Source of the DNA: a virus
Reading direction: 5' to 3' (one strand)
Length of the DNA: 46,060 nucleotides
UHGV virus genome: UHGV-1373565
Shown: in pieces, positions 1 through 46,060 of the stretch
How positions within the stretch are numbered: the stretch's first letter is position 1
Layout of the letters: each line of letters opens with the position of its first letter
Program-made: the position numbers and the translations under genes
The notes under the pieces: model-generated
The model's input: the letters and a program-made list of their open reading frames with translations, nothing else
Told to the model about the DNA's origin: nothing
The model's database searches: none

Positions 1-90
1 AGTAAGCTATAGTAAGCTATAGTAAGCTATAGTAAGCTATAGTAAGCTATAGTAAGCTATAGTAAGCTATAGTAAGCTATAGTAAGCCCT
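1..90. repeat. Tandem 10-bp repeat AGTAAGCTAT, 8 perfect copies plus one degenerate copy (agtaagccct). The same 10-mer array is at 45988-46060, so the two are contiguous if the sequence is circular or terminally redundant.
   Basis: Direct reading of the sequence; identical unit at both window edges. Confidence 0.95.
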
Positions 91-146
91 GTAAGTTTCT
101 CCTTATTCTCTCTTTATAGAGAGAATATAATATAGTAAGCCTTATT

Positions 147-187
147 AGCCCTCTTGAGTGTAGTAGCTCAGGAGGGCTTTATTTTGT
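147..187 (+). terminator. Hairpin (agccctcttgag / ctcaggagggct, loop tgtagtag) followed by ttattttg; candidate rho-independent terminator.
   Basis: 11/12-bp inverted repeat followed by a T-rich tract. Confidence 0.45.
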
Positions 188-202
188 CTAGTACACTAGA
201 CT
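186..202. repeat. Palindrome A (gtctagtacactagact), one member of a dispersed CTAGTAC palindrome family.
   Basis: Near-perfect 16-18 bp palindrome; recurs at 3019-3040, 7544-7561, 35113-35138, 39366-39382 and 45848-45865. Confidence 0.6.
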
Positions 203-208
203 GGAGAC

Positions 209-228
209 TTAGGCACTCCAATAGATAA
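209..228 (+). promoter_or_regulatory. Degenerate phage-RNAP promoter-like sequence (ttaggcactccaatagataa).
   Basis: Matches the window's 23-bp promoter consensus except for 2-3 mismatches. Confidence 0.3.
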
Positions 229-247
229 CTAATCAACGGAGCAGTTT

Positions 248-400
248 ATGCAAACTAGTATTAAGCCAGAGAAGATGAAATCTAAGAAACTACGTAAGCT
301 GAATGAGAAGGAGCAAGAGGAGCTTGCAATCCGTCAGCAGCATAAGGGCAAGCACCATAAGACCCAGCGTGGCAAGCGCCCTGAGTGGGAGGCTTACTAA
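248..400 (+). CDS. Hypothetical small basic protein (50 aa).
   Basis: ATG preceded by ggag; K/R-rich; below the ORF-track length threshold, translated by hand. Confidence 0.35.
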   Translation: MQTSIKPEKMKSKKLRKLNEKEQEELAIRQQHKGKHHKTQRGKRPEWEAY

Positions 401-543
401 TGAGGTACGTTATTAAGCAGCAACCTGATGGTCTTTGGTATGTAAAGGATGAGTATCGTAATAAGGTACTAGTATGTGATGCAAGCAGGGAATACTGTGA
501 AGGCTTCTTAGCAGGTGTTGCAGCTGTTGGAGGTGATTGCTAA
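400..543 (+). CDS. Hypothetical protein (47 aa).
   Basis: TAATG overlap with the upstream ORF and with the primase start, consistent with translational coupling. Confidence 0.3.
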   Translation: MRYVIKQQPDGLWYVKDEYRNKVLVCDASREYCEGFLAGVAAVGGDC

Positions 544-2555
544 TGGCTATTGTTATGAACCTACCTTGCCCTGCCTGCCAGAAGAATGGCGCAGACAAGA
601 ATGGTAAGTACCTTATGGTGTTTGAGGATGGCGGTAAGCTCTGCATACATACTCACAACCACGATAACCGTGAGCGCTACTATGAGCCACCAGATGGCAA
701 AGACCCTGTGTTTGACCGTGAGATTGATGGCAAGGTTCAGTATTCTCCTGAGCAATTCCGCAAGCTGGAATCAGATGGCAAGCTGAGTGATTCTTTTACC
801 CGTCATCTTGCTATGTCAGGCATGAGGATGAAAGACCGCTATGAGATTCTCACTGATGATGAGCGCACAGCTCTGGAGAATGAGTGGCGCATGGACATGG
901 AGTGGTTTGAAGGGCTTTCCTTTAAGTCACTAGCTGACCGTGGCATACATGGGCTAATCGCCAAGCTTTATAATGTGCGAGTAGGTCATGATGAATCTGG
1001 TAAAGTTGTCCGTCACTACTACCCAACTTATGACAGCCAGCTAAACCTGATTGGCGCTAAGTGTCGAACGTTGCCTAAGGAATTTATGTTCGGGCATCTT
1101 GGTCGTCGCTTTGGTGACACTGCACTGTTTGGTATCCACACCCAGCAAGCTGTACTTGATAGCGGTACTTTCAAGAAAGGTAAGATGGGTAAGCTGCTGG
1201 TAGTTGGCGGTGAGTGTGATGCTATGGCAGCTCAGCAGATGCTGGTTAAGAGTCTCAATAAGCTTGAGCAGTTCAATGGCCTGAAGTCACTTGATGGTCT
1301 GCGCCTAGCTCATGTGTGGTCGCCAACTAAAGGGGAGACAGCGCTAGAGGAGATTGTAGCTAACCGTGAATACCTCAATCAGTTTGAGGAGATTGTATGG
1401 GGCTTTGATAACGACGATGTAGGCAACAAGCTTAACCTAGACTGCTCCCGCTTGTTCAGGCAGAAGTCTAAGTTCTTTAACTACCCAGCTGGATGCAAGG
1501 ATGCTAATGATTGCTTGCTTAAAGGCAGGGAGAAGGAATTCATGGATTCGTGGTGGCAACCAGCAGAGGCTAGAGTTAAGGGCAAGCTGAGGGAAGCTGG
1601 TCACTACGCTAAGCGAGCTAAGCAAGCTGTAGAGATGGGCTTGTCATACTTCTGTGAAGCTCTCAACATGATTACCTTTGGTATTCGCCTGCGTTACTTG
1701 TCTGTGTGGGGTGCTGGTACTGGTGTAGGTAAGACAGAGATTACTACTCAGCATATCACCAGCCTAATCAAGCAAGGTAAGCCAGTGGTAGCTATCTACC
1801 TTGAGAACAGTCCAGAAGAAGTCCTCAAGATGGTGGCAAGCCAGATGGCTAACAAGGACTTTATGAGTCCACCGCTAGGTGAGGGTGATGAGTACGATGC
1901 ATCTAGGGATTACACTCAAGAGGAATTAGACGCTACAATCGATGAACTAGTAGCAACTGGCTTGCTTATCATACCAGACCTTGAAGGTAGTAAGGACGTC
2001 AACGTAATCATGGAAGTCCTAGAAGATGCATTAGCATTAGGCTACCAGTATTATGTTATCGACAACCTGACAGCCTTTGAGCACTACGTAGACGGTAAGG
2101 TTCAGGTTGGTGTCGCTGCTATTGATGAGACAATGAAGCGCATTGGTACATTTAAGGATGAGCATGACGTCAACATTATGCTGCTCACTCACTTAAGTAG
2201 ACCAGAGAAAGGCCGTGACCCCCACGAGCTTGGTGGTGAAGTCTATATCACTGACTTACGTGGTGCAGGCTCTATCAGCTTTTGGGCTAATGGTGTATGG
2301 GGCATCGAGCGTAACACTCAGGCTGAGGCTATTAGCGACAAGTGTACTACACTGCTGCGTAACCTTAAGTCTCGTGGCGTTGGTCACAAGGTTGGCTCAA
2401 CAGTTGTGCTCCGCAAGGACATTACTACTGGTGAGTTTGAGTACCTTGAAGGTGTTCATGAGCTGCCGCAGGTTGGCAGGAAGAAGAAGGAGAGTAAGCG
2501 CGATGCGCAAGCTCAACGGTTTATTGAAGATGCAGAAACTGACGGAGAGTTCTGA
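543..2555 (+). CDS. DNA primase/helicase (T7 gp4-like).
   Basis: N-terminal Cys4 zinc-binding element (CPACQ...CIHTHNH); Walker A GAGTGVGKT of a DnaB-family helicase; acidic C-terminus ending in Phe (DGEF). Confidence 0.9.
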   Translation: MAIVMNLPCPACQKNGADKNGKYLMVFEDGGKLCIHTHNHDNRERYYEPPDGKDPVFDREIDGKVQYSPEQFRKLESDGKLSDSFTRHLAMSGMRMKDRYEILTDDERTALENEWRMDMEWFEGLSFKSLADRGIHGLIAKLYNVRVGHDESGKVVRHYYPTYDSQLNLIGAKCRTLPKEFMFGHLGRRFGDTALFGIHTQQAVLDSGTFKKGKMGKLLVVGGECDAMAAQQMLVKSLNKLEQFNGLKSLDGLRLAHVWSPTKGETALEEIVANREYLNQFEEIVWGFDNDDVGNKLNLDCSRLFRQKSKFFNYPAGCKDANDCLLKGREKEFMDSWWQPAEARVKGKLREAGHYAKRAKQAVEMGLSYFCEALNMITFGIRLRYLSVWGAGTGVGKTEITTQHITSLIKQGKPVVAIYLENSPEEVLKMVASQMANKDFMSPPLGEGDEYDASRDYTQEELDATIDELVATGLLIIPDLEGSKDVNVIMEVLEDALALGYQYYVIDNLTAFEHYVDGKVQVGVAAIDETMKRIGTFKDEHDVNIMLLTHLSRPEKGRDPHELGGEVYITDLRGAGSISFWANGVWGIERNTQAEAISDKCTTLLRNLKSRGVGHKVGSTVVLRKDITTGEFEYLEGVHELPQVGRKKKESKRDAQAQRFIEDAETDGEF

Positions 2556-2556
2556 G

Positions 2557-2805
2557 ATGTCTAAGATTGAGATTACTGTAGATATATACCCACACAATCA
2601 CACTGTTGATGGTAATACTGTACCTATGACAGTTGTAGATGCATCAGCTGTAGTAGCTAACGAGGTTATAGTGGCTCGTAAGGCTTTAATTGATGAAGCA
2701 ATGGAGTCGCTTGAGGGGATTACAAGAGATGATGTGATTGCAGCAACTAAGCGTGAAGTTCTGCGTGAGCTGACTGTGAACCTAGTAGCTAACGGAGTGC
2801 TGTAA
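2557..2805 (+). CDS. Hypothetical protein (82 aa).
   Basis: ATG 1 nt after the helicase stop. The track ORF 2215-2805 is the same frame extended upstream into the helicase gene. Confidence 0.5.
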   Translation: MSKIEITVDIYPHNHTVDGNTVPMTVVDASAVVANEVIVARKALIDEAMESLEGITRDDVIAATKREVLRELTVNLVANGVL

Positions 2806-3002
2806 TGAAACCAGCAATTCTTACTAATGCTAACGTTGGCCTCAAGATGTCTGACCTTGAGGCTCGTGCTCGTGCTGGCGACCCTTGGGCGCAGGCTCAG
2901 CTGACTAAGCAAGCTATGGGCTTTGCTAATGCCATGCAAGCTGATGTCCGTGAGGGAGCTGACATGCAAGACCGCAAGGACTTGCTGCTTATCAATCGCT
3001 AA
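2805..3002 (+). CDS. Hypothetical protein (65 aa).
   Basis: TAATG coupling with the preceding gene. Confidence 0.45.
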   Translation: MKPAILTNANVGLKMSDLEARARAGDPWAQAQLTKQAMGFANAMQADVREGADMQDRKDLLLINR

Positions 3003-3018
3003 GCCACTTCGGTGGCTT

Positions 3019-3040
3019 TAGTATAGTGTACTAGACTGGA
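3019..3040. repeat. CTAGTAC-family palindrome variant (gtgtactagactggagtcta); overlaps the RBS of the next gene.
   Basis: Inverted repeat tagact-gg-agtcta; shares ctagactggag with the 186-210 copy. Confidence 0.5.
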
Positions 3041-3047
3041 GTCTATC

Positions 3048-3320
3048 ATGGTTAAAACTACAAGCTGGCAGGCTTACCAAGAAATCCTGCGTGGTGGTGT
3101 AGCTGTTAAGCAAGCTGAGAAGGTCTTGCAAACTATCAACTACTATCCATCTGGTGTAAGCAGGGCAACCATTGCTCGTGCTATGGGTATGCCTATTAAT
3201 GCTGTCTGTGGTCGTGTCAACGAGCTGCTGAAAGCTGAGGTAATTTATGTGTCAGGTACTGGTAAGTGCCCAGTAACTGGTAGGACTGTTGAGATGCTAA
3301 AGGTGGTTGAGTATGACTAA
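3048..3320 (+). CDS. Small winged-helix/HTH DNA-binding protein (90 aa).
   Basis: Segment SRATIARAMGMPINAVCGRVNELLKAEVI resembles the recognition helix-turn-helix of ArsR/MarR-type wHTH proteins; ggag RBS. Confidence 0.5.
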   Translation: MVKTTSWQAYQEILRGGVAVKQAEKVLQTINYYPSGVSRATIARAMGMPINAVCGRVNELLKAEVIYVSGTGKCPVTGRTVEMLKVVEYD

Positions 3321-3411
3321 GATTATTACACTTAATGTCACTATCATTGTTGACAGAGATACAGAGGTTATGGTAACTGGTGATAATGGCTCAGCTAAAT
3401 CTTTTTGCTAA
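3313..3411 (+). CDS. Possible small ORF (32 aa).
   Basis: ATGA overlap with the upstream stop; no other support. Confidence 0.2.
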   Translation: MTKIITLNVTIIVDRDTEVMVTGDNGSAKSFC

Positions 3412-3508
3412 AGTTTACAGCAGCTACAGTGATACTAACGATGACATCGAGCAAGCTATAGCTGCTGCATCAAGAGAAGTTATTAATGAACTAATGCCGG
3501 ATAACTGA
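3386..3508 (+). CDS. Possible small acidic ORF (40 aa).
   Basis: Fills the gap before the DNAP gene; weak support. Confidence 0.2.
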   Translation: MAQLNLFAKVYSSYSDTNDDIEQAIAAASREVINELMPDN

Positions 3509-3516
3509 GGTAAAAT

Positions 3517-5360
3517 ATGGAACACTTTCCGTCAATGTTTGCCAATAAAGCTGACCGCCCCTCTGGTAAGGGGCGCTTTCTTGTTGGTGACTTAGAGGGT
3601 GTGGGGCTTGTCAGGGCTATTCGTAAGCCGTCTGACATTCACGTCATCACCCTGCAAGATTACTTTAGTGGTGACTACTGGATTTTCTTCGACCCTATTG
3701 AGAAGCGAATCAACCCTAGTGAGCTGCAAATGGAAGGGGAGCAGGATGGCTACATTGAGGATGGTGTTCGTATGCTCATGGAGTCAGAGGCTTTCTGCTT
3801 CCAGAACGGCGTAGGCTTTGACTTGCATGTGTTTGAGAAATGCTTCCCGTGGTTCAAGTATAACTATTGTGAGTCACGAGCAGCTCGCCCACATGCTGAC
3901 ATCTTCCCGTTTAAGTTTATGGATACCATGCTGGTTAGCCAGCTGACCTATCCAGACCGCCCACTGCCACCACAAGCTTACGCCATTGGCGCAGGTAATA
4001 CGGGTCCACATAGTATTGCAGCTCATGGTATCCGCATGGGTCGCTATAAGCCTGACCATGAGGACTGGTCTACTCTTACTGATGCAATGATTCACCGTAA
4101 CGTGGAAGACGTTGCTATCGGTACTGATATGCTTAAGTGGCTCATGGAGGGTGATTGGGCTGAGCAGAAAGCTCGTGGTCTGAACAAGACTACTGGCTGT
4201 GGTATTGATACAGCTTATCAGATGGAGCAGCAAGTAGCGCTCATGATTAGCCGTCAGGAGCAGCGAGGCTTCCGCTTCGATATGGCACAGGCCTACAAAG
4301 ACTTCTGTACCATTGACAAGGAGATGGAAGACACAGCAGCTGCTGTTGACCCACTCATACCGCTCAGGCTGGTCACTAAGCCTTACAAGTTTGCTGACCT
4401 TAAGTCAAGGTATGATGCAGCTGTCAAGGCTGGGTTCACTGAGGCAGAGCTTAAGCCTATCTTCAATGGCATCAATCAGACCATGAAAGCTATGGGTGAT
4501 GAAGCTCGCATGGGTGACAAGGCTACTATGTGGTCTTTGACAACCAAGAACGGTGACTACAGCAAGCGTTTGCAAGGTTACTTCCCTGAGATGCGTGGCA
4601 ACATAAATGACACGCATGACCCTCTTGTAGCTGGTGCATTCACTCCAATTAGCTTTGAGCATATTGGCTTGGGTAATCTTGACTACATTAAAGAGAAGGT
4701 GCTGTATCCACTTGGCTGGCGTGGTGTTAACTTGTCGGACTCTGAGCAAGAGTGGTATGACGAGCATGGAACAACACGTTATCCGTGGTCTGGTAAGATT
4801 GATGACGACTCGCTTGAGCTATGGAAGAAGAAACAGGAAGTACCAGAGTGGGCGCAGCAGGTTGTTAACTACTACATCCTACGCTCGCGCCGCTCAGTTA
4901 TCCTGAACCGTGGCGACCTTGACCACTTCCTTGAGAAAGGTCAGTGGCCTAAGCAGAAGAATGGGCGTCATGAGTGCCGTGGCTTGCTGGCAGTAGCTTA
5001 CTGCAAAGAGCATGACATGATGGCTATGGAATACTTTGCTAAGTTCCGTGAGTGGCCTACATCTGAGGATGAGGACTGGCGTGTACCAGCAGCAGCTTTC
5101 AGCATAGGAACCAATACCTTCCGTATGCGTCATCGCTTTGTGGTTAACATACCTGCTCGTGGGTTGTGGCCTCTGCGCCACCTGTTCATTGCATCTAAGG
5201 GTAAACTTATCTTAGGCTGTGATGGGGCTGGCCTTGAGCTGCGTATGCTTAGTCACTTCATGAATGACCCTGAGTATCAGGACATCATTCTCACTGGTGA
5301 CATCCATACACATAACCAGCTTAAGGCAGGCTTGCCTACTCGTGATATGGCTAAGACGTT
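3517..5360 (+). CDS. DNA polymerase (family A, T7 gp5-like), exon 1. Ends inside motif B (...LPTRDMAKTF).
   Basis: Motif A DGAGLELR; DIHTHNQ; motif B begins RDMAKTF as in T7 RDNAKTF. The frame then diverges and stops 10 codons later. Confidence 0.85.
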
Positions 5361-6034
5361 TAACACAATGGGCGTCTATAAACTCCTCTAATTCGGTGAA
5401 CATCTCCAAGAGACAATACCGAGCTAAGCAGGTGGTCATAGCAACTCAATAGGAGGTGCTTATGATTATGTCAAACTGTAATAAGACTAAGGCAGAGCAA
5501 ACTGCCGACCCTGGTAAATATCCACAAGGCTACTTTAAACCAAAGCCTTGTAAGTGTTGTAAGAAAGTATTCACGCCTAAGGCTCCATCAGAGCTGTATT
5601 GCTCTGATACCTGTAAAGATAAGGGTATAATGAATGCTTACTTGCAACGCAATTATGGTATCACCTTCCGCCAATACCGCCTCATGCTTGAAGACCAGAA
5701 AGGTTTATGCAAGATTTGTGGTAGTGAAGGTTTCATAATGAATAAGGATAGACACAAGATGAAGCTTGTAGTAGATCACTGCCACTCCACTGGTAAGGTC
5801 AGAGGCTTACTGTGTCATAACTGCAATAGGGCATTAGGTTTATTCCAAGATAGCCAAGATTCACTACTCAAAGCTATTGACTACCTGAAAGTGTAACGAC
5901 TAGCCGAAAGGCGTAGGGCTAAGCAGCCCGAAACGGGGAGGCTCGCAAGAGCAAGAGATAGTCTGCTCTGCATGGTGACATGCAGCAGTTCTATAAGAAC
6001 GGCCTAGGTCTAGCGAGCCTAGGTGAACATAAGG
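5361..6034 (+). mobile_element. Group I intron (about 674 nt) interrupting DNAP motif B and carrying an HNH homing-endonuclease ORF.
   Basis: The 5' exon ends in U (acgtt|) and the intron ends in G (aagg|), as group I splicing requires. Joining 5360 to 6035 restores KTF-IYAFLYGSG, matching T7 KTFIYGFLYGAG. The 3' part holds GNRA-capped hairpins (gcc-gaaa-ggc; ctgcatg-gtga-catgcag). Such introns are reported in T7-like DNAP genes. Confidence 0.6.
5462..5896 (+). CDS. Intron-encoded HNH endonuclease (Endonuclease VII / HNH family).
   Basis: CKICG...VVDHCHSTGKVRGLLCHNCNRALG motif; aggagg RBS 5 nt upstream of the ATG. Confidence 0.8.
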   Translation: MIMSNCNKTKAEQTADPGKYPQGYFKPKPCKCCKKVFTPKAPSELYCSDTCKDKGIMNAYLQRNYGITFRQYRLMLEDQKGLCKICGSEGFIMNKDRHKMKLVVDHCHSTGKVRGLLCHNCNRALGLFQDSQDSLLKAIDYLKV

Positions 6035-6731
6035 TATATACGCATTTTTATATGGCTCTGGCATTGATGGGCTAGCTCGCTTGGCTGGCATTAGCTTTAG
6101 TGAGATGGAACAGTGTATTGCTCGCTTCAAAGCTGAGCTACCTGCACTTGCTAAGCTCATTGAGCGTGTGGAAACTGCTGGTCGCAAGTTCGGATACCTA
6201 CAAGCTATTGATGGTCGCTGGGGCCGTATTCGCCGTAAGAATGGCAAGCCACTGTTGCACACTGCACTTAACGTATTGCTTCAGATGACTGGCTCTCTGG
6301 TTATGAAGTATGGTGAGTGCATCGCTGAGACTCAGATGATTGAGGAAGGGGTTGCATTAGATGATAAAGGCTATCCAGCTTTCGTGGCTAACGTACACGA
6401 TGAAGTACAGATGGAAGTCCCTGAAGATGAAGTTGATGTTATGGACTACACGTTGCCATATACACTTGATGGATTCGAGAATGAGAAGAAAGCTATCAAA
6501 GCGGTCTTTGATGTTGAGGAGAAGCGAGCACACACTGATGACAGTGGGCGTAAGTGGTCAGCAGCTATCAAGGTTTCTGCTGCTGATGGTACTATCCATT
6601 GTCGCAGGTACTATCATCGAGCTGGTAACATCCTTATGGATGCTTTCGAAGCTGCTGGTGTTAAGTTCAACATGAGATGCCCACTTGCTGGTGAATATAA
6701 GATAGGCCGTAACTGGCACGATACTCACTAG
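6035..6731 (+). CDS. DNA polymerase exon 2 (motif B remainder IYAFLYGSG through motif C VHDEVQ to C-terminal His).
   Basis: In-frame reading upstream of the track ORF 6081-6731 gives GIYAFLYGSGIDG...; HTALNVLLQMTGSL and VANVHDEVQMEV match T7 gp5 C-terminal motifs. Confidence 0.8.
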
Positions 6732-6754
6732 TATTAAGCACTACAATAGGTATA
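6732..6754 (+). promoter_or_regulatory. Phage RNAP promoter (tattaagcactacaataggtat).
   Basis: Matches the 23-bp consensus shared by 9 sites. Confidence 0.7.
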
Positions 6755-6779
6755 ACAAACTAACGTTAGGAGAAACACA

Positions 6780-7544
6780 ATGTCTTTAGAAGGTTTTGAT
6801 TTTGGCGCAGAGCTAGCAGAAGCGTCAGGTGTCAAACGAGTAAACCCTGAAGTTGGCTTGCACTTTGCTCGCTTGCGTAGTGTGATTCACTTAGGCTCAA
6901 TTGCTGCTATGTATCGTGGCAAGCCAAAGCCACCAGTTAACAAGGCTGCTTTCATCTTCGAACTTAAGGGCGACCTTGATGAGGTTGATGACCTGCACCC
7001 TGACAATGGTGAACCGCTGAGCATCGGCATCGGTGTAAACCTGACCAAAGGTGACAACGCCAAGCTAACAGAAGTTATGGCAGCTCTCATCTCTAAGAAG
7101 GAGATGGAGGAAGGTACTGTCAAAGGTATGGATGACCTGATTGGTCGTGTATGCCAGCTTGACCTGAAGGGTAGTGATGCCAAGGGTGATGACGGTAAGC
7201 CTAAGTACGTTGACATCAAATCACTCAGCCCTGTGGCTAAGGCATTCGCCGCACAGATTCCTGAGCTGTCAGTATCCGGTGTAGGCCACTGCCGACTGTC
7301 TCAGCTGACTATGGCTGCGATGGATGAGCTGAACGTATTCCTTGACGTCCAAGAGGGCATCATGAAATCCGAGGAGTGGAAAGCAGGAACGCACCCAGCA
7401 ATCGCTCTGGTGGAGGAAATCCGCAAGGAGCGTCCGAACTATGCCAAGGCTGAGAAGAAGGCTGACAAAGTCGCTGACGAGCCACAGGGCGAGCAGGAGC
7501 CGTCTAAGCCAGTTGAGCAGATGAACACCGATGAGGAGTTCTGA
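6780..7544 (+). CDS. Putative ssDNA-binding protein (gp2.5-like), 254 aa.
   Basis: Position in the replication module; acidic C-terminal tail ending DEEF, as in T7 gp2.5; own promoter and optimal codons. Assignment is by analogy, not by a recognised fold. Confidence 0.45.
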   Translation: MSLEGFDFGAELAEASGVKRVNPEVGLHFARLRSVIHLGSIAAMYRGKPKPPVNKAAFIFELKGDLDEVDDLHPDNGEPLSIGIGVNLTKGDNAKLTEVMAALISKKEMEEGTVKGMDDLIGRVCQLDLKGSDAKGDDGKPKYVDIKSLSPVAKAFAAQIPELSVSGVGHCRLSQLTMAAMDELNVFLDVQEGIMKSEEWKAGTHPAIALVEEIRKERPNYAKAEKKADKVADEPQGEQEPSKPVEQMNTDEEF

Positions 7545-7565
7545 GTCTAGTACACTAGACTGAAG

Positions 7566-7587
7566 CCGTACTAGTTAGCTAGTACGG
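7566..7587 (+). terminator. Hairpin B (ccgtactag-ttag-ctagtacgg), 9-bp perfect stem, immediately after palindrome A at 7544-7561. Candidate terminator or RNase III site.
   Basis: Perfect inverted repeat; the same element recurs at 38932-38956, 45801-45822 and 45871-45892. Confidence 0.5.
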
Positions 7588-7609
7588 TATTAGGCACTAC
7601 AATAGGAAT
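7588..7609 (+). promoter_or_regulatory. Phage RNAP promoter (tattaggcactacaataggaata).
   Basis: Consensus match. Confidence 0.75.
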
Positions 7610-7689
7610 AGCTGAGTAGACTCAATTGGTAGAGCGGTACACCAGAAATGGCAGTATCAGTTGCTGGTTCAAGTCCAGCCTCAGCGACC
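7610..7689 (+). tRNA. tRNA-like element with canonical D-loop and T-arm; the anticodon arm cannot be resolved.
   Basis: AGCTCA-like D-arm (ACTCAATTGGTAGAGC); perfect T-arm GCTGG-TTCAAGT-CCAGC; 6/7 acceptor pairs (GCTGAG/CTCAGC) then ACC. The 27 nt between the D- and T-arms do not fold into a standard 5-bp/7-nt anticodon stem-loop. Confidence 0.4.
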
Positions 7690-7712
7690 TATTAAGCACT
7701 ACAATAGATATA
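7690..7712 (+). promoter_or_regulatory. Phage RNAP promoter (attaagcactacaatagatatag).
   Basis: Consensus match. Confidence 0.75.
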
Positions 7713-7750
7713 GTGAATATCTCTTTCAAACTTTATGAGGAATTAATATT

Positions 7751-8110
7751 ATGGCATTTGTAATCAAATCTGATGTATCACGTCGTATCGTAGCTGGCGC
7801 TTTCAAAGAGTCTGAGTTCTTCTATGTAGCTGATGAAGCTACTGGTGAGCTGATTGGTAAGAAACCTCACGACACTCGTGAAGAAGCTGAGCTGGAGCTG
7901 GCTGGTCTGGCAGGTCTGGAAGCTGGTCTGGAGTTCGCTAAGGCTCAGTTCCCTAAACTGTCTACTAAAGCTCAGGTTGGTAAAGCCAACGTAATCTCCG
8001 AGTATCTGGCTTGGGAAGCAGCTGGTAAGCCAGTTAAGTCTGTTGAAGAAGCAGACGCTGAAGAAGTACCGGAAGCTCCAGAAGCTGCCGCAGAAGACGA
8101 AACCTTCTAA
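7751..8110 (+). CDS. Highly expressed small acidic protein (119 aa), function unknown.
   Basis: Own promoter, gagga RBS, own terminator; codon usage biased to ctg/cgt/ggt/gaa; net charge about -15; C-terminus EDETF. Confidence 0.7.
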   Translation: MAFVIKSDVSRRIVAGAFKESEFFYVADEATGELIGKKPHDTREEAELELAGLAGLEAGLEFAKAQFPKLSTKAQVGKANVISEYLAWEAAGKPVKSVEEADAEEVPEAPEAAAEDETF

Positions 8111-8116
8111 TAAACT

Positions 8117-8154
8117 GCCCCATTGGTCAATCGACCTTTGGGGCTTATTTTTGT
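8117..8154 (+). terminator. Rho-independent terminator (GC hairpin followed by ttatttttgtt).
   Basis: gcccca...tggggc stem with inner ggtc/gacc pairing, then a T-tract. Its 3' half is near-identical to the terminator at 18094-18126. Confidence 0.6.
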
Positions 8155-8164
8155 TGGAGGGTTT

Positions 8165-8638
8165 ATGTTTAATACTCTATTCTATATAGACGAATCAAGC
8201 CCAAGTGGTCTTAAGTGGAAATGCAACAGAGGTAATCAGAAATTTAAGGATAAGCCAGCAGGCACTTTGAATAATAGAGGCTACTGGGTTGTTGAGGTAA
8301 ATCATAAAAGTCTAGTAGTTCATAGGATTATAGCGATACTTAACAATTTGTTAGATGATTACTATTGTGATTTAGAGGTCGATCATATTAACAGAGATAG
8401 GTCGGATAACAGGTTATCTAACTTAAGGGTTGTTACTAGGAGAATAAACCTTACTAACAAGGGTATATACAAGAATAATAAATCTGGTGTAGCTGGTGTC
8501 TATTGGTGTAAGGGTAGACCTAAGTTATCTGTTATAATTAGCTACAATGGCAAGAAGTATCACTTAGGATACTTTGACACATTACTAGATGCTGTATCAG
8601 CGAGGTTAGGTAAGCTTAATGAACTTAAACGAATTTGA
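8165..8638 (+). CDS. Free-standing HNH homing endonuclease (HNH_3 family with AP2-like C-terminal domain).
   Basis: EVDHINRDRSDNRLSNLRVV motif; AT-rich composition unlike its neighbours; ggaggg RBS. Confidence 0.8.
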   Translation: MFNTLFYIDESSPSGLKWKCNRGNQKFKDKPAGTLNNRGYWVVEVNHKSLVVHRIIAILNNLLDDYYCDLEVDHINRDRSDNRLSNLRVVTRRINLTNKGIYKNNKSGVAGVYWCKGRPKLSVIISYNGKKYHLGYFDTLLDAVSARLGKLNELKRI

Positions 8639-9707
8639 TTTTGGCGCTGAGGTAACTGAGCGAGTAAGCCCTGTAAAGCTATGGCCTACTGATGGTAGCG
8701 TGGTTGGCTTAGTGGATGCTGACCTATTACCATATAACATTGCTTATGGCCTTGACCCGCTGAAGGTACTACGAGCACAGAACAGAGTAGAGTCAGGCTC
8801 TTGCTCCTGTATTGCAGAGACACCTGAGTTTATTGATGCTGCTGAGTCTATGGCTACCCGCATGAATAACTGGCTAGAAGAAGCTGGCTGTGATGCCGCC
8901 ATTCCCTACATGACGAAATCAGATAGCAACTTCAGACTTGATGTAGCTTTCTCCAGACCATACAAAGGTCAGCGTAAGAAGGAGAAGCCACCATTCTTCT
9001 ATGAGCTGCGTGATTTCCTTATCAGCCATATGGGTGCAGTGATGTCAGATGGTGAGGAGGCAGATGACCTTATCTCTATGGAAGCTGAGCGGCGCAACAA
9101 GCTTCTTGAGGAACAGGGTATTGTACTAGGCTCACCCACTCATAAAGAGTTCTGTGACTTTGTGATTATCTCATCTGATAAGGATAGCCGCATCACAGCT
9201 GGCAGACACTACGACCCTTATCACATGAAGCTAACCTTTGGCACACCTCTAGGTGAGCTTGAGCCTGTCTATAAAGACGGGAAGATTAAGTCCATCAAGG
9301 GAAGTGGTTTGCGCTTCTTCTATGCGCAACTCCTCATGGGCGACCAGATTGATAACTACACTGGTATCCCTCGTTATAGATTGCAGAAGGTCTACGAGCT
9401 GCTCGGTCAGCTTAAGACAGAGCAAGAACTTTATTACACTGTACTTGAAGCTTATAAAGATAAGTATGGCAAAGGTATGGTGGTGGAAAACTACCGTGGA
9501 ACTAAGAAGTTCTATGATGATTACATGGATGACTTTGGAGTACCGCCACCTGATTATGAACTTTGGAAAGGCAAGAAAGCTTTCCTCACACCTTATCAGC
9601 TGATGGTAGAGCAAGGGAGACTTGCGTACATGCAGAAGTTTAAGGGTGACATCTGGAGAGCTAATTGCAAGCTTCCATCAGGTGGAGACTTGAATGCATG
9701 GAGTTAA
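8619..9707 (+). CDS. 5'-3' exonuclease (T7 gp6 / FEN-like).
   Basis: N-terminal VVGLVDADLLPYNIAY resembles the Pol I 5'-exo motif LLVDG..LAYR; position after the DNAP. Start overlaps the HNH gene by 20 nt. Confidence 0.6.
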   Translation: MNLNEFDFGAEVTERVSPVKLWPTDGSVVGLVDADLLPYNIAYGLDPLKVLRAQNRVESGSCSCIAETPEFIDAAESMATRMNNWLEEAGCDAAIPYMTKSDSNFRLDVAFSRPYKGQRKKEKPPFFYELRDFLISHMGAVMSDGEEADDLISMEAERRNKLLEEQGIVLGSPTHKEFCDFVIISSDKDSRITAGRHYDPYHMKLTFGTPLGELEPVYKDGKIKSIKGSGLRFFYAQLLMGDQIDNYTGIPRYRLQKVYELLGQLKTEQELYYTVLEAYKDKYGKGMVVENYRGTKKFYDDYMDDFGVPPPDYELWKGKKAFLTPYQLMVEQGRLAYMQKFKGDIWRANCKLPSGGDLNAWS

Positions 9708-10105
9708 AGAAAACTACTAAAGCCGATTTAGTTTGGATTAAGAAAGAGCTGCTGGAGAAGCAGCGTTACCGTTGCCCTATTACTGGTAGAGATTTACGGA
9801 CAATGAAGCCAGCTAACTTGTGTGTTGACCACTGTCACACATCAGGTGTTATTAGAGCTGTGCTGCCAAAGGGTATCAATGGACTTGAAGGAAAGATTAA
9901 AACACTGATGCAACGGTTTGGTGGCTTTGAGGTCACTGATGTAGTAGGACAGGCCAAGGCCTTATATGCACTAGCAGACTTCATCCTCTTACACAGAGTG
10001 CCACAGACACCTTATCTGCATCATACACACCTGTCACCAGCAGAGCAGAGGGCTAAGCGTAATGCTCAGGCTCGTAAGCGGTATGCTTTGAAGAAGAAGG
10101 AGTAA
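9698..10105 (+). CDS. Endonuclease VII-family (HNH) protein, possible Holliday-junction resolvase.
   Basis: CPITG...CVDHCHTSGVIRAVL motif, paralogous to the intron ORF at 5462. Basic C-terminus. An in-frame upstream ATG at 9665 is an alternative start. Confidence 0.6.
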   Translation: MELKKTTKADLVWIKKELLEKQRYRCPITGRDLRTMKPANLCVDHCHTSGVIRAVLPKGINGLEGKIKTLMQRFGGFEVTDVVGQAKALYALADFILLHRVPQTPYLHHTHLSPAEQRAKRNAQARKRYALKKKE

Positions 10106-11229
10106 TGATGACTAAGATGACTGAGAAGCAGCTAAAGGAATGCCTTGTAGCTAAGATGACAACCAGTGAGATTGCCAAGAAGTTTGGACTGTCTCATAGG
10201 GCTGTTCAGGTTCGCAAGGCAGCTTTAGCCAAGAAAGGCTACAGCCCTGAGCATGACATGGTGCATCAGGTTCCTGAGGGCTTCTTGCTTAAGGGTCAGT
10301 CAACCTTATATGGTAAGGATGGGGATGTTAAGCTGACTTGGGTTAAGTCATCTATTGACCGTGATAAGCAGCTTGAGCTACTACGCGAGTTCATTGCTGG
10401 CATGGGTGATGACTTGCCCCGTGAGCTTCCAGTTACCTGTGGCGGTGTTGGTAGTGATGATCTGTTAAATCAGTTCACTATTACTGACTACCACTTAGGT
10501 ATGCTGGCATGGGATGAGGAGGCTGGTGACAATTGGGATATGAAGATTGCAACTAACCTTATCCTCAAGTGGTTCCAAGAAGCTATCCGCTGTAGCCCTA
10601 TGGCTAAGACAGCTGTTCTGGCTCAGCTTGGAGACTTCTTGCATTGGGATGGCTTGGATGCAGTTACTCCAAGTAGCGGTCATGTGCTTGATGCTGACAC
10701 ACGCTTCCAGAAGCTGGCTCGTGCTGCCATCTACATCACAAGAGCTGTGATTAAGATGCTGCTTGAGAAGCATGAGAAAGTTCATGTTGTCTTTGCAGAA
10801 GGTAATCATGATATGGCTAGCTCAATCTGGATGCGTGAGTTCCTTACAGTGATGTATGAGAATGAGCCTCGTATTACTATTGACCAAAGTCCAGACCCTT
10901 ATTATTGCTATGTGCATGGTGATACTACATTGTTCTACCATCATGGGCATAAGAAGAAGATGGAGCAGTTGTCTGATGTGTTCGCTGCTAAGTTCCGTAG
11001 TGAGTGGGGTGCTAGTAAATACTCCTATGCTCACGTAGGTCACTTGCATCATCACAAGGTGATTGAAAGCCCACTGATGAAGGTAGAGCAGCATCAGACT
11101 CTTGCAGCTAAGGATGCTTATGCAAGCCGTGGTGGTTGGCTGAGCAAGCGAGCTGCTACTGTCATCACTTACCATAAGAAGTTTGGGGAAGTATGTAGGG
11201 CTACCATCACACCTGAGATGGTGAGTTAG
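10105..11229 (+). CDS. Calcineurin-like metallophosphoesterase (Mre11/SbcD-type motifs) with an N-terminal HTH domain.
   Basis: Motifs DYH, GDFLHWDG, GNHD, HHGH, GHLHH in the canonical order; N-terminal segment TTSEIAKKFGLSHRAVQ looks like an HTH. Confidence 0.6.
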   Translation: MMTKMTEKQLKECLVAKMTTSEIAKKFGLSHRAVQVRKAALAKKGYSPEHDMVHQVPEGFLLKGQSTLYGKDGDVKLTWVKSSIDRDKQLELLREFIAGMGDDLPRELPVTCGGVGSDDLLNQFTITDYHLGMLAWDEEAGDNWDMKIATNLILKWFQEAIRCSPMAKTAVLAQLGDFLHWDGLDAVTPSSGHVLDADTRFQKLARAAIYITRAVIKMLLEKHEKVHVVFAEGNHDMASSIWMREFLTVMYENEPRITIDQSPDPYYCYVHGDTTLFYHHGHKKKMEQLSDVFAAKFRSEWGASKYSYAHVGHLHHHKVIESPLMKVEQHQTLAAKDAYASRGGWLSKRAATVITYHKKFGEVCRATITPEMVS

Positions 11230-11246
11230 AAACTACAATAGGACTA
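11225..11246 (+). promoter_or_regulatory. Phage promoter variant (ttagaaactacaataggacta).
   Basis: Core ACTACAATAGG conserved; upstream half divergent. Confidence 0.5.
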
Positions 11247-11268
11247 ACAACTTAGGAAACTTACTGTA

Positions 11269-11829
11269 ATGAAAGATACTTATATCTTTGACTTGGATGG
11301 TACATTAGCTTGTGGTAAGCACCGCTTGCATCTACTGCCAACTAAGGATACTGCACACCGTACAGAAGCTTGGGATAGTTTCAATCTGGCTGCTGGTGGC
11401 GATGCTCCAATCCTTGACAACATCCGACTGATGAATGAACTGTTCCAGTTTGGTAAGCGTATCATCATCCTGTCTGGTCGTTGCGATGTAGCTAAGGCTA
11501 TTACTGAGAAGTGGCTGTGGGAACATGGCTGTAACTTCAATCAGCTTATTATGCGCCCAGCAGCTGACCATCGTCGTGATATTGAGTTCAAGGAAGAAAA
11601 GCTGCGTGAGATTGGCCTTGAGCGAATTGTAGCTTGCTTTGATGACCTTGAGCACGTAGCTAAGCATATCCGAAGCTTGGGTGTTACTTGTCATCTTGTC
11701 ACTCACTATGACACTAACTGCGTCTCTGTGAGTCAGCATGTTCGCTATCCCGGCCTTATTCGTGGAGTAGGTCAGTATGAGCAGGGGTACAACCAAGCCA
11801 TTGCAGACACCAAGGAGCTTAACAAATGA
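11269..11829 (+). CDS. HAD-superfamily phosphatase (nucleotidase / PNK-phosphatase-like).
   Basis: N-terminal FDLDGTL motif (DxDGT). Confidence 0.6.
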   Translation: MKDTYIFDLDGTLACGKHRLHLLPTKDTAHRTEAWDSFNLAAGGDAPILDNIRLMNELFQFGKRIIILSGRCDVAKAITEKWLWEHGCNFNQLIMRPAADHRRDIEFKEEKLREIGLERIVACFDDLEHVAKHIRSLGVTCHLVTHYDTNCVSVSQHVRYPGLIRGVGQYEQGYNQAIADTKELNK

Positions 11830-12392
11830 TTGTAATCCTTAACGCTCCACCCGCATCTGGTAAAGATACTATTGGTGGGATCTTAGCTGACTGGCATGGC
11901 TGGAAAGCACTGAGCTTTAAGAAGCCTATGTTTGACTTGGCTAAGTCTTTGCTAGGTGAAGATAAGTATGCACAGTTCCTTGAGCTGTACAATGACCGCA
12001 GCACTAAGGACAAGCCTACTGGCATTTGTGGTGGACTGTCACCTCGTGACTTCTTCATCCATATCTCTGAGAAGATGTGCAAGCCTCTGTTTGGTGAACA
12101 ATACTTTGGTGAGCGCTTTCTTGAGCTGGTCAGCAATGAGGTAACTACTGTAGTTACTGATGGAGGCTTCCATCAAGAGGTTCGTCCTATGCTGGATGCT
12201 GGTCATACGGTTGTTATTGTACGCTTGTTCCGCAAGGGCTATGACTTCTCTAATGACTCACGCCGATATTTAACTGAGCAGGACTTCTCAGACTTGCCAA
12301 CTTTCCGTAGTCCTTCATTCCTTGATGTAGAGCTTATAGATGGCCAACCATACCGTGCAGCTGATTACATCTTCAATAAGCTAGAGGGTTAA
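11826..12392 (+). CDS. Deoxynucleoside monophosphate kinase (T4 gp1-like P-loop kinase).
   Basis: LNAPPASGKDT P-loop; TDGGFHQEVRPMLDAGHTVVIV aligns with T4 dNMP kinase PDTRQDHEMDAARAMGATVIHV. Confidence 0.6.
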   Translation: MIVILNAPPASGKDTIGGILADWHGWKALSFKKPMFDLAKSLLGEDKYAQFLELYNDRSTKDKPTGICGGLSPRDFFIHISEKMCKPLFGEQYFGERFLELVSNEVTTVVTDGGFHQEVRPMLDAGHTVVIVRLFRKGYDFSNDSRRYLTEQDFSDLPTFRSPSFLDVELIDGQPYRAADYIFNKLEG

Positions 12393-12393
12393 T

Positions 12394-13380
12394 ATGAACG
12401 TATTTGAGTTCCTTGGATACCCAGCTGACCATCGCCCCAAGAATAAGGTTGTGCAGCTGGTTAAGCATTGGGATGAAGTACCTGAAAGCCGTAAGCTATA
12501 TCCATACTATGCGCAGGTCAAGAAAGATGGTGTGTTTGGTATTGTTGTGGTAACTAAGGATGATGATGGCAACATTGCTGTTGCTGTCTTTGGTCGCACT
12601 GGTGAGCAGCTCAGTAACACTGAGGCAATCTGCTCACGCTTCCTTGAGGGCTACATTGCTGAGGGCATCTACATAGGGGAGGTACTGACTCAAGCTCCAT
12701 GCAGCCTTGAGGAGCTGTCAGGTATCCTCAACCCTAATCGTGTCAATAAGCTGGACATCAATCAGGAAGTTATCAAGTGGAACTTGTACATTGCTCTGCA
12801 TGACTGCTTAACTAAGAAGATGTTTATTGCTGGTACATCAGCTGGCATAAGCTATCACACAAGACACGCCAGCTTGATGAAGCGTATTGCAGGTACTGAC
12901 CTAGAGGAAAGCGCACTGTCCTATACAGTCATCCACGATGACCACCAGAAAGAGCAGTTCACTAAAGCTTGCATTGCTGCTGGTGAGGAGGGTGCAGTCT
13001 ACAAGCGTCCTGGCTGTGAGTGGGAAGCTGGTCACAAAGGCTGGCATCAGATGAAGGAAGTACGTGAGGTAACGTATGACCTAAAGTGTGTAGACTACGA
13101 GGAAGGGTCAGGCAAGTACAAAGGAAAGGTCGCTAACCTAATCTTCCAATGGAAAGGTGGGGATACTATCAAAGCTATGCTTGGCAAAGGTTATACACAT
13201 GCTGATGCTGAGAAGATGTTCATAGCTATCACTAAGCTTGGATATTTTGATGGTGAGCACCTTGAAAGCCCTATTGGAAAAGTCTTCCGTATTCGTGGCC
13301 TGCAAGATAGTAGCAAAGGTAAGATTCGCTTACCCAAGGTGCAGGAGGAGCGCCATGACAAGTCAGAAGGTGACTTTTAA
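12394..13380 (+). CDS. ATP-dependent DNA ligase.
   Basis: Adenylation motif I KxDG (QVKKDGVFG); size similar to T7 ligase; C-terminus ends EGDF. Confidence 0.75.
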   Translation: MNVFEFLGYPADHRPKNKVVQLVKHWDEVPESRKLYPYYAQVKKDGVFGIVVVTKDDDGNIAVAVFGRTGEQLSNTEAICSRFLEGYIAEGIYIGEVLTQAPCSLEELSGILNPNRVNKLDINQEVIKWNLYIALHDCLTKKMFIAGTSAGISYHTRHASLMKRIAGTDLEESALSYTVIHDDHQKEQFTKACIAAGEEGAVYKRPGCEWEAGHKGWHQMKEVREVTYDLKCVDYEEGSGKYKGKVANLIFQWKGGDTIKAMLGKGYTHADAEKMFIAITKLGYFDGEHLESPIGKVFRIRGLQDSSKGKIRLPKVQEERHDKSEGDF

Positions 13381-13546
13381 GAGTAAGCAGCAAGCTATGG
13401 AGTTTGCCATCAACACTTTTGTAGATGGCAATCAACTCACATCAGCTGAGCAGGAAGCTGTTCAAGCTGCTGGTGTTAACATCAAACAGGTAGAGGATTA
13501 TGTCAGACAAGCACTCGGTTCCAATGAACCTGAAGGAGAGGATTAG
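13355..13546 (+). CDS. Hypothetical small protein (63 aa).
   Basis: aggagga RBS 6 nt upstream of the ATG; overlaps the ligase 3' end. Confidence 0.35.
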   Translation: MTSQKVTFKSKQQAMEFAINTFVDGNQLTSAEQEAVQAAGVNIKQVEDYVRQALGSNEPEGED

Positions 13547-13730
13547 TGACGATGAGTATCCGAATCCTAAAAAACCTACTGCTCTTGACTTACCTACATA
13601 CTCCTTCTTGGATGACGCACTACGTACCCCGACAACTAACTATCGCTCGGAGATGCATGAGTTCATCCGTAAGGAAGTCATACAAGAACTACGAGGGGTT
13701 ATCTTCTCATGCCTCAAACTCCGCAAGTAA
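13500..13730 (+). CDS. Hypothetical protein (76 aa).
   Basis: gagga RBS; the alternative-frame ORF 13546-13776 was judged less likely. Confidence 0.35.
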   Translation: MSDKHSVPMNLKERISDDEYPNPKKPTALDLPTYSFLDDALRTPTTNYRSEMHEFIRKEVIQELRGVIFSCLKLRK

Positions 13731-14170
13731 GAGATGCAGGACACCTAGACCTGCTTATACTAGCAAGCCTTGCTAATGAGTACGCGCAAGAAGTTACTGA
13801 GATGAAACAGCATCCGGTGGACGCGAATGTACTCATGCAGGGATTGGCAGCTACCTTAGGTAATCCAACGGGATACCTGAAGATCTTAACTGTTGATGGT
13901 AAGGTGGTAGGTGGCTTTTGGGGCTGCTTAACCCATATGCCTTGGTCAGCGACATTAGTTGCACAGGACATTATCATCTTTGTTAATAAGGACTTCAGGG
14001 GTTATGGTAGGCTGCTGATAGATGACTGGCTCAAGTGGGCTAAGTCAGTGGGCGCAAAGGAAGTGTGCCTTAGCACAGCCTCAGGTATTGCAACAGAAAC
14101 TACCTGCAAGCTGTTTGAAAGATTAGGATTCCGCAAAGTAGGCTATATGTATTCTAAGGAGGTTACATGA
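13709..14170 (+). CDS. GNAT-family N-acetyltransferase.
   Basis: RGYGRLLIDDWLKWAKSVGAKEV resembles the acetyl-CoA-binding motif (R/Q-x-x-G-x-G/A). Confidence 0.55.
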   Translation: MPQTPQVRDAGHLDLLILASLANEYAQEVTEMKQHPVDANVLMQGLAATLGNPTGYLKILTVDGKVVGGFWGCLTHMPWSATLVAQDIIIFVNKDFRGYGRLLIDDWLKWAKSVGAKEVCLSTASGIATETTCKLFERLGFRKVGYMYSKEVT

Positions 14171-14373
14171 GCATGAGTAAACCTAAGGTTCCAGCATACA
14201 ACCCGCCAGCTGCTAAGCCTGAGCGTCAGGTTGATGTTGAGCCTGAGGACGTACAGCTGGGGGATGAAGCCAGCCAAGATACAACTAAGAAAGGTAAACG
14301 TGCTCTTATGCGCCCAAGTGGTGTTATGAGCGGTGCAAACGCTGGTGGCAGTGGTGCTGGCTTAGCAGTCTAA
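14167..14373 (+). CDS. Small Pro/Gly-rich protein (68 aa), T7 gp6.7-like virion protein candidate.
   Basis: Composition, and position immediately upstream of the portal gene. Confidence 0.35.
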   Translation: MSMSKPKVPAYNPPAAKPERQVDVEPEDVQLGDEASQDTTKKGKRALMRPSGVMSGANAGGSGAGLAV

Positions 14374-14382
14374 GGAGGGCTT

Positions 14383-15975
14383 ATGAGAGGGTATAGCCCT
14401 ATCATCACTAAAGGTGGTGATGTTCCTTATATGAACAATCGCATGAAGGTTAAGGAAGAATCTGGCAAGCCAAAGTCAACCCTAGCTGAGCGATACAAAA
14501 CCCTCTCAGCTAAGAGGGAGACACAGCTCTCACGAGCTAAGATGTATGCAAAGATTACCTTGCCTGCTCTGTTCACTGAAGACCAGAGTACTGACCAAGG
14601 TGATGCATACACTCAGAATAGCTGGCAGAGCTTAGGTGCGCAGGGTGTTAATCATCTGGCTAACAAGTTGGTTATGACTTGGTTCCCGCCACAGCGTTCT
14701 TTCTTTAAGCTAGAGTTTACCGATGAAGCTAAGCAGGCCTTGTATGATGCTGGCACAAGTGATGTTGACTTGCTAAGTATTATGGCTAGAGCTGAGAACA
14801 AAGCTAGGCTGCTGCATGAGCAAATCCAAGGACGCATTGCATGGACACAAGCTGCTAAGCATTTAATTGTTGCTGGCAATGCTATGTTGTATGCGCCACT
14901 TAATGATAGTCTTGTATGCTATCCAATGGATAAGTATGTAGTTAAGCGTTCAAAGACTGGACGTGTAACTCAGATGATTCTTGAAGAAGTCAAGTGCTTG
15001 AGTGAGTTCCCTCCAGCTGTTCAAGCTATTATCAAGGCTAAGAGATTTAATCTTAAGCAAGATGATACTGTTGAGCTGTACACACAGGCTAAGTGGGATG
15101 GCAGCATGTATGTCATCACTCAGGAAGTTGTGGATACCACAATAGGTAAGGAGTACCGAGTCAAGCCTGAGGAGTCACCATTCATCGTTCTAACTTGGGA
15201 GCGTCTGTATGGTGAGGACTATGGCCGTGGCTTGGTAGAATCAAGCTACGGTGATTTGTTCACTTATGCTTTCCTGTCTAAAGCTGTTGCTAAAGGCTGT
15301 GCGCTTATGTCAGAGGTTAAGTTCCTCGTCAAGCGTGGTTCAGCTACTTCACCTACCGCACATGCTAAAGCTGAAACTGGTGATTATGTATGGGGCGAGG
15401 AAGGTGATGTAAGTGTTGTACAGCTAGAGAAGTATGGTGATTACCAGACAGTCTTATCAGTTCTTGAAACATACTCTAAGCGACTAGGTCAGGCATTCCT
15501 TCTAGCATCTGCTAACCGCAGGGATGCAGAGCGAGTGACAACCTATGAGCTGCGTATGGATGCAATGGAGCTGGAGACATCATTAGGTGGAACCTATTCC
15601 CAGGTTGCTGTATCAGGTCAGTTACCTTATGCTAACCTGTTGCTCAAGCGCTCTGGCTTTAAGCTCCCTGCTACTGATGCTGTACCAATTATTATCACAG
15701 GTATTGAGGCGCTTGGTAAAGCTGGTGAGCTTGATAAGCTTATGCAGCTGTCAGAGATGATGGCAATCCCTAATAGCTGGTCGCCAGCTGCACAGGAGCG
15801 CATCAAGTGGTCTGACTATATTGCATTCATCGCAGCTAACCTTAACATGGAAACCAGCTGGCTGATGACTGAAGATGAGTACAATAAGATGAAGCAGGCG
15901 CAGCAACAGCAAATGCAGCAACAGCAACTTATGGAAGCTGCTGGAAAAGCTGCTCCACAAATGATGAAACAATAA
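14383..15975 (+). CDS. Portal (head-tail connector) protein, T7 gp8-like.
   Basis: ITLPALFTEDQS...WQSLGAQGVNHLANKL aligns with T7 gp8 TIPSLFPKDSD...WQAVGARGLNNLASKL; Q-rich C-terminus. The ATG at 14431 fits the T7 N-terminus better; the ATG at 14383 has the stronger SD. Confidence 0.85.
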   Translation: MRGYSPIITKGGDVPYMNNRMKVKEESGKPKSTLAERYKTLSAKRETQLSRAKMYAKITLPALFTEDQSTDQGDAYTQNSWQSLGAQGVNHLANKLVMTWFPPQRSFFKLEFTDEAKQALYDAGTSDVDLLSIMARAENKARLLHEQIQGRIAWTQAAKHLIVAGNAMLYAPLNDSLVCYPMDKYVVKRSKTGRVTQMILEEVKCLSEFPPAVQAIIKAKRFNLKQDDTVELYTQAKWDGSMYVITQEVVDTTIGKEYRVKPEESPFIVLTWERLYGEDYGRGLVESSYGDLFTYAFLSKAVAKGCALMSEVKFLVKRGSATSPTAHAKAETGDYVWGEEGDVSVVQLEKYGDYQTVLSVLETYSKRLGQAFLLASANRRDAERVTTYELRMDAMELETSLGGTYSQVAVSGQLPYANLLLKRSGFKLPATDAVPIIITGIEALGKAGELDKLMQLSEMMAIPNSWSPAAQERIKWSDYIAFIAANLNMETSWLMTEDEYNKMKQAQQQQMQQQQLMEAAGKAAPQMMKQ

Positions 15976-15985
15976 GAGGTGTTAA

Positions 15986-16864
15986 ATGAGCTACGAAATC
16001 CTTTCAGTTGGCGACCAGCCTGCTAATAACAATGGTACTAATGGCAACCTGTCAACTACACCAGAAGATACTCCAGCTACCACTGTAGAGGACAGCAACG
16101 GTAATGCTGTAGAGACTACCCAAGCAACCACTGAGACTCAGACAACTGAGCAGGAAACTGAACAGACTACTGATGAACCTCAGGAGAGTGTGCCTGAATA
16201 CTTCTTTGGTGAAGACCAAGTTGAGGTTGAAGTACCTGAAGATATTGCAGCTGCTTTTGCTGAGAAGGGTATTGATAGCAATCAGGTACTGTCAGAGCTG
16301 TTTGCCAAGGGTGGTAAGTTTGAGCTTACACCTGAGACTAAAGCTAAGCTTGATGAAGCTTTTGGCAAGCCTCTGGTAGATGGCTACCTGAACCTCTACC
16401 GCCAGCAGAATAAGCTGGCTGTTGACCAGTTTAAGTCTGATGCAGCAGCTCAGGAGAAGTTGCACACTGAGATTACTGGTGACTTTAACACGCTGGTGGG
16501 CGGTGATGAGGGCTGGTCTGAGCTTGACAAGTGGGCTGCTGAGAACATGAGTGAAGCTGAGCTGGCATCCTTCAACGCTGTTATGCAGCTGCCGCCAGAA
16601 AACTGGAAAGCTCAACGGGCTGTCATTGAGGCCATGCAAATCAAGCGCGGTGCTGTTGTCGAGAAGACAGAGGGTACTGGCATGGGCGAGCTGATTGGTG
16701 ATGACGGAGAAGCTGGCAAGCGCAATTCTGAGGGGTTGCCGCAAACTCTGACAATGGCTGAGTTCCAGAGCATGATGGGTACAGAGAAGTACCGGAAAGA
16801 CCCCGCCTACGCTGCCCGTGTTGACGCCATCCGTCGAGCCTCTAAGCAAGCTGGTATTGCTTAA
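15986..16864 (+). CDS. Capsid assembly (scaffolding) protein.
   Basis: Acidic, T/E/Q-rich, low complexity; position between portal and capsid. Confidence 0.65.
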   Translation: MSYEILSVGDQPANNNGTNGNLSTTPEDTPATTVEDSNGNAVETTQATTETQTTEQETEQTTDEPQESVPEYFFGEDQVEVEVPEDIAAAFAEKGIDSNQVLSELFAKGGKFELTPETKAKLDEAFGKPLVDGYLNLYRQQNKLAVDQFKSDAAAQEKLHTEITGDFNTLVGGDEGWSELDKWAAENMSEAELASFNAVMQLPPENWKAQRAVIEAMQIKRGAVVEKTEGTGMGELIGDDGEAGKRNSEGLPQTLTMAEFQSMMGTEKYRKDPAYAARVDAIRRASKQAGIA

Positions 16865-16879
16865 ATTTCAACCACTTAA

Positions 16880-16903
16880 TAATTAGGCACTACAATAGGA
16901 GAA
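16880..16903 (+). promoter_or_regulatory. Phage RNAP promoter (taattaggcactacaataggagaag) upstream of the capsid gene (phi10 analogue).
   Basis: Perfect consensus; followed by a leader hairpin aagct-gaaagt-agctt. Confidence 0.8.
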
Positions 16904-16964
16904 GCTGAAAGTAGCTTTGTGGGCTAGTGCCTACCTAATAAATTTATAAGGAGACAACTAACAT

Positions 16965-18077
16965 ATGTCTAGCGTTAACAATCTGGTAAACCCTGCTGTC
17001 TCAGTCTCTGGTGAGGTAGACACACTACTCATTGAGAAGTTTGATGGTCAGGTTAAGTTGGCCTATAAAGAGATGGTCAACATGATGCGCTACTTCGACC
17101 TGAAGGAAGTGGTAGGCACTAACTCCGTTTCTAACAAATACATGGGCACTACCCAAGTTCAGGGCTTAGCTCCGGGTGCTGATGTTAAAGGCACACAAGT
17201 TGAGTTCGACAAAAACCAGCTGGTAATCGACACTGTTGTTATTGCACGTAACAACGTAGGTATTCTGGCTGATGTTCAGGATGACATCAATACCAAAGGT
17301 AAACTGGCAGTAGACCAAGTAGAACAGCTGGGTATGATGGAAGACCGTATGCTTATCCAGCAGATTGCTTATGGTGCTATCAAGAACACCAGTGCTAAGC
17401 GTACCAAACCTCGTGTACGTGGTCACGGCTTCTCTGTTGATGTTAAAGTCAAGGCAGAGACTATGGAGTACCCTAACGCTGTTCAGGCTTCTCTGGAAGC
17501 TGTTCTGGAAGCTATGGTCAAGCAGAACGTACCTATCCAGAAGATTGCAGCAATTATGGATTGGACATACTTCAATACCCTGCGTGATGCAGAGCGTATT
17601 GTAAATGCCACCTACACCACTGCCTCTGGTACTACCGTCAATGGCTTTGTACTGAAGTCTTACAACCTGCCAATCATTCCTACTAACCAGATGCCTAATA
17701 AGGATCGTGACCAGCAGGACTTGGATGGCAACACTACAGACCATCACCTGCTGTCTAATGCTAATAACGGATACCGTTATGATGTTCTGGCAACTGGTGA
17801 TGACCGCATGGATAACGTAGTAGCTGTCCTGTTCGGCTCAGAGGGTCTAATGGTTGGTCGCTCAATCTCACTGCAAGGTAAGATTTGGATGAACGACAAC
17901 AACAAGACTTGGTACATTGACTCTTGGATGTCAGAGGGTGCTATCCCTGACCGTTGGGAGCACCTTGGCATTGTACGTGTGGTAGGGGACGACAAAGCCT
18001 CTGAGGATATTGCAGTCCGTAAGCGTGCTAACCGTAAGGTTGTTCCGGTGTCTAACACCCCACTGGCTACTTCTTAA
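16965..18077 (+). CDS. Major capsid protein.
   Basis: Size (370 aa), strong promoter, strong terminator, optimal codon usage, position. Confidence 0.8.
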   Translation: MSSVNNLVNPAVSVSGEVDTLLIEKFDGQVKLAYKEMVNMMRYFDLKEVVGTNSVSNKYMGTTQVQGLAPGADVKGTQVEFDKNQLVIDTVVIARNNVGILADVQDDINTKGKLAVDQVEQLGMMEDRMLIQQIAYGAIKNTSAKRTKPRVRGHGFSVDVKVKAETMEYPNAVQASLEAVLEAMVKQNVPIQKIAAIMDWTYFNTLRDAERIVNATYTTASGTTVNGFVLKSYNLPIIPTNQMPNKDRDQQDLDGNTTDHHLLSNANNGYRYDVLATGDDRMDNVVAVLFGSEGLMVGRSISLQGKIWMNDNNKTWYIDSWMSEGAIPDRWEHLGIVRVVGDDKASEDIAVRKRANRKVVPVSNTPLATS

Positions 18078-18093
18078 TTATAAGTGCCACTTT

Positions 18094-18126
18094 GCCCCGT
18101 CCTCTTGGATGGGGCTTATTTTTGTT
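18094..18126 (+). terminator. Rho-independent terminator (T-phi analogue) after the capsid gene.
   Basis: gccccgtcc-tctt-ggatggggc 9-bp stem followed by ttatttttgtt. Confidence 0.75.
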
Positions 18127-18136
18127 AGGAGGCTGA

Positions 18137-18766
18137 ATGCAGCTCTATGTCAACACAAGACTAGATGCAATCAACTATGCCCTTAGCTGTATTGGGCTTG
18201 CACCAGTTGACTCAGAAGATGATTACAACTTGGATGTTGCTCAAGCTGGCGGGATGGTTGATAAGGTTTCTAGGACTATTCAAAACAATAAGGGTAGAGG
18301 CTATTGGTTTAATCGAGAGGCTAACCACAAGCTTGCTCCTGACCCTGTAACTGGTAACGTGCTTGTCCCCAATAACACATTAGCTGTCTATCGTTTTGAC
18401 AACTTCAACAGGCCAGCAAAGATTGCTACTAGAGGGAGGGCTTTATATGATACAGCTACTCATGGATTTGATATGCGCGGACTTGTTAACAGTGATGGCT
18501 TTGTTCACCTAATGCTGGTGACACAGCTTGAGTATGGTGATTTGCCACAGACTGCTAAGGATGCCATTGCTGCTCAGGCTGGTATGATGTTTGCACGTAG
18601 CAATGAGATGGATATGAACCGCATTAAAGTTCTTGCTGGTGAGGCTGAAGAAGCTATGTGGGGTCTTGAGTGTGAGGAAACCACACAGTCTCAGGCTAAT
18701 GCTTTCAAAGATAGCAGGAGCATGGCGCAGTTTAACTTTGTTGTTGGTGGGTATAACGACATTTAG
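18137..18766 (+). CDS. Tail tubular protein A (gp11-like).
   Basis: Size and position after capsid; aggagg RBS. Confidence 0.65.
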   Translation: MQLYVNTRLDAINYALSCIGLAPVDSEDDYNLDVAQAGGMVDKVSRTIQNNKGRGYWFNREANHKLAPDPVTGNVLVPNNTLAVYRFDNFNRPAKIATRGRALYDTATHGFDMRGLVNSDGFVHLMLVTQLEYGDLPQTAKDAIAAQAGMMFARSNEMDMNRIKVLAGEAEEAMWGLECEETTQSQANAFKDSRSMAQFNFVVGGYNDI

Positions 18767-18771
18767 GAGGT

Positions 18772-21165
18772 TTGATGGCCTATGTAACTACCAGCTATGG
18801 CAGACCTATACAGGGTGTGTCACAGCAACCTGACAGGATTAGGCTAGAGGGCCAGTGTACCCTACAGGAGAACTTTATACCTGATGTAGTCAAGGGTCTG
18901 ATTAAGAGGCCATCTACTTATCTTGTCAATAAAATAGCTGATAAAAATATAAGCAGTCTGTCTAAGTTCCACTCATATGACAGGGGCGATGAGTCGTACT
19001 TCATGCTTATTGAGCCATCCTCTACTACTATAAAAGTCTTCAACTCAAAGGGAGAACCACAGGTTGTGAATGGCTCTGTAAACTATATACAGACGCAAGA
19101 CCCTTGGAAGACTTTGGACATGAGGACAATAGGCGATTTTACATTCATTACCAATAAGACTGTCCCTGTTAAGATGTCTAGTGAGAAGTCACCAGTTCAG
19201 TCAACCTTGGGTATTGTATACTGCCAGTATGCCACCTATGGAAAGACTTATAAGATAATGGCTGACGGGGCGACTCTTGCGACCTACACCACAAAGGATG
19301 GTGGGTCATCATCTGATATTAATGATGTTGCAACCGATAATGTAGCTTTGCAGCTTTATAAGCAGATTCACGGCGACCCAACAGCTAGCCCTGCCATACC
19401 TGCTAACCCCACATATGATGCAGAGTTGCATGATAATGTTATATACATAACTAAGAGAGATGGCAGTGACTTTAAACTAACAACAAGTGACTCTCAGAAG
19501 GGTGAGGACTTGATTGCAGCAAAAGGCTCTGTTAAATCTGTTAACCAGTTACCACCTATTGCACCTAATGGGTTTGTCTTGAGGATTACTGGCGAGGGTA
19601 AATCTACTAAGGATGACTACTGGCTTAAGGCTGAGGTTAGTAATGACTCTAAGATTAGATGGGTGGAATCTGTTCAGCCAAACATCTTAATAGCCTTTGA
19701 TGCCAACACAATGCCACATGTGCTAATTAGGGAATCCATTAGTAATGGTGTAGCTACTTTCACACTAAAGCCAGCTGATTGGGATAAACGTCAAGTGGGT
19801 GGTGAGGATAGTAACCCATTGCCAAGCTTTATAGACGAAGACAACCCAATGCCGATTCAGGCAACTGGTGTATTTCAGAACAGACTATTTTTCCTAGCTG
19901 GTGAGGCTTGGATAGCTTCAAGGTCTAATCTGTTCTTCAACTTCTGGCGTGAGTCAACACAGGCTGAGGTCGATACAGACCCGCTAGATGGGTATGCAGA
20001 TACCGATAGGGTTAATAGTCTTTATCAGTACCAGATACTTAATGGCTCCTTGGCTATATTTGCTGACCAAGCTCAGTTTATTATTGATGGCTCTAAGCCA
20101 GTGACCAAAGCTAACTTGACACTACAGCAAGTTACTGCATACCCAAACAACATCCATGTACAACCGCAGGCTGGTGGCGAGAATATCTTCTTTGCTTATG
20201 ATGCAAGTGGGTTTACTGGAATCCGTGAGCTGTTCACTGATAACTACACAGATACCAAGAAAGCCTACCCAATAACTGACTATGTTAGTAAGTACATAGA
20301 AGGTCAATGCACACAGCTGCTCGCTTCCCCTAACTTCAACTCTATGATGATTAGAACAGAAGCTAATCCATCTGTTGTATATGTGTATGACTGGCTGTGG
20401 CAAGCTGAACAGAAGGTTCAAAGTGCTTGGCATAAGTGGGTATTTGATGGGAATGTATTGTTCCTGTTCTACCTATCAGACTTGATGTATGTCGTGTACA
20501 GCAAGGATAATAAGACCTATGTAGACTACTTACATATGGTTAATGACCCTTCTGACTATGGGCTTGATTACTCTATTAAGCTAGACCACAAAGTATCTGT
20601 GACTGCTGTATATGATGCAGCTACTAAGAGCTACTCAATACAGTTGCCATATAGTAGGGGTGATGTTGTATTCACTGTAGGTGATGGTGGGTATGAGACT
20701 ATGATAGGTTCAGCATTTGTTGCTACTTACAAAGGTAATGGTCTGTGGGCAACTACAGAACGTATATCCGACAAGAAAGACCTTACAGTAGTTTGTGGGG
20801 TTAAGTATAAGTCTAGGTACATTCCTACACAGCCTGTGGTTAAAGATGCTCGTGACAGAGTTATAGGTCTTGATAGCATTATCATGAGCAACATGTATGT
20901 TCATTATGAGCTTACTGGATTCTTGGAAATGGTTGTCAAACCTAAGCAGGGTCAGGAGCGTGAGTATAGATTCTTTGGCAGGTGGATGGGTTCTGCTAAT
21001 AACTTAGTAGGCTCACCCATACTGGAGAATGGTACTTACAGGGCACCTATCAGACAACGTGCAGAAGACCTTCAGATTATCATCCAATCTGATAGCCATT
21101 ACCCACTAACCATACGTGACATCGAAATAGATGGCACTTTCCACTCACGTAGTAAACGTATATAA
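18772..21165 (+). CDS. Tail tubular protein B (gp12-like).
   Basis: 797 aa against T7 gp12 794 aa; position. Confidence 0.7.
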   Translation: MMAYVTTSYGRPIQGVSQQPDRIRLEGQCTLQENFIPDVVKGLIKRPSTYLVNKIADKNISSLSKFHSYDRGDESYFMLIEPSSTTIKVFNSKGEPQVVNGSVNYIQTQDPWKTLDMRTIGDFTFITNKTVPVKMSSEKSPVQSTLGIVYCQYATYGKTYKIMADGATLATYTTKDGGSSSDINDVATDNVALQLYKQIHGDPTASPAIPANPTYDAELHDNVIYITKRDGSDFKLTTSDSQKGEDLIAAKGSVKSVNQLPPIAPNGFVLRITGEGKSTKDDYWLKAEVSNDSKIRWVESVQPNILIAFDANTMPHVLIRESISNGVATFTLKPADWDKRQVGGEDSNPLPSFIDEDNPMPIQATGVFQNRLFFLAGEAWIASRSNLFFNFWRESTQAEVDTDPLDGYADTDRVNSLYQYQILNGSLAIFADQAQFIIDGSKPVTKANLTLQQVTAYPNNIHVQPQAGGENIFFAYDASGFTGIRELFTDNYTDTKKAYPITDYVSKYIEGQCTQLLASPNFNSMMIRTEANPSVVYVYDWLWQAEQKVQSAWHKWVFDGNVLFLFYLSDLMYVVYSKDNKTYVDYLHMVNDPSDYGLDYSIKLDHKVSVTAVYDAATKSYSIQLPYSRGDVVFTVGDGGYETMIGSAFVATYKGNGLWATTERISDKKDLTVVCGVKYKSRYIPTQPVVKDARDRVIGLDSIIMSNMYVHYELTGFLEMVVKPKQGQEREYRFFGRWMGSANNLVGSPILENGTYRAPIRQRAEDLQIIIQSDSHYPLTIRDIEIDGTFHSRSKRI

Positions 21166-21174
21166 GGAGGCACT

Positions 21175-21780
21175 ATGGCAGCAACAGCAGCAATAGGTGC
21201 ATGGGCTGCTGCTAACGCTGGTACTATTGCAGCTGTATCTACTGCTGTTTCAGTGGCGGCTACAGCTTCTCAATTTTACTCACAGAGCCAGCAGGCAAAG
21301 GCACAAGCTGAAGCAGTTAGCCAGCAGAATGAGCAGCTAGCAAAGCAGGCCGTTGAGTCCTATGATGACCTGACACCTGCTGAGATTGATGCTCAGCGTA
21401 ATGCAGCTGACATGGAGCTACAGCAACAAGCTGAGGCTCTACAAGCTAAGGGTAGGGTTAACGTATTCGCAGCAGCATCCGGTACGGCTGGTCAAAGTGT
21501 TGATAGTATGCTTTTCAATATCGACGCTATTAAGGCTCGCAATACTAATGAGATACTCAAACAGCGTGAGGCAGGCTTGTTTAGCATTAAGCAGCAAGCT
21601 GAACAATCACGCCAAGGTGCGATAAGTAATATGAGCCGAGAGGCTATCCAGCGTCCATCATGGATTGAGGCTGGCCTTAAGATGGGTACTCAGGCTGTAA
21701 GTGGATTGTCCAGCTACAATCAGAAGTATCAAGACACCTTCAGTAAGCAAGAGAAAGCAACAGTGAGGAGTAGCGTTTAA
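21175..21780 (+). CDS. Internal virion protein (gp14-like).
   Basis: Ala/Gln-rich, about 200 aa, N-terminal hydrophobic segment; position. Confidence 0.5.
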   Translation: MAATAAIGAWAAANAGTIAAVSTAVSVAATASQFYSQSQQAKAQAEAVSQQNEQLAKQAVESYDDLTPAEIDAQRNAADMELQQQAEALQAKGRVNVFAAASGTAGQSVDSMLFNIDAIKARNTNEILKQREAGLFSIKQQAEQSRQGAISNMSREAIQRPSWIEAGLKMGTQAVSGLSSYNQKYQDTFSKQEKATVRSSV

Positions 21781-23924
21781 TGGTGCAGCGTACAGAAGTT
21801 CAGGGTATGCAGCAGCTAGCAACGGGGCAGGTTAGTAGACCTGCTCAGGTTGTTCGCAGAGCTGTTGAGCCTATTGATGATTCTAAGGTAAAGAGCTATG
21901 AAACAACTAACCGCATCTTAGGTGCGCTTGGTGAGTTCGTAGATGCATCAAGTGAAGCTGCTTACAAGCAAGCTCAGATTGATGTAGAGAAGAAGAAGAT
22001 TAGCGGTATGGCTACAGCAGTCTCTGGTGGCAAGCTAGGCGAGGAGGCCACCAAAGCTGAGCTGATGGGCTATGACTTAGTTCAGTCTCAATCTGAGTTG
22101 GCAGTAGCTAACGAGGAGCTATCCAAAGCTATCATGGCTCAGCCTGATATGGATGATGAGACTTACTCTAAGATGCGTGATGCTAAGTACGGTGACTTGC
22201 TGGCTAAGTATCAAGACCGTGACCCTAATGTGTTCAAGGCCATTTCTATCAAGGCTCAGGAAAGCCAAAGTGTCCTGTTCAACATCAGAACAAGAGCACA
22301 GAAAGAGTACAGGGATTACAAGGCTAAAGAAACCTTAAACTACAATATCAATAGTCAGCTTGATGGGGCTAGGTCCGTTGAGCAAGGTATTAACTTAATC
22401 CACCAGTACATGCATCAGGGCATGGCTATGGGATTGAGCGAACCTGTTATTAAGGACATGCTTTTCCAGAATATGAAGCTGACAGCAGCTAACGGTGACA
22501 ATCGCCTGCTTACATTCATGCAGAATATGGACTGGAGTAAATATGCACCTGATACACAGCAAGCTCAGAAGCTCTATAAATCTTATGTGGATGAAGCCCA
22601 AGCCAAGTATGAAGCTGCGCTACAGAAGCAGAATGTATTTGCTTATGGGGCTATGTATGCTGAGCTAGAGACAGCTGCTAAGAATGGTACTCCACCAGAG
22701 CAGCTTATGCAGATGATGCAGGGTATGCAGGCTAAGGGTCTTAAGTTCACGCCTTCAAGTGTGGCTAGCTACCTAACAATGGGGCAGAACATTAGCAAGT
22801 CTGAGGCTGCCTTACGTGGTAATGTGGCTACATGGCAACAGAATCGTGGTCAGTTTAATCTAGCACAGAATCCATTCATCCCCACTGATGATAAGAAGAA
22901 GGTGCTAGATGCTGCTGAGTCTGCTGTTATTGAGCAATCGCAGAATGTTCCAGATGAGCAGCGTGGTGACTTTGTTATATCTAACCTTATTCGCTTGTCA
23001 GCTCAAGAGGGTATGCCAGTTAAGACTATTGGCACTGCATTGCAAAGTCTAGCAACACTAGACACTAACGCTACTATGACCCCATCCACCCAGCTTTGGA
23101 CTAAGTACCTTATGGCTGCTGATGACCAGACTATCAGGATGAATGTACCTAGCGAGCAAGACCAAGCATTCCTGTTTGGGTTGCGTGATGTTCTGGCTAA
23201 TAACCAAGGTCAGGATGGGGACTTGATGCTTAAGACTGCAATTACCCGTGGACAGCAGGTTAGGGATAATAAGGTTCCACTAACGACACAGCAGACTAAC
23301 ACCTTGCGTAGTAAGTCACTGTCTAATGTTAAGGACTTTAAAGACCCTACTCAAACCACTTGGTATTTCCGAGCTGAGAGCCTACCTACACAGGTTAGGG
23401 ATTATGTGGCTAATCGGGTTAATGCAAAAGCTAAAAGTCTGTATGCAGTAACTGGTAACACTGACAAAGCTGTTGAGCTTGCAACCAAAGAGTTCAAGAA
23501 CAACAACATGATTCTTAGTGGTGGTGTGGTAGCTAACATTGGTGTTAGGCAGCTTGCTGGGTTCATCCCTGAGTTTGCTCAGAAGGGTGATGATGCTGAG
23601 ATGGTTCAACGTAGAGCTGTATCCGCATTGGACTATAAGCTTGATAACATCATCAAACAGCAATCTAAGTCTGATGGGATTGATTACAAGCGTGAGGATG
23701 TAAATGTCATGTTCTCCAACTCTGGTAATACTTATCAGGTTAACGTGGGTGGACTAACAGTTGGCACATACTTCACAAGCGACTTAAAGAATGACTTCAA
23801 TGAACAATTCTTTAAGCAGTGGAATGCTGAACAGGATAAGCAGCTCGGTATTTCCAAGCGGTTCCGTCAGTTTGAGGAAACTAAAGACCTTCAACGCAAG
23901 GTGCAGCAGATAATGCCTAAATAA
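21780..23924 (+). CDS. Internal virion protein (gp15-like).
   Basis: 714 aa; position. Confidence 0.55.
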   Translation: MVQRTEVQGMQQLATGQVSRPAQVVRRAVEPIDDSKVKSYETTNRILGALGEFVDASSEAAYKQAQIDVEKKKISGMATAVSGGKLGEEATKAELMGYDLVQSQSELAVANEELSKAIMAQPDMDDETYSKMRDAKYGDLLAKYQDRDPNVFKAISIKAQESQSVLFNIRTRAQKEYRDYKAKETLNYNINSQLDGARSVEQGINLIHQYMHQGMAMGLSEPVIKDMLFQNMKLTAANGDNRLLTFMQNMDWSKYAPDTQQAQKLYKSYVDEAQAKYEAALQKQNVFAYGAMYAELETAAKNGTPPEQLMQMMQGMQAKGLKFTPSSVASYLTMGQNISKSEAALRGNVATWQQNRGQFNLAQNPFIPTDDKKKVLDAAESAVIEQSQNVPDEQRGDFVISNLIRLSAQEGMPVKTIGTALQSLATLDTNATMTPSTQLWTKYLMAADDQTIRMNVPSEQDQAFLFGLRDVLANNQGQDGDLMLKTAITRGQQVRDNKVPLTTQQTNTLRSKSLSNVKDFKDPTQTTWYFRAESLPTQVRDYVANRVNAKAKSLYAVTGNTDKAVELATKEFKNNNMILSGGVVANIGVRQLAGFIPEFAQKGDDAEMVQRRAVSALDYKLDNIIKQQSKSDGIDYKREDVNVMFSNSGNTYQVNVGGLTVGTYFTSDLKNDFNEQFFKQWNAEQDKQLGISKRFRQFEETKDLQRKVQQIMPK

Positions 23925-23938
23925 TAGAGAGGTGAGTT

Positions 23939-26900
23939 ATGGCAGATACAAGCGTACCCCAAGAGCAAAGCTTTGGCGACCTCTTTGGGGCTGCTGCTCG
24001 TAATAATTGGATATTACAGCAAAAGCAACAATCAGAGGACTTGATGACTTATGGTACGCCTGTTGAGGGCTACAAGCCTAGCTATGAGGATGTCAGCAAG
24101 ATCACAACTGATTACAAGCTAACAGATGAGCAATCAAAAGTCCTCTCAGGCTCTATGAGTCCTGAGGAGCTACAGTACCGAGCTAAGGTATTTAAGGACA
24201 ACAACGACAGCAAGAAGACTCTGGATAATGCTGGATGGAAAGGTGTGGCAGCTGAGGTTCTCAGCTATGCAGCTGACCCTGTGATGTTGCCAACATATGC
24301 ACTGAAGACACCTATGGTAGTAGGTCAAATTGCTACTAAGCTTGGCTTCCAGTTCTCCAAGACTGCTGTCACTGGAGCCATTGAAAGGGCTGTTGGTGCG
24401 GGTATCGTAGGTGGTGCAATTGGCTTAGGTCAGGAAGCTGTTCTGTCTATGTATGACCCTAACCGTGATGTCAATGATGTTGTGTTAGCTGGCATATCGG
24501 GTGTGATAGGTGGTGCTGCATTCTCCAGCTTAGCTGATGGGGGTGCAGCTATCTTTGGGCGGCTAACAGCTAAGCGTCAGCTTGGTAGGGCTATGGATGA
24601 AGCTGTTGAAGCATTTGACTGGGATAACAGCATTAACCTAGTTAACTCAGCTGACCATGAGCTTACTGGAGCCTCTATGGGTCGCATCGAGAATACTCAG
24701 TATGGCAAATACTTTGACATGCTTCAGGGTGAGATACCTGATGAACTAGCTCGCAAGCGTGTGCTAACAGAGGGAGATGCAATCAACAAACTGATTGATG
24801 ACCTCACACCAACTGCTGAGGCTCGTATGTCTCGCGGTCAGCGTATGGAGGCAGAGGCACAGATTAAAGCCACCTCTCACGACATAGAGCTTATCGCACA
24901 GAGGCTTGCAGAGGTTGAGGCAACTGTTCCAACTGGTTCTGGTAAGGCGCTGTCCAAGGCACGACAAGCTAGGTCTTCTGAGATCAGCGCCCTTAGGTCG
25001 CAGATTGATGATTTACGAGCGCAGGTTGTAACTAAGCAAACCGAGCTTTCCCCTCACACAACTGGTGAGTATGCAGAGGCTGTTAGTGACATCAGCAGGC
25101 TTAAGCAGGGTATTATTCCAGATAGGCTTAAGGAGCGTTACCTTGACTTGATAACACCAGAAGACCCTGCACCAGCCTTCAACGAGGCTATTGCTGGCTT
25201 GCCACCAGTTAAAGAGGAGCCAATTGTTCTCCCTGAGCAAGCAGCACAAGAAGCTGCTAAGCCAGTTGAGCAGCCAGATACCTCAATTGGTGCAGCAGAG
25301 GTTAAGGACTCCATCATCTTCCCTGACACCGAGGGCAAGGAGATTAGTGATACTTACGCTAATGTGCTTGGTGGGTTAAAGAAGATTGGTGAGAAGATTC
25401 CAGTAACTAAGGTTGCTGGCTCAACTGCCCTGTATACCAGAGTCATGGCTGGTACTAAGGATAATACCCTGCGCGGTATAGCTTCTCTTGTATTCAATGA
25501 CCCTCATGGCATCAAGGGTGCTCCACAATCTGCTATCGCTTTCTCTGACACTATGCGTACCTCTATCATGCCTAAGGCATTCTTTATTGAGAATGCAGCC
25601 AAGGAACAGTACCTCAAGCAGCTTGGGGTTAATCCATTATTCCAAGCTGGTAAGTACAATGAGGAGCTTATTAAGTTCGACCGCAACATTATGCTACGCA
25701 TGACAGAGCTGACTGACACTGTTATTGGTGATGCAGATGATGCAATTACCAGAGCTGCTAAAGCCCGTGCTCAGGCTTATGCTGAATCACTTAAGCTTAT
25801 GAAGCGTTATGGTGTTCGTGGTTTTGAGAATGTGGAGGAACGTGCAAGCTATACACCAGTGACTTTCGGCAAGAACGACATCACATCAGCCCTCGACCAG
25901 TTTGGGGAAGACGCTGTACGTGAGGTTCTGGCTCGTGGTTATATGACAGGTAAGATTCCTCTGTCAGCTAAGTCAGCTCGCTTGGTAGCTGATAACACAC
26001 TTGAGCGTTACTACCGTAAGTCAGGTAAGGTAGCAGCAGTCAAGCCTACTGAATCTATCAGTGGTAAGATTGCTGAGGCTGTCAATGAATTACGTGAGGG
26101 CGGTGTATCTGATAGTGAAATCAGGACTGTTATTAATATGCTTCAGGATAAGGCGCATGATGAGTCCATCTCCGCTCGTGCCATGCAATCACTACACCCT
26201 AACTTAGCAGCTGAAACCGCTGATGGCTTGCGATTCGTTGACTTGGTGGACTCATCAACAGCTGGTGTGGATAAGTATGTACGAGATGCAGCAGCACAGG
26301 CTGCCTTTGCCAAGTATGGTATGCGCTCACGCCGTCAGGTGGAGGATACCATCACCGAGGCATTCAAGCGCCATCGCCAGCAGCTTACTGAGCTAACTAA
26401 CAACTATAATCGAGCTAAGGAAAGGTTATCAAAGATTGACCGTAGTAAAGCATTACCTTCTATTGTTTCAGAACTTGAGAAGACTATTAAGGACTATGAG
26501 CGCTTAGGTGATATTAATAAGTATCGTAAGTTTTTAGATAGCTATGAAGAAGACTTCTTCAAGGGTGTCAAGGTTACTTTTGGTGAACCCGTTGAGCAGG
26601 CTAACAGCATTGCTTATGCCGCTAGCTCTACTGGTAAACTTGTTAACCTGATGATGCTTGGCTTCTCTGGTCTTGCTCAGGTAGCTGACTTGGGTGTTAC
26701 TATAGCTCGTAGTGGTGTTGGTGCTACCCTTCGTAACTTGCCAACTACTCTGTATCATGGCGTCAGGTCATTGCTGCCGTCTGCTCGTTACTTTGAAACT
26801 AATAATCAGCTCAGCAATATGGCTGAGGTATTTGGTACTGTTAGTCATCAAGACTATCTGTTTGGTCACAAGATGATGAAAGGTGCTGAGTATGGTGATG

Positions 26901-27802
26901 CGGTTATTGGGCAGGTATCTAAAGCTGATAAGGTTCTGGACAACATTGGATGGCTACAAAGCACTATGTCATTCCTGCGACCGATGCAAGGTATGATTGA
27001 TGAGCTGTCTGCTAGGAGCATCATGACCAATATCGTGGACTTGTCTAAGAATGGCATGTTCACTGGAAAGGTTCGCAAAAGCTTCCTTGAGCTTGGTAAA
27101 ATGTCTGAGGATTCACTTGATGCCAGTATGACTCACATCAAGTCTCAGATGGATTCTGGTAAGGACATCTTTGAAGCTATCCGCACTCTTGACCCTAAGC
27201 TGCGTGATGAGCTTGGTACAGCTATTCGCACCATCCACACCTTCAACATTGGTCGCTCTTACTATGGTGAGCTGCCTGCCTTTACTAACCAATCGCTGGG
27301 TAAGATTATCATGAAGCTTCAGTCATTCGCACTGGTAGCTTATGAGAAGTCCATTCAGCGTGGTTTCCGTAATGACCAAGCTGGATTAGTTGCAGCAACT
27401 GCTTGGTCAGCTGGATTAGCTTATCTGTGGTCTGAGGTAGATGTTCGTGCTCAGTCGCTCAAGCAGCCTGAGGCAAAGCGTGATGAGTATGTACGTAAGC
27501 GCCTTGAAGATGAGATGGCCTACACAGTTGCCGGACGTATGTCTCAGCTTGCTGTACTCAGCACACTTACTCAGGTCATGAACATAGCTAACCCATATCA
27601 AGACAGTGTGCTCAAGCCTTTCGGTGAGTACCGTGGCGTTGCAGCAGGTGGTGCTCTTGGCAAGGTTAGTCAGGCAGCAGCTGCTGGCACACGGCTTGCA
27701 ACAGACCAGTCAGTAGACCCTGATGCGGATATGTATAAAGTCTATGGAGCTGTACCACTATTGAACACTGCAATAGGTATGGCAATCCTAAACACATTAT
27801 AG
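23939..27802 (+). CDS. Internal virion protein (gp16-like, 1287 aa). No recognisable N-terminal lytic-transglycosylase motif.
   Basis: Size and position; the ES...GLxQ motif is absent from the N-terminus (it is found instead in the 35149 gene). Confidence 0.6.
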   Translation: MADTSVPQEQSFGDLFGAAARNNWILQQKQQSEDLMTYGTPVEGYKPSYEDVSKITTDYKLTDEQSKVLSGSMSPEELQYRAKVFKDNNDSKKTLDNAGWKGVAAEVLSYAADPVMLPTYALKTPMVVGQIATKLGFQFSKTAVTGAIERAVGAGIVGGAIGLGQEAVLSMYDPNRDVNDVVLAGISGVIGGAAFSSLADGGAAIFGRLTAKRQLGRAMDEAVEAFDWDNSINLVNSADHELTGASMGRIENTQYGKYFDMLQGEIPDELARKRVLTEGDAINKLIDDLTPTAEARMSRGQRMEAEAQIKATSHDIELIAQRLAEVEATVPTGSGKALSKARQARSSEISALRSQIDDLRAQVVTKQTELSPHTTGEYAEAVSDISRLKQGIIPDRLKERYLDLITPEDPAPAFNEAIAGLPPVKEEPIVLPEQAAQEAAKPVEQPDTSIGAAEVKDSIIFPDTEGKEISDTYANVLGGLKKIGEKIPVTKVAGSTALYTRVMAGTKDNTLRGIASLVFNDPHGIKGAPQSAIAFSDTMRTSIMPKAFFIENAAKEQYLKQLGVNPLFQAGKYNEELIKFDRNIMLRMTELTDTVIGDADDAITRAAKARAQAYAESLKLMKRYGVRGFENVEERASYTPVTFGKNDITSALDQFGEDAVREVLARGYMTGKIPLSAKSARLVADNTLERYYRKSGKVAAVKPTESISGKIAEAVNELREGGVSDSEIRTVINMLQDKAHDESISARAMQSLHPNLAAETADGLRFVDLVDSSTAGVDKYVRDAAAQAAFAKYGMRSRRQVEDTITEAFKRHRQQLTELTNNYNRAKERLSKIDRSKALPSIVSELEKTIKDYERLGDINKYRKFLDSYEEDFFKGVKVTFGEPVEQANSIAYAASSTGKLVNLMMLGFSGLAQVADLGVTIARSGVGATLRNLPTTLYHGVRSLLPSARYFETNNQLSNMAEVFGTVSHQDYLFGHKMMKGAEYGDAVIGQVSKADKVLDNIGWLQSTMSFLRPMQGMIDELSARSIMTNIVDLSKNGMFTGKVRKSFLELGKMSEDSLDASMTHIKSQMDSGKDIFEAIRTLDPKLRDELGTAIRTIHTFNIGRSYYGELPAFTNQSLGKIIMKLQSFALVAYEKSIQRGFRNDQAGLVAATAWSAGLAYLWSEVDVRAQSLKQPEAKRDEYVRKRLEDEMAYTVAGRMSQLAVLSTLTQVMNIANPYQDSVLKPFGEYRGVAAGGALGKVSQAAAAGTRLATDQSVDPDADMYKVYGAVPLLNTAIGMAILNTL

Positions 27803-27809
27803 GAGGCGT

Positions 27810-28730
27810 ATGAACTTCTCTTTTACTCGTGATACTGGTGATGGAATTAAAACCATATTCACAATGTCCTTTGCTGGACAGGATGAGGGCTATTTGAATG
27901 CCTCTAATATCCATGTATACGTTAATGGTACTGAGGTTCCATTCACAATTAACCCATCAGACCCTAATAAGGTTTACCTCTCAGCTGCCCCAGCTAGTGG
28001 GGCTGATGTTCTCATTAGGAGAATAATGCCTAAGAACGTGCCATACTCTGACTTTAAGAATGGTAATCCATTCAGTCAGGATACACTGAACTACACTCAG
28101 CTACAGCAGCTGTATGTGACTCAAGAGCTTCTTGATGGGTTCCTACCAGATGGCTTTTACTTTAAGCAAGATGTCAATATGGGTGGTCACAACATAAAGA
28201 ACCTTGGAGATGCTACTGACCCAGATGACGCTGTTAAGAAGAAGGTAACTGATGACTTAATTAACAGAGTATCATCACTTGAGGATAACCTTGATGACAT
28301 TGCAAGTCGTACTGCACCTTGGCGTATGGTAGCAGCTGGTGGTGAGACTGAAATAGCACCCCCATATCACTTTACTACAGCACTTATTGCCATAAATGGA
28401 GTTCTGCAAACACTAGGTGATGGCTATGCTTACAAAGTTGAAGATAACAAGATTAAGCTTGCAGAGCCTCTAAGGGCTGGTGATGAGGTATTTGCACTAA
28501 TTGGCAGCTACCCTGCTGAGCCAGTCGATGCAGTATCGGCAGATGAGGTTGGCCTACTCTATGCAGCATTCTCCTCTGGTACTCCAATAGGGCAAACTTT
28601 TCTAGCAAGGGTTGGTGAAAAGGTGACTAATGCCAAGGCGTTCTTTGATGGTAGCAATGTATATACATCACCTGTACCCCTTACAGGTACTATTACAGCT
28701 ATCAACTGGCCTGACATAACTATTGTATAG
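27810..28730 (+). CDS. Tail fiber/tailspike adaptor protein (T7 gp17 N-terminal domain-like).
   Basis: 306 aa; gene order as in SP6/K1-5-type phages, where an adaptor precedes the holin and terminase. Confidence 0.45.
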   Translation: MNFSFTRDTGDGIKTIFTMSFAGQDEGYLNASNIHVYVNGTEVPFTINPSDPNKVYLSAAPASGADVLIRRIMPKNVPYSDFKNGNPFSQDTLNYTQLQQLYVTQELLDGFLPDGFYFKQDVNMGGHNIKNLGDATDPDDAVKKKVTDDLINRVSSLEDNLDDIASRTAPWRMVAAGGETEIAPPYHFTTALIAINGVLQTLGDGYAYKVEDNKIKLAEPLRAGDEVFALIGSYPAEPVDAVSADEVGLLYAAFSSGTPIGQTFLARVGEKVTNAKAFFDGSNVYTSPVPLTGTITAINWPDITIV

Positions 28731-28738
28731 GAGGTGCT

Positions 28739-28972
28739 TTGATTCATGAGAAAGTAGGAGAGGTTGCAGCTGAAGCATTTAAGGCCACGCCACCAACAGT
28801 GGTTGTTGGCCTCAACATCTTAGGCTACTCAATCTCTGAGTGGGTTCAGGTAGCTACACTTATCTACATCTTCTTACAGATGCATGTGTTGGCTGTTAAA
28901 AATATAAGTTCATATAAGTCCATGTGGGATTATATTAAGGAGGTTATTTGTGGCAAGCGTAAGCAAGAGTAA
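28739..28972 (+). CDS. Putative holin (class II-like, TTG start).
   Basis: Two hydrophobic segments (VVVGLNILGYSI; VQVATLIYIFLQMHVLAV); charged C-terminus; ggagg RBS; same position as T7 gp17.5. Confidence 0.5.
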   Translation: MIHEKVGEVAAEAFKATPPTVVVGLNILGYSISEWVQVATLIYIFLQMHVLAVKNISSYKSMWDYIKEVICGKRKQE

Positions 28973-29279
28973 TAAGAATTCAGCCACAGAGGATGATGTG
29001 GGTCTTATCCATAAGCTTGTTACTAAGGTCATTACTAAGAAGCTTGAGAAGTGGTTAAAGCTTATTGAGCAAGGTGGTGATGTAGACTTGGTTGTAGATA
29101 TGAAACAGCTTAAGTCTGCCATTGACTGGTGTGACAAGAATGGCATCGTATGTGCTGACCCAGCTGAACAAAGTGATAATGAACTTGGTGATAAGCTTTC
29201 TGAGATTCGTAAGGCTCAACATGCTCGTGGTGTAGTTGTTCCATTCAAAGAAGATGATGAGGAGGGCTATGGAACATGA
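28950..29279 (+). CDS. Terminase small subunit (GTG start).
   Basis: aaggagg RBS; size and position immediately upstream of the large terminase. Confidence 0.5.
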   Translation: MASVSKSNKNSATEDDVGLIHKLVTKVITKKLEKWLKLIEQGGDVDLVVDMKQLKSAIDWCDKNGIVCADPAEQSDNELGDKLSEIRKAQHARGVVVPFKEDDEEGYGT

Positions 29280-31126
29280 GGCGTGTTAACAGGAACGACA
29301 AGAAGGCACAGTTAGAAATGTGGGAGGAGCTTGAAGCGATACAGAAAGCTTTCCCCTTCACTGTGCAAGGCTTGTGGCTGTTTGCCTCACTTGTGCTTGA
29401 GAAGACTATCGTAGGCTCTCCTCACCTTAATCGCACACAGAAAGATATTCTGAGCTTCCTGCTTAACGGCGGGAAGTATATAGGCATACAGGCAAGCCGT
29501 GGCATGACCAAGACAGTTATGGCAGCTATCCTATGCTGCTTCTGCCTTATTCACATGCCGCACTACCGTATCATTGTATTCTCACAGAATGGCAAGCGAG
29601 CTAAGGAGATTGCAGGTTGGGTAGTTAAAATCTTCTATGCTATCGACATCCTTGAGGTGCTACAGCCAGATACCTATGCTGGCGACCGCTCCTCTATTGA
29701 AGCTTTTGATATTCATTGGTGTTTCCGTGGTGCTGATAAGTCACCATCAGTTACTTGCTACTCTATTGAGTCTGGTGCTCAGGGTGCTCGTGCTGACCTT
29801 ATCCTTGCTGATGATATTGAGTCACTTCAAAACTCCCGTACAGCTCAGAGTCGTGAGTGGTTGCTTGAGCAGTCATTAGAGTTTGAGTCAATCAACCAGT
29901 ACGGTCGTATTATCTACCTAGGCACACCTCAGGGTGTTGAGTCTATCTATAACACACTCCCAGCTCGTGGTTACGTTATGCGTATCTGGCCGGGCCGCTA
30001 TCCAACAGCTGAGCAGCTTGAGTTTTATGGAAATGCTCTGGCTCCCTTATTCCGTAAGGATATTGAAGCTGACCCAAGCTTGCAAAGTGGCGGTGGGCTT
30101 GATGGTACTATGGGCAAGCCAACAACACCTGCTATGTATGATGAGGGGTTGTTGCAAGAGAAGGAGATGAGGCAAGGTCTTGCTAAGTTCATGTTGCAGT
30201 TCATGGTTCATACTGGTATGTCTGACCGTGACCGCTTCAAGCTTAAGCTAGAGAATCTTGTACTCATGAACTTCAATGCCATGCAAGGTGCTGTTATGCC
30301 TGTGTGGAACAGCGACCAGCGTAGCATGTGGCAAGCTGCACCTCGCTTTGGTACACGTCCACAAGACAGATTTTACTTTGCCATGCAGCAGCCATACATC
30401 ATGCGTGACTTCGACTTAACTGTTATGTTCATTGACCCAGCTGGCGGTGGCTCTCGCTCACAGGATGAGATGGGTTATGCTATAACTAAGCTGTTAGGTA
30501 CTTATGTCTACATATATGATGTTGATGGTGTCAAGGGCGGTTATGAGCAATCAGAGCTGATGAAGCTTGTGCAAGCTGCTAAGGATGCTAAGGTCAACGT
30601 TTGCTATGTGGAAAAGAACTATGGTAACGGTGCTCACTTTGCAATGCTCAAGCCACTGTTTGAGAAGTTCTATCCGGAGTGTAGGCTAGAGGAGATTAAC
30701 TCCTCAGGTCAAAAGGAACTACGTATCATTGATACACTGGAGCCACTGTTAGGTCAGCATCGCTTGGTAGTCTCACAGACATCGGTGATGAAGGACTACA
30801 ACAGCATTCAGAAGTACCCAGCAGAGGTCAAGATGACTTACAGCTGCTTCTACCAACTTGCTCACATAACGAGCGACCGTGGGGCGCTTAGGCATGATGA
30901 CCGCTTAGACGCGCTGGCTGGGGCTGTGGCGCAGATTGTCAACTACATCGACTATGACCAAGAGAAAGCCGAGAAAGAGCGGCAGGCAGAGGCTGACAAG
31001 CATTTCTTTGAGGTTATGGCTAACCCCAATGGATTCGTTCACACGATGATGCATGGTGGTGATTTTATGAGCTATGTTGAGCAACAAAACACCGGAGCCA
31101 ACGCCCTCAAGAAATACTTTAATTAA
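29276..31126 (+). CDS. Terminase large subunit (gp19-like).
   Basis: Walker A-like GIQASRGMTKT; 616 aa; acidic nuclease-domain residues. Confidence 0.85.
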   Translation: MRRVNRNDKKAQLEMWEELEAIQKAFPFTVQGLWLFASLVLEKTIVGSPHLNRTQKDILSFLLNGGKYIGIQASRGMTKTVMAAILCCFCLIHMPHYRIIVFSQNGKRAKEIAGWVVKIFYAIDILEVLQPDTYAGDRSSIEAFDIHWCFRGADKSPSVTCYSIESGAQGARADLILADDIESLQNSRTAQSREWLLEQSLEFESINQYGRIIYLGTPQGVESIYNTLPARGYVMRIWPGRYPTAEQLEFYGNALAPLFRKDIEADPSLQSGGGLDGTMGKPTTPAMYDEGLLQEKEMRQGLAKFMLQFMVHTGMSDRDRFKLKLENLVLMNFNAMQGAVMPVWNSDQRSMWQAAPRFGTRPQDRFYFAMQQPYIMRDFDLTVMFIDPAGGGSRSQDEMGYAITKLLGTYVYIYDVDGVKGGYEQSELMKLVQAAKDAKVNVCYVEKNYGNGAHFAMLKPLFEKFYPECRLEEINSSGQKELRIIDTLEPLLGQHRLVVSQTSVMKDYNSIQKYPAEVKMTYSCFYQLAHITSDRGALRHDDRLDALAGAVAQIVNYIDYDQEKAEKERQAEADKHFFEVMANPNGFVHTMMHGGDFMSYVEQQNTGANALKKYFN

Positions 31127-31158
31127 TTGTAATTTTCTCTTAGTTTTCAGGCGTTTGG

Positions 31159-31181
31159 TATTAGGCACTACAATAGGAGAA
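31159..31181 (+). promoter_or_regulatory. Phage RNAP promoter (tattaggcactacaataggagaagc) upstream of the tailspike gene.
   Basis: Perfect consensus; its leader contains 1.5 copies of the AGTAAGCTAT unit. Confidence 0.8.
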
Positions 31182-31291
31182 GCTATAAGAAGAACAGTAA
31201 GTATACAGTAGCTATAGTAAGCTATTGTTAGCCCTAGTAGCTACTGTACTTCTTCCTTATTATTTCTTATATCTTATTATAGAGGAGCTAT

Positions 31292-34200
31292 ATGACTACA
31301 TATAAGCTTAAGCAAGTTAAAACATCAGAGAGCTTTGTAGGGCTTTCTGATACCCCAGCAACCCTTGCTGGTGGTGGTGGTAAAATCCTTAAGGTTAACT
31401 CATCTGGTACAGGCATTGTACTAGCTGATGAGAGTAAGTTAGCTCTCTATGAGGATGGTGTATTCCAGCCACCTGTTGATGGAATTAACGTAGTTGGTAT
31501 TAGTGTAGATAAAGAGGAGAATGGCATCGCTACACTTAGCGGTGTAGGCCTTCCACTAGCTAACTTACAGGTTGGTGAAGTGATTGCAATTGACCCTGTC
31601 TCCAAGAGAGCTAAGGGTACTGGCATTGTATCTAACGAGAAAGGTGTCTCTGTTGGTGCTGATGGTGTTATTGTAGGCCAACATCGTATCAGCTCAATTG
31701 GTGAGGCTGTAGGTGTAACTAACGTAGCTACTGGTGGAACTACTGTTTCAATTGGTATGCCCCTATCTAGCACTGGTCAGGCTAAGCCAACTTACATCAG
31801 CTTTACCTCAGCACTTACTGAGGTTGTTCGAAATGCTGATGTCACTAACACTATCAAAGACCCTGAGTGGTATGTAGGTCAGCCACAGCTTGATGAAGTC
31901 CTGTTTGGAATCACAATCAAGGATGTTGTATACCCTCAGTCTAACGTTTACTTATATGGCTTTGGGGATGGCAAGGAGCTGTTTAAGGTTCTCCTTGGTG
32001 ACTTTGTTGCAGGTACTAATACCTTTGTACTAAGTACACCTGTTGTTATTAAGAATGTTAACTCTATCCAAGTTGCCCTGCTATCTGATTATGGTTCTGT
32101 TTATGTTAAGGGTAATTCTAGTGGAGTACCAGCTTACTCAGCTAAGCTCCGCACCTTTGAATACAAGCAGCTCATATCTGAATTAGGTATCAAGCAAACT
32201 GTAGGTGGAACTCCAATAAGTGCAAATAACTTGGTGTTCCCTTCTGCTTCTGTGTTTGTTGATAATGTAAGTGGTGATGTAGTAGTTGATACCAGCTTTG
32301 GCGTTGACGATGAAACTACGTCCATCCAAGGTGTTGGTAGCCTTAAGTTTAAAGGTGCTACCGTTAAGTCCACAACATCTTCTAATGGAGAGGTTACGGC
32401 TGAGGTTACAATACCACCACCAGAAGGTATCACTATCAACAGTGAAGGTTCTACTTTAACTAATGTTGGTGAGATTAACTTACTGCCACCACTTAAAGTG
32501 TCTAATGACAACACTGGCTCTGCTCGTATTGCCATTGATCATAATGCCTACCAGCAAATGCTACCGCCATCTCATCTGGCTTATTTGACAGAAGAAGTTA
32601 GCTTAGTTGGAAAGATTGGCGACCAGCGTAATCTTCACACTGGAGCAATCTGGTTTGATGACATCATTACACAGAGTGGTGACATCTACACAAGTCGTGA
32701 TGAGAAGGTTTACGGCATCCAAGAGGTTGATGGTCTTGACCCAAACATCACAGGTGGTAATGACTTCCTTATAGCTTACAAGCTTTGTTTTGATGGTGTT
32801 GCACCAGCTGATGGCATTGTACGTATTGCACTTGCTGACCCCACCACAGGCGACTACTTGGTTGATGCCAATGGGTTTGCAATGGTTGCACAGCGTCAGT
32901 ATGTAGCTGGTGAAGTCCTTGGTGAGCTACTTGTAGTTGGTGTTGTTAGGGCAACTGCCATCACACCATTCAAGTGTCTGTGCCTTGATAACTTCCAAGC
33001 TAACCTGTTGACTATCAAAGACCGCGGTGAATCTACATCTGGCCTTATGATTCAGTGTATGCTGACTAATGGTAAGACTGGTGAGGCTATCAAGCAGTTT
33101 GAGCTTGATACAGGTTCAAATATAGCTGTTGATAGCCACTACTTTGGTAACATCATTGACAGCCTTGCATATGTATCAAGTCAGAGTATGCCAGCAACAA
33201 CAATACCTGCACTGACAGGTATCAGAGAGGGTGACGGCTGGTTCTTAAACAACACAACTAGTGTCACACTGTCATCTGGTAGTGGTCTATTTAAGGTATC
33301 TAGCAGTGGTCAGAATACTGCATACTTCTCATTAGGTAAGATTTTCAATGCTGATAAAACTCAGCTTCTTCGAAACAAGGAGCTGTCAGTAATCAGCACC
33401 TTAGGGACACCTGATTGTGGGTTCTTGATTAAACTTGCGTATTGGACAGGTGCTCCTGATGAGTGCCCAAGTAATATCTTTACAGGGTCCCTTAATGATA
33501 ATCCCGTTCTGGCGCAAGGTTGGAACCTGCTAAGTGACAGTATCCCTTGCCCGGAGGATGTTGTTAATGAGTACAACACACTTACTGGAAGTTTTGTTGT
33601 ACCACCAACAGCTAATAACTTTGCAATCCTCATCTATCCAGTGTCTCAGCAAAATCCTCTTAATCTTACTATTAGCAAGTTTGAGATTGGTGCTGTTGAC
33701 CCATTCACTGGTTACTATGTTAAAGACAGCAAGCTTGTTAGTGAGCAGCATCTTTATAAGGACATAAACTACAACCAGTTGTATATGAACTCAGAGGGCT
33801 ACTCTGCACTTCGATATACCATTAACAGCACACCTGTTACTGGTCTACCTATGCCAGTTGGTCATGTTGGTAAAGGCTCAGCTGGTGTTACTATTGATAG
33901 GTCTATTAACCATGTTAGTGGTTTTAATGGTGAAGGTGCTATCAAGTTTAATACTGATGGCAATGTGACAATCAGCACACAGCTGCGTGTTTATGCAGGT
34001 GAATCTGTTCCAGCTGGAACTATGTCTTCAGTAACCTTCTGGTATTCTACTGTAAGCTCAACTGGTGTATTCACTAAGATAGCTGACTCAGAGACTACCT
34101 TCAATGTTACTGGTGGTGACAAGGTTCCCTTGTCAATCCTCATGAAGAAGTTTAAGCTGAGTGTTAAGGCAGGGGATAGAATTGCTTTGTTTGCTAAAGC

Positions 34201-34813
34201 AGCCATCAATGATGGTGCTTACATACAGGCAGAAGCTGGCTCACCTTCACTTATCACTACTGATATTGTTTATAGCGAATACGTCCCTGTTAACGTACCA
34301 GCAGTTAATGATGTTTTCAGGGCAGTATACCTAACTGGTACAGCATCTGACATCACACAGCAGCTTGCAGCTAACAACACACCACTGACAGCTATATTCA
34401 GTGCAGTACAGTTAGCTTCACAGTCTGTATCACTTAACACTGCAACTGGAGTTATAACATTCAATAGGGAAGGTAGCTATAACCTATCACTATTAGCAGA
34501 TGTGCGTGTTGCATTAACTGGCAGTGTACTCTCTTGGGCTGTGTTCCTTGAGACATCAACTGACAATGGTGCAACTTGGACAGCTGTAGATGGTTCTACT
34601 CGTAGGCTTGTATTTGATGGTCAGAATGCAAATGACCAAAAGTCTGCTAATTTAATAATGCCAATCAAGGTTGTTGTAGGCCAGCTGTTCCGAGTTCGCC
34701 ATGTAACAACTGCATCTAACCGTCAGGTATCCATTGTATCAAGAGCAGCAAGTGGTGGTGCGCCATCATCAGCTGGTTTGATTTTAGGTATATCTAGCGT
34801 ATATGACATCTAA
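31292..34813 (+). CDS. Tailspike / tail fiber protein 1 (1173 aa).
   Basis: Large Gly/Thr/Ser/Val-rich beta protein downstream of terminase, in the SP6-like position. Confidence 0.6.
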   Translation: MTTYKLKQVKTSESFVGLSDTPATLAGGGGKILKVNSSGTGIVLADESKLALYEDGVFQPPVDGINVVGISVDKEENGIATLSGVGLPLANLQVGEVIAIDPVSKRAKGTGIVSNEKGVSVGADGVIVGQHRISSIGEAVGVTNVATGGTTVSIGMPLSSTGQAKPTYISFTSALTEVVRNADVTNTIKDPEWYVGQPQLDEVLFGITIKDVVYPQSNVYLYGFGDGKELFKVLLGDFVAGTNTFVLSTPVVIKNVNSIQVALLSDYGSVYVKGNSSGVPAYSAKLRTFEYKQLISELGIKQTVGGTPISANNLVFPSASVFVDNVSGDVVVDTSFGVDDETTSIQGVGSLKFKGATVKSTTSSNGEVTAEVTIPPPEGITINSEGSTLTNVGEINLLPPLKVSNDNTGSARIAIDHNAYQQMLPPSHLAYLTEEVSLVGKIGDQRNLHTGAIWFDDIITQSGDIYTSRDEKVYGIQEVDGLDPNITGGNDFLIAYKLCFDGVAPADGIVRIALADPTTGDYLVDANGFAMVAQRQYVAGEVLGELLVVGVVRATAITPFKCLCLDNFQANLLTIKDRGESTSGLMIQCMLTNGKTGEAIKQFELDTGSNIAVDSHYFGNIIDSLAYVSSQSMPATTIPALTGIREGDGWFLNNTTSVTLSSGSGLFKVSSSGQNTAYFSLGKIFNADKTQLLRNKELSVISTLGTPDCGFLIKLAYWTGAPDECPSNIFTGSLNDNPVLAQGWNLLSDSIPCPEDVVNEYNTLTGSFVVPPTANNFAILIYPVSQQNPLNLTISKFEIGAVDPFTGYYVKDSKLVSEQHLYKDINYNQLYMNSEGYSALRYTINSTPVTGLPMPVGHVGKGSAGVTIDRSINHVSGFNGEGAIKFNTDGNVTISTQLRVYAGESVPAGTMSSVTFWYSTVSSTGVFTKIADSETTFNVTGGDKVPLSILMKKFKLSVKAGDRIALFAKAAINDGAYIQAEAGSPSLITTDIVYSEYVPVNVPAVNDVFRAVYLTGTASDITQQLAANNTPLTAIFSAVQLASQSVSLNTATGVITFNREGSYNLSLLADVRVALTGSVLSWAVFLETSTDNGATWTAVDGSTRRLVFDGQNANDQKSANLIMPIKVVVGQLFRVRHVTTASNRQVSIVSRAASGGAPSSAGLILGISSVYDI

Positions 34814-34826
34814 GGAGATTTAACTT

Positions 34827-35105
34827 ATGGCACGTAACGTAACTGGTGATTCACCAAAGTCTGTACAAACTCAGTCTGTATCTATGCTTCCAGTGGCTAT
34901 TGTCACTCAGGCAAACTTGTCTAGCTCAGCTCATCCTATTAATGACACTACCAAGTCTGGTAAGCAAGTTGGTGGCCTAGTCTACGTCAAGCTTACTGAT
35001 GGTGGTCATGTATGCATCGCAATCGCTCAAGGTTCTGCCGCTACTGATAAGTGGCTCATCCTTGGTATGGCTGCAACTGGCTCCATCGAAGTAGAACCAG
35101 CTTAA
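34827..35105 (+). CDS. Hypothetical protein (92 aa).
   Basis: ORF with RBS; lies between tailspike 1 and the terminator. Confidence 0.4.
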   Translation: MARNVTGDSPKSVQTQSVSMLPVAIVTQANLSSSAHPINDTTKSGKQVGGLVYVKLTDGGHVCIAIAQGSAATDKWLILGMAATGSIEVEPA

Positions 35106-35112
35106 TAAGGTT

Positions 35113-35148
35113 GGTCAGTCTAGTACGCTAGACTGGCCTCTTTCTATT
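35113..35148 (+). terminator. Rho-independent terminator (ggtcagtctag-tacg-ctagactggcc + tctttctatt) built on a palindrome-A core.
   Basis: 10/11-bp stem and T-tract ending at the ATG of the next gene. Confidence 0.65.
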
Positions 35149-35706
35149 ATGAATACATTATTAATACTACTTGCGTTAATAAATCCTGTTCAGCAGTTAA
35201 AGCAAGATTTATCAAAGCACCTAGGAATTTATACACACAAAGGAGGTTCCGAGTTGAATCGTAGTCAATTCCAGCGCTATGTATTGCGCCCCTCCCTTGA
35301 GAAGATTGGACTGTACTCACCACAAGCAGAGCGACTGCTGACGATGATTGTAGCCCATGAATCTCTCAAGGGTCATTACATTGTACAGACCACAGGTCAG
35401 GCTAAAGGTTTGTACCAAATGGAGAATGCAACACACGATGATGTGCTGCGTTGGGTTCACAAGAACCGTCCAGAGCTGTATCGCCAGATTGTTGAGATGG
35501 GTGACGGACAGCCGTCAGCAGTTAAGATGATTACTGACTTAGACTATGCAACAGCTATGGCTCGAGCGTTCTTCCTCCGCTTTCCAGAAGCGTTGCCGAC
35601 AGGCAACGACGAGGAGCTTGCTGCTTATGCTAAGAAGCGTTGGAATACCAGCTTAGGTAAGGCAACACCTAATGACTACTTAAAGGCTTATCAGTCTTGG
35701 AAGTAA
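35149..35706 (+). CDS. Putative endolysin / lytic transglycosylase-like muramidase (185 aa).
   Basis: VAHESLKG...GLYQMENATHDD fits the family-1 lytic transglycosylase ES...GLMQ pattern. N-terminal hydrophobic segment. There is an alternative in-frame TTG start at 35254 with an aaaggagg SD. Confidence 0.5.
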   Translation: MNTLLILLALINPVQQLKQDLSKHLGIYTHKGGSELNRSQFQRYVLRPSLEKIGLYSPQAERLLTMIVAHESLKGHYIVQTTGQAKGLYQMENATHDDVLRWVHKNRPELYRQIVEMGDGQPSAVKMITDLDYATAMARAFFLRFPEALPTGNDEELAAYAKKRWNTSLGKATPNDYLKAYQSWK

Positions 35707-35818
35707 GTTGTAGCACTTGGTGCCATTATAAGTGGCAAGAGGCAGTTGACTCAGGTGATGAGGAAGCTGCTAATAACTATCTAGCCCTGTATGAGCTATG
35801 GACTAAAAGAGGTATGTA

Positions 35819-35968
35819 ATGGGTAATATCTTCAAGAACAAGAAGGTTGTATCTGCCTTTGTCACTCTCGTAGTGGTTCTTCTAGGGGCAGCCCTAGGGA
35901 CTGACTTGGGTGCAGGTACTGCAACTAGTATTACTGATGTTGTCTGCACTATTGTAGCCTGCCAGTAA
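35819..35968 (+). CDS. Small membrane protein (49 aa, one TM). Possibly the N-terminal TM portion of a split i-spanin.
   Basis: VSAFVTLVVVLLGAALGTDLGAG transmembrane segment; TAATG overlap with the next ORF. Confidence 0.4.
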   Translation: MGNIFKNKKVVSAFVTLVVVLLGAALGTDLGAGTATSITDVVCTIVACQ

Positions 35969-36180
35969 TGATTAAAGCTCTCCTTGAAGTTCTGGCAACC
36001 CTGCTCCGAGCTATTGAAAGGAAGCAAGCAAAGGAGGAGCAGCAAGATGCGCAAGCTGAAGCTGACCATATTAGCACCAATCCTACTGAGTGGTTTAATG
36101 ACCACTTCAGGGTGCGTGATGCAGAAAGAAACAAGACAGATGCCAGTAAAGCCATTCCTGACAACAGTCACACAAGTTGA
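35968..36180 (+). CDS. i-spanin periplasmic-domain-like ORF (70 aa, no TM) with the o-spanin embedded in an alternate frame.
   Basis: Charged, helical sequence; contains the embedded lipoprotein gene in the +1 frame, as in Rz/Rz1 pairs. Confidence 0.4.
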   Translation: MIKALLEVLATLLRAIERKQAKEEQQDAQAEADHISTNPTEWFNDHFRVRDAERNKTDASKAIPDNSHTS

Positions 36181-36256
36181 CGGTCAGATGTGCATGAGCC
36201 TACTTGATGCAACTAGTCTTGGTTTCTACATATTAGGATTAGAAAGAGGCTACTAA
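36047..36256 (+). CDS. o-spanin (Rz1-like outer-membrane lipoprotein).
   Basis: Signal peptide MRKLKLTILAPILLSGLMTTSGC with a lipobox Cys; aaggaggag RBS; embedded in the preceding ORF. Confidence 0.55.
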   Translation: MRKLKLTILAPILLSGLMTTSGCVMQKETRQMPVKPFLTTVTQVDGQMCMSLLDATSLGFYILGLERGY

Positions 36257-36318
36257 TGTAGCCTTATAACTCATAGCCATTCACAGTGAGTGGCTAGCAG
36301 TTATAAGGAGAGAATGAA

Positions 36319-38265
36319 ATGGCTTTAACAAGGCTTACATCACCTACTCGCTCATTTGATACAATACAGCAAGCCATTTCTTATGGCCCTAAATTTAGAG
36401 TTGGTGACAGGATCTTTATATATGGTGAGGAAGGTGTATCTTTCGATTATAAGGTTGGGTCTTATTTAGTAGATAATGGAACAGTATTTCAGGCAGGCTC
36501 AGGTTATCTAGTAAGATCATTTGAAGGTGCTGCTAGATCTTCTTGGTTCTCATCATGGTCAGGTCTGGTTACTTACATGTCATTACCGGGAAGATCTCTT
36601 ATTGTGGACAATGAAGTTAAGGCAACATCTGTTATGTACTTAAAATCTTTATCATCCCTTAAGTTCACACCATCAGGTGTTATTGTACCAAATGACACAC
36701 CCTCTCAAGTTATTAATATCTTAGGTACAGAGCCAACAGCTTTCTCAAGTCTTGCTGGGGATATGAAGGCAAGCAGTGCGCTTGTAACATTCAGTGATAG
36801 CGTTGGTATTGTAGCAGGTGATAACGTAGTAATTAAATCTGACAGACCTTGTGACGGTGGCCCTAACTCTTATGGCGTAAGAGCCTCAGTCCTAAGGACG
36901 GTTCTGGCAACAACTTCATCTGGCGGTATTACAACTGCACTATTAGACCAGACAGTGCACTATACATTCCTTGTTTCAGAGAATGCTGTTATTGGCAAAT
37001 ATTACCCAGTTAGTGATGTTGAGCTTGTTGATGTTAAGATAAATAAACAAGCTAATGTAACTACACTATTTACACTTGGTATATCAATGCAGTATTGCAA
37101 CAATATCAAGATCAAGGGTGGTGTACTTCAAGGTAGTAAGCCAGCTGGCACAGGTGATATAACAGGTAGATCAGCTATCAAGTTTAATAACTGCCGTAAC
37201 TCTTTTGTTGATGGAACTCATTTCTACTCTATTGGTTGGTACGGGGTAGAGGTACTTGGGGCTTCAGAGGATATACAGGTTAATAGGATTAAGGCGTGGG
37301 ATGTACGACACGCTATTAGTCTTAACTGGCAGACTACAACAGATGGCCCTAAGTGGGGTGAGCCTATCACATTTAAGGCGAAGGACTGCATTGCTTATAA
37401 CACTGTTCAATCCGGGTTTGATACACATGATATTGGTAAGCGTATCCAGTTTATCAACTGCATTTCATATGATGCTGGTGATGACGGGTTCCAAGCCAGA
37501 ACAAATGGTGTTGAATATATAGGATGTAAGGCATATAGACCTAAGCTAGATGGGTTTGCATCTAATACCGGTGTAGCTTTCCCTATTTATAGGGGATGTG
37601 TAGCATACAATGCACCACGAGCAGGCTTCAATACATCTTATGGCGGAGGTTATATATATGACTGTGAAGCACACTTCTGTGCAGAGGGTGTAAGGACTAA
37701 TGGTGGAATTGTAGAGGGTGGCAGATACACTAATATATCTAAGGCTGAAATCTTTATAACTAAAGATGTTTCAGGGACTCAGCAGCTTCCTCTTGTTATT
37801 AGAGATGTAGGTTTGAAGTATGATGGCAATGGGAGGGCTATATATTTCCATGGGACAATGGGAATTGACCCAACATTAGTGACTATTGAAGGCTGCGACA
37901 TGACAGGTCATGGATTGGCTTGGGCACTTTTGTCTGGATACTCAACACAGCCAACACCACCTAGAATGAGTAGGAATATACTAGATGATGTCAATGTTCG
38001 TGGCGTAGCTACTTTAGTAGCTGGTACTGCAACTGTAAATGCTAGGGTTCGTGGACAATTTAGTTCTAATGCTAACTCATTCAAGTGGGTATCTGAGATT
38101 AAACTTACAAGGCTTACATACCCAAGTACTGCTGGCCATATTTCTGTTACGGCAGTTACTCAAGATGCAAGTGTACCAACACCTAACCCAGACTTAAACT
38201 CTTTCACTATAAAGAGTTCTAATTCGGCAGATGTTTCACAAATTATGTGGGAGATATTCCTCTAA
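36319..38265 (+). CDS. Tailspike protein 2 with a right-handed beta-helix (pectate-lyase-like) depolymerase domain (648 aa).
   Basis: Periodic G/N/V-rich beta-helix repeats (NNIKIKGGVLQG...NCRNSFVDGTHF...); AT-richer codon usage than tailspike 1. Confidence 0.6.
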   Translation: MALTRLTSPTRSFDTIQQAISYGPKFRVGDRIFIYGEEGVSFDYKVGSYLVDNGTVFQAGSGYLVRSFEGAARSSWFSSWSGLVTYMSLPGRSLIVDNEVKATSVMYLKSLSSLKFTPSGVIVPNDTPSQVINILGTEPTAFSSLAGDMKASSALVTFSDSVGIVAGDNVVIKSDRPCDGGPNSYGVRASVLRTVLATTSSGGITTALLDQTVHYTFLVSENAVIGKYYPVSDVELVDVKINKQANVTTLFTLGISMQYCNNIKIKGGVLQGSKPAGTGDITGRSAIKFNNCRNSFVDGTHFYSIGWYGVEVLGASEDIQVNRIKAWDVRHAISLNWQTTTDGPKWGEPITFKAKDCIAYNTVQSGFDTHDIGKRIQFINCISYDAGDDGFQARTNGVEYIGCKAYRPKLDGFASNTGVAFPIYRGCVAYNAPRAGFNTSYGGGYIYDCEAHFCAEGVRTNGGIVEGGRYTNISKAEIFITKDVSGTQQLPLVIRDVGLKYDGNGRAIYFHGTMGIDPTLVTIEGCDMTGHGLAWALLSGYSTQPTPPRMSRNILDDVNVRGVATLVAGTATVNARVRGQFSSNANSFKWVSEIKLTRLTYPSTAGHISVTAVTQDASVPTPNPDLNSFTIKSSNSADVSQIMWEIFL

Positions 38266-38273
38266 AGGTAATT

Positions 38274-38429
38274 ATGCCACTTATCAAATCATTAAGTAAG
38301 AAAGCAGTTCAGCAGAACACAGCTGAGCTTATCGCAAGTGGTAGGCCAGCTGAACAAGCTTATGCTATTGCTAAAGATGTACAAAGAGATGCTAGGAAGC
38401 TTAAGAAGCCTTCTGGTGTTAAATCGTAA
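38274..38429 (+). CDS. Possible small basic protein (51 aa).
   Basis: ORF only; weak. Confidence 0.2.
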   Translation: MPLIKSLSKKAVQQNTAELIASGRPAEQAYAIAKDVQRDARKLKKPSGVKS

Positions 38430-39234
38430 CCAATTGGCAGCTTGCTAGGTAGTTAGAGTAAGCTGCTGTTAACTGGAGTAAGCTATGAGAATTAATGCAC
38501 ACAGTCTTTCATATCTACATCGTAAGTATAAGAGAGGGTATGTAGAAGGTTAAGTAAGCTAGCTAGGTAGCCATTAGTGGTTACTGTAAGCTGGCCTTGA
38601 AACTAAAATTAGGTTGGGCAGCTACAGCAGTTCCCGCCGCCGCCAGCTTCAGCTTTCCCCCCATCGGGGTGGCTGACTGGCACCTCTTAGGCCGCAGGCA
38701 GTTAGAGGGGGGGGTGGGTAGGCTGGCTCAGGCTGGCTAGGTAGCTGGCATCAGCTTGCATCAGTTAGCGTAAGTCATTGATGTTGCACTCGCTTGCTAG
38801 TACATGAGATCACTCTACGTGAAATCTGGCTAGCTTGCGTGGGCTATCAAGCTGCTAATTCAAGCTGGTGCATCAGCTGTACTCGTGTGCTAGTGCGCTG
38901 ACAGTGGCTGATTGGCAAGCTGCTAGGTGGCTTGTACTAGTCAGCTAGTACGTTGTGTGCTGCTGGGTGTATCTGTCTTTAGTCTTATGGGTTAACCAAC
39001 CACAGCTTGCAGTAACTCACTAGCAGCTTATTGGGTAGCTCATAGGTAGCTTACAAGGCTCAAAGCTTGCTGGTACTACTGATGGCTTACTAGGTAGCTT
39101 ACTATCACTGACTAGGTAGCTACTGTTAGTTCACTAGGTAGCTAGCTATGGCTGACTAGGTAGTTACTAGGTGGATTGATGTAAGCTTACTCAAGCTCTC
39201 TTAGTGCATCATTCGATGCACAATATAAGAAGAA

Positions 39235-39258
39235 TAAGACACTACAATAAGAATAGAG
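39235..39258 (+). promoter_or_regulatory. Weak phage-promoter-like site (taagacactacaataagaatagag), preceded by hairpin gtgcatc-attc-gatgcac.
   Basis: Core ACTACAATA conserved; flanks divergent. Confidence 0.4.
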
Positions 39259-39288
39259 TACGCCTTGCCAATAGCTCTCATCAGCTAC

Positions 39289-39318
39289 TTGCAACAGCCT
39301 ACTCAGCCTACGTATAAC
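39289..39318 (+). promoter_or_regulatory. Sigma70-type promoter (TTGCAA-N18-TATAAC).
   Basis: -35 and -10 hexamers with 18-bp spacing, upstream of the early genes. Confidence 0.5.
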
Positions 39319-39418
39319 CACTAGGTAGCTGCTTGTAGCTATGGTCGGCTGACTAGGTAGCTTTAGTCAGTCTAGTGCACTAGATTAAGCTAATGTGAGC
39401 TACATCACTAAAATGGTG

Positions 39419-39447
39419 TTGACTAGGTAGCTCACTGTAGGTATAGT
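39419..39447 (+). promoter_or_regulatory. Strong sigma70-type promoter (TTGACT-N17-TATAGT); its -35 is provided by an ACTAGGTAGCT repeat unit.
   Basis: Near-consensus hexamers with 17-bp spacing; about 370-nt untranslated leader before the first early ORF. Confidence 0.6.
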
Positions 39448-39817
39448 TACTTACATCAAGACGAAGCAGCGATGCAAAGTAGCTTGATGAGCAGTAAGCT
39501 TACAGAACGCTAATCAGCTCAAGTATGTAAGAGTAGTTAAGTGTAAGGACTCCGCTAGATGAAACAGGCTAGGGTCGATTGAGCAAGGGTCGCTAAATCC
39601 TTCTCCATACATTACGATGATATGGCTACACTGTGAACTACATCGCTCTTTAACAATATGGATAGGAAGTTGAATAGAGCTGATGAAAGCTCTTGTGACC
39701 GCTCAAGCGGTGCTAATTAACCTAAGAAGCTCAGCTAGTGCTAGACACACCAGAAAGGTGCTGAGCAGCTTATTAAGGTGAGCTTGATAGACTAACCACA
39801 ACCAATAGGTAGCTATC

Positions 39818-39991
39818 ATGGAGAGAGAAGTAATTGAGGGTACATTAGTACAATACAAAGATAACTATGGTTATCGTGTTTGGGGTAAGGTTACTCAGCA
39901 TTACACATCAGCTATGGGCTATGAGTGTGTAGAGCTTACTAATGGCGCTAGATTAAAAGTCTCTGATATACTTAAAGTTAAGTATCCATAA
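39818..39991 (+). CDS. First early ORF (57 aa), unknown function.
   Basis: ORF downstream of the host-type promoters; weak RBS. Confidence 0.35.
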   Translation: MEREVIEGTLVQYKDNYGYRVWGKVTQHYTSAMGYECVELTNGARLKVSDILKVKYP

Positions 39992-40375
39992 CAAGGCTAG
40001 CCAGCAGCTTGCTGGCAGTCTATCAAGCTTGCTTTCAACTGGAGATAGTATTATGAAACTGATTGGTAAAGGTGCATTTACTAAAGCTTACTTGCTTGAT
40101 AGCGGTAGGGTATAGATATTGGATTTGAGATAAGCCCACGTAACATCTAGGTTGTTACTGGTGGATACCTGATACTAGCTGATTGCTTCTTTCATCACCC
40201 TGCACTGACTAAAGTCAGAAGCAAGAAGTAGCAAACTAGCAGCCATTAGCTAATAGTGGCTGCAATGATTGTTGCTAACTAACTGGAGAAGTTAACATGT
40301 GGTTACTTTATCTTAATGTAGGCTTAGTTGTTACACTAGGTACTATCGGTTATCGCTTATTCTGAGGGCTAACTA

Positions 40376-40564
40376 ATGACTTATTTATTTATAGCCGCTT
40401 GCGGTTGGCTGACATTTATCTACAAAGTTCGCCGTGACTTTCTGAGGGCACATAAGCGCTACCTCATTACGAAGAAGGGCGACATCTGGACTGTGCGAGA
40501 CAAGCGAGGTCGCTTTGTAACACTCACTGATAACTACTGGGACATCTGCAAACTAGGGGCTTGA
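40376..40564 (+). CDS. Early hypothetical protein (62 aa) with N-terminal hydrophobic segment.
   Basis: gaggg RBS; ORF track. Confidence 0.45.
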   Translation: MTYLFIAACGWLTFIYKVRRDFLRAHKRYLITKKGDIWTVRDKRGRFVTLTDNYWDICKLGA

Positions 40565-40565
40565 T

Positions 40566-40775
40566 ATGAACTACGATGAGATTATCAAAGAGTGTGAGCG
40601 GGTTATGGAGAGGGCTAATGAGATTACCAGTGTTAACGTAGAGCTTAGCTTAGCCCTCTGGGAGAATGCTTACAATCGCTACGTAGCAGCACTCAGGGCT
40701 ATGAGGCAAGCTAAGCGTATTCACTACACCAACTGCGGCTCTGTAGACCTGAGGATAGAAACATGTCTCAACTAA
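40566..40775 (+). CDS. Early hypothetical protein (69 aa).
   Basis: ORF track; ATGA-type coupling with the previous gene. Confidence 0.4.
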   Translation: MNYDEIIKECERVMERANEITSVNVELSLALWENAYNRYVAALRAMRQAKRIHYTNCGSVDLRIETCLN

Positions 40776-40898
40776 CCTACTTGAGCCAGATTGCAGCAGC
40801 AGAAAGTAAACTGGCTATAGCTAACTTCTTAGGTGATAAGAAGATGAGAGGTGAAGCTATTCAGGCCATCCATAAAGCTAAACTGGAGTATAGGAATT

Positions 40899-41069
40899 AT
40901 GTCAAAAGATAGTAAGTCGGATGAGGCTATATATGCCAGCACTAAGCCCAACTGGACAGATGAGGAATGGCGGGAATTTAACAGACTCTCTAGGGAAATG
41001 GAGCGAGAGTTATCTAAAGCTGCTAGTGCTGGCTTGTTCCTGACAGCAGCAGACTTGCGTGAGGAGTGA
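40899..41069 (+). CDS. Early hypothetical acidic protein (56 aa from the ATG; track ORF 40851-41069).
   Basis: ggag RBS upstream of the ATG at 40899; a 49-aa ORF at 40763-40912 overlaps it. Confidence 0.3.
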   Translation: MSKDSKSDEAIYASTKPNWTDEEWREFNRLSREMERELSKAASAGLFLTAADLREE

Positions 41070-41139
41070 GAGACTAAAGGCAGCTTGCGAGTTGCCTTTA
41101 TGACTATCATTCGATAGCCGTTAACTTGAGGAAAGTAAC

Positions 41140-42186
41140 ATGCAAAACATCATTGATTCTATCAAAGCTATATTAGTTGAAATGGCTGATGATAAGAGCG
41201 AGACAACCGTTAAGGCTGCTTATGCTCAAGTTGTGGAATTAGGTGTTGATGTTAGCGAGATAGTAACTAAAACTCGCGCTAGCTTTATTCAGACGCTGGA
41301 TAGCTTGCGGGTGCGCTTGCAAGATGACCTGTTAGCACAAGCTGAGGCTAGCGCACTTACAGAGCTTGAATGCCTTGAAAGTGAGATTAAGGCAACTATA
41401 GCTGACGCTGGCAAGGCTACATTCCATTTAGGGGAGTTGCTGCTGAAAGCTAAAGATGCTCACGAAAGCACACCTGATTTCCTTAAGTGGGTTGATGAGA
41501 AATTCGGCATCAAGAAGGCGTGGGCTTATCGCTTGATGAAAGTGGCTAGCGTATTCCAAGAGGATGTATGGAAAGCAACTGCTGTTGAGGTGCTGTATAC
41601 CCTGCAATCCCAAGCCACTGACAGCCAGCTTGAGCAGGCCAGAGAGCTGGCTGAGGCTGGCAAGCTGAACCGCAAGACCCTCTCTGAGCTGCTGGAGCCT
41701 GTAGCGCCACCAGTTAAGCAAGTTGATCAGCCAGAGCCACAGAGCAGCCAGAAGCTACTGCAACAAGCTGCTGATAGCCTTATTGCAAGCGCTGCTGAGC
41801 CACAGGAGGCCGCTCCACAGCTGCCAGAGTCTAGCGCACTAGACAGCAAGCCACAGGAGGATAAAGAGGATTTGATGGAGCTTGTAAGAGAATTACGTGA
41901 GCAGCTGGCGCTACAGCAGCAGCAGAATGCGGAGCTTATGAAACAAATCGCAGAGGCTAACAAGCCACGTATAGCAGCCAGTAACGCGCCTATGCTGCCA
42001 CAGTTCACAAGCGCTTGCATGTATGCCCGCTTAGGGCTGGCTGCTGAGGATGCGGCAGATAAGGCTAAGATTCTGGAAGCATTCAAGAGCTTATGTAAAG
42101 CTGGCTACGGTCGCCAGCATGAGGCGTACAGCTTGCTTGATGAGGCTCGCCATAAGCTCATTCACGCTATGGAGGCCGCAGCATGA
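41140..42186 (+). CDS. Large early protein (348 aa), A/Q/E-rich and helical, at the T7 gp0.7 position. No protein-kinase motifs recognised.
   Basis: gagga RBS. Positional analogy to gp0.7, but no GxGxxG / HRD / DFG motifs. Confidence 0.6.
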   Translation: MQNIIDSIKAILVEMADDKSETTVKAAYAQVVELGVDVSEIVTKTRASFIQTLDSLRVRLQDDLLAQAEASALTELECLESEIKATIADAGKATFHLGELLLKAKDAHESTPDFLKWVDEKFGIKKAWAYRLMKVASVFQEDVWKATAVEVLYTLQSQATDSQLEQARELAEAGKLNRKTLSELLEPVAPPVKQVDQPEPQSSQKLLQQAADSLIASAAEPQEAAPQLPESSALDSKPQEDKEDLMELVRELREQLALQQQQNAELMKQIAEANKPRIAASNAPMLPQFTSACMYARLGLAAEDAADKAKILEAFKSLCKAGYGRQHEAYSLLDEARHKLIHAMEAAA

Positions 42187-42410
42187 AAATCTATGTAAGT
42201 GAAGGCACTCATTATAGGATTAACCATAACGGATTACGGGAGTTCTGGAGCACCTCAAGTGGTGGTTGGATGTTAAGTATAGTTGCACTTGAGGGAGGGC
42301 ACCCCACGAACGTTGGAAAGCTGGCTTAAGGCTTATAGGTAACAACTTTAGGCTTAAGTAACTACTGGCGGCTAGCGATAGCCGCTATCAACTCTTTATA
42401 AGGAAATCAG

Positions 42411-45044
42411 ATGTACACTAGCGATGAGCTTTACCAGAAACAACTTGAGCTAGAAGGGGAAATGCACGGCTATGGTGTTACTCGCTTTGACCGTAACAAC
42501 CAACGTGCAATTGATAGCGGTACACCTTCAGACACTGATTGGAACCGCCGTTTACTTTCTAACTTCATTGAGCCTATGGTGAAGGGTATCAATGCTTATA
42601 AGGAGTATTACAAGACTAAAGCTGGACGGCCTACGGTGGCTTTAAAGTACATTCGTCAGGTGCAGCCAGAGCAAGCAGCTTACATTGCCATTAAGAATAT
42701 CCTTGATGTGCTGGGGAGTACCACATTTGATGCTAACTGGCTTGTTACCACTATTGGGCGTCGTATAGAGGATCAAGTGAGATTCACTAAGCTTGAGGAG
42801 GCTGCCCCTAAGTATGTTGGCAAGGTTAAGGATAGCTTAGCTAAGCGTAATTCACTACAGTATGCACACCAGCATAAAGTGCTGGTAGCTACTGAGAAGA
42901 AACTAGCTGAGAATCCAGAACGTGCGCAGCTTGAGTTACCACGCTGGCAAGAATGGGCGGAGGAGGATTGCAAGCACGTTGGTAGCTTGCTGGTCAATAT
43001 CTTTGAGCAGTGCATTTTGTTTGAAGGTGAGCCAGTAATCCGTAAGGAGGTGCAGACAGTTCGCAAAGGTACATTGGTTTTCATCAAGCCCACTGAGAAA
43101 GTTACCAAGTGGATTCATGAGTTCAGAGAGGCTATTGGTGGGCTTGCTCCGGCTTATGCACCTTGCGTAGTTCCTCCACTTGATTGGACTTCCCCATTTA
43201 CTGGCGGGTTCCATACGGAAGCTGTTAGCAGCACTCTGCATCTTGCTAAGGTTCGCAATAAGCGCCACTTGCGTAAGCTGACTAAAGAGCAGATGCCAGC
43301 AGTTTATAAGGCTGTAAACAATTTGCAGAAAGTACGCTGGCGTATCTCTGAGCGTGTGCTTGCAACTGCTAACACGCTTGTAGAGCTGGGCTTGCCTTAT
43401 GCGCTCCCTTCTAAGGATGAAAGTGATTGGAAAGAGAAGAATCCATGCCCTGTGCCTGAGTATCTGCAAGACCTGCGAGGCGAGCAGCTAAAAGCGGCGC
43501 TTACTGCCAGTCAGTGGGAAGCGTTTCAGGAGTGGAAACAGTTGGCACGTCAGAACTACGACGAGGAGAGTGAGCGCGTAGCAAGCTTTAGGGAAGTTGT
43601 ACGTACCTTAGGGCAAGCTAACCGCTACGTTGGATTTGATGCAATCTACTTTGTGTACACGCTGGACTTTCGCGGACGTGTCTACTGCCAGAGTAGCCTT
43701 GTAAGCCCACAGGGTGGCGACTTGCAGAAAGCTCTCATCAAGTTTGCTGATGGAATGAAGCTGGGCGAGCGTGGTGAATACTGGTTTAAGGTGCATGGTG
43801 CTAACGAGTGGGGGTGGGATAAAAAGGAGTTTGACGAGCGCGTAGCCCTTGTAAGTGAGCCTGAATTCTGCGAGATGTGCCTAGACATTGCAAGTGACCC
43901 TGTGACCTTCAATGACTGGATTAAAGCTGATAAGCCGTGGCAGTTCCTCAACTGGTGCTTTGAGTATGCTGACTTTCTGAAGCATGTGCAATCAGGTGGC
44001 AACCCACAGGACTTTGTAAGCTACATCCCGTGTGCGATGGATGGTTCTTGCTCTGGTATTCAACATTATAGTGCCATGCTGCGTGATACAGTTGGTGGTG
44101 CTGCTGTTAACTTGGTTAACTCTGACAAGCCTAATGACATCTACGGGGAAGTCTGCAAGGTTGCTATTAAGGAGCTGCAAGCAATTGCTGATGGCTCACA
44201 GGTCTATGATGGCAAGATTGACCCTGTACTAGCTCAGCAGCTGGCGCAGGAGTGGCTGCGTCTGCAACCAAATCGCAGCCTAACTAAGAAGCCTGTTATG
44301 ACCCTGCCTTACGGCAGCACTCAGTTAACTTGCCGTGAGCATGTTAGCCAGTGGCTGAAAGATTTGCAGAAGGAGGAGAATAAGCGAGCTAAGGCAGAGT
44401 TTAGGGAGCCTATGAAGGTACACGCTTTTGGTGATGCTGATAGTGCAATGCCGCTAAAGTTTGCTGAGTCACTTATGACTAGCATTGTGTGGCACTCTAT
44501 CGGTAAGGTTGTAGTAGCTGCGAGGGCTGGTATGGCTTACATCAAAGCCGTCACAAGCTCAGTGGCTAAGATGAATATGCCGCTTGAGTGGACTACTCCA
44601 ACAGGCTTTATTGTCCGTCAGGAGATTTACCAGTTCACAACACGTCAGGTAAACACTCAGCTGCTGGGTGGTACTAAGTTTGTAGTCAGCACTAAGAGTA
44701 AGGATATTGATTATCATCGCATGATTAACTCTTGCGCACCTAACTTTGTTCACTCAATGGATGCGAGCCACCTTACACTGGCAACTAACTACTTTGCAGA
44801 TGCAGGTATTAGCAGCATTGCAGTAATCCATGATAGCTTTGGCACACATGCAGGAGCTACTGACCTGCTGCGTGAGCGTCTGCGAGCTTCAATGGTGGAT
44901 ATGTACGAACAGCATGATGTTATCACTAACTTCCTTGCTGAAACTGAGGGCAGACTTATGACAGCTTTTGAGCACATTCGTGTGCCAGAGCGTGGTGAGC
45001 TGCAACTTGATAGCATTAATCAAAGTACGTATGCTTTTGCTTAA
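42411..45044 (+). CDS. Single-subunit DNA-dependent RNA polymerase (T7 gp1-like), 877 aa.
   Basis: Length; conserved segments such as ...PCVVPP..., ...YGSTQ..., IHDSFGTHA (motif C) and the C-terminal ...AFA; nine cognate promoters are present in the window. Confidence 0.95.
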   Translation: MYTSDELYQKQLELEGEMHGYGVTRFDRNNQRAIDSGTPSDTDWNRRLLSNFIEPMVKGINAYKEYYKTKAGRPTVALKYIRQVQPEQAAYIAIKNILDVLGSTTFDANWLVTTIGRRIEDQVRFTKLEEAAPKYVGKVKDSLAKRNSLQYAHQHKVLVATEKKLAENPERAQLELPRWQEWAEEDCKHVGSLLVNIFEQCILFEGEPVIRKEVQTVRKGTLVFIKPTEKVTKWIHEFREAIGGLAPAYAPCVVPPLDWTSPFTGGFHTEAVSSTLHLAKVRNKRHLRKLTKEQMPAVYKAVNNLQKVRWRISERVLATANTLVELGLPYALPSKDESDWKEKNPCPVPEYLQDLRGEQLKAALTASQWEAFQEWKQLARQNYDEESERVASFREVVRTLGQANRYVGFDAIYFVYTLDFRGRVYCQSSLVSPQGGDLQKALIKFADGMKLGERGEYWFKVHGANEWGWDKKEFDERVALVSEPEFCEMCLDIASDPVTFNDWIKADKPWQFLNWCFEYADFLKHVQSGGNPQDFVSYIPCAMDGSCSGIQHYSAMLRDTVGGAAVNLVNSDKPNDIYGEVCKVAIKELQAIADGSQVYDGKIDPVLAQQLAQEWLRLQPNRSLTKKPVMTLPYGSTQLTCREHVSQWLKDLQKEENKRAKAEFREPMKVHAFGDADSAMPLKFAESLMTSIVWHSIGKVVVAARAGMAYIKAVTSSVAKMNMPLEWTTPTGFIVRQEIYQFTTRQVNTQLLGGTKFVVSTKSKDIDYHRMINSCAPNFVHSMDASHLTLATNYFADAGISSIAVIHDSFGTHAGATDLLRERLRASMVDMYEQHDVITNFLAETEGRLMTAFEHIRVPERGELQLDSINQSTYAFA

Positions 45045-45053
45045 GGAGACACT

Positions 45054-45533
45054 ATGGAGCAGGTAGAAAATTATGAAGGGTATTATGTTGATAAGAGTGG
45101 CTGCGTATATAGCCAATGGAAGGGTAATGGTAGGCGAGGTGGCAGGTCTTTAGGGATGTCCCTTAAGAAACTGAAACAGCAGATTCAGAATGGGTATAAG
45201 TATGTAACCTTAGTTAATGATAAGGGAAGAAGGACAATACCTGTTCATAGGATAGTGGCAACTGCCTACCTGCCATTAGAGGCTGGAAAGGGAGAAGTGA
45301 ACCATAAGGATAAGGATAGACTTAACAACCATTGTGATAATTTAGAATGGTGTGATAGGCAATATAATGTGGAACACTCACAGGCACTAACTTATGAGTT
45401 CACATCTCCAGAGGGAGTTAAGGTTACAGTGTTCAACCTCAATAAATTTTGTAAGGCTAATAGCTTAAATACTGGATGTATGTGTGAGGTTCACAGTGGT
45501 AAACGAAATCAACATAAGGGTTGGAAGAAATGA
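45054..45533 (+). CDS. Free-standing HNH endonuclease (HNH_3 family), paralogous to the 8165 gene.
   Basis: EVNHKDKDRLNNHCDNLEW motif; AT-rich composition; aggag RBS. Confidence 0.8.
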   Translation: MEQVENYEGYYVDKSGCVYSQWKGNGRRGGRSLGMSLKKLKQQIQNGYKYVTLVNDKGRRTIPVHRIVATAYLPLEAGKGEVNHKDKDRLNNHCDNLEWCDRQYNVEHSQALTYEFTSPEGVKVTVFNLNKFCKANSLNTGCMCEVHSGKRNQHKGWKK

Positions 45534-45742
45534 AACTGGTATTAGTCTTAGGACTTGCTGATGGTCGTGTGATTGAATGGGCTGATGATGCTGCACCTAA
45601 GTTTGTTAAGCCACCTGTCAACCGTGAAGGTGTTACGCAAACTTATAGCCTTGTAGGCTTCGTAGGTAATGAGGCTTACTACATCCCTGAGCACACTACA
45701 GCAGCTCAGGCAATCAAACTTCTAGCAGAAAGGGCAAGCTAA
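45530..45742 (+). CDS. Hypothetical protein (70 aa).
   Basis: ATGA overlap with the HNH stop; followed by a terminator. Confidence 0.4.
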   Translation: MKLVLVLGLADGRVIEWADDAAPKFVKPPVNREGVTQTYSLVGFVGNEAYYIPEHTTAAQAIKLLAERAS

Positions 45743-45752
45743 TAACAACGAC

Positions 45753-45786
45753 AGGCAGCTACTTAGGTGGCTGCCTTTTCTTTTAT
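45753..45786 (+). terminator. Rho-independent terminator (aggcagctac-ttag-gtggctgcct + tttcttttat). Analogue of the T7 early terminator TE.
   Basis: 9/10-bp stem followed by a T-tract. Confidence 0.75.
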
Positions 45787-45800
45787 CTGGCTTGTACTAG

Positions 45801-45892
45801 TTATCTAGTACAAATTTACTTGATAATAATTATCATTAACTCAGTCTAGTATACTAGACTAGACCGAGTCGTACTAGTTGGCTAGTACAACA
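45801..45892. repeat. Cluster of three CTAGTAC elements. Hairpin B (45801-45822, ttgtactag-ttat-ctagtacaa); perfect 18-bp palindrome A (45848-45865, agtctagtatactagact); hairpin B (45871-45892).
   Basis: Direct reading; same composite A+B arrangement as at 7544-7587. Confidence 0.65.
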
Positions 45893-45961
45893 GGCGTTCC
45901 TACGTGAAATCTGAGAAAGTTTGCGGGCAATTGTCCGTCAGAATTTAAAATTTTCTGAAAA

Positions 45962-45984
45962 TAATTAGGCGCTACAATAGGGAG
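45962..45984 (+). promoter_or_regulatory. Phage RNAP promoter (taattaggcgctacaatagggag) reading directly into the 10-mer tandem array.
   Basis: Consensus match; T7-like GGGAG initiation region. Confidence 0.75.
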
Positions 45985-45987
45985 CCC

Positions 45988-46060
45988 AGTAAGCTATAAT
46001 AGTAAGCTATAGTAAGCTATAGTAAGCTATAGTAAGCTATAGTAAGCTATAGTAAGCTAT
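45988..46060. repeat. Tandem AGTAAGCTAT array (7 copies, with a 3-nt aat insertion after the first), reaching the window edge.
   Basis: Direct reading; identical unit to 1-90. Confidence 0.95.

Follow-up and report, generated by a model that had tools for sequence, protein, structure and literature searches.

Two sets of operator-like palindromes, one matching the host TrpR operator, border transcription units in an SP6-like phage

Results

Two palindromic elements recur at the borders of transcription units

The conserved intergenic palindromes of this phage are best explained as two unrelated sets of protein-recognition sites that border transcription units. Element B (GTACTAG-N4-CTAGTAC) would be a consensus operator for the host protein TrpR, and element A (AGTCTAG-N4-CTAGACT) the operator of a dimeric DNA-binding protein encoded by the phage itself and belonging to an older family of sites. 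For this explanation as a whole we estimate a probability of about one half.

The window, which is the whole stretch of DNA analysed here (46,060 nt), is a complete, circularly permuted genome of ~46 kb whose genes all lie on the + strand. It derives from a virulent Klebsiella podovirus, an SP6-like member of the genus Gajwadongvirus. The nearest relatives are the Klebsiella phages RCIP0053, vB_Kp_Z1 and Roth32 (~97% identity across the first 8 kb), with ECBP5 and PP99 next in order. The landmarks relevant to the palindromes are the primase/helicase gene (537-2555, +), the RNA polymerase gene (42411-45044, +) and a long non-coding stretch at 38430-40376 that forms the physical left end. Homology with the terminal repeat of Pantoea phage Nufs112, a 410-bp repeat that has been defined experimentally, places the predicted direct terminal repeat of the window at ~38620 to ~38960, after which comes TATCTGTCTTTAGTC.

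A further landmark is the motif TTAGGCACTACAATAGGAA, present in nine copies compared with 0.02 expected, on the + strand only and ahead of gene blocks. It represents the phage polymerase's own promoter, of the SP6 type, and ten of this kind were predicted by the authors of the PP99 genome paper. Three copies lie close to the palindromes, all on the + strand: at 209..227, 6 nt 3′ of the A copy at 185; at 7590..7608, 4 nt 3′ of the B copy at 7568; and at 45965..45983, 3′ of a cluster made up of B, a Fur-like box, A and a second B, with AGTAAGCTAT repeats coming next. Both A and B are symmetric and stand 5′ of the promoter, and neither fits its one-orientation consensus.

A search allowing up to three mismatches returned seven copies of A in the window (14 strand-matches versus 0.14 expected), and six copies of B were found, four exact and two degenerate (6 matches versus 0.29 expected). 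Non-coding DNA accounts for just 8.6% of the window, yet 12 of the 13 sites are non-coding (binomial p = 2e-12). Seven further genomes of Gajwadongvirus have the sites in matching positions. The description of dispersed, recurrent intergenic palindromes in the first-pass annotation is thereby upheld, and its coordinates overlap the true elements, although some of them are shifted by 3-7 bases (45848 becomes 45843, 45801 becomes 45794 and 39366 becomes 39369). Its proposal that a CTAGTAC heptamer unites A and B in one family had to be abandoned. The heptamer is weakly enriched (17 versus 9.1 expected, a count reached by 2 of 100 shuffles) and occurs within A only where the free central tetramer starts with TAC (TACA or TACG centres, at 185, 7544 and 35117). 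The two elements score oppositely on the TrpR matrix described below, on which A copies obtain -10 to -1 bits, and they evolve differently, B being invariant and A being replaced. The core that A and B truly have in common is CTAG-N4-CTAG (11 versus 2.0 expected).

Element B matches the host TrpR operator

The B sites of the window are distributed over three regions. Past the SSB-like gene, the exact copy GTACTAGTTAGCTAGTAC at 7568..7585 (26.0 bits on the TrpR matrix) adjoins the phage promoter and covers its positions -37..-20. In the inferred terminal repeat, an exact copy at 38934..38951 (21.7 bits) occupies the inner edge, directly before TATCTGTCTTTAGTC, and its Nufs112 counterpart is found at the end of the annotated 410-bp repeat; two degenerate copies lie at 38879..38896 (GTACTCGTGTGCTAGTGC; 20.4 bits), which is similar to the E. 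coli mtr operator GTACTCGTGTACTGGTAC, and at 38786..38803 (GCACTCGCTTGCTAGTAC; 19.8 bits). The remaining two copies, both exact, belong to the region past the RNA polymerase gene: GTACTAGTTATCTAGTAC at 45794..45811 (25.9 bits) directly follows the terminator of the polymerase gene block, and GTACTAGTTGGCTAGTAC lies at 45871..45888 (21.8 bits). The copies at 38786 and 45871 are each followed, 11 nt later, by CTACGTGAAATCTG, and the terminal repeat and the region past the RNA polymerase gene each hold a version of this duplicated module of B, N11 and CTACGTGAAATCTG.

Both arms of B are identical to those of the idealised E. coli trp operator, and B has the full form of a TrpR operator, namely an 18-bp dyad with GTACT...AGTAC as outer bases and two CTAG cores 4 bp apart. 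The same arms are present in the RegulonDB-derived TrpR motif GTACTAGTTAACTAGT (PMC2811016) and in the trp operator CGAACTAGTTAACTAGTACGCA that serves as a TrpR roadblock (PMC11748629). Reading the natural operators directly from E. coli genomes, we found the trp operator 5′ of trpL in 5421 of 5426 genomes and obtained the operators of aroH (GTACTAGAGAACTAGTGC), trpR (GTACTCTTTAGCGAGTAC) and mtr. A matrix built solely from these four natural operators (trp, aroH, trpR and mtr) gave 22.4-25.9 bits for the operators themselves, with trp at 25.9, and 19.8-26.0 bits for the six B sites, two of which outscored the trp operator. The next-best site of the window reached 9.4 bits, and in simulated sequences the score of the weakest natural operator was attained 0.003 times per genome. 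In addition, a B copy of Edwardsiella phage WAG25P1 has the 11-mer GCGAGTACAAC in common with the trpR operator, and the degenerate phage copies resemble natural degenerate operators. Enterobacterales hosts encode TrpR. B thus corresponds in sequence to a TrpR operator and would be expected to bind TrpR; a perfect operator is no proof of selected function.

Scanning 2.9 million viral contigs for exact B yielded 78 stretches, which is roughly chance level and gives no indication of a general phage motif; contigs with multiple copies were rare, comprising PP99 and two metagenomic contigs. No sigma70-like promoter was found to overlap any B in the window, whereas natural trp operators coincide with the -35/-10 region of such a promoter and so exclude the host RNA polymerase. 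A phage-encoded TrpR homologue was considered and rejected, the best tblastn E-value with E. coli TrpR being 0.37, and Pfam scans of 20 small window ORFs detected no Trp_repressor domain.

Thirteen genomes, spread over at least five lineages, each carry five to seven B-type sites; these genomes include the Gajwadongviruses, WAG25P1, Klebsiella phage KL01, Reminis, Nufs112 and Erwinia phage VL73. The sites are always confined to three regions, one at the left end or in the terminal repeat, one in the intergenic DNA past the RNA polymerase block and one past the SSB-like gene. At the last of these, the end of B and the TAG of the promoter are separated by exactly 19 nt in seven lineages (B = -37..-20), and this spacing is fixed although the promoter itself differs at -17..-5 between them. 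The upstream B of the polymerase region (45794) is missing in ECBP5, MR4 and JSF38. In the outgroups, Aeromonas phage Tola, Erwinia phage phiEa1H and SP6, no TrpR-like boxes were found; SP6 and phiEa1H infect TrpR-bearing hosts yet lack B, which is therefore no general requirement. Two of the B-carrying phages are labelled as a Pseudomonas phage (MR4) and a Ralstonia phage (Reminis), the host field of the records being empty. To our knowledge, TrpR is not expected in Pseudomonas or Ralstonia.

A second host-operator-like sequence accompanies B. Between the B copy at 45794 and the A copy at 45843 lies a Fur-box-like palindrome, TGATAATAATTATCA (45821..45835), which has the perfect 7-1-7 core of the known box (consensus AATGATAATNATTATCATT; PMC3528687) but is located in phage intergenic DNA between B and A rather than at an iron-uptake promoter. 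Its distribution follows that of B, with a box at the same slot in most B-carrying genomes and none in Tola, phiEa1H and SP6. The presence of two consensus host-repressor operators within 60 bp strengthens the case for host factors as the proteins that read these sites.

The clustering of these sites also invites another explanation, which partly overlaps with ours: two clusters, one past the RNA polymerase gene (B, Fur box, A and B, with AT-rich DNA, a promoter and 10-bp repeats) and one made up of the B boxes of the terminal repeat, could be parts of replication origins and packaging signals, with A and B as assembly sites for initiation or end processing instead of transcriptional operators. 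The comparison is based on the layout of the T7 primary origin, which is resembled by the post-polymerase position, the AT-rich stretches, the promoter and the ~15 tandem AGTAAGCTAT units. The duplicated B module would fit such a function, and so would the B copy that adjoins a TATCTGT motif like the T7 CJ on the repeat's inner edge. However, A and B are also found at sites without origin-like features (3020, 35117 and 7544/7568), and our search found no mapped origin for any SP6-like phage. We consider this explanation rather improbable, though the most probable of the alternatives.

A winged-helix protein is an unlikely binder of B

Adjacent to one A copy, the gene at 3048..3320 (+) encodes a 90-aa protein that the first-pass annotation had put forward as the binder, and that we examined in this role. 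Its predicted structure is a confident MarR/ArsR-like DNA-binding winged helix (pLDDT 84), for which a fold search returned generic MarR/ArsR-like matches only. The protein belongs to an orphan family of 38 members among 5.8 billion proteins, restricted among phage records to this clade (20 records), and its recognition helix, INxVCGRVNELL, is nearly invariant.

It is unlikely that B is bound by a phage-encoded protein with the specificity of TrpR, for example this one. B is confined to phages with the winged-helix gene, the recognition helix is nearly as constant as B, the predicted fold is that of a DNA-binding protein, and a phage protein would account for B in the phages labelled Pseudomonas and Ralstonia. 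Nevertheless, Tola has the gene (64% identical) and not one TrpR-like box, which weakens the link between this protein and B. The match to the host operator, including variants like the natural ones, would moreover have to be a coincidence; we estimate the odds that a 7-nt half-site matches one of ~200 known host motifs at roughly 1%. The companion Fur box likewise points to host factors.

Element A is replaced between lineages at conserved slots

Six A copies occupy intergenic positions. The first, TGTCTAGTACACTAGACT at 185..202, has a terminator hairpin (153-184) on its 5′ side and the phage promoter at 209 on its 3′ side. The variant AGTATAGTGTACTAGACT at 3020..3037 follows a terminator (3001-3019) and precedes the winged-helix gene's ribosome-binding site; this slot holds an A-type copy in KL01, Reminis, VL73 and Nufs112 as well. 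A perfect copy at 7544..7561 begins at the stop codon that closes the SSB-like gene (254 aa) and is separated from B by 6 nt. At 35117..35134, the flanks lengthen the stem to 11 bp and a T-rich run follows (-18.3 kcal/mol). The copy AGTCTAGTGCACTAGATT at 39369..39386 lies in the left-end non-coding region, 33 nt 5′ of a sigma70-like promoter (39419-39447), and the perfect 18-mer AGTCTAGTATACTAGACT at 45843..45860 has the Fur-like box on one side and the second B on the other. The seventh, A-like sequence (41828..41845; 3 mismatches) lies within the ORF at 41140-42186 and is kept in relatives; its membership of the family is doubtful.

In SP6-like phages, A-type slots are found after terminators, ahead of phage promoters and ahead of the winged-helix gene, and the palindrome occupying them changes with the lineage. 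It reads AGTATAG-N4-CTATACT in WAG25P1, TGTCTCYTATARGAGACA in KL01, Reminis, Tola and the metagenomic genomes L098 and L099, TTGTCCACTGTAGGAGACAA in Nufs112, TGTCTCACACGTGAGACA in phiEa1H and GTCCAAC-N2-GTTGGAC in SP6, and one metagenomic genome carries AGTATAG and AGTCTAG forms together. Most A-types keep a GTCT-N8-AGAC frame, from which WAG25P1, Nufs112 and SP6 deviate at one or two positions. A is the form taken in this genus by an older family of TGTC...GACA palindromes. Variation of A by lineage together with the constancy of B is what would be expected if the binder of A were a co-evolving phage protein and that of B a conserved host protein.

The adjacent winged-helix protein does not behave as such a partner. 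The KL01 protein is 93% identical overall and has the same recognition helix despite the different A-type of that phage, and phiEa1H and SP6 have A-type palindromes without the gene. The GTCT-N8-AGAC frame common to the A-types speaks in favour of the protein, as does the presence of a copy ahead of its gene in five lineages. Site and protein do not co-occur consistently, however, and the helix does not change with the site, as autoregulation would entail. The product of the 3048 gene is accordingly an unlikely binder of A as well as of B, given the constant helix, A-types without the gene and Tola without B; the 10-bp AGTAAGCTAT repeats are an alternative candidate for its target. A known host factor as the reader of A was likewise set aside, since comparison with known motifs gave no convincing match. 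The sequence TGTCTCTTATA is part of the Tn5 mosaic end, presumably by coincidence.

Arms are conserved as sequence rather than as stems

Information content was calculated over eight Gajwadongvirus genomes, in which A is present 58 times and B 38 times, at matching slots. It amounts to 1.7-1.9 bits per position in the arms, 0.9-1.2 in the four central bases and ~0.4 in the flanks. Where an arm departs from the consensus, the change is on one side only, with zero compensatory substitutions among the 96 copies. Most sites are located 3′ of terminators and 5′ of promoters, the usual order being terminator, A-type, an optional B and promoter. Conservation of the arms at the sequence level, the lack of compensatory change and stems of only 7 bp lead us to reject RNase III sites and to favour protein operators, A and B both appearing to behave as sequences that are read. 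The first-pass annotation had named operators for a sequence-specific protein as one of two options, and the conserved arms, one-sided variants, free centre and placement all agree with it.

The other option, RNase III-type processing, fares poorly. Every A and B copy folds as predicted, typically into a 7-bp hairpin of ~-7 kcal/mol, and individual stems extend to 7-10 bp; 7-bp stems are too short for RNase III, whose T7-type sites span some two helical turns of irregular duplex. The sole long duplex (~20 bp) spans 45790-45892 and joins the B copy at 45794 to that at 45871; it is not conserved, being absent from ECBP5, MR4 and JSF38.

More broadly, A and/or B might act as RNA hairpins in read-through transcripts, as terminators, 3′-end stabilisers, processing sites or translational operators that mask a ribosome-binding site. 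Palindromy in A is equally what an RNA hairpin needs, and all copies fold. Two copies are terminator-like: A at 35117, which with its 11-bp stem and T-rich tail could double as a terminator, and B at 45794, which was caught by a terminator scan. The right arm GGAGACA of KL01, Nufs112 and Tola also supplies a Shine-Dalgarno sequence, 5-8 nt ahead of an ATG, and at 3020 an overlapping palindrome, TAGACTGGAGTCTA, spans the ribosome-binding site. Against a role in RNA stand the short, weak stems, the 96 copies without compensatory substitution and the lack of any Rfam family match in the window. With the exception of the 35117 A and the 45794 B, the copies follow separate, stronger terminators. 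Most copies lie past strong terminators and before the next start, in the least transcribed DNA. Furthermore, an asymmetric TGTCTCC...AGAGACA element is used in both orientations at matching slots, one of which produces C-A mismatches, and the conserved asymmetric form of Nufs112 contains two non-wobble mismatches. We thus infer that A is read as DNA, not RNA, and see little likelihood in the hairpin explanation.

Least probable by far are functionless short palindromes kept by concerted evolution or as module recombination junctions: modular exchange is hinted at by the winged-helix gene (93% identical between the window and KL01, compared with ~60% for most genes) and the 7544 A is decaying in Roth32 (two uncompensated changes, next to a B that is still perfect), but conservation is slot by slot across lineages with only 45-65% protein identity, information falls sharply at the arm edges and the promoter distance is fixed.

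Discussion

Returning to the interpretation of B as a TrpR operator, Trp-loaded TrpR dimers would occupy the B sites during infection, three of them in the terminal repeat, two round the AT-rich Fur-box stretch and one at -37..-20 of the post-SSB promoter. Bound TrpR might tune the access of phage RNA polymerase or of the replication machinery according to tryptophan supply; alternatively, it might serve as a roadblock or an architectural protein. Binding, its effect and the direction of regulation are all deduced here from the sites and their positions, and a T7-type polymerase may go unhindered by a protein bound at -37..-20. The most likely reader of A would be a dimeric DNA-binding protein that the phage encodes, other than the adjacent winged-helix protein. 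As a more tentative extension, which we regard as possible but less probable than the assignment of the sites themselves, the clade may have wired TrpR and Fur operators into its phage promoters, terminal repeat and likely origin, with the A-type sites read by a further phage regulator. If so, infection would be gated by the amino-acid and iron status of the host, or, alternatively, replicating phage DNA would titrate TrpR and thereby derepress the tryptophan supply of the host.

The operators of the E. coli trp regulon (trpEDCBA, aroH, trpR and mtr) have the 18-bp dyad GTACTAG-N4-CTAGTAC in common with B, whose scores equal or exceed natural ones. The E. coli operators sit at sigma70 promoters of tryptophan genes, whereas B is found in a virulent phage, 5′ of single-subunit polymerase promoters, in the terminal repeat and at a putative origin. 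The central tetramer differs as well, being usually TNNG in B rather than TTAA.

The closest natural parallel comes from the lytic cyanophages S-PM2d and P-SSM2, in which host PhoB boxes are found in phage promoters (PMC10976474). There, as predicted here, a lytic phage carries sites for a host factor that reports nutrient status. The cyanophage sites involve host RNA polymerase and an activator and were shown by EMSA, in contrast to the phage-polymerase promoters and the repressor, with its accompanying Fur box, that are proposed here from sequence. Our literature searches found no precedent for TrpR or for single-subunit polymerase promoters.

Another comparison is with the RNase III sites of T7 (R0.3, R1.1), which likewise are repeated intergenic elements between transcription units in a phage of the T7 supergroup. 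Those sites are irregular hairpins of at least ~20 bp with internal loops and lie inside transcripts, whereas the elements described here have stems of 7-10 bp, are conserved in sequence and are mostly located between a terminator and a promoter.

Neither element is described in the genome papers of ECBP5/KBNP1315, PP99, Nufs112 and Tola or in full-text searches (the SP6 and K1-5 genome papers fell outside this scope); the four genome papers report predicted promoters and terminators only, or neither. T7- and SP6-type phages are usually viewed as self-contained, with transcription needing only the phage polymerase and its promoters. If the proposed reading of B and its Fur-box companion is correct, lytic phages of this type would sense or manipulate host physiology via host transcription factors, and growth conditions could alter phage performance in Klebsiella phage therapy. 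Existing reagents, such as TrpR protein, mutants deleted for trpR or fur, and shifts in tryptophan, make the proposal directly testable.

The arrangement of B also recalls the engineered T7lac promoter, in which a constant spacing likewise separates the operator of a dimeric host repressor from the promoter of a single-subunit polymerase. The T7lac operator lies 3′ of the transcription start, where it prevents initiation or escape, whereas B is natural rather than engineered and lies 5′, at -37..-20, where its effect is uncertain. B sites and their adjoining promoters are possible natural parts for repressor-controlled T7-type promoters.

Repeated elements at the left end and after the RNA polymerase gene

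Beyond element A (the palindrome AGTCTAG-N4-CTAGACT) and the B box (GTACTAG-N4-CTAGTAC), the intergenic region that follows the RNA polymerase block carries TGATAATAATTATCA (45821-45835), a perfect Fur-box-like palindrome of 7-1-7 form flanked by B on one side and A on the other. A Fur-box-like palindrome occupies the matching slot in the Gajwadongvirus relatives Roth32, PP99, RCIP0053 and vB_Kp_Z1, in the B-carrying phages WAG25P1, KL01, Nufs112, Reminis and VL73, and in the metagenomic genomes L098 and L099; Tola, phiEa1H and SP6 lack it. The motif CTACGTGAAATCTG occurs twice in the window (38815-38828 and 45900-45913; 0.01 copies expected), both times exactly 11 nt past a B box. The same arrangement of B, an 11-nt spacer and CTACGTGAAATCTG was also found in the terminal repeat and the post-polymerase region of Nufs112, KL01, VL73 and L099.

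Past the last B box lies TATCTGTCTTTAGTC (38966-38980), which resembles the class II pause signal of the T7 concatemer junction (ATCTGTT). In Nufs112 and Tola it is situated at the inner border of the terminal repeat. Within the permuted assembly of the window, TATCTGTCTTTAGTC probably marks the terminal-repeat boundary. The left-end non-coding region additionally holds nine copies of ACTAGGTAGCT (38736-39814), including an array with a 22-bp period at 39089-39169. In the best sigma70-like promoter (39419-39447), the -35 region overlaps with one of these copies. No TrpR-like boxes were found in the terminal repeat of Aeromonas phage Tola. At positions 560-640 this repeat contains repeated GTACAGT units, among them TACTGTATGGGCGTACAGT, which matches the LexA box pattern CTGT-N8-ACAG and directly precedes Tola's TATCTGTTTG motif.

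Tandem repeats and variants of element A

About 15 tandem copies of the 10-bp unit AGTAAGCTAT begin shortly past the phage promoter at 45965 and cross the start/end junction of the window (45999-46060 and 1-87), and the promoter at 31161 is followed by a weaker AGTAGCTAT array (31194-31247). Similar 10-bp repeats are found at the position equivalent to the AGTAAGCTAT array in WAG25P1, Nufs112 and Tola; they were not found there in phiEa1H, a phage without the winged-helix gene. Such repeats may represent iterons or, alternatively, a leader element.

An A-like palindrome (41828-41845) located inside the 348-aa gene directly upstream of the RNA polymerase gene is kept in all Gajwadongvirus genomes, which may reflect either coding constraint or a function of the site. 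The AGTATAG and AGTCTAG forms of A occur together in one metagenomic genome (contig SRR28229728; positions 6593, 6884 and 15321), indicating that either base is tolerated at position 4 of the half-site within a single phage.

Winged-helix protein and other genes

The winged-helix protein (3048-3320) shares 93% identity with its KL01 counterpart, compared with ~50-75% for most genes, which suggests gene exchange between lineages or unusually strong constraint. Its family comprises only 38 members among 5.8 billion proteins and matches no Pfam domain.

A tRNA-like element (7612-7690), in which the acceptor, D and T arms are clearly recognisable, begins 5 nt past the transcription start of the 7590 promoter. 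It is annotated as tRNA-Ser in Roth32 and vB_Kp_Z1 and is absent from PP99; neither ARAGORN nor Rfam called it. The DNA polymerase gene is apparently interrupted: between its two parts (3517-5391 and 6081-6731) lies an inserted ORF (5456-5896), which carries a homing endonuclease annotation in relatives. Directly after the RNA polymerase gene lies an HNH endonuclease gene (45054-45533; Pfam HNH_3), which PP99 lacks. Finally, an early 49-aa ORF (40763-40912) matches the lambda Kil family of host cell-division inhibitors (Pfam E = 1e-8).

Follow-up and report, generated by a model that had tools for sequence, protein, structure and literature searches.

[quoted passage not shown]

The DNA polymerase gene of the virus genome UHGV-1373565 is interrupted by an insert at positions 5361-6034 of the window, that is, of the whole 46,060-nt stretch of DNA analysed here. 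The insert is very probably a mobile, self-splicing group I intron of the IA2 type, which lies within a codon of the polymerase O-helix and carries the gene of an EndoVII-type homing endonuclease. A group I intron had been proposed at this place in an earlier note made from the sequence alone, and the proposal is borne out by the exact absence of the 674 nt from relatives, by covariation and by a homologue that passes the Rfam threshold for RF00028. It is a well-supported conclusion that the intron is a real and ordinary addition to a set of mobile introns already known at this codon from T7-type phages, those of Yersinia among them, and it introduces no new principle. The features of the locus are listed in Table 1.

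Table 1. Coordinates of the polymerase exons, the intron, its structural elements and associated genes in the window
Feature	Position	Strand	Basis or remark
DNA polymerase (family A) exon 1, to ...RDMAKT and two bases of the Phe codon	3517-5360	+	ORF; collinearity with ECBP5 and vB_Kp_Z1
5' part of probable co-conversion tract	5311-5360	+	10 synonymous differences from vB_Kp_Z1
P1: exon/intron strand 5354-5361, internal guide 5370-5377, splice-site U5360·G5371	5354-5377	+	sequence
Group I intron, IA2-type architecture, 674 nt	5361-6034	+	absent in three relatives; covariation; RF00028 homologue
P3 5' strand CUCCUC, partner 5935-5940	5383-5388	+	5/6 pairs with double compensatory changes; 100% of cells paired
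In-frame TAA ending unspliced exon 1, just past the P3 5' strand	5389-5391	+	sequence
J3/4, AAU	5390-5392	+	Rfam homologue alignment; pair counts; MFE fold
P4 (5393-5398/5417-5422) and P5 (5403-5406/5410-5413)	5393-5422	+	Rfam homologue alignment; pair counts; MFE fold
P6 (5423-5424) and P6a 5' strand (5429-5438), partner 5878-5892	5423-5438	+	P6a: 7/7 counted pairs covary
Shine-Dalgarno AGGAGG of the intron ORF, 5 nt upstream of ATG	5451-5456	+	sequence
Predicted homing endonuclease gene, 144 aa	5462-5896	+	Pfam PF02945, E 3e-23
P6a 3' strand (5878-5887) and P6 3' strand (5891-5892)	5878-5892	+	homologue comparison; pair counts
P7 5' strand GACUA, partner 5959-5963; guanosine-binding helix by homology	5898-5902	+	invariant in 9/9; aligned to RF00028 P7 in homologue
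P7.1 (5903-5912, GAAA loop), GUA linker (5913-5915), P7.2 (5916-5929)	5903-5929	+	P7.1 2/3 and P7.2 5/5 pairs covary
P3 3' strand GGGGAG	5935-5940	+	pair counts
P8 hairpin, GCAA loop	5941-5952	+	3/4 pairs covary
J8/7 AAGAGA (5953-5958) and P7 3' strand UAGUC (5959-5963)	5953-5963	+	fits RF00028 consensus AAGAUAUAGUC
P9 (5968-5985, GUGA loop), P9.1 (5988-6000), P9.2 (6003-6023)	5968-6023	+	covarying 3/7, 2/5 and 5/6; MFE fold
Terminal guanosine ωG, 3' splice site	6034	+	kept in 9/9 aligned relatives and LUZ24
DNA polymerase exon 2: third base of the Phe codon, IYAFLYGSG..., stop	6035-6731	+	splice join; T7 alignment
3' part of probable co-conversion tract	6035-6084	+	13 synonymous differences from vB_Kp_Z1
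Second, free-standing Endonuclease_7 gene, among DNA-metabolism genes	9665-10105

The interrupted polymerase frame

Translation of exon 1 gives ...RDMAKTF followed by NTMGVYKLL and the TAA. The earlier note had the frame ending 10 codons after RDMAKTF; more exactly, the stop is itself the tenth codon and is preceded by nine extra sense codons. In six of seven relatives compared, the annotated exon 1 CDS ends at locus position 431, 31 nt inside the intron; in IME184 it ends at 434. The continuation IYAFLYGSG... resumes in frame at 6035, 674 nt on and start-less as the earlier note had it: neither a start codon nor a Shine-Dalgarno sequence is present at the exon 2 junction, and the first in-frame start past it is a TTG at 6081, 15 codons downstream and again lacking a Shine-Dalgarno sequence.

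Joining 5360 to 6035 produces a single ORF of 847 aa reading ...RDMAKTF-IYAFLYGSGIDG..., with a predicted ligated-exon junction of ...AAGACGTT joined to TATATACG... and a predicted junction tryptic peptide of ...DMAK/TFIYAFLYGSGIDGLAR. Exon 1 has a weak match to Pfam DNA_pol_A, and the spliced protein aligns with T7 DNA polymerase without gaps across the junction, LPTRDNAKTFIYGFLYGAG corresponding to T7 R518...Y530. The split Phe codon is the equivalent of T7 F524, between O-helix residues K522 and Y526, and the insertion thus lies in the catalytic O-helix, where it had been placed before. The related claim that splicing restores motif B (R-x3-K-x3-F-x3-YG) agrees with the gap-free T7 alignment, but the 'F' of this pattern is a Tyr here, as it is in T7.

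The insert corresponds to exactly 674 nt that are absent from the collinear, intron-less phages ECBP5, vB_Kp_Z1 and Roth32. One T at the junction can be assigned to either side, and only the placement at 5361-6034 yields both the P1 U·G pair and a terminal G; the exon then ends in U5360 and the intron in G6034, according to the group I boundary rules. Chance is excluded as the origin of the insert by the exact size difference, the covariation and the matches in 46 phage records described below. An intein is rejected because stop codons interrupt the polymerase frame of the insert. Translational bypass or frameshifting is rejected as well, since 674 nt is, to our knowledge, far beyond any known translational hop, and the RNA fold accounts for the insert. 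ARAGORN found no tRNA.

The intron is presumably spliced, as is suggested by the ORF-less copy that passes the Rfam threshold and by the need for an intact O-helix. In the proposed mechanism, P1 would present U5360·G5371, while the core made up of the P3/P7 pseudoknot, P4-P6, P7.1/P7.2, P8 and P9-P9.2 would fold around it. An external guanosine bound in P7 would attack after U5360, and the freed 3'-OH of exon 1 would then attack after ωG6034, ligating the exons into RDMAKTF-IYAFLYG and giving the 847-aa polymerase. On unspliced RNA, ribosomes would halt at the in-frame TAA, and therefore no functional polymerase would be made from it.

Ribozyme fold and covariation

All helices of the group I core were located, including the P3/P7 pseudoknot and P4-P6, together with J8/7. 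Extra helices P7.1 and P7.2, linked by G-U-A and placed between P7 and P3', and the lack of P2 distinguish IA2 introns (PMC3428280); in the intron studied here P7.1 and P7.2 both covary, the GUA is invariant, P2 is absent and the spacing between P1 and P3 is only 5 nt. The P6a stem closes the loop that contains the endonuclease ORF. The multiple GNRA-capped helices that had been noticed at the outset are P7.1 (GAAA, 5906-5909), P8 (GCAA, 5945-5948) and P9 (GUGA, 5975-5978).

P1 forms between AGACGUU, at the end of the exon, and the internal guide GGGCGUCU. Across the homologues 97% of P1 cells are paired, and in Ralstonia phage DU_RP_I a G-C pair between exon and guide is replaced by C-G through a compensatory change; in IME184 the guide is re-tuned to the shifted insertion site of that phage. 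No convincing P10 pairing between the start of the 3' exon and L1 was found.

The fold was scored by pair counts over 68 pairs in 13 helices, on nine related introns only. In this set, 97.5% of the pair cells are paired, and 37 of the 68 pairs show double compensatory changes. None of 500 shuffled controls reached the observed values, and controls in which the fold was slid gave 37-42% paired cells and 5-13 double-change pairs, a comparison that favours the proposed fold, since it was drawn from the UHGV-1373565 sequence. Minimum free energy folding of the ORF-deleted intron recovered P1, P3, P4, P5, P6a, P7.1, P7.2, P8, P9 and P9.2 (z = -3.9). Fold prediction of P1-P9, one of the checks suggested in the earlier note, thus joins covariation in supporting a group I architecture.

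The covariance-model search suggested alongside it had a divided outcome. At the gathering threshold, Rfam gave no match in the whole genome sequence. In e-value mode the intron scored 22.7 bits against RF00028 (E 0.0022), below the gathering score of 50 and hence not an independent pass; a slightly different slice gave only an 18-bit fragment. The 22.7-bit match wrongly places P7-5'/P3-3' inside the ORF, and the low score is attributable to this mis-assignment, which is caused by the 440-nt P6a ORF and by P7.1/P7.2. The homologue in DU_RP_I, which sits at the same codon, lacks an ORF and has 73% BLAST identity to the ORF-deleted query, scored 62.9 bits against RF00028 with the same helix assignment.

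Two further RNA features are not claimed. A hairpin sequestering the AUG of the ORF (5432-5469) reached only z = -1.9 and competes with P6a. Regulation through the CUCCUC strand of P3, which resembles an anti-Shine-Dalgarno sequence, was dropped because this strand is not conserved in relatives.

The intron-encoded endonuclease and mobility

The intron ORF matches Pfam Endonuclease_7 (PF02945) with 81.9 bits against a cutoff of 23.6, which upholds the view that the intron holds an EndoVII-type HNH gene. In an alignment with T4 EndoVII (1e7d) and Hpy99I (3fc3), residues D105, H106, H108, R114 and N122 are conserved, as are the four Zn-binding cysteines C83, C86, C118 and C121; this set of DHHRN and Zn-Cys residues follows PMC6083498. 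The ORF product is accordingly classed, by sequence, as a predicted homing endonuclease of the Endonuclease VII-type (DHHRN), ββα-metal kind, and we infer its endonuclease activity and its target. The Cys-rich N-terminal region is probably a Zn ribbon, judging from its sequence and a database name. Identity to related proteins is 71% for Jarilo, 72% for IME184, 67% for Yep-phi and 56% for LUZ24 gp35. A large protein search with the ORF returned no named I-TslI-like entry.

The ORF is intact, lies in the P6a loop and has its own translation signals; AGGAGG or GGAGG occurs at the aligned position in six of seven ORF-bearing relatives, and in phiEa1H AGGAGG occurs a few nucleotides downstream. 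Its last six or so codons and the stop overlap P6a-3', P6-3' and J6/7.

Evidence on mobility comes from the distribution of the intron and from its flanks. The intron is present in RCIP0053 and absent from vB_Kp_Z1, ECBP5 and Roth32. When vB_Kp_Z1, the closest intron-less relative, was used as the reference for difference counts, 23 of the 93 differences fell within 50 nt on either side of the junction, all of them synonymous (Fisher p = 1.5e-13). RCIP0053, in which the intron is present, is identical at -100 to 0 and has one difference in 0 to +50, and thus shares the altered flanks. The clustering of synonymous differences therefore points to co-conversion, that is, to recent homing, and the region around the junction is probably a co-conversion tract. 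The endonuclease translated from the P6a loop would cut intron-less polymerase alleles nearby during mixed infection, and repair templated by an intron-bearing genome would transfer the intron and, with it, about 50-100 nt of exon sequence on its flanks.

Several other explanations were weighed against this reading. The locus could hold a split polymerase, in which a free-standing endonuclease gene has dropped in and two polypeptides assemble without RNA splicing. Several database records follow such a scheme: that of phiEa1H names a 'DNA polymerase A, part A / part B', and those of Jarilo, ULINTec4 and IME184 each list two polymerase CDSs; according to the Jarilo preprint (10.1101/2020.01.16.909176) splicing has not been demonstrated within Autographivirinae. 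A second polypeptide beginning at TTG 6081, however, would lose IYAFLYGSGIDGLARL, and with it both the YG of motif B and an O-helix Tyr that is invariant, and would have no Shine-Dalgarno sequence to start from. In addition, compensatory changes preserve a group I fold in the 240 non-coding nt around the ORF, and the copy in DU_RP_I, at the same codon, consists of 243 nt without any ORF and therefore cannot be explained by gene insertion. A split polymerase is thus very unlikely. Less credible still is the view that the intron has decayed into a splicing-dead relic, or arose as an assembly artefact, and that the polymerase gene is a pseudogene. The sub-threshold Rfam score and the near-identical intron copy of RCIP0053, whose endonuclease ORF is split into two pieces, would fit such decay, but every core helix is intact in UHGV-1373565, its ORF is full-length with all catalytic residues, and another phage, sequenced independently, has the insert too, at 98% identity. 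The genome is moreover an apparently complete one of about 46 kb, of the lytic type, and has a single DNA polymerase gene.

EndoVII-type resolvases are used by many podoviruses, and the ORF might be the Holliday-junction resolvase of the phage, a true Endonuclease VII, instead of a homing endonuclease. It matches the Pfam family named 'Recombination endonuclease VII', and the short EndoVII genes of Klebsiella phages match its residues 60-143. Against this, the free-standing Endonuclease_7 gene, which can serve as the junction resolvase of the phage, shares only 35% identity over 48 aa with the intron ORF, and the ORF has an extra Cys-rich N-terminal region of about 60 aa that is absent from T4 EndoVII. 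The ORF is also optional, being lost with the intron in close relatives and replaced by unrelated ORFs or by none in same-site introns, and the flanking co-conversion tract indicates homing. The homologues in Berlin, YpP-G and LUZ24 belong to the homing/restriction clade and not to the resolvase clade (PMC6083498). A resolvase role is consequently very improbable, and a homing endonuclease within a mobile intron is the preferred reading.

Related introns in other phages

A search with the ORF-deleted intron matched 622 records, of which 230 are from Escherichia phages; 46 phage records matched at least 80% of the query. Its matches to same-site introns have 77-83% identity over the aligned pieces. 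Introns at this codon occur in the Yersinia phages Berlin, Yepe2, Yep-phi and YpP-G and in Jarilo, phiEa1H, ULINTec4, DU_RP_I and others. In the GenBank record of Yep-phi, the DNA polymerase CDS is already a join, with an intervening insert at this codon, and the ORFs of Berlin and YpP-G are intron-embedded (PMC6083498). In the literature consulted, no experiment on the splicing of an intron at this codon, or on cleavage by its endonuclease, turned up.

In the four Yersinia phages and Pectobacterium phage Jarilo (Autographiviridae, Studiervirinae) the site is identical, the exon ending in AAGACGUU and the intron running from UAACACAAUGGGCGUC to GAACA(U/C)UAAGG ahead of UAU, and P1 and its guide are identical too. 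As in UHGV-1373565, these introns have an IA2 core (77-79% to the ORF-deleted query) and an ORF in P6a, with homologous EndoVII-type endonucleases in Yep-phi and Jarilo. The hosts differ, UHGV-1373565 being a Gajwadongvirus-like Klebsiella phage and the others belonging to Berlinvirus and Jarilovirus, and P3, P5, P6a, P7.1, P7.2, P8 and P9.2 differ by compensatory substitutions.

The intron of Pseudomonas phage LUZ24 (669 nt, with gp35 annotated as 'endonuclease VII') likewise belongs to group I and interrupts motif B of a family-A polymerase. A passage of PMC10914365 citing Ceyssens 2008 describes it as splicing in vivo, which is the closest experimental support for splicing in UHGV-1373565. 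The identity of gp35 to the intron ORF extends over 126 aa and includes a shared C-terminal ...YL(K/Q)V* overlapping the ribozyme; the P7 and J8/7 core is also similar. The LUZ24 intron nevertheless lies 5 nt further downstream, inside a Tyr codon (after TTC ATC T and before AT), and its ribozyme is more divergent and has another guide.

One endonuclease lineage (56-72% identical) thus accompanies related IA2 ribozymes at three sites within 12 nt of O-helix coding sequence: position 0 in UHGV-1373565, the Yersinia phages and others, +5 in LUZ24 and +12 in IME184, with guides matched to each site. Ribozymes at position 0 carry unrelated ORFs in ULINTec4, VTCCBPA_211 and phiEa1H, and none in DU_RP_I. 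A tentative and somewhat doubtful reading is that the locus may record how introns have been re-targeted, or have been 'sliding', about an endonuclease cleavage site that itself stays fixed, with ribozyme and endonuclease shuffled independently. If so, the locus would lend itself well to testing the Bonocora-Shub model of mobile-intron assembly, and UHGV-1373565 would be one ordinary allele in a series.

The polymerase introns of ΦI and W31, with I-TslI, were reportedly characterised in experiments by Bonocora and Shub (2004 and 2009), and I-TslI is said, in their 2009 abstract, to be homologous to T3 gp5.3. A passage of PMC3428280 places these introns at E. coli Pol I position 881 and describes them as IA2, lacking P2, with an ORF in P6a and GUA-linked P7.1/P7.2; the ΦI/W31 site was taken from that passage, with the K1F intron as a proxy. 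On this description, they have the IA2 architecture, the family-A polymerase host gene and the P6a ORF in common with UHGV-1373565. The 5' core of the K1F intron is also similar by eye (...GGUGAAC...GACAAUACCGAGCCAAGCC), and its HNH protein is visibly homologous to T3 gp5.3 when the printed sequences are compared by eye. The K1F intron, however, is inserted between VH and DE in motif C, which corresponds to 6398/6399 in UHGV-1373565, where motif C (CAC GAT, 6396-6401) is uninterrupted and the intron is in motif B instead. BLASTP gave no alignment between T3 gp5.3 and the intron ORF. Identity with the ΦI/W31 (I-TslI) intron is ruled out by this lack of T3 gp5.3 similarity and by the location of the K1F intron in motif C. 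The earlier assignment to a class of HNH-containing group I introns of T7-like phages accordingly stands for the same-codon introns of the Yersinia phages and Jarilo, but not for the ΦI/W31 intron. RCIP0053 also carries a motif C intron like that of K1F.

The td and nrdB introns of T4 are likewise IA2 introns with P7.1/P7.2, an ORF in P6a, an early in-frame stop and a position in a conserved catalytic site of a nucleotide-metabolism gene; they differ in their host genes and in having GIY-YIG endonucleases instead of the EndoVII type. F-CphI and the DHHRN homing family (PMC6083498) also use the EndoVII catalytic motif for homing, and the ORF has all of the D, H, H, R and N residues together with the four cysteines. 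F-CphI, from a cyanomyovirus, is free-standing, lies beside an intron site of psbA and differs in its DNA-binding part, whereas the predicted enzyme of UHGV-1373565 is intron-encoded.

A widespread O-helix intron thereby gains a Gajwadongvirus-like Klebsiella phage as a further host, with fresh signs of mobility in the form of the co-conversion tract. The proper annotation for UHGV-1373565, RCIP0053, Jarilo, phiEa1H, ULINTec4, IME184, DU_RP_I, VTCCBPA_211 and PT2 would be one spliced polymerase gene, in place of two 'polymerase parts' with a 'recombination endonuclease VII' or hypothetical proteins. Relatives of UHGV-1373565 carry up to three different introns in the polymerase gene, and for this reason the group offers a convenient natural setting in which to study competition between introns and endonucleases, and marker exclusion between therapeutic-candidate Klebsiella phages.

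Interruption of the DNA polymerase gene

The window appears to be the complete genome, about 46 kb long, of a Gajwadongvirus-like Klebsiella podophage, related to vB_Kp_Z1 (97% identity across the structural half) as well as to ECBP5, Roth32, RCIP0053 and RCIP0089. The ORF of its family-A DNA polymerase starts at 3517, reads ...LPTRDMAKTF followed by NTMGVYKLL, and ends at the TAA stop codon 5389-5391. An open frame from 6035/6036 to 6731 encodes the remainder of the polymerase (IYAFLYGSGIDG...), and the earliest possible start in this second exon, TTG at 6081, has no ribosome-binding site. Joining position 5360 to 6035 gives a single protein of 847 aa, which aligns without gaps across the junction with T7 DNA polymerase (LPTRDNAKTFIYGFLYGAG). 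The aligned T7 residues are R518-K522-Y526-Y530 of the O-helix (chain numbering of the alignment), and therefore the split codon corresponds to F524 of T7.

In ECBP5, vB_Kp_Z1 and Roth32 the gene is collinear on both flanks and lacks exactly 674 nt, which confirms the earlier note, made from the sequence alone, that the polymerase frame is interrupted and continues 674 nt downstream without a start codon. The insertion does fall in the O-helix, as stated there. The unspliced frame ends early in the insert, but after nine extra codons rather than ten, and splicing restores motif B, but with Tyr, as in T7, at the position given as Phe.

Group I intron fold

On the window, the Rfam group I intron model RF00028 reached 22.7 bits (E 0.0022) against a gathering score of 50, and a scan of the window at that threshold gave no RF00028 match; the low-scoring alignment wrongly placed P7-5' and P3-3' within the intron ORF. 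A BLAST search with the intron, its ORF deleted, matched 622 phage records, 46 of which covered at least 80% of the query. Eight relatives were fetched for comparison, and seven of them, from Yep-phi, Jarilo, phiEa1H, ULINTec4, DU_RP_I, VTCCBPA_211 (a 75-kb Kuravirus) and PT2, have the same splice junctions, AAGAC(G/C)UU↓UAA(C/U)A(C/U)AAUGGG(C/G)GUC ... GAACA...(A/G)G↓(U/C)AU (arrows, splice sites). The DU_RP_I intron is ORF-less and 243 nt long (fetched locus L009, 401-643), and it scored 62.9 bits on RF00028 (E 2e-14). The covariance-model search proposed in the earlier note thus fell below threshold on the window itself but succeeded on this same-site homologue. The model assigns P1, P3, P4, P5, P6/P6a, P7, the P7-P3' insertion, P8, J8/7, P7' and P9 in DU_RP_I, in agreement with the helices assigned by eye on the window.

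Intron elements and polymerase intron sites in the window (arrows, insertion points)
Feature	Position	Remarks
P1	5354-5361 / 5370-5377	U5360·G5371
P3	5383-5388 / 5935-5940	
J3/4	5390-5392	AAU
P4	5393-5398 / 5417-5422	
P5	5403-5406 / 5410-5413	
P6	5423-5424 / 5891-5892	
P6a	5429-5438 / 5878-5887	closes ORF loop
P7	5898-5902 / 5959-5963	
P7.1	5903-5912	GAAA loop
Linker	5913-5915	GUA
P7.2	5916-5929	
P8	5941-5952	GCAA loop
J8/7	5953-5958	
P9	5968-5985	GUGA loop
P9.1	5988-6000	
P9.2	6003-6023	
ωG	6034	
Site A (TFR↓MRH)	5124/5125	uninterrupted
Site B	5361..6034	sole site occupied
Site C (VH↓DE)	6398/6399	uninterrupted

The structure drawn on the window sequence was evaluated on an alignment of nine related introns with the ORF loop excised. 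Standard pairs occupy 97.5% of 604 pair cells and 37 of 68 pairs have changed on both sides, values equalled by none of 500 shuffles; when the 3' partners are slid by 1-3 columns, pairing falls to 37-42% and doubly changed pairs to 5-13. These counts call for some caution, since the related sequences number only nine and the window itself served for drawing the structure. Covariation is strong in P3 (5/6 pairs), P6a (7/7), P7.2 (5/5), P8 (3/4) and P9.2 (5/6), and P7 is invariant. In DU_RP_I the exon change ACG to ACC is compensated in the P1 guide (GGGCGUC to GGGGGUC). A plain minimum free energy fold of the ORF-deleted window intron, another of the checks proposed, recovers ten of the helices (z = -3.9). 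P7.1 and P7.2 joined by GUA, the absence of P2 and an ORF in P6a are features of subgroup IA2 and of the ΦI/W31 polymerase intron (PMC3428280), and the window intron has all three. The covariation and the DU_RP_I score bear out the assignment to group I.

The intron-encoded endonuclease and signs of mobility

The intron ORF (5462..5896, 144 aa) is preceded by AGGAGG at 5451-5456 and matches Pfam Endonuclease_7 (81.9 bits, E 3e-23), upholding the EndoVII-type HNH gene recognised earlier. Alignment with T4 endonuclease VII and restriction enzyme Hpy99I shows that it retains the four zinc cysteines (C83, C86, C118, C121) and D105, H106, H108, R114 and N122, the set that defines the 'DHHRN' homing-endonuclease family (PMC6083498). 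Its N-terminal ~60 residues (CKCC...C..C) resemble an extra zinc-ribbon module for DNA binding, judging from their sequence and one database's name for a homologue. The last six codons and the stop overlap P6a-3', P6-3' and J6/7. Homologues in public data number over 1000 (E ≤ 1e-10), and the Jarilo and Yep-phi intron ORFs are 71% and 67% identical. A local hairpin at 5432-5469, which would compete with P6a, could pair 5437-5439 with the AUG at 5462; its stability exceeds that of shuffles only marginally (z = -1.9), and it might limit translation of the endonuclease.

A free-standing Endonuclease_7 gene (9665..10105 (+); PF02945, E 1e-7) lies among replication and recombination genes, its product being distant from the intron ORF (35% identity over 48 aa). 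Of the two it is the likelier Holliday-junction resolvase, and it probably serves the phage in that role; the intron copy is therefore argued to be a homing endonuclease, by reasoning that PMC6083498 also applies.

The intron is present in RCIP0053 and absent from vB_Kp_Z1, ECBP5 and Roth32. The window differs from vB_Kp_Z1, its closest intron-less relative, at 93 positions in 2.5 kb; 23 of them, every one synonymous, lie within ±50 nt of the junction (Fisher p = 1.5e-13, odds ratio 10). RCIP0053, which has the intron, matches the window at every position from -100 to 0, has one difference in 0..+50, and diverges further out. On these comparisons, the pattern is the footprint that homing, with co-conversion of flanking exon sequence, would be expected to leave. 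Among the converted positions are exon bases forming P1 (AAG ACG TT in the window, AAA ACT TT in vB_Kp_Z1). In RCIP0053 the annotation divides the endonuclease gene (98% identical; locus L002, 2195-2630) into two overlapping ORFs, and tblastn found it in two pieces, which reflects either a sequencing error or a frameshift, and hence decay of the endonuclease.

From these features we infer that transcription of the polymerase gene would give a precursor RNA in which P1 offers U5360·G5371 to the core, a P7-bound guanosine attacks the 5' splice site, and the exon-1 3'-OH next attacks after ωG6034, the ligated mRNA encoding an intact O-helix. Ribosomes on unspliced RNA would end at 5389-5391, the endonuclease would be made from its own SD and ATG, and translation may be coupled to splicing. 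In co-infection the endonuclease would be predicted to cut, close to this site, polymerase genes lacking the intron, and repair of the cut allele by recombination would copy the intron in.

Introns in other phage polymerase genes

The same intron interrupts the same codon in Yersinia phages Berlin, Yepe2, Yep-phi (where a join is annotated for the polymerase CDS) and YpP-G, and in Jarilo, phiEa1H/phiEa100, ULINTec4, DU_RP_I, PT2 and VTCCBPA_211. The P6a cargo of this ribozyme varies: ULINTec4 (127 aa; L007, 500-883) and VTCCBPA_211 (164 aa; L010, 504-998) carry related ORFs with a common C-terminal motif, GSHN(T/S)AHLDRI...WISGRANRIKYDAT, phiEa1H an 81-aa ORF (L006, 506-751), and DU_RP_I none. 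These three ORFs do not resemble the window's endonuclease.

Nearby insertions are found in two further phages. The 669-nt intron of Pseudomonas phage LUZ24 (L014, 444-1112), which splices in vivo (PMC10914365), lies 5 nt downstream of the window site, in the FI-Y codon, and its endonuclease, gp35, is 56% identical. In Klebsiella phage IME184 (L008, 371-1040) a related ribozyme, with an endonuclease 72% identical to the window's, is inserted 12 nt downstream, at IYAF↓LYG. The guide of each of these IA2 introns is matched to its own insertion site, which suggests re-targeting of introns around a common endonuclease target.

The earlier note placed the intron in a known class from T7-like polymerase genes. 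The IA2 architecture is indeed common to the window intron and that of ΦI/W31, but site and endonuclease differ. The ΦI/W31 intron is located at Pol I position 881 (PMC3428280), and K1F has an annotated intron at VH↓DE, in motif C, with an HNH protein visibly homologous to T3 gp5.3 (printed sequences compared by eye); no similarity was found between T3 gp5.3 and the window ORF. On the basis of PMC3428280 and K1F, the I-TslI-bearing intron of ΦI/W31 is an element distinct from that of the window. The earlier finding is real and was correctly read: this is an intron of a known kind in a new host genus, ordinary for phage biology and valuable chiefly for correct annotation.

In this phage group, introns occur at no fewer than three sites in the polymerase genes. 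At site A, Roth32 has a 706-nt insert (L003, 1626-2331) whose ORF carries the annotation of a homing-endonuclease zinc-binding loop, and RCIP0053 has an ORF-less intron of 232 nt (L002, 1626-1857; RF00028, 38 bits). Site C of RCIP0053 holds an intron of ~648 nt (L002, about 3132-3779) with a K1F/T3 gp5.3-like HNH, giving this polymerase gene three introns to the window's one.

Downstream of the polymerase region, a free-standing 171-aa ORF (8123..8638 (+)) with an HNH_3 domain (PF13392, E 4e-10) is likely another homing endonuclease. A weak match to the Rfam anti-hemB sRNA at 18043..18123 (+) (27.3 bits, gathering score 49.5, E 0.022) is probably due to chance. A tRNA-like element at 7610..7687 (+) scored 34.6 bits on the Rfam tRNA model in the e-value scan (gathering score 29); it is absent from the gathering-threshold Rfam scan, and ARAGORN makes no call there. 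At the matching relative position, after a 254-aa ORF downstream of the polymerase, a tRNA-Ser is annotated in vB_Kp_Z1 and Roth32.

Follow-up and report, generated by a model that had tools for sequence, protein, structure and literature searches.

What does a phage do with 1.4 kb of DNA that carries no genes? The question is raised by positions 38430–39817 of a 46,060-nt viral genome (the whole stretch analysed, hereafter the window), which the sequence-only reading had taken to contain the ends of the packaged DNA and a cluster of early promoters. We conclude that this region is probably, with a probability of about 0.8, the concatemer junction and left-end control region of a T7-type chromosome, whose direct terminal repeat would extend from 38633 ± 2 to 38970. 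Directly observed are the sequence features, the extent to which they are conserved, where they lie in relation to the mapped ends of relatives, and covariation within a leader RNA.

A gene-free region in a rotated map

From the relatives found, the genome is assigned to Gajwadongvirus (Autographiviridae), and the phage would be a T7-like Klebsiella phage. It encodes a small, gp18-like terminase (28950–29279; PF11123, DNA_Packaging_2), a large terminase (29276–31126; PF22530, Terminase-T7_RNaseH-like, E = 2e-34) and a single-subunit phage RNA polymerase (RNAP; 42411–45044). The contig both starts and stops inside a tandem array of the 10-mer ATAGTAAGCT, with a 60-nt overlap, and the assembly behaves as a circle. 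This array is merely the assembler's cut point in the contig; the window is, as had been proposed, a rotated map, the genome being circularly permuted and opened by the assembler in the 10-mer array. The same proposal had made tailspike 2 the right-end gene; the final gene is instead a 60-aa ORF (38247–38429) that follows the tailspike. On the other side of the region, the first early gene spans 39818–39991, with its ATG at 39818. No tRNAs were found in the window.

The region had been described as free of ORFs, and none of at least 60 aa is present in any frame over 38430–40375. Shorter ones exist: 12 ORFs of 25–51 aa overlap the region in the window, and in relatives 3–11 short CDSs are annotated under the match, among them hypothetical proteins in Z1, Roth32 and MR4. 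On this basis the region might be thought to code for small proteins, as annotated in some relatives, instead of being non-coding, which we regard as very unlikely. None of the seven small ORFs tested out of the 12 matched a PHROG family, whereas both flanking small genes did (38247–38429, phrog_2423; 39818–39991, phrog_14219). The annotations also conflict among records, RCIP0053 and RCIP0089 having nothing annotated there, and the stretch 39463–39640, in which a putative ATG is not conserved, varies through paired compensatory changes, a pattern of RNA and not of codons.

Predicted placement of the chromosome ends

The two chromosome ends are predicted to meet inside the gene-free 1.4 kb of the assembly, as is expected for this phage family. 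The features of the junction are as follows.

38430–38632, + strand: unique non-coding sequence of the genome's right end, starting after the last gene stop at 38429
38633–38669, + strand: left-end signature, CCCGCCGCCGCC...CCCCCCATCGGGG
38633–38970, no strand assigned: predicted direct terminal repeat of about 338 bp, projected from the ends of relatives
38971–38984, + strand: ATCTGTCTTTAGTC, candidate class II-like pause signal, directly after the repeat

The left-end signature is the GC-rich patch that had been singled out earlier. The patch is real, with a GC content of 0.64 at 38625–38774 against about 0.40–0.45 around it, and it aligns with the first 30–40 nt of the terminal repeats of Nufs112, Era103, T7, SP6 and K1-ULIP33. 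These five phages and Reminis made up the set used for the comparison of ends. The ends of Nufs112 (OK570185; annotated as 1–410 and 45542–45951) are experimentally verified and those of Era103 are annotated; for T7, SP6 and K1-ULIP33 the record ends were used. The motif CCCC(C)ATNGGGG, whose single occurrence in the whole window is at 38657, lies 26 nt from the left end in T7, 29 nt in SP6, 28 nt in Era103, 25 nt in Nufs112 and 27 nt in K1-ULIP33. The unique DNA at 38430–38632, which would lie immediately left of the terminal repeat in the concatemer, carries TAGGTAG at 38446 and 38564, and a junction alignment of Nufs112, Reminis, 6939 and ECBP5 reveals a conserved AAAAT(T)AGGT block about 19–30 nt before the predicted cut.

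At the right edge, the last base of the repeat and the bases that follow it are 160/ATCTGTT in T7, 173–174/(A)TCTGTT in SP6, 410/ATCTGTC in Nufs112 and 277/ATCTAT in Era103. The 7-mer at 38971 is ATCTGTC, preceded by T; the strict signal reads ATCTGTT and follows A, C or T. Conservation of the form ending in C extends to Nufs112 and throughout the genus. ATCTGTT is the core of the class II signal, which occurs naturally at the T7 concatemer junction, and termination by T7 RNAP is reported to be lost when any of the seven bases is altered. The hexamer ATCTGT is no rarity: the + strand of the window has 12 copies, and about 11 would be expected in a sequence of this length (46060/4096). What counts as evidence is its location alone.

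Signature and ATCTGT together give a two-boundary rule. The boundaries were projected from the verified 410-bp repeat of Nufs112, the 377-bp repeat of Reminis and the annotated 277-bp repeat of Era103; the T7 (160 bp) and SP6 (174 bp) repeats were defined by exact match of the record ends. The same exact-match test gave 0 nt for Era103, whose copies are therefore non-identical as tested at the record ends, and the annotation was used instead. The rule recovers the 410-, 377-, 160- and 174-bp repeats exactly or within 1 nt, returning the published Reminis repeat exactly, and it also lands on the points at which the Nufs112 authors re-oriented related genomes (Reminis, 39417; 6939, 6000 compared with 5997 here). 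In the present genome it predicts a left end at 38633 ± 2, uncertain by a few nucleotides because the anchors differ (38631–38635), and a right boundary at 38970/38971. The repeat would thus be located between the post-tailspike gene, which ends at 38429, and the promoter at 39419, and it is single in the assembly because the assembler collapsed both copies. The proposal that the packaged termini and a direct terminal repeat lie inside the region is borne out to the extent that the predicted boundaries match relatives with known ends.

A repeat at both ends is found in no deposited Gajwadongvirus record, and scans of viral and metagenome sequences for contigs ending at the predicted left end gave only PP99 and one read-through contig. 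PP99 was set aside as an end reference: its record lacks the repeat and begins in the middle of the predicted one, and the paper reports no PP99 ends. The 127-nt end overlap of vB_Kp_Z1 was likewise discounted, being read as an assembler k-mer overlap and not as a mapped repeat; the vB_Kp_Z1 paper contains nothing on termini. The first base of vB_Kp_Z1 falls 11 nt inside the predicted left end, a coincidence at best. A weight matrix found no φOR-like phage promoter just before the repeat, in 38430–39000.

Other placements of the ends have to be weighed against this one. The ends and repeat might lie inside the region with other boundaries, the repeat being shorter or longer or the cut shifted by tens of nucleotides: relatives are hypervariable in the central part of the predicted repeat, differing by insertions of 200–250 nt, the left-end anchor is ambiguous by several nucleotides and the boundary 7-mer departs from the T7 consensus. 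Nevertheless, every relative examined has kept both boundary motifs and the rule reproduces the known repeats with the accuracy given above, and we judge such a displacement to be improbable. There is still less to be said for the idea that the physical ends lie in the ATAGTAAGCT array, 38430–39817 being merely an internal regulatory region, even though the contig begins and stops in that array with its 60-nt overlap and some phages have tandem repeats near their ends. The array follows the RNAP gene and precedes the primase-helicase, whereas in all relatives with defined ends (Nufs112, Era103, SP6 and T7) the ends are upstream of the early genes and do not come after the RNAP gene. The array lacks the end signature, and a tandem array is a typical assembler break point.

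Headful packaging of circularly permuted DNA without fixed ends, which would leave the region as a promoter or origin only, is just as hard to credit. It would account for an assembly that behaves as a circle and for the several relatives deposited as circular or arbitrarily permuted, but the terminase is of T7 type, the end signatures are conserved, and the Nufs112 TerL groups with T7-type packagers that have short direct terminal repeats (PMC9915841). We therefore retain the repeat at 38633–38970 as the preferred placement.

Promoters, short repeats and leader RNA

To the right of the predicted repeat, the region contains the following features.

39030–39176, + strand: array of short repeats, (A/G)GGTAGCT / ACTAGGTAGCT, from motif counts, Tandem Repeats Finder (TRF) and relatives
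39204–39221, + strand: hairpin GTGCATC-ATTC-GATGCAC, just upstream of the phage promoter-like site
39235–39255, + strand: weak phage-RNAP promoter-like site, at the position of T7 φOL
39289–39318, + strand: proposed second σ70 promoter, TTGCAA-18-TATAAC, weak and not conserved
39371–39384, no strand assigned: 14-bp perfect palindrome TCTAGTGCACTAGA, one of a six-member family in the genome
39419–39447, + strand: predicted main host σ70 early promoter, TTGACT-17-TATAGT, 10/12 in the scan
39463–39640, + strand: structured 5' leader RNA of about 180 nt, from RNAalifold and covariation controls
39466–39475, + strand: small leader hairpin, predicted
39500–39530, + strand: leader hairpin with an AAUC loop, predicted
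39534–39640, + strand: three-hairpin domain closed by a long-range helix, predicted
39645–39655, + strand: boxA, GCTCTTTAACA, a perfect match to GYTCTTTAANA
39656–39817, + strand: 3' part of the leader, with hairpins predicted by folding at 39676–39693, 39699–39710 and 39729–39766
39804–39814, + strand: ribosome-binding region AATAGGTAGCT of the first early gene

The short repeat had been credited with about 12 copies. The repeat itself is genuine, but the numbers need revision: ACTAGGTAGCT has six exact copies, all in the region, and with up to one mismatch there are nine in the region and one outside, at 7570, whereas shuffled sequences had 2.1 on average and never more than 8, 0/100 reaching 10. 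All 12 + strand occurrences of the core TAGGTAG in the 46-kb window fall inside this region, which is 3% of the sequence; on the minus strand of the region there is none. TRF independently reported an array with a 22-nt period at 39089–39169, in which four copies are phased at 22 nt (39089, 39111, 39133 and 39155), and further copies are at 39320, 39352 and 39422. The array is conserved in 10 relatives, and analogous repeats, confined to the + strand, flank the ends of T7 (CCTAAAG, 11 copies), SP6 (CTTAGTG, seven copies), Era103, and Reminis and 6939 (GGTAGCT). Several copies had been said to supply TTGACT −35 boxes; only one does, three others giving CTGACT. A similarity of TAGGTAGC to the ops element, GGCGGTAGCGTG, was considered and set aside: only 6/12 positions match, and most copies are upstream of the host promoter.

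The hairpin at 39204–39221 is identical in all 11 aligned sequences. The phage promoter-like site beyond it had been called a weak phage promoter, and the scores agree, with 13.2 bits at 39235–39255 against a background of −55 ± 13; it ranks 10th in the genome, in which eight strong copies score 34–47 bits. Its core is conserved in all relatives, and it belongs to the promoter family. In T7, φOL at 405 is likewise upstream of A1, at 498.

Two good σ70 promoters had been proposed, and one of them is supported. The site at 39419 is the only one on the + strand of the region to pass the σ70 scan; it is conserved, including the start region, in 10 of 11 sequences and resembles T7 A1 through the initial transcribed bases. 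Its −35 box is 786 nt from the predicted left end, and transcription is predicted to start at an A at about 39455. By contrast, the site at 39289 failed the scan and was rejected as not conserved: most relatives have TATGGC or TGTGGC as the −10 element, and in ECBP5 other sequence takes the place of the segment. Promoter-like sites as such are not enriched in the region (5 against 6.2 ± 2.5 in shuffles). The palindrome noted between the two sites, and taken there as operator-like, is present at 39371–39384; its arms, TCTAG/CTAGA, are constant in closer relatives and changed in DT115P1, and its central 4 nt vary.

From the predicted start to the ATG at 39818 is about 365 nt, in keeping with the leader of about 370 nt estimated before. 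The structural model of the leader has nine helices. For 39463–39640, RNAalifold gave 40 pairs, of which 25 have compensatory double changes, compared with 13.1 ± 1.9 in shuffled alignments (0/500) and 1–8 in slid controls; leader cells were paired in 96.9%, against 31–41% in slid controls. Single-sequence folding energies were not significant (z = −0.58, and z = −1.6 for 39656–39817), and in the 3' part, for which an RNase III site was considered, there is no covariation to test because close relatives are 95–99% identical. No Rfam 15 covariance model matched 38200–40400 on either strand at E ≤ 1, and in a pattern scan of viral contigs for leader homologues 21 of the 24 hits proved to be chance matches. 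The structured leader is shared with Kuravirus phages. The leader is followed by boxA, 190 nt downstream of the predicted start and on the transcribed strand. BoxA is the NusB/NusE binding site in transcription anti-termination, GYTCTTTAANA being the gamma-proteobacterial consensus, and GCTCTTTAACA is also present in T7, at 813, where boxA is a functional anti-termination element according to genetics cited in PMC3709561. The structured leader and boxA are both absent or replaced in several close relatives, and are therefore dispensable; Roth32 and contig ERZ791615 NODE-242 are naturally occurring deletion variants.

One tentative reading, which we think more probably wrong than right, is that the domain of about 180 nt located 5' of boxA represents an undescribed class of cis-acting phage RNA, either working together with Nus and boxA or protecting and organizing the 5' end of early transcripts made by host RNAP. 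It would move as a cassette across unrelated podophage lineages. On the same reading these lineages would include the 76-kb Kuravirus group as well as several genera of the Autographiviridae, and exchange would break at the transcription start and immediately beyond boxA. We do not claim a new kind of system; the modular structured leader is the only moderately novel element.

Proposed mechanism and known systems

We propose that the virion DNA is linear with a direct terminal repeat of about 338 bp, the copies of which the assembler merged before cutting the circle in the 10-mer array. On infection the left end would enter first, and host RNAP would start at the single strong σ70 promoter, 39419–39447, about 790 nt from the end, and transcribe rightwards. 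The transcript would carry the structured leader of about 180 nt and then boxA, which, by analogy with T7 and rrn operons, would load NusB/NusE, and transcription resistant to termination might then proceed through the early genes to the phage RNAP gene. The weak phage promoter at 39235 would occupy the φOL position. Late in infection, the T7-type terminase would cut concatemers at the end signature (CCCGCC...CCCCCCATCGGGG) and at the ATCTGT that borders the repeat on its right; there the phage RNAP would be expected to stall, as it does at the concatemer junction of T7. The TAGGTAGCT repeats flanking the terminal repeat, which are strand-specific, may be the counterpart of the T7 CCTAAAG arrays and probably bind a packaging or ejection protein, which is the least certain step.

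No deposited genome of the genus is oriented on its true ends or has the terminal repeat annotated, and the two-boundary rule predicts ends to within a few nucleotides in this phage and its relatives, which include Klebsiella K1-specific phages considered for therapy. Correct ends matter for annotation, engineering and quality control of phage preparations. With this locus the T7 logic of early transcription, in which an A1-like promoter in the first ~0.8 kb is followed by boxA, extends to a distant genus, and the leader RNA, supported by covariation and without an Rfam match, is a cheap target for work on host RNAP processivity in lytic phages.

The likeness to the T7 left end that the sequence-only reading had seen extends to the order of the elements and to their distances from the left end, which parallel those in T7: the signature CCCCCATNGGGGG near nt 26, the repeat, ATCTGT, short repeats on the + strand only, a phage promoter, a host promoter, boxA and then the first gene. 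Unlike T7, this phage has a predicted repeat of about 338 bp instead of 160 bp, TAGGTAGCT in place of CCTAAAG, one strong host promoter instead of three (A1–A3), ATCTGTC as the boundary 7-mer, and a structured RNA of about 180 nt between promoter and boxA; T7 has no such RNA, the covariance model giving a hit there of only E = 0.08, mostly through boxA. The ATCTGT core lies in the non-template strand, precisely where the predicted repeat stops on the right, and this is the place at which T7 naturally has the class II pause and termination signal of its RNAP. The seventh base, however, is C and not T, and the polymerase of the present phage is no more than a distant relative of T7 RNAP.

Among phages whose ends have been mapped, the Pantoea phage Nufs112 is the closest. 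In both genomes the repeat, predicted in the present one, contains GTACTAG palindromes and is followed by ATCTGTCTTTAGTC; the left-end signature, GGTAGCT repeats, boxA and the opening part of the leader are also common to the two. Nufs112 differs in belonging to another genus, in its longer repeat (410 bp), in having boxA three times in the early region and in a leader that lacks the three-hairpin domain (covariance-model score of 74 bits against 215). As in rrn operons and T7, boxA here matches GYTCTTTAANA exactly and is predicted to lie in the leader of a host-RNAP transcript. Unlike in those systems, it is preceded by a structured domain that has no counterpart in the rrn leader or T7, and the element is absent from several close relatives.

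Genome orientation and coding content

The window is a complete, circularly permuted Gajwadongvirus genome (family Autographiviridae). The Klebsiella phage RCIP0053 is 94.8% identical to the 38430–39817 region; other close relatives there are Roth32, RCIP0089, vB_Kp_Z1, MR4, JSF38, ECBP5 and PP99.

Landmark genes
537–2555, primase-helicase
28950–29279, gp18-like small terminase (PF11123)
29276–31126, T7-type large terminase (PF22530)
36319–38265, K1-capsule lyase tailspike
42411–45044, single-subunit RNA polymerase

Both window ends, a possible rival site for the physical termini, lie within one tandem ATAGTAAGCT array and overlap by 60 nt. We therefore conclude that the assembler cut the contig at this repeat rather than at a biological end, and that the map is rotated, as the sequence-only reading had proposed. 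The array belongs to a second large non-coding region (45743–46060 and 1–536), which follows the RNA polymerase and early genes and precedes the primase-helicase, a position corresponding to that of the primary replication origin in T7. It contains, in order, GTACTAGT...CTAGTAC palindromes, a CTACGTGAAATCTG block, a strong phage promoter (45965), at least 15 collapsed ATAGTAAGCT copies, a palindrome (186) and a second phage promoter (209). The CTACGTGAAATCTG block is common to the predicted terminal repeat, where 38783–38828 resembles 45868–45913.

No ORF of ≥ 60 aa overlaps 38430–40375, in keeping with the initial description of the region as ORF-free. Twelve ORFs of ≥ 25 aa overlap the region, and a PHROG search with seven of these matched no family; the flanking small genes do match (38247–38429, phrog_2423; 39818–39991, phrog_14219).

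Predicted termini and terminal repeat

None of the close relatives' deposited records has a terminal repeat at both ends, and we rejected the 127-nt end overlap of vB_Kp_Z1 because it looks like an assembler k-mer overlap. Four more distant relatives, all with defined ends, served as references.

Reference terminal repeats and the sequence at their right boundary
T7, 160 bp, record ends match exactly; after 160, ATCTGTTACAG
SP6, 174 bp, record ends match exactly; after 173–174, (A)TCTGTTCG
Era103, 277 bp, from annotation; after 277, ATCTATCCC
Nufs112, 410 bp, experimentally verified (PMC9915841), annotated at 1–410 and 45542–45951; after 410, ATCTGTCTTTAGTC

The motif CCCC(C)ATNGGGG begins 25–29 nt from the left end in each of these phages and also in the K1-ULIP33 record. 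The window holds a single copy, at 38657, within the GC-rich patch that had been singled out as odd (GC 0.64 at 38625–38774), and the CCCGCCGCCGCC directly before it aligns with CCTGCCTGCC in Nufs112 and TTCTGCCTGCC in Era103. Different anchors place the left end at 38631–38635; we use 38633 ± 2. Directly after each reference repeat comes (A)TCTGT or ATCTAT, and at 38971 the window reads ATCTGTCTTTAGTC, identical to Nufs112. The two signatures together therefore predict a repeat at about 38633–38970, ∼338 bp long. Applied to Reminis as an independent check, this two-anchor rule gave exactly 377 bp, the length that a passage of PMC9915841 attributes to the authors of that genome. The anchors also coincide with the re-orientation coordinates of PMC9915841 (Reminis, 39417; 6939, 6000 versus 5997 here).

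The repeat interior is hypervariable among relatives, with insertions of 200–250 nt; ECBP5 and Z1 have predicted repeat lengths of about 459 bp and about 520 bp, respectively. An indel hotspot lies mid-repeat at 38823–38876, where RCIP0053, RCIP0089 and Z1 have 200–250 extra nt; both repeat edges are conserved.

T7 RNA polymerase has a class II, sequence-specific pause/termination signal with ATCTGTT as its core, and the only natural T7 copy is at the concatemer junction. Phages of four different groups keep the motif at the right edge of their repeats, a conserved placement suggesting that the phage polymerase would stall there on concatemers; in T7, such a stall is reportedly linked to the processing and packaging of concatemers (work by Lyakhov, Zhang and Studier). 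The window copy is ATCTGTC, whereas T7 RNA polymerase reportedly accepts no substitution in its 7-mer. The + strand of the window has 12 copies of ATCTGT, about the chance number expected from the window length, and so only its position counts as evidence.

Judged from sequence comparison, the probability that the termini and repeat lie within a few nt of these positions is roughly 0.8. That they lie somewhere inside the region, as first proposed, is likelier still.

Short repeats and promoters

All 12 + strand copies of the TAGGTAG core in the window fall within the region, where the minus strand has none. The repeat array is real, with corrected counts: ACTAGGTAGCT itself has six exact copies, and nine in the region at ≤ 1 mismatch (shuffle mean 2.1; the observed total of 10 was never reached). 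Four copies form an array with a 22-nt period. The last of all the copies (39804–39814) serves as ribosome-binding region for the first gene.

TAGGTAGCT-type motifs
38446 and 38564, + strand, before the repeat
38738, + strand, inside the repeat
39043–39168, 39322, 39354 and 39424, + strand, after the repeat

Other reference ends show the same pattern with a motif of their own, again absent from the minus strand: CCTAAAG in T7 (11 copies), CTTAGTG in SP6 (seven copies), CTTATGG and GCTAGGC in Era103, and GGTAGCT in Nufs112, Reminis and 6939. The analogy drawn with T7 is therefore correct and general. Such repeats are not known to have a function, even in T7; the 22-nt phasing (two helical turns) and strand bias would fit a directional DNA–protein interaction, for example small-terminase binding.

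A sigma70 scan of the + strand of the region, in which such sites are not enriched, passed a single site, 39419 (TTGACT-17-TATAGT). Two good promoters had been claimed; the other, 39289 (TTGCAA-18-TATAAC), was rejected because its −10 box is lost in most relatives. The 39419–39447 promoter, with its upstream A-tract and start region TACTTACATCAAGACGA, is kept in 10 of 11 sequences. Its resemblance to T7 A1 (TTGACT...GATACT TACAGCC ATCGAGAGG) runs into the first bases transcribed and places the start at the A near 39455. The predicted left end and the −35 box are 786 nt apart, compared with positions 498–750 for T7 A1–A3; this distance fits the limit reported by the Molineux laboratory, that only the first ∼850 bp of T7 DNA enters the cell without transcription. 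The weak phage promoter recognized initially, 39235, scores 13 bits against 34–47 for eight strong copies; its core is kept in all relatives and it occupies the position of T7 phiOL.

The palindrome TCTAGTGCACTAGA (39371–39384) belongs to a genome-wide family of six (∼16 bp, AGTCTAGTACACTAGACT; 186, 3021, 7545, 35118, 39370 and 45844), often just upstream of phage promoters. Closer relatives keep the TCTAG/CTAGA arms unchanged, with DT115P1 as an exception, and differ in the central 4 nt; such a site may form a hairpin, or may be an operator or a binding site for a dimeric protein.

Leader RNA and boxA

Within the leader, from the predicted start near 39455 to the ATG at 39818, GCTCTTTAACA (39645–39655) fits the gamma-proteobacterial boxA consensus, GYTCTTTAANA, at every position. 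The identical sequence lies at 813 in T7, ahead of gene 0.3; boxA is an established anti-termination element there, and mutating it makes Gp2 dispensable, as a passage of PMC3709561 puts it (citing Savalia et al., 2010). The stretch from transcription start to boxA is conserved far outside the genus, and its carriers include KL01, Reminis, the Era103 group and the F4M1D/K1-ULIP33 group; its 5' half is carried by the 76 kb Kuravirus phages Bas89 and MN03.

RNAalifold, run on a 10-sequence leader alignment, predicted 40 pairs in nine helices, 25 of the pairs with compensatory double changes (13.1 ± 1.9 in shuffles, 0/500; 1–8 when slid). Pairing was possible in 96.9% of cells, compared with 31–41% with slid partners.

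Predicted leader structures
39466–39475, small hairpin
39500–39530, hairpin with AAUC loop
39534–39640, three-hairpin domain with long-range closing helix, stopping 4 nt before boxA

Hairpins are also predicted in the 3' part (39656–39817), which has no usable covariation. No Rfam family matched the structure, and a covariance model found full copies only in groups sharing the stretch, with none in T7 or SP6. The element is modular and dispensable: it is cleanly deleted in Roth32 and one metagenome contig, and replaced by other cassettes in ECBP5, PP99, JSF38 and RCIP0089, with breakpoints at the transcription start (39464) and just past boxA (39660).

In the near-identical relatives Roth32 and L048/L054 (IMGVR_UViG_3300045988_027210 = ERZ791615 NODE-242), a natural ∼177-nt deletion, joined between two GCTCAAG microhomologies (window 39530 to 39707), removes the mid-leader including boxA. 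In Bas89 and MN03 the shared module (1100–1420) likewise follows a strong sigma70 promoter (TTGACA-17-TATAGT in Bas89), within a ∼1 kb non-coding gap upstream of genes leading to terminase; this context suggests that in these unrelated phages, too, the module opens a host-RNAP transcript and plays a similar part.

Many related phages have two or three copies of boxA (GCTCTTTAACAA) in their early regions, always on the + strand (SP6, 656/926/1536; Nufs112, 1138/1421/2102; F4M1D, 2126/2431/3046; also the genomes L016, L018 and L006). Flanking inverted repeats bracket single small genes, as boxA-TGGCTAGTGT ... gene ... GGCACTAGCC-AA-boxA, recalling the RNase III stem around 16S rRNA and suggesting exchangeable gene cassettes bounded by boxA. 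In the window, a perfect 13-nt inverted repeat, AGCTTGATAGACT / AGTCTATCAAGCT (39781–39793 and 40017–40029), brackets the first early gene (39818–39991) and would form a long-range transcript stem around that cistron.

The initial observation was borne out in part, with one promoter instead of two and corrected motif counts, and its interpretation is supported by comparative evidence. A specialist would expect such a region in a T7-like phage. Modestly new are the termini predicted within a few nt for a genus without any correctly oriented record, the simple boundary rule, which held for the reference phages it was tried on, and a leader RNA that has covariation support, lacks an Rfam match and is common to an unrelated podophage group. 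Element by element, the boundary 7-mer (ATCTGTC here) being set apart, the region matches both the left end and concatemer junction of T7 and the mapped ends of Nufs112.

Follow-up and report, generated by a model that had tools for sequence, protein, structure and literature searches.

Closest Described Elements

The primary replication origin of phage T7 follows the RNA polymerase gene directly and precedes the DNA-metabolism genes; it has two tandem phage promoters, separated by the hairpin R1.1, and an A+T-rich non-coding stretch. On the T7 map, gene 1 ends at 5822, followed by phi1.1A at 5848, phi1.1B at 5923 and the start of gene 1.1 at 6007, with R1.1 located between phi1.1A and phi1.1B, and the early terminator does not adjoin the polymerase gene but comes after gene 1.3. 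The phage promoter is essential to this origin, its transcript priming the DNA polymerase before the helicase-primase is recruited, and other T7 promoters act as secondary origins (PMC8373140; bioRxiv 10.1101/2024.07.25.605042). The primary origin is itself dispensable, any promoter with an A+T-rich region being able to serve (PMC8373140). Consequently, position alone is weak evidence for an origin, because T7 can do without the primary site and other promoters suffice.

Regarding SP6-like phages, we know of no replication origin that has been mapped. SP6, K1-5, K1E and Proteus phages (Molineuxvirinae) share a module composed of an early terminator, a palindrome, a first phage promoter (P1), a purine-rich array with a period of about 10 nt, a pyrimidine-rich arm, the palindrome repeated and a second promoter (P2), with a small gene and then primase/helicase behind it; no published function of this module was found in the literature searched. 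Likewise, neither the array described below nor the conserved periodic module is described in the searchable literature on Gajwadongvirus, SP6/K1-5 and the T7 origin, older SP6/K1-5 work being outside that scope.

The DNA analysed here, called the window, is the whole 46,060-nucleotide stretch of the virus genome UHGV-1373565, whose first and last bases both fall within a tandem array of a 10-nt unit. The overall explanation, to which we give somewhat better than an even chance, is that a permuted record was opened in a slippage-grown repeat, inside a conserved non-coding unit that would act as a candidate origin.

Genome and Architecture of the Module

The window is a complete, circularly permuted genome of a Gajwadongvirus-like Klebsiella phage, of the T7/SP6-like kind and belonging to the SP6 supergroup of the Autographiviridae. 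Its nearest record is Klebsiella phage Roth32, with 99.2% identity, followed by vB_Kp_Z1, RCIP0053 and RCIP0089, while PP99, ECBP5, MR4, JSF38 and Edwardsiella phages are farther relatives. As seen by Pfam assignments, the annotation of relatives and the T7 map, the array sits between the polymerase block and the replication genes (Table 1). This agrees with the first-pass annotation, which had compared the site with phi1.1A/phi1.1B of T7, after the RNA polymerase gene and an early terminator and before the replication genes. The same annotation had joined the two window ends into one module, and indeed both form one unbroken internal stretch in Roth32, RCIP0089, RCIP0053, Z1, PP99, ECBP5, MR4 and JSF38, as well as in two IMG/VR contigs and one metagenome contig.

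Table 1. Features of the window bearing on the array, listed in the order obtained when the window end is joined to its start.
Feature	Position	Strand	Sequence or structure	Remark
Paralogous promoter and degenerate AGTA(A)GCTAT leader	31161-31291	+		Precedes the tailspike gene (ATG at 31292)
Last gene	38247-38429			
Single-subunit RNA polymerase gene	42411-45044			Pfam
HNH endonuclease gene	45054-45533			Pfam
Early intrinsic terminator, host-type	45753-45784	+	Stem AGGCAGCTAC-TTAG-GTGGCTGCCT, then TTTTCTTTT	
Palindrome A1	45794-45811		GTACTAGTTATCTAGTAC, CTAG-N4-CTAG	Perfect; mean of 0.1 in shuffles
A+T-rich palindrome	45821-45835		TGATAATAATTATCA	Direct reading
Palindrome B1	45844-45859		GTCTAGTATACTAGAC	Recurs at 186-201
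Palindrome A2	45871-45888		GTACTAGTTGGCTAGTAC	Conserved in relatives
Phage-RNAP promoter P1 (predicted), core	45965-45980	+	TTAGGCGCTACAATAG	
Array, window-end part	45988-46060	+	AGTAAGCTAT (45988-45997), AAT spacer, AGTAAGCTAT x6 perfect (46001-46060)	
Array, window-start part	1-88	+	AGTAAGCTAT x8 perfect (1-80), partial AGTAAGCC (81-88)	
Hairpin HP2	106-125	+	TTCTCTCT-TTAT-AGAGAGAA	
Phage-type terminator	147-186	+	13-bp stem, then TTATTTTG	Ends the P1 unit
Palindrome B2	186-201		GTCTAGTACACTAGAC	Perfect; directly upstream of P2
Phage-RNAP promoter P2	209-224	+	TTAGGCACTCCAATAG	Drives ORFs 248-400 and 385-543 and primase/helicase
Small ORFs, 50 aa and 52 aa	248-400 and 385-543			Ahead of primase/helicase
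Primase/helicase gene	537-2555			Pfam
Family-A DNA polymerase fragment	from 3517			Pfam

About eight good phage promoters are found in the window, with the consensus taTTAGGCACTACAATAGgagaagc. P1 departs from it at one core position, matching the consensus of the seven other promoters at 15/16 and the capsid promoter at 21/22. It had been placed at 45962 as a consensus promoter, and a near-consensus core is indeed present; this core starts at 45965, position 45962 being part of the A+T-rich upstream flank. The core is preceded by an AATAA flank and followed by GGAGCCC before the first unit, and alignment with the SP6 promoter puts the probable +1 at the G at 45980, the last G of CAATAG. The hairpin, palindrome and second promoter that had been noted downstream are all present, the promoter, P2, being near-consensus (15/16), with an initially transcribed sequence that differs from that of P1.

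The early terminator directly follows a block formed by the RNA polymerase, HNH and a 73-aa ORF and is conserved in all relatives. Among the palindromes that follow, A1 is similar to the trp operator of E. coli, matching the verified trpO segment ahead of trpL at 16/18 positions, and the arms of the A+T-rich palindrome change together in ECBP5/MR4 (TGAGA..TCTCA). The copies B1 and B2 bracket the P1 unit, and a further identical copy of GTCTAGTACACTAGAC is located at 7545-7560, upstream of the promoter at 7590.

As seen by an in-house scan of the window, the + strand has only four strong intrinsic terminators, two of which flank the module, the others being at ~8146 and, after the capsid gene, at ~18117. 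The two flanking ones were confirmed by a terminator tool on the Roth32 copy, and the one downstream of the array is nearly invariant across Gajwadongvirus. A sigma-70 promoter scan of the module found none. Therefore, since a dedicated terminator ends the P1 unit, P1 drives an RNA of 150-290 nt that encodes nothing, and transcription is restarted by P2; P1, the array, HP2 and the terminator form a dedicated non-coding unit of 150-290 nt.

The Array and Its Copy Number

A promoter followed by a 10-mer tandem array at the window junction, as first described, was found by direct reading, with which Tandem Repeats Finder agrees, giving 100% unit identity. The edges had been counted as nine versus seven copies, about 16 in total; they are in fact unequal, with exactly seven units at the window end and eight plus a partial one at the start, which gives 15 perfect copies and one partial if the window ends abut. 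Since the last 60 bases of the window are identical to the first 60, the record might carry an assembler overlap, and thus the true unit count could be as low as nine. Allowing up to one mismatch, AGTAAGCTAT has 32 matches in the window, compared to 6.6 +/- 2.8 in shuffles. The unit is quasi-palindromic, centred on CTATAG with 8/10 positions pairing, and for this reason slipped structures are favoured.

The number of perfect units varies widely among close relatives, with 3 in Z1, 6 in UViG_3300045988_017271 and in an ERZ791615 contig, 10 in RCIP0089, 11 in Roth32, 15 in the window with its ends joined and 19 in RCIP0053. The search of IMG/VR and metagenomes for relatives returned only four contigs, three of them viral and one metagenomic, and no copy-number distribution can be built from so few. 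Meanwhile, PP99, ECBP5, MR4, JSF38, UViG_028890, DT115P1, VL73, Nufs112 and Klebsiella phage 6939 bear five to seven diverged units at the array position, one example reading AGCAAGCTA AGTAAGTTA AGTAAGCTAT AGTAAGCTAAC TAAAGCTT AGTAAGCTC, and AGTAAGCTATAGTAAGCT, the seed of the expansion, is already present in ECBP5 and JSF38. Thus, the array is a MINISATELLITE grown from an older degenerate array, that is, a recently expanded and fast-evolving minisatellite that arose by slippage from one older unit, and not a fixed set of iterons. K1E has one 10-nt unit more than K1-5, showing that small-scale slippage recurs at this locus.

As in minisatellites and other VNTR loci, the units are perfect, head-to-tail and non-coding, their copy number is polymorphic among near-identical genomes, and the locus disrupts short-read assemblies; unlike minisatellites in anonymous DNA, this array is embedded in a conserved, transcribed regulatory unit. 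Such variation shows that the perfect array is not tightly constrained, and no reading considered below requires a particular number of perfect 10-mers for function. The perfect expansion is incidental, an ordinary VNTR that broke an assembly, and the conserved part is the degenerate 10-nt periodic array with its promoter-hairpin architecture. Copy number in short-read assemblies is therefore unreliable at the array, which can also be used as a fast-evolving typing marker for therapeutic Klebsiella phages.

Other classes of repeat were also considered. A protein-coding array is ruled out, as by direct reading a stop codon (TAG or TAA) is found in every frame of both strands, and a CRISPR array was rejected. 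The type III antitoxin ToxI and the phage pseudo-ToxI expansions have a comparable layout of promoter, tandem repeat and terminator, with expansion in phage lineages. Their unit is of ~36 nt (~34-45 nt across such arrays), compared to 10 nt here, and the array cannot adopt a ToxI-type fold. In such systems the terminator is followed by an endoribonuclease toxin gene; downstream here there are the 50-aa and 52-aa ORFs and the primase/helicase, with no toxin gene or cognate system identified, and a ToxI-like repeat RNA was thus rejected.

Conservation Across the SP6 Supergroup

A terminator, a palindrome, P1, a periodic array, a pyrimidine arm, a palindrome and P2 follow one another in this order in SP6, K1-5, K1E, BP12B, SE29, pKP-M186-2.1, Proteus phage Pm5460, Aeromonas phage Aer_P220 and Klebsiella phage 6939, the last two belonging to other genera, and the SP6 module aligns to 115 phage records. 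In all these modules, the stretch after P1 is purine-rich and is followed by a complementary pyrimidine-rich arm. Autocorrelation peaks at a lag of 9 or 10 in 13/13 SP6-supergroup phages (z 2.4-5.9), with lineage-specific units (AGTAAGCTAn, TAGGTAAnnA or AAAGGnnnn); the T7 phi1.1B leader/origin region has no 10-nt periodicity by the same analysis. Judging from this distribution, the module is much older than the perfect array. SP6, K1-5, K1E and the Proteus phages have TAGGTAAnnA or AAAGGnnnn where the window has AGTAAGCTAT, and, unlike in the window, their modules lack both a terminator ahead of P2 and a large perfect expansion. In SP6-like phages, the stretch is therefore simply a 5' UTR, because no terminator follows the array. 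A CsrA sponge and a Shine-Dalgarno mimic, ideas drawn from the SP6-type AGG repeats, were dropped, as the Gajwadongvirus unit lacks GGA.

A second copy of the leader precedes the tailspike gene. After the promoter at 31161 come AAGCTATAAGAAGAACAGTAAGTATACAGTAGCTATAGTAAGCTATTGTTAGCCCT, a pyrimidine tract and then TATAGAGGAGCTATATG, and a 26-mer of this leader matches the 3' end of the array at 24/26 positions. The alignment shows homology between the tailspike leader and the P1 units, which makes P1 and its leader one copy of a promoter-leader cassette. In addition, the alignment pairs the 3' arm of HP2 with ribosome-binding sites, namely those of the tailspike gene, VL73 gp6 and the HNH gene of Nufs112. 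Gajwadongvirus, 6939, Aer_P220 and SP6-like phages have no ORF attached to the post-polymerase copy; VL73 and Nufs112 have a gene immediately behind their P1 leader. From these alignments, this promoter-leader type is evidently not specific to the post-polymerase position, which counts against an origin function, as do the 5' UTR nature of the SP6-like stretch and the missing periodicity in T7.

A Candidate Replication Origin

A primary replication origin working in the T7 manner would be the single most likely function of the P1 unit, a tentative assignment to which we give a little less than an even chance. The phage RNA polymerase would start at P1 and open the least stable duplex of the genome, and the P1 transcript would prime the phage DNA polymerase, with the displaced, hairpin-prone strand serving as a loading site for the primase/helicase. 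The terminator would separate P1 transcription from gene expression, and the array would be tolerated, or perhaps mildly favoured, by lengthening the A+T-rich, self-complementary stretch.

The likeness to T7 lies in the location, immediately downstream of the RNA polymerase gene and before the genes for DNA metabolism, in a pair of tandem phage promoters that flank a hairpin, and in the A+T-rich non-coding stretch. As in a T7-type origin, the predicted P1 is directly followed by easily melted A+T-rich DNA. The unit has 70% A+T, compared to 54.5% in the genome. At 100-250 bp, no duplex in the genome is less stable than the module, with -1.09 to -1.14 against -1.35 +/- 0.05-0.06 kcal/mol/bp. The module is also the most A+T-rich 200-bp window, a measure that the array expansion inflates and in which the tailspike leader is a close second. 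Besides these similarities, there are differences: the two regions share no sequence similarity, T7 lacks both the 10-nt periodic array and the terminator that the window module has between its two promoters, and the bracketing palindromes are additional here. Moreover, origin activity has been demonstrated for T7, the unit in the window being a candidate.

GC skew and cumulative skew give no origin signal, being monotonic because all genes lie on one strand. The primase recognizes the trinucleotide GTC in T7 and GCA in SP6, neither of which occurs on either strand of the array; the specificity of the primase of this phage may differ. As for the iterated 10-mers, they had been proposed as the functional element itself, an origin or a helicase loading zone, and this part is weakened by copy numbers of 3-19 among near-identical genomes, by sister species that carry only degenerate units and by the paralogous promoter-repeat leader in the tailspike 5' UTR. 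Still as a candidate origin, P1, the periodic array and the bracketing palindromes offer a concrete site for SP6-like phages, conserved across genera.

A Possible Role Confined to the RNA

The main and serious rival to the origin is a role as RNA leader, where the element functions purely as RNA, be it a structured leader or a stable short non-coding RNA, and takes no part in starting DNA synthesis. It could be a stabilizing or processing leader, for instance an RNase III substrate like T7 R1.1, or a decoy RNA. We consider this rather unlikely. The P1 RNA is predicted to form three hairpins, namely a 5'-terminal array hairpin, HP2 and the terminator, the last being a dedicated signal that defines the RNA 3' end. 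The array RNA is predicted as a rod in which 8-bp helices alternate with 2x2 A.A loops; at -73 kcal/mol over 150 nt, it ranks among the best 5% of arrays made from shuffled units. This low energy follows partly from the quasi-palindromic unit, which reduces its weight for an RNA function. The P1 transcripts of eight relatives also fold well (z -2.7 to -7.6), with a 5' GGGAG closed by CUCCC, as do SP6-like transcripts (z -2.8 to -5.1). Moreover, homologues of the leader include a genuine 5' UTR, in front of the tailspike gene, besides the VL73 gp6 leader and that of the Nufs112 HNH gene, and a leader also fits the SP6-like phages that have no terminator after the array.

Against a function limited to the RNA, Rfam 15 gives no family at the gathering threshold in the whole window, with only sub-threshold chance matches in the Roth32 copy of the module. 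Covariation is thin, as the 10 distinct HP2/terminator sequences are almost invariant, with one compensatory pair in HP2 (TCCCTCT/AGAGGGA). In addition, the period of 9-10 nt is predicted by the DNA helical repeat or by a history of slippage and is required by no RNA function.

Other Possible Readings: Binding Sites, a Relic and a Wider Element

Going beyond the T7 comparison, the P1 unit, as a non-coding unit read by the phage polymerase, might be an undescribed element common to the SP6 supergroup, where the periodic array itself, retained in every lineage while its unit sequence turns over, is an initiation site or a platform on which an oligomeric protein is loaded. Lineage-specific palindromes, which change in concert, bracket the unit, and in this genus the near-perfect flanking sites resembling the trp operator would couple the firing of an origin or promoter to a host regulator. 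This wider proposal is quite unlikely in our judgement, and two narrower ones were also considered.

In the first, the array is a set of iteron-like protein-binding sites, whose 10-bp units would put the motif on one helix face and allow cooperative coating by a phage or host protein in an origin or regulatory complex. The periodicity of 9-10 nt held throughout the supergroup despite lineage-specific units is consistent with it, as is a module rich in other conserved operator-like palindromes. Nevertheless, iteron-type origins have spaced repeats of ~17-22 bp in fairly stable number with a cognate initiator gene nearby; here the 10-mers are contiguous, without spacers, their number ranges over 3-19 among near-identical phages, the flanking ORFs contain no initiator or Rep-like gene as seen by Pfam and PHROGs, and the same motif is found in a gene leader elsewhere. 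Such binding sites are thus improbable.

In the second, equally improbable, the unit is a functionless relic, a promoter-leader cassette orphaned by the loss of its ORF, with an array produced by neutral slippage. In its favour, HP2 aligns with the ribosome-binding region in those paralogous leaders to which a gene is still attached, and copy number drifts freely. A relic is difficult to reconcile with an orphan arrangement that SP6, K1-5, Proteus phages, Gajwadongvirus and Aer_P220 all conserve, and with a stretch of terminator, palindrome and P2 that hardly varies between species with 80-97% identity in coding DNA.

Ends of the Record

Regarding the break inside the array, the first-pass annotation had taken it for a circular permutation or an assembly break and not for terminal repeats, and the relatives support that view. 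The ends of the PP99 record map to window positions 38749 and 38777, ~7.3 kb before the array. In Pantoea phage Nufs112, terminal repeats of 410 bp were verified by experiment (PMC9915841) and are annotated in the record, and the counterpart of the array is found ~9.3 kb into the genome. Meanwhile, the cut in the Roth32 record falls at window position 31226, immediately behind the 16-mer AGCTATAGTAAGCTAT, within the second, paralogous repeat region and hence at a different AGTAAGCTAT-containing site from that of the window. Two 99%-identical genomes broken at different sites bearing this unit indicate assembly at repeats and not physical ends.

Thus, because relatives carry the module unbroken inside the genome, between the RNA polymerase and primase/helicase genes, the break in the window is an assembly or permutation artefact and not a genome end. 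That the array represents the true physical ends, as terminal repeats of the packaged genome, is scarcely credible, since its sole evidence, the same repeat at both record ends, is opposed by an array internal and contiguous in eight relatives, by the PP99 ends at ~38750-38777, by the verified Nufs112 repeats located elsewhere, by the other repeat-bearing cut of Roth32 and by a gene order that puts the junction between the last gene and the early region. The array accordingly does not correspond to the direct terminal repeat of a T7-like genome, which is placed between the last late gene and the early promoters; by comparison with PP99, the ends of the genome in the window would be near 38.75 kb. 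The array also explains why records of this phage group open at arbitrary places.

In T7, the replication promoters phiOL and phiOR, secondary origins that have no gene to express, are located near the genome ends. The P1 unit is similar to them in having a consensus-type phage promoter whose transcript encodes nothing; unlike them, it is internal and closed by a dedicated terminator. A weak promoter-like site at 39235 may be a counterpart of phiOL.

Palindrome families around the P1 unit

The P1 unit, comprising the phage-RNAP promoter P1 with its downstream 10-mer array, hairpin HP2 and terminator once the record ends are joined, is flanked on both sides by copies of GTCTAGT-N2-ACTAGAC. Copies of this palindrome are found immediately 5' of P2, the promoter ahead of the primase/helicase gene, and of P7590, the promoter at 7590. 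When VL73, 6939, SP6 and K1-5 were compared, both bracketing palindromes were found to be altered in concert in other genera. Because the two change together, a lineage-specific binding factor is suggested, or else copies that would pair with each other.

Palindromes of a separate family, GTACTAG-N4-CTAGTAC, are far more common in the window than expected by chance (shuffle mean 0.1), and all CTAG-N4-CTAG sites taken together number 11, against 0.6 expected. The GTACTAG-N4-CTAGTAC palindromes are identical at 16 of 18 positions to GAACTAGTTAACTAGTAC, a segment of the trp operator of E. coli. A check of 5426 E. coli genomes confirmed this segment ahead of trpL in 5422. The palindromes might be sites for the host TrpR or for a phage protein of similar specificity; a literature search found no publications on TrpR-type binding of these phage palindromes.

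The A+T-rich palindrome TGATAATAATTATCA is similar to the Fur box sequence GATAATGATAATCATTATC, matching it at 16 of 19 positions. Its equivalents in ECBP5, MR4 and JSF38 carry compensatory changes in the arms (TGAGA...TCTCA).

Features of the window and bracketing palindromes of compared phages
Feature	Source	Position or sequence	Remark
GTCTAGT-N2-ACTAGAC	window	186-201, 7545-7560, 45844-45859	perfect
GTCTAGT-N2-ACTAGAC	window	3021, 35118, 39370, 41829	1 mismatch
Bracketing palindromes	VL73 (L010)	GTCTCCTGTAAGAGAC / GTCTACTGTAAGAGAC	
Bracketing palindromes	6939 (L017)	TGTCTCCTATAAGAGACA	x2
Bracketing palindromes	SP6 (L028)	TCCAACGTGTTGGA	x2
Bracketing palindromes	K1-5 (L030)	GTCTCACATGTGAGAC	x2
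GTACTAG-N4-CTAGTAC	window	7568-7585, 38934-38951, 45794-45811, 45871-45888	perfect
GTACTAG-N4-CTAGTAC	window	38786, 38879	2 mismatches
A+T-rich palindrome TGATAATAATTATCA	window	45821-45835	
22-bp tandem repeat	window	39089-39169	within non-coding 38445-39432
Weak promoter-like site TAAGACACTACAATAA	window	39235-39250	3 mismatches
tRNA-like sequence	window	7610-7687 (+)	directly downstream of promoter at 7590
HNH endonuclease ORF	window	45054-45533	between RNA polymerase gene and 73-aa ORF

Genome ends and record ends

Comparison with PP99 places the expected site of the physical genome ends in the non-coding region 38445-39432, where 13 of the 21 window matches to the motif CTAGGTAGCT are concentrated, all on the plus strand. 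A G+C-rich stretch (38620-38740) adjoins this cluster, which may be part of a terminal-repeat or packaging region. The weak promoter-like site is kept in PP99 and lies approximately 480 bp from where the left end is inferred to be; it could be a counterpart of T7 phiOL.

In the GenBank record of Roth32 (PQ657801.1), the closest relative, both ends fall within the tailspike leader's paralogous AGTAAGCTAT repeat, at a site corresponding to window position 31226; records of this phage group are arbitrarily permuted at repeat sites. In a genus other than that of the window phage, the array equivalent differs by one 10-nt unit, with two copies of CTAGGAATAC in K1E (L035, 280-300) versus one in K1-5 (L030, 235-250).

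tRNA-like sequence and ORF differences

Searched alone, the tRNA-like region matched the Rfam tRNA model with 34.6 bits (E 8e-6, gathering score 29), having 13 nt where the anticodon-loop region of the model has 9. It was not picked up when the whole window was searched against Rfam, and ARAGORN called no tRNA there. The sequence may represent a phage tRNA that is unusual or has decayed, or else a decoy.

At the position of the HNH endonuclease ORF, the Roth32 annotation (L001) has only a 58-aa ORF. The primase/helicase is a single 672-aa ORF in the window versus two annotated pieces in Roth32, and the window's DNA polymerase region (3517-6731) is broken into several ORFs, of 624, 146 and 216 aa.
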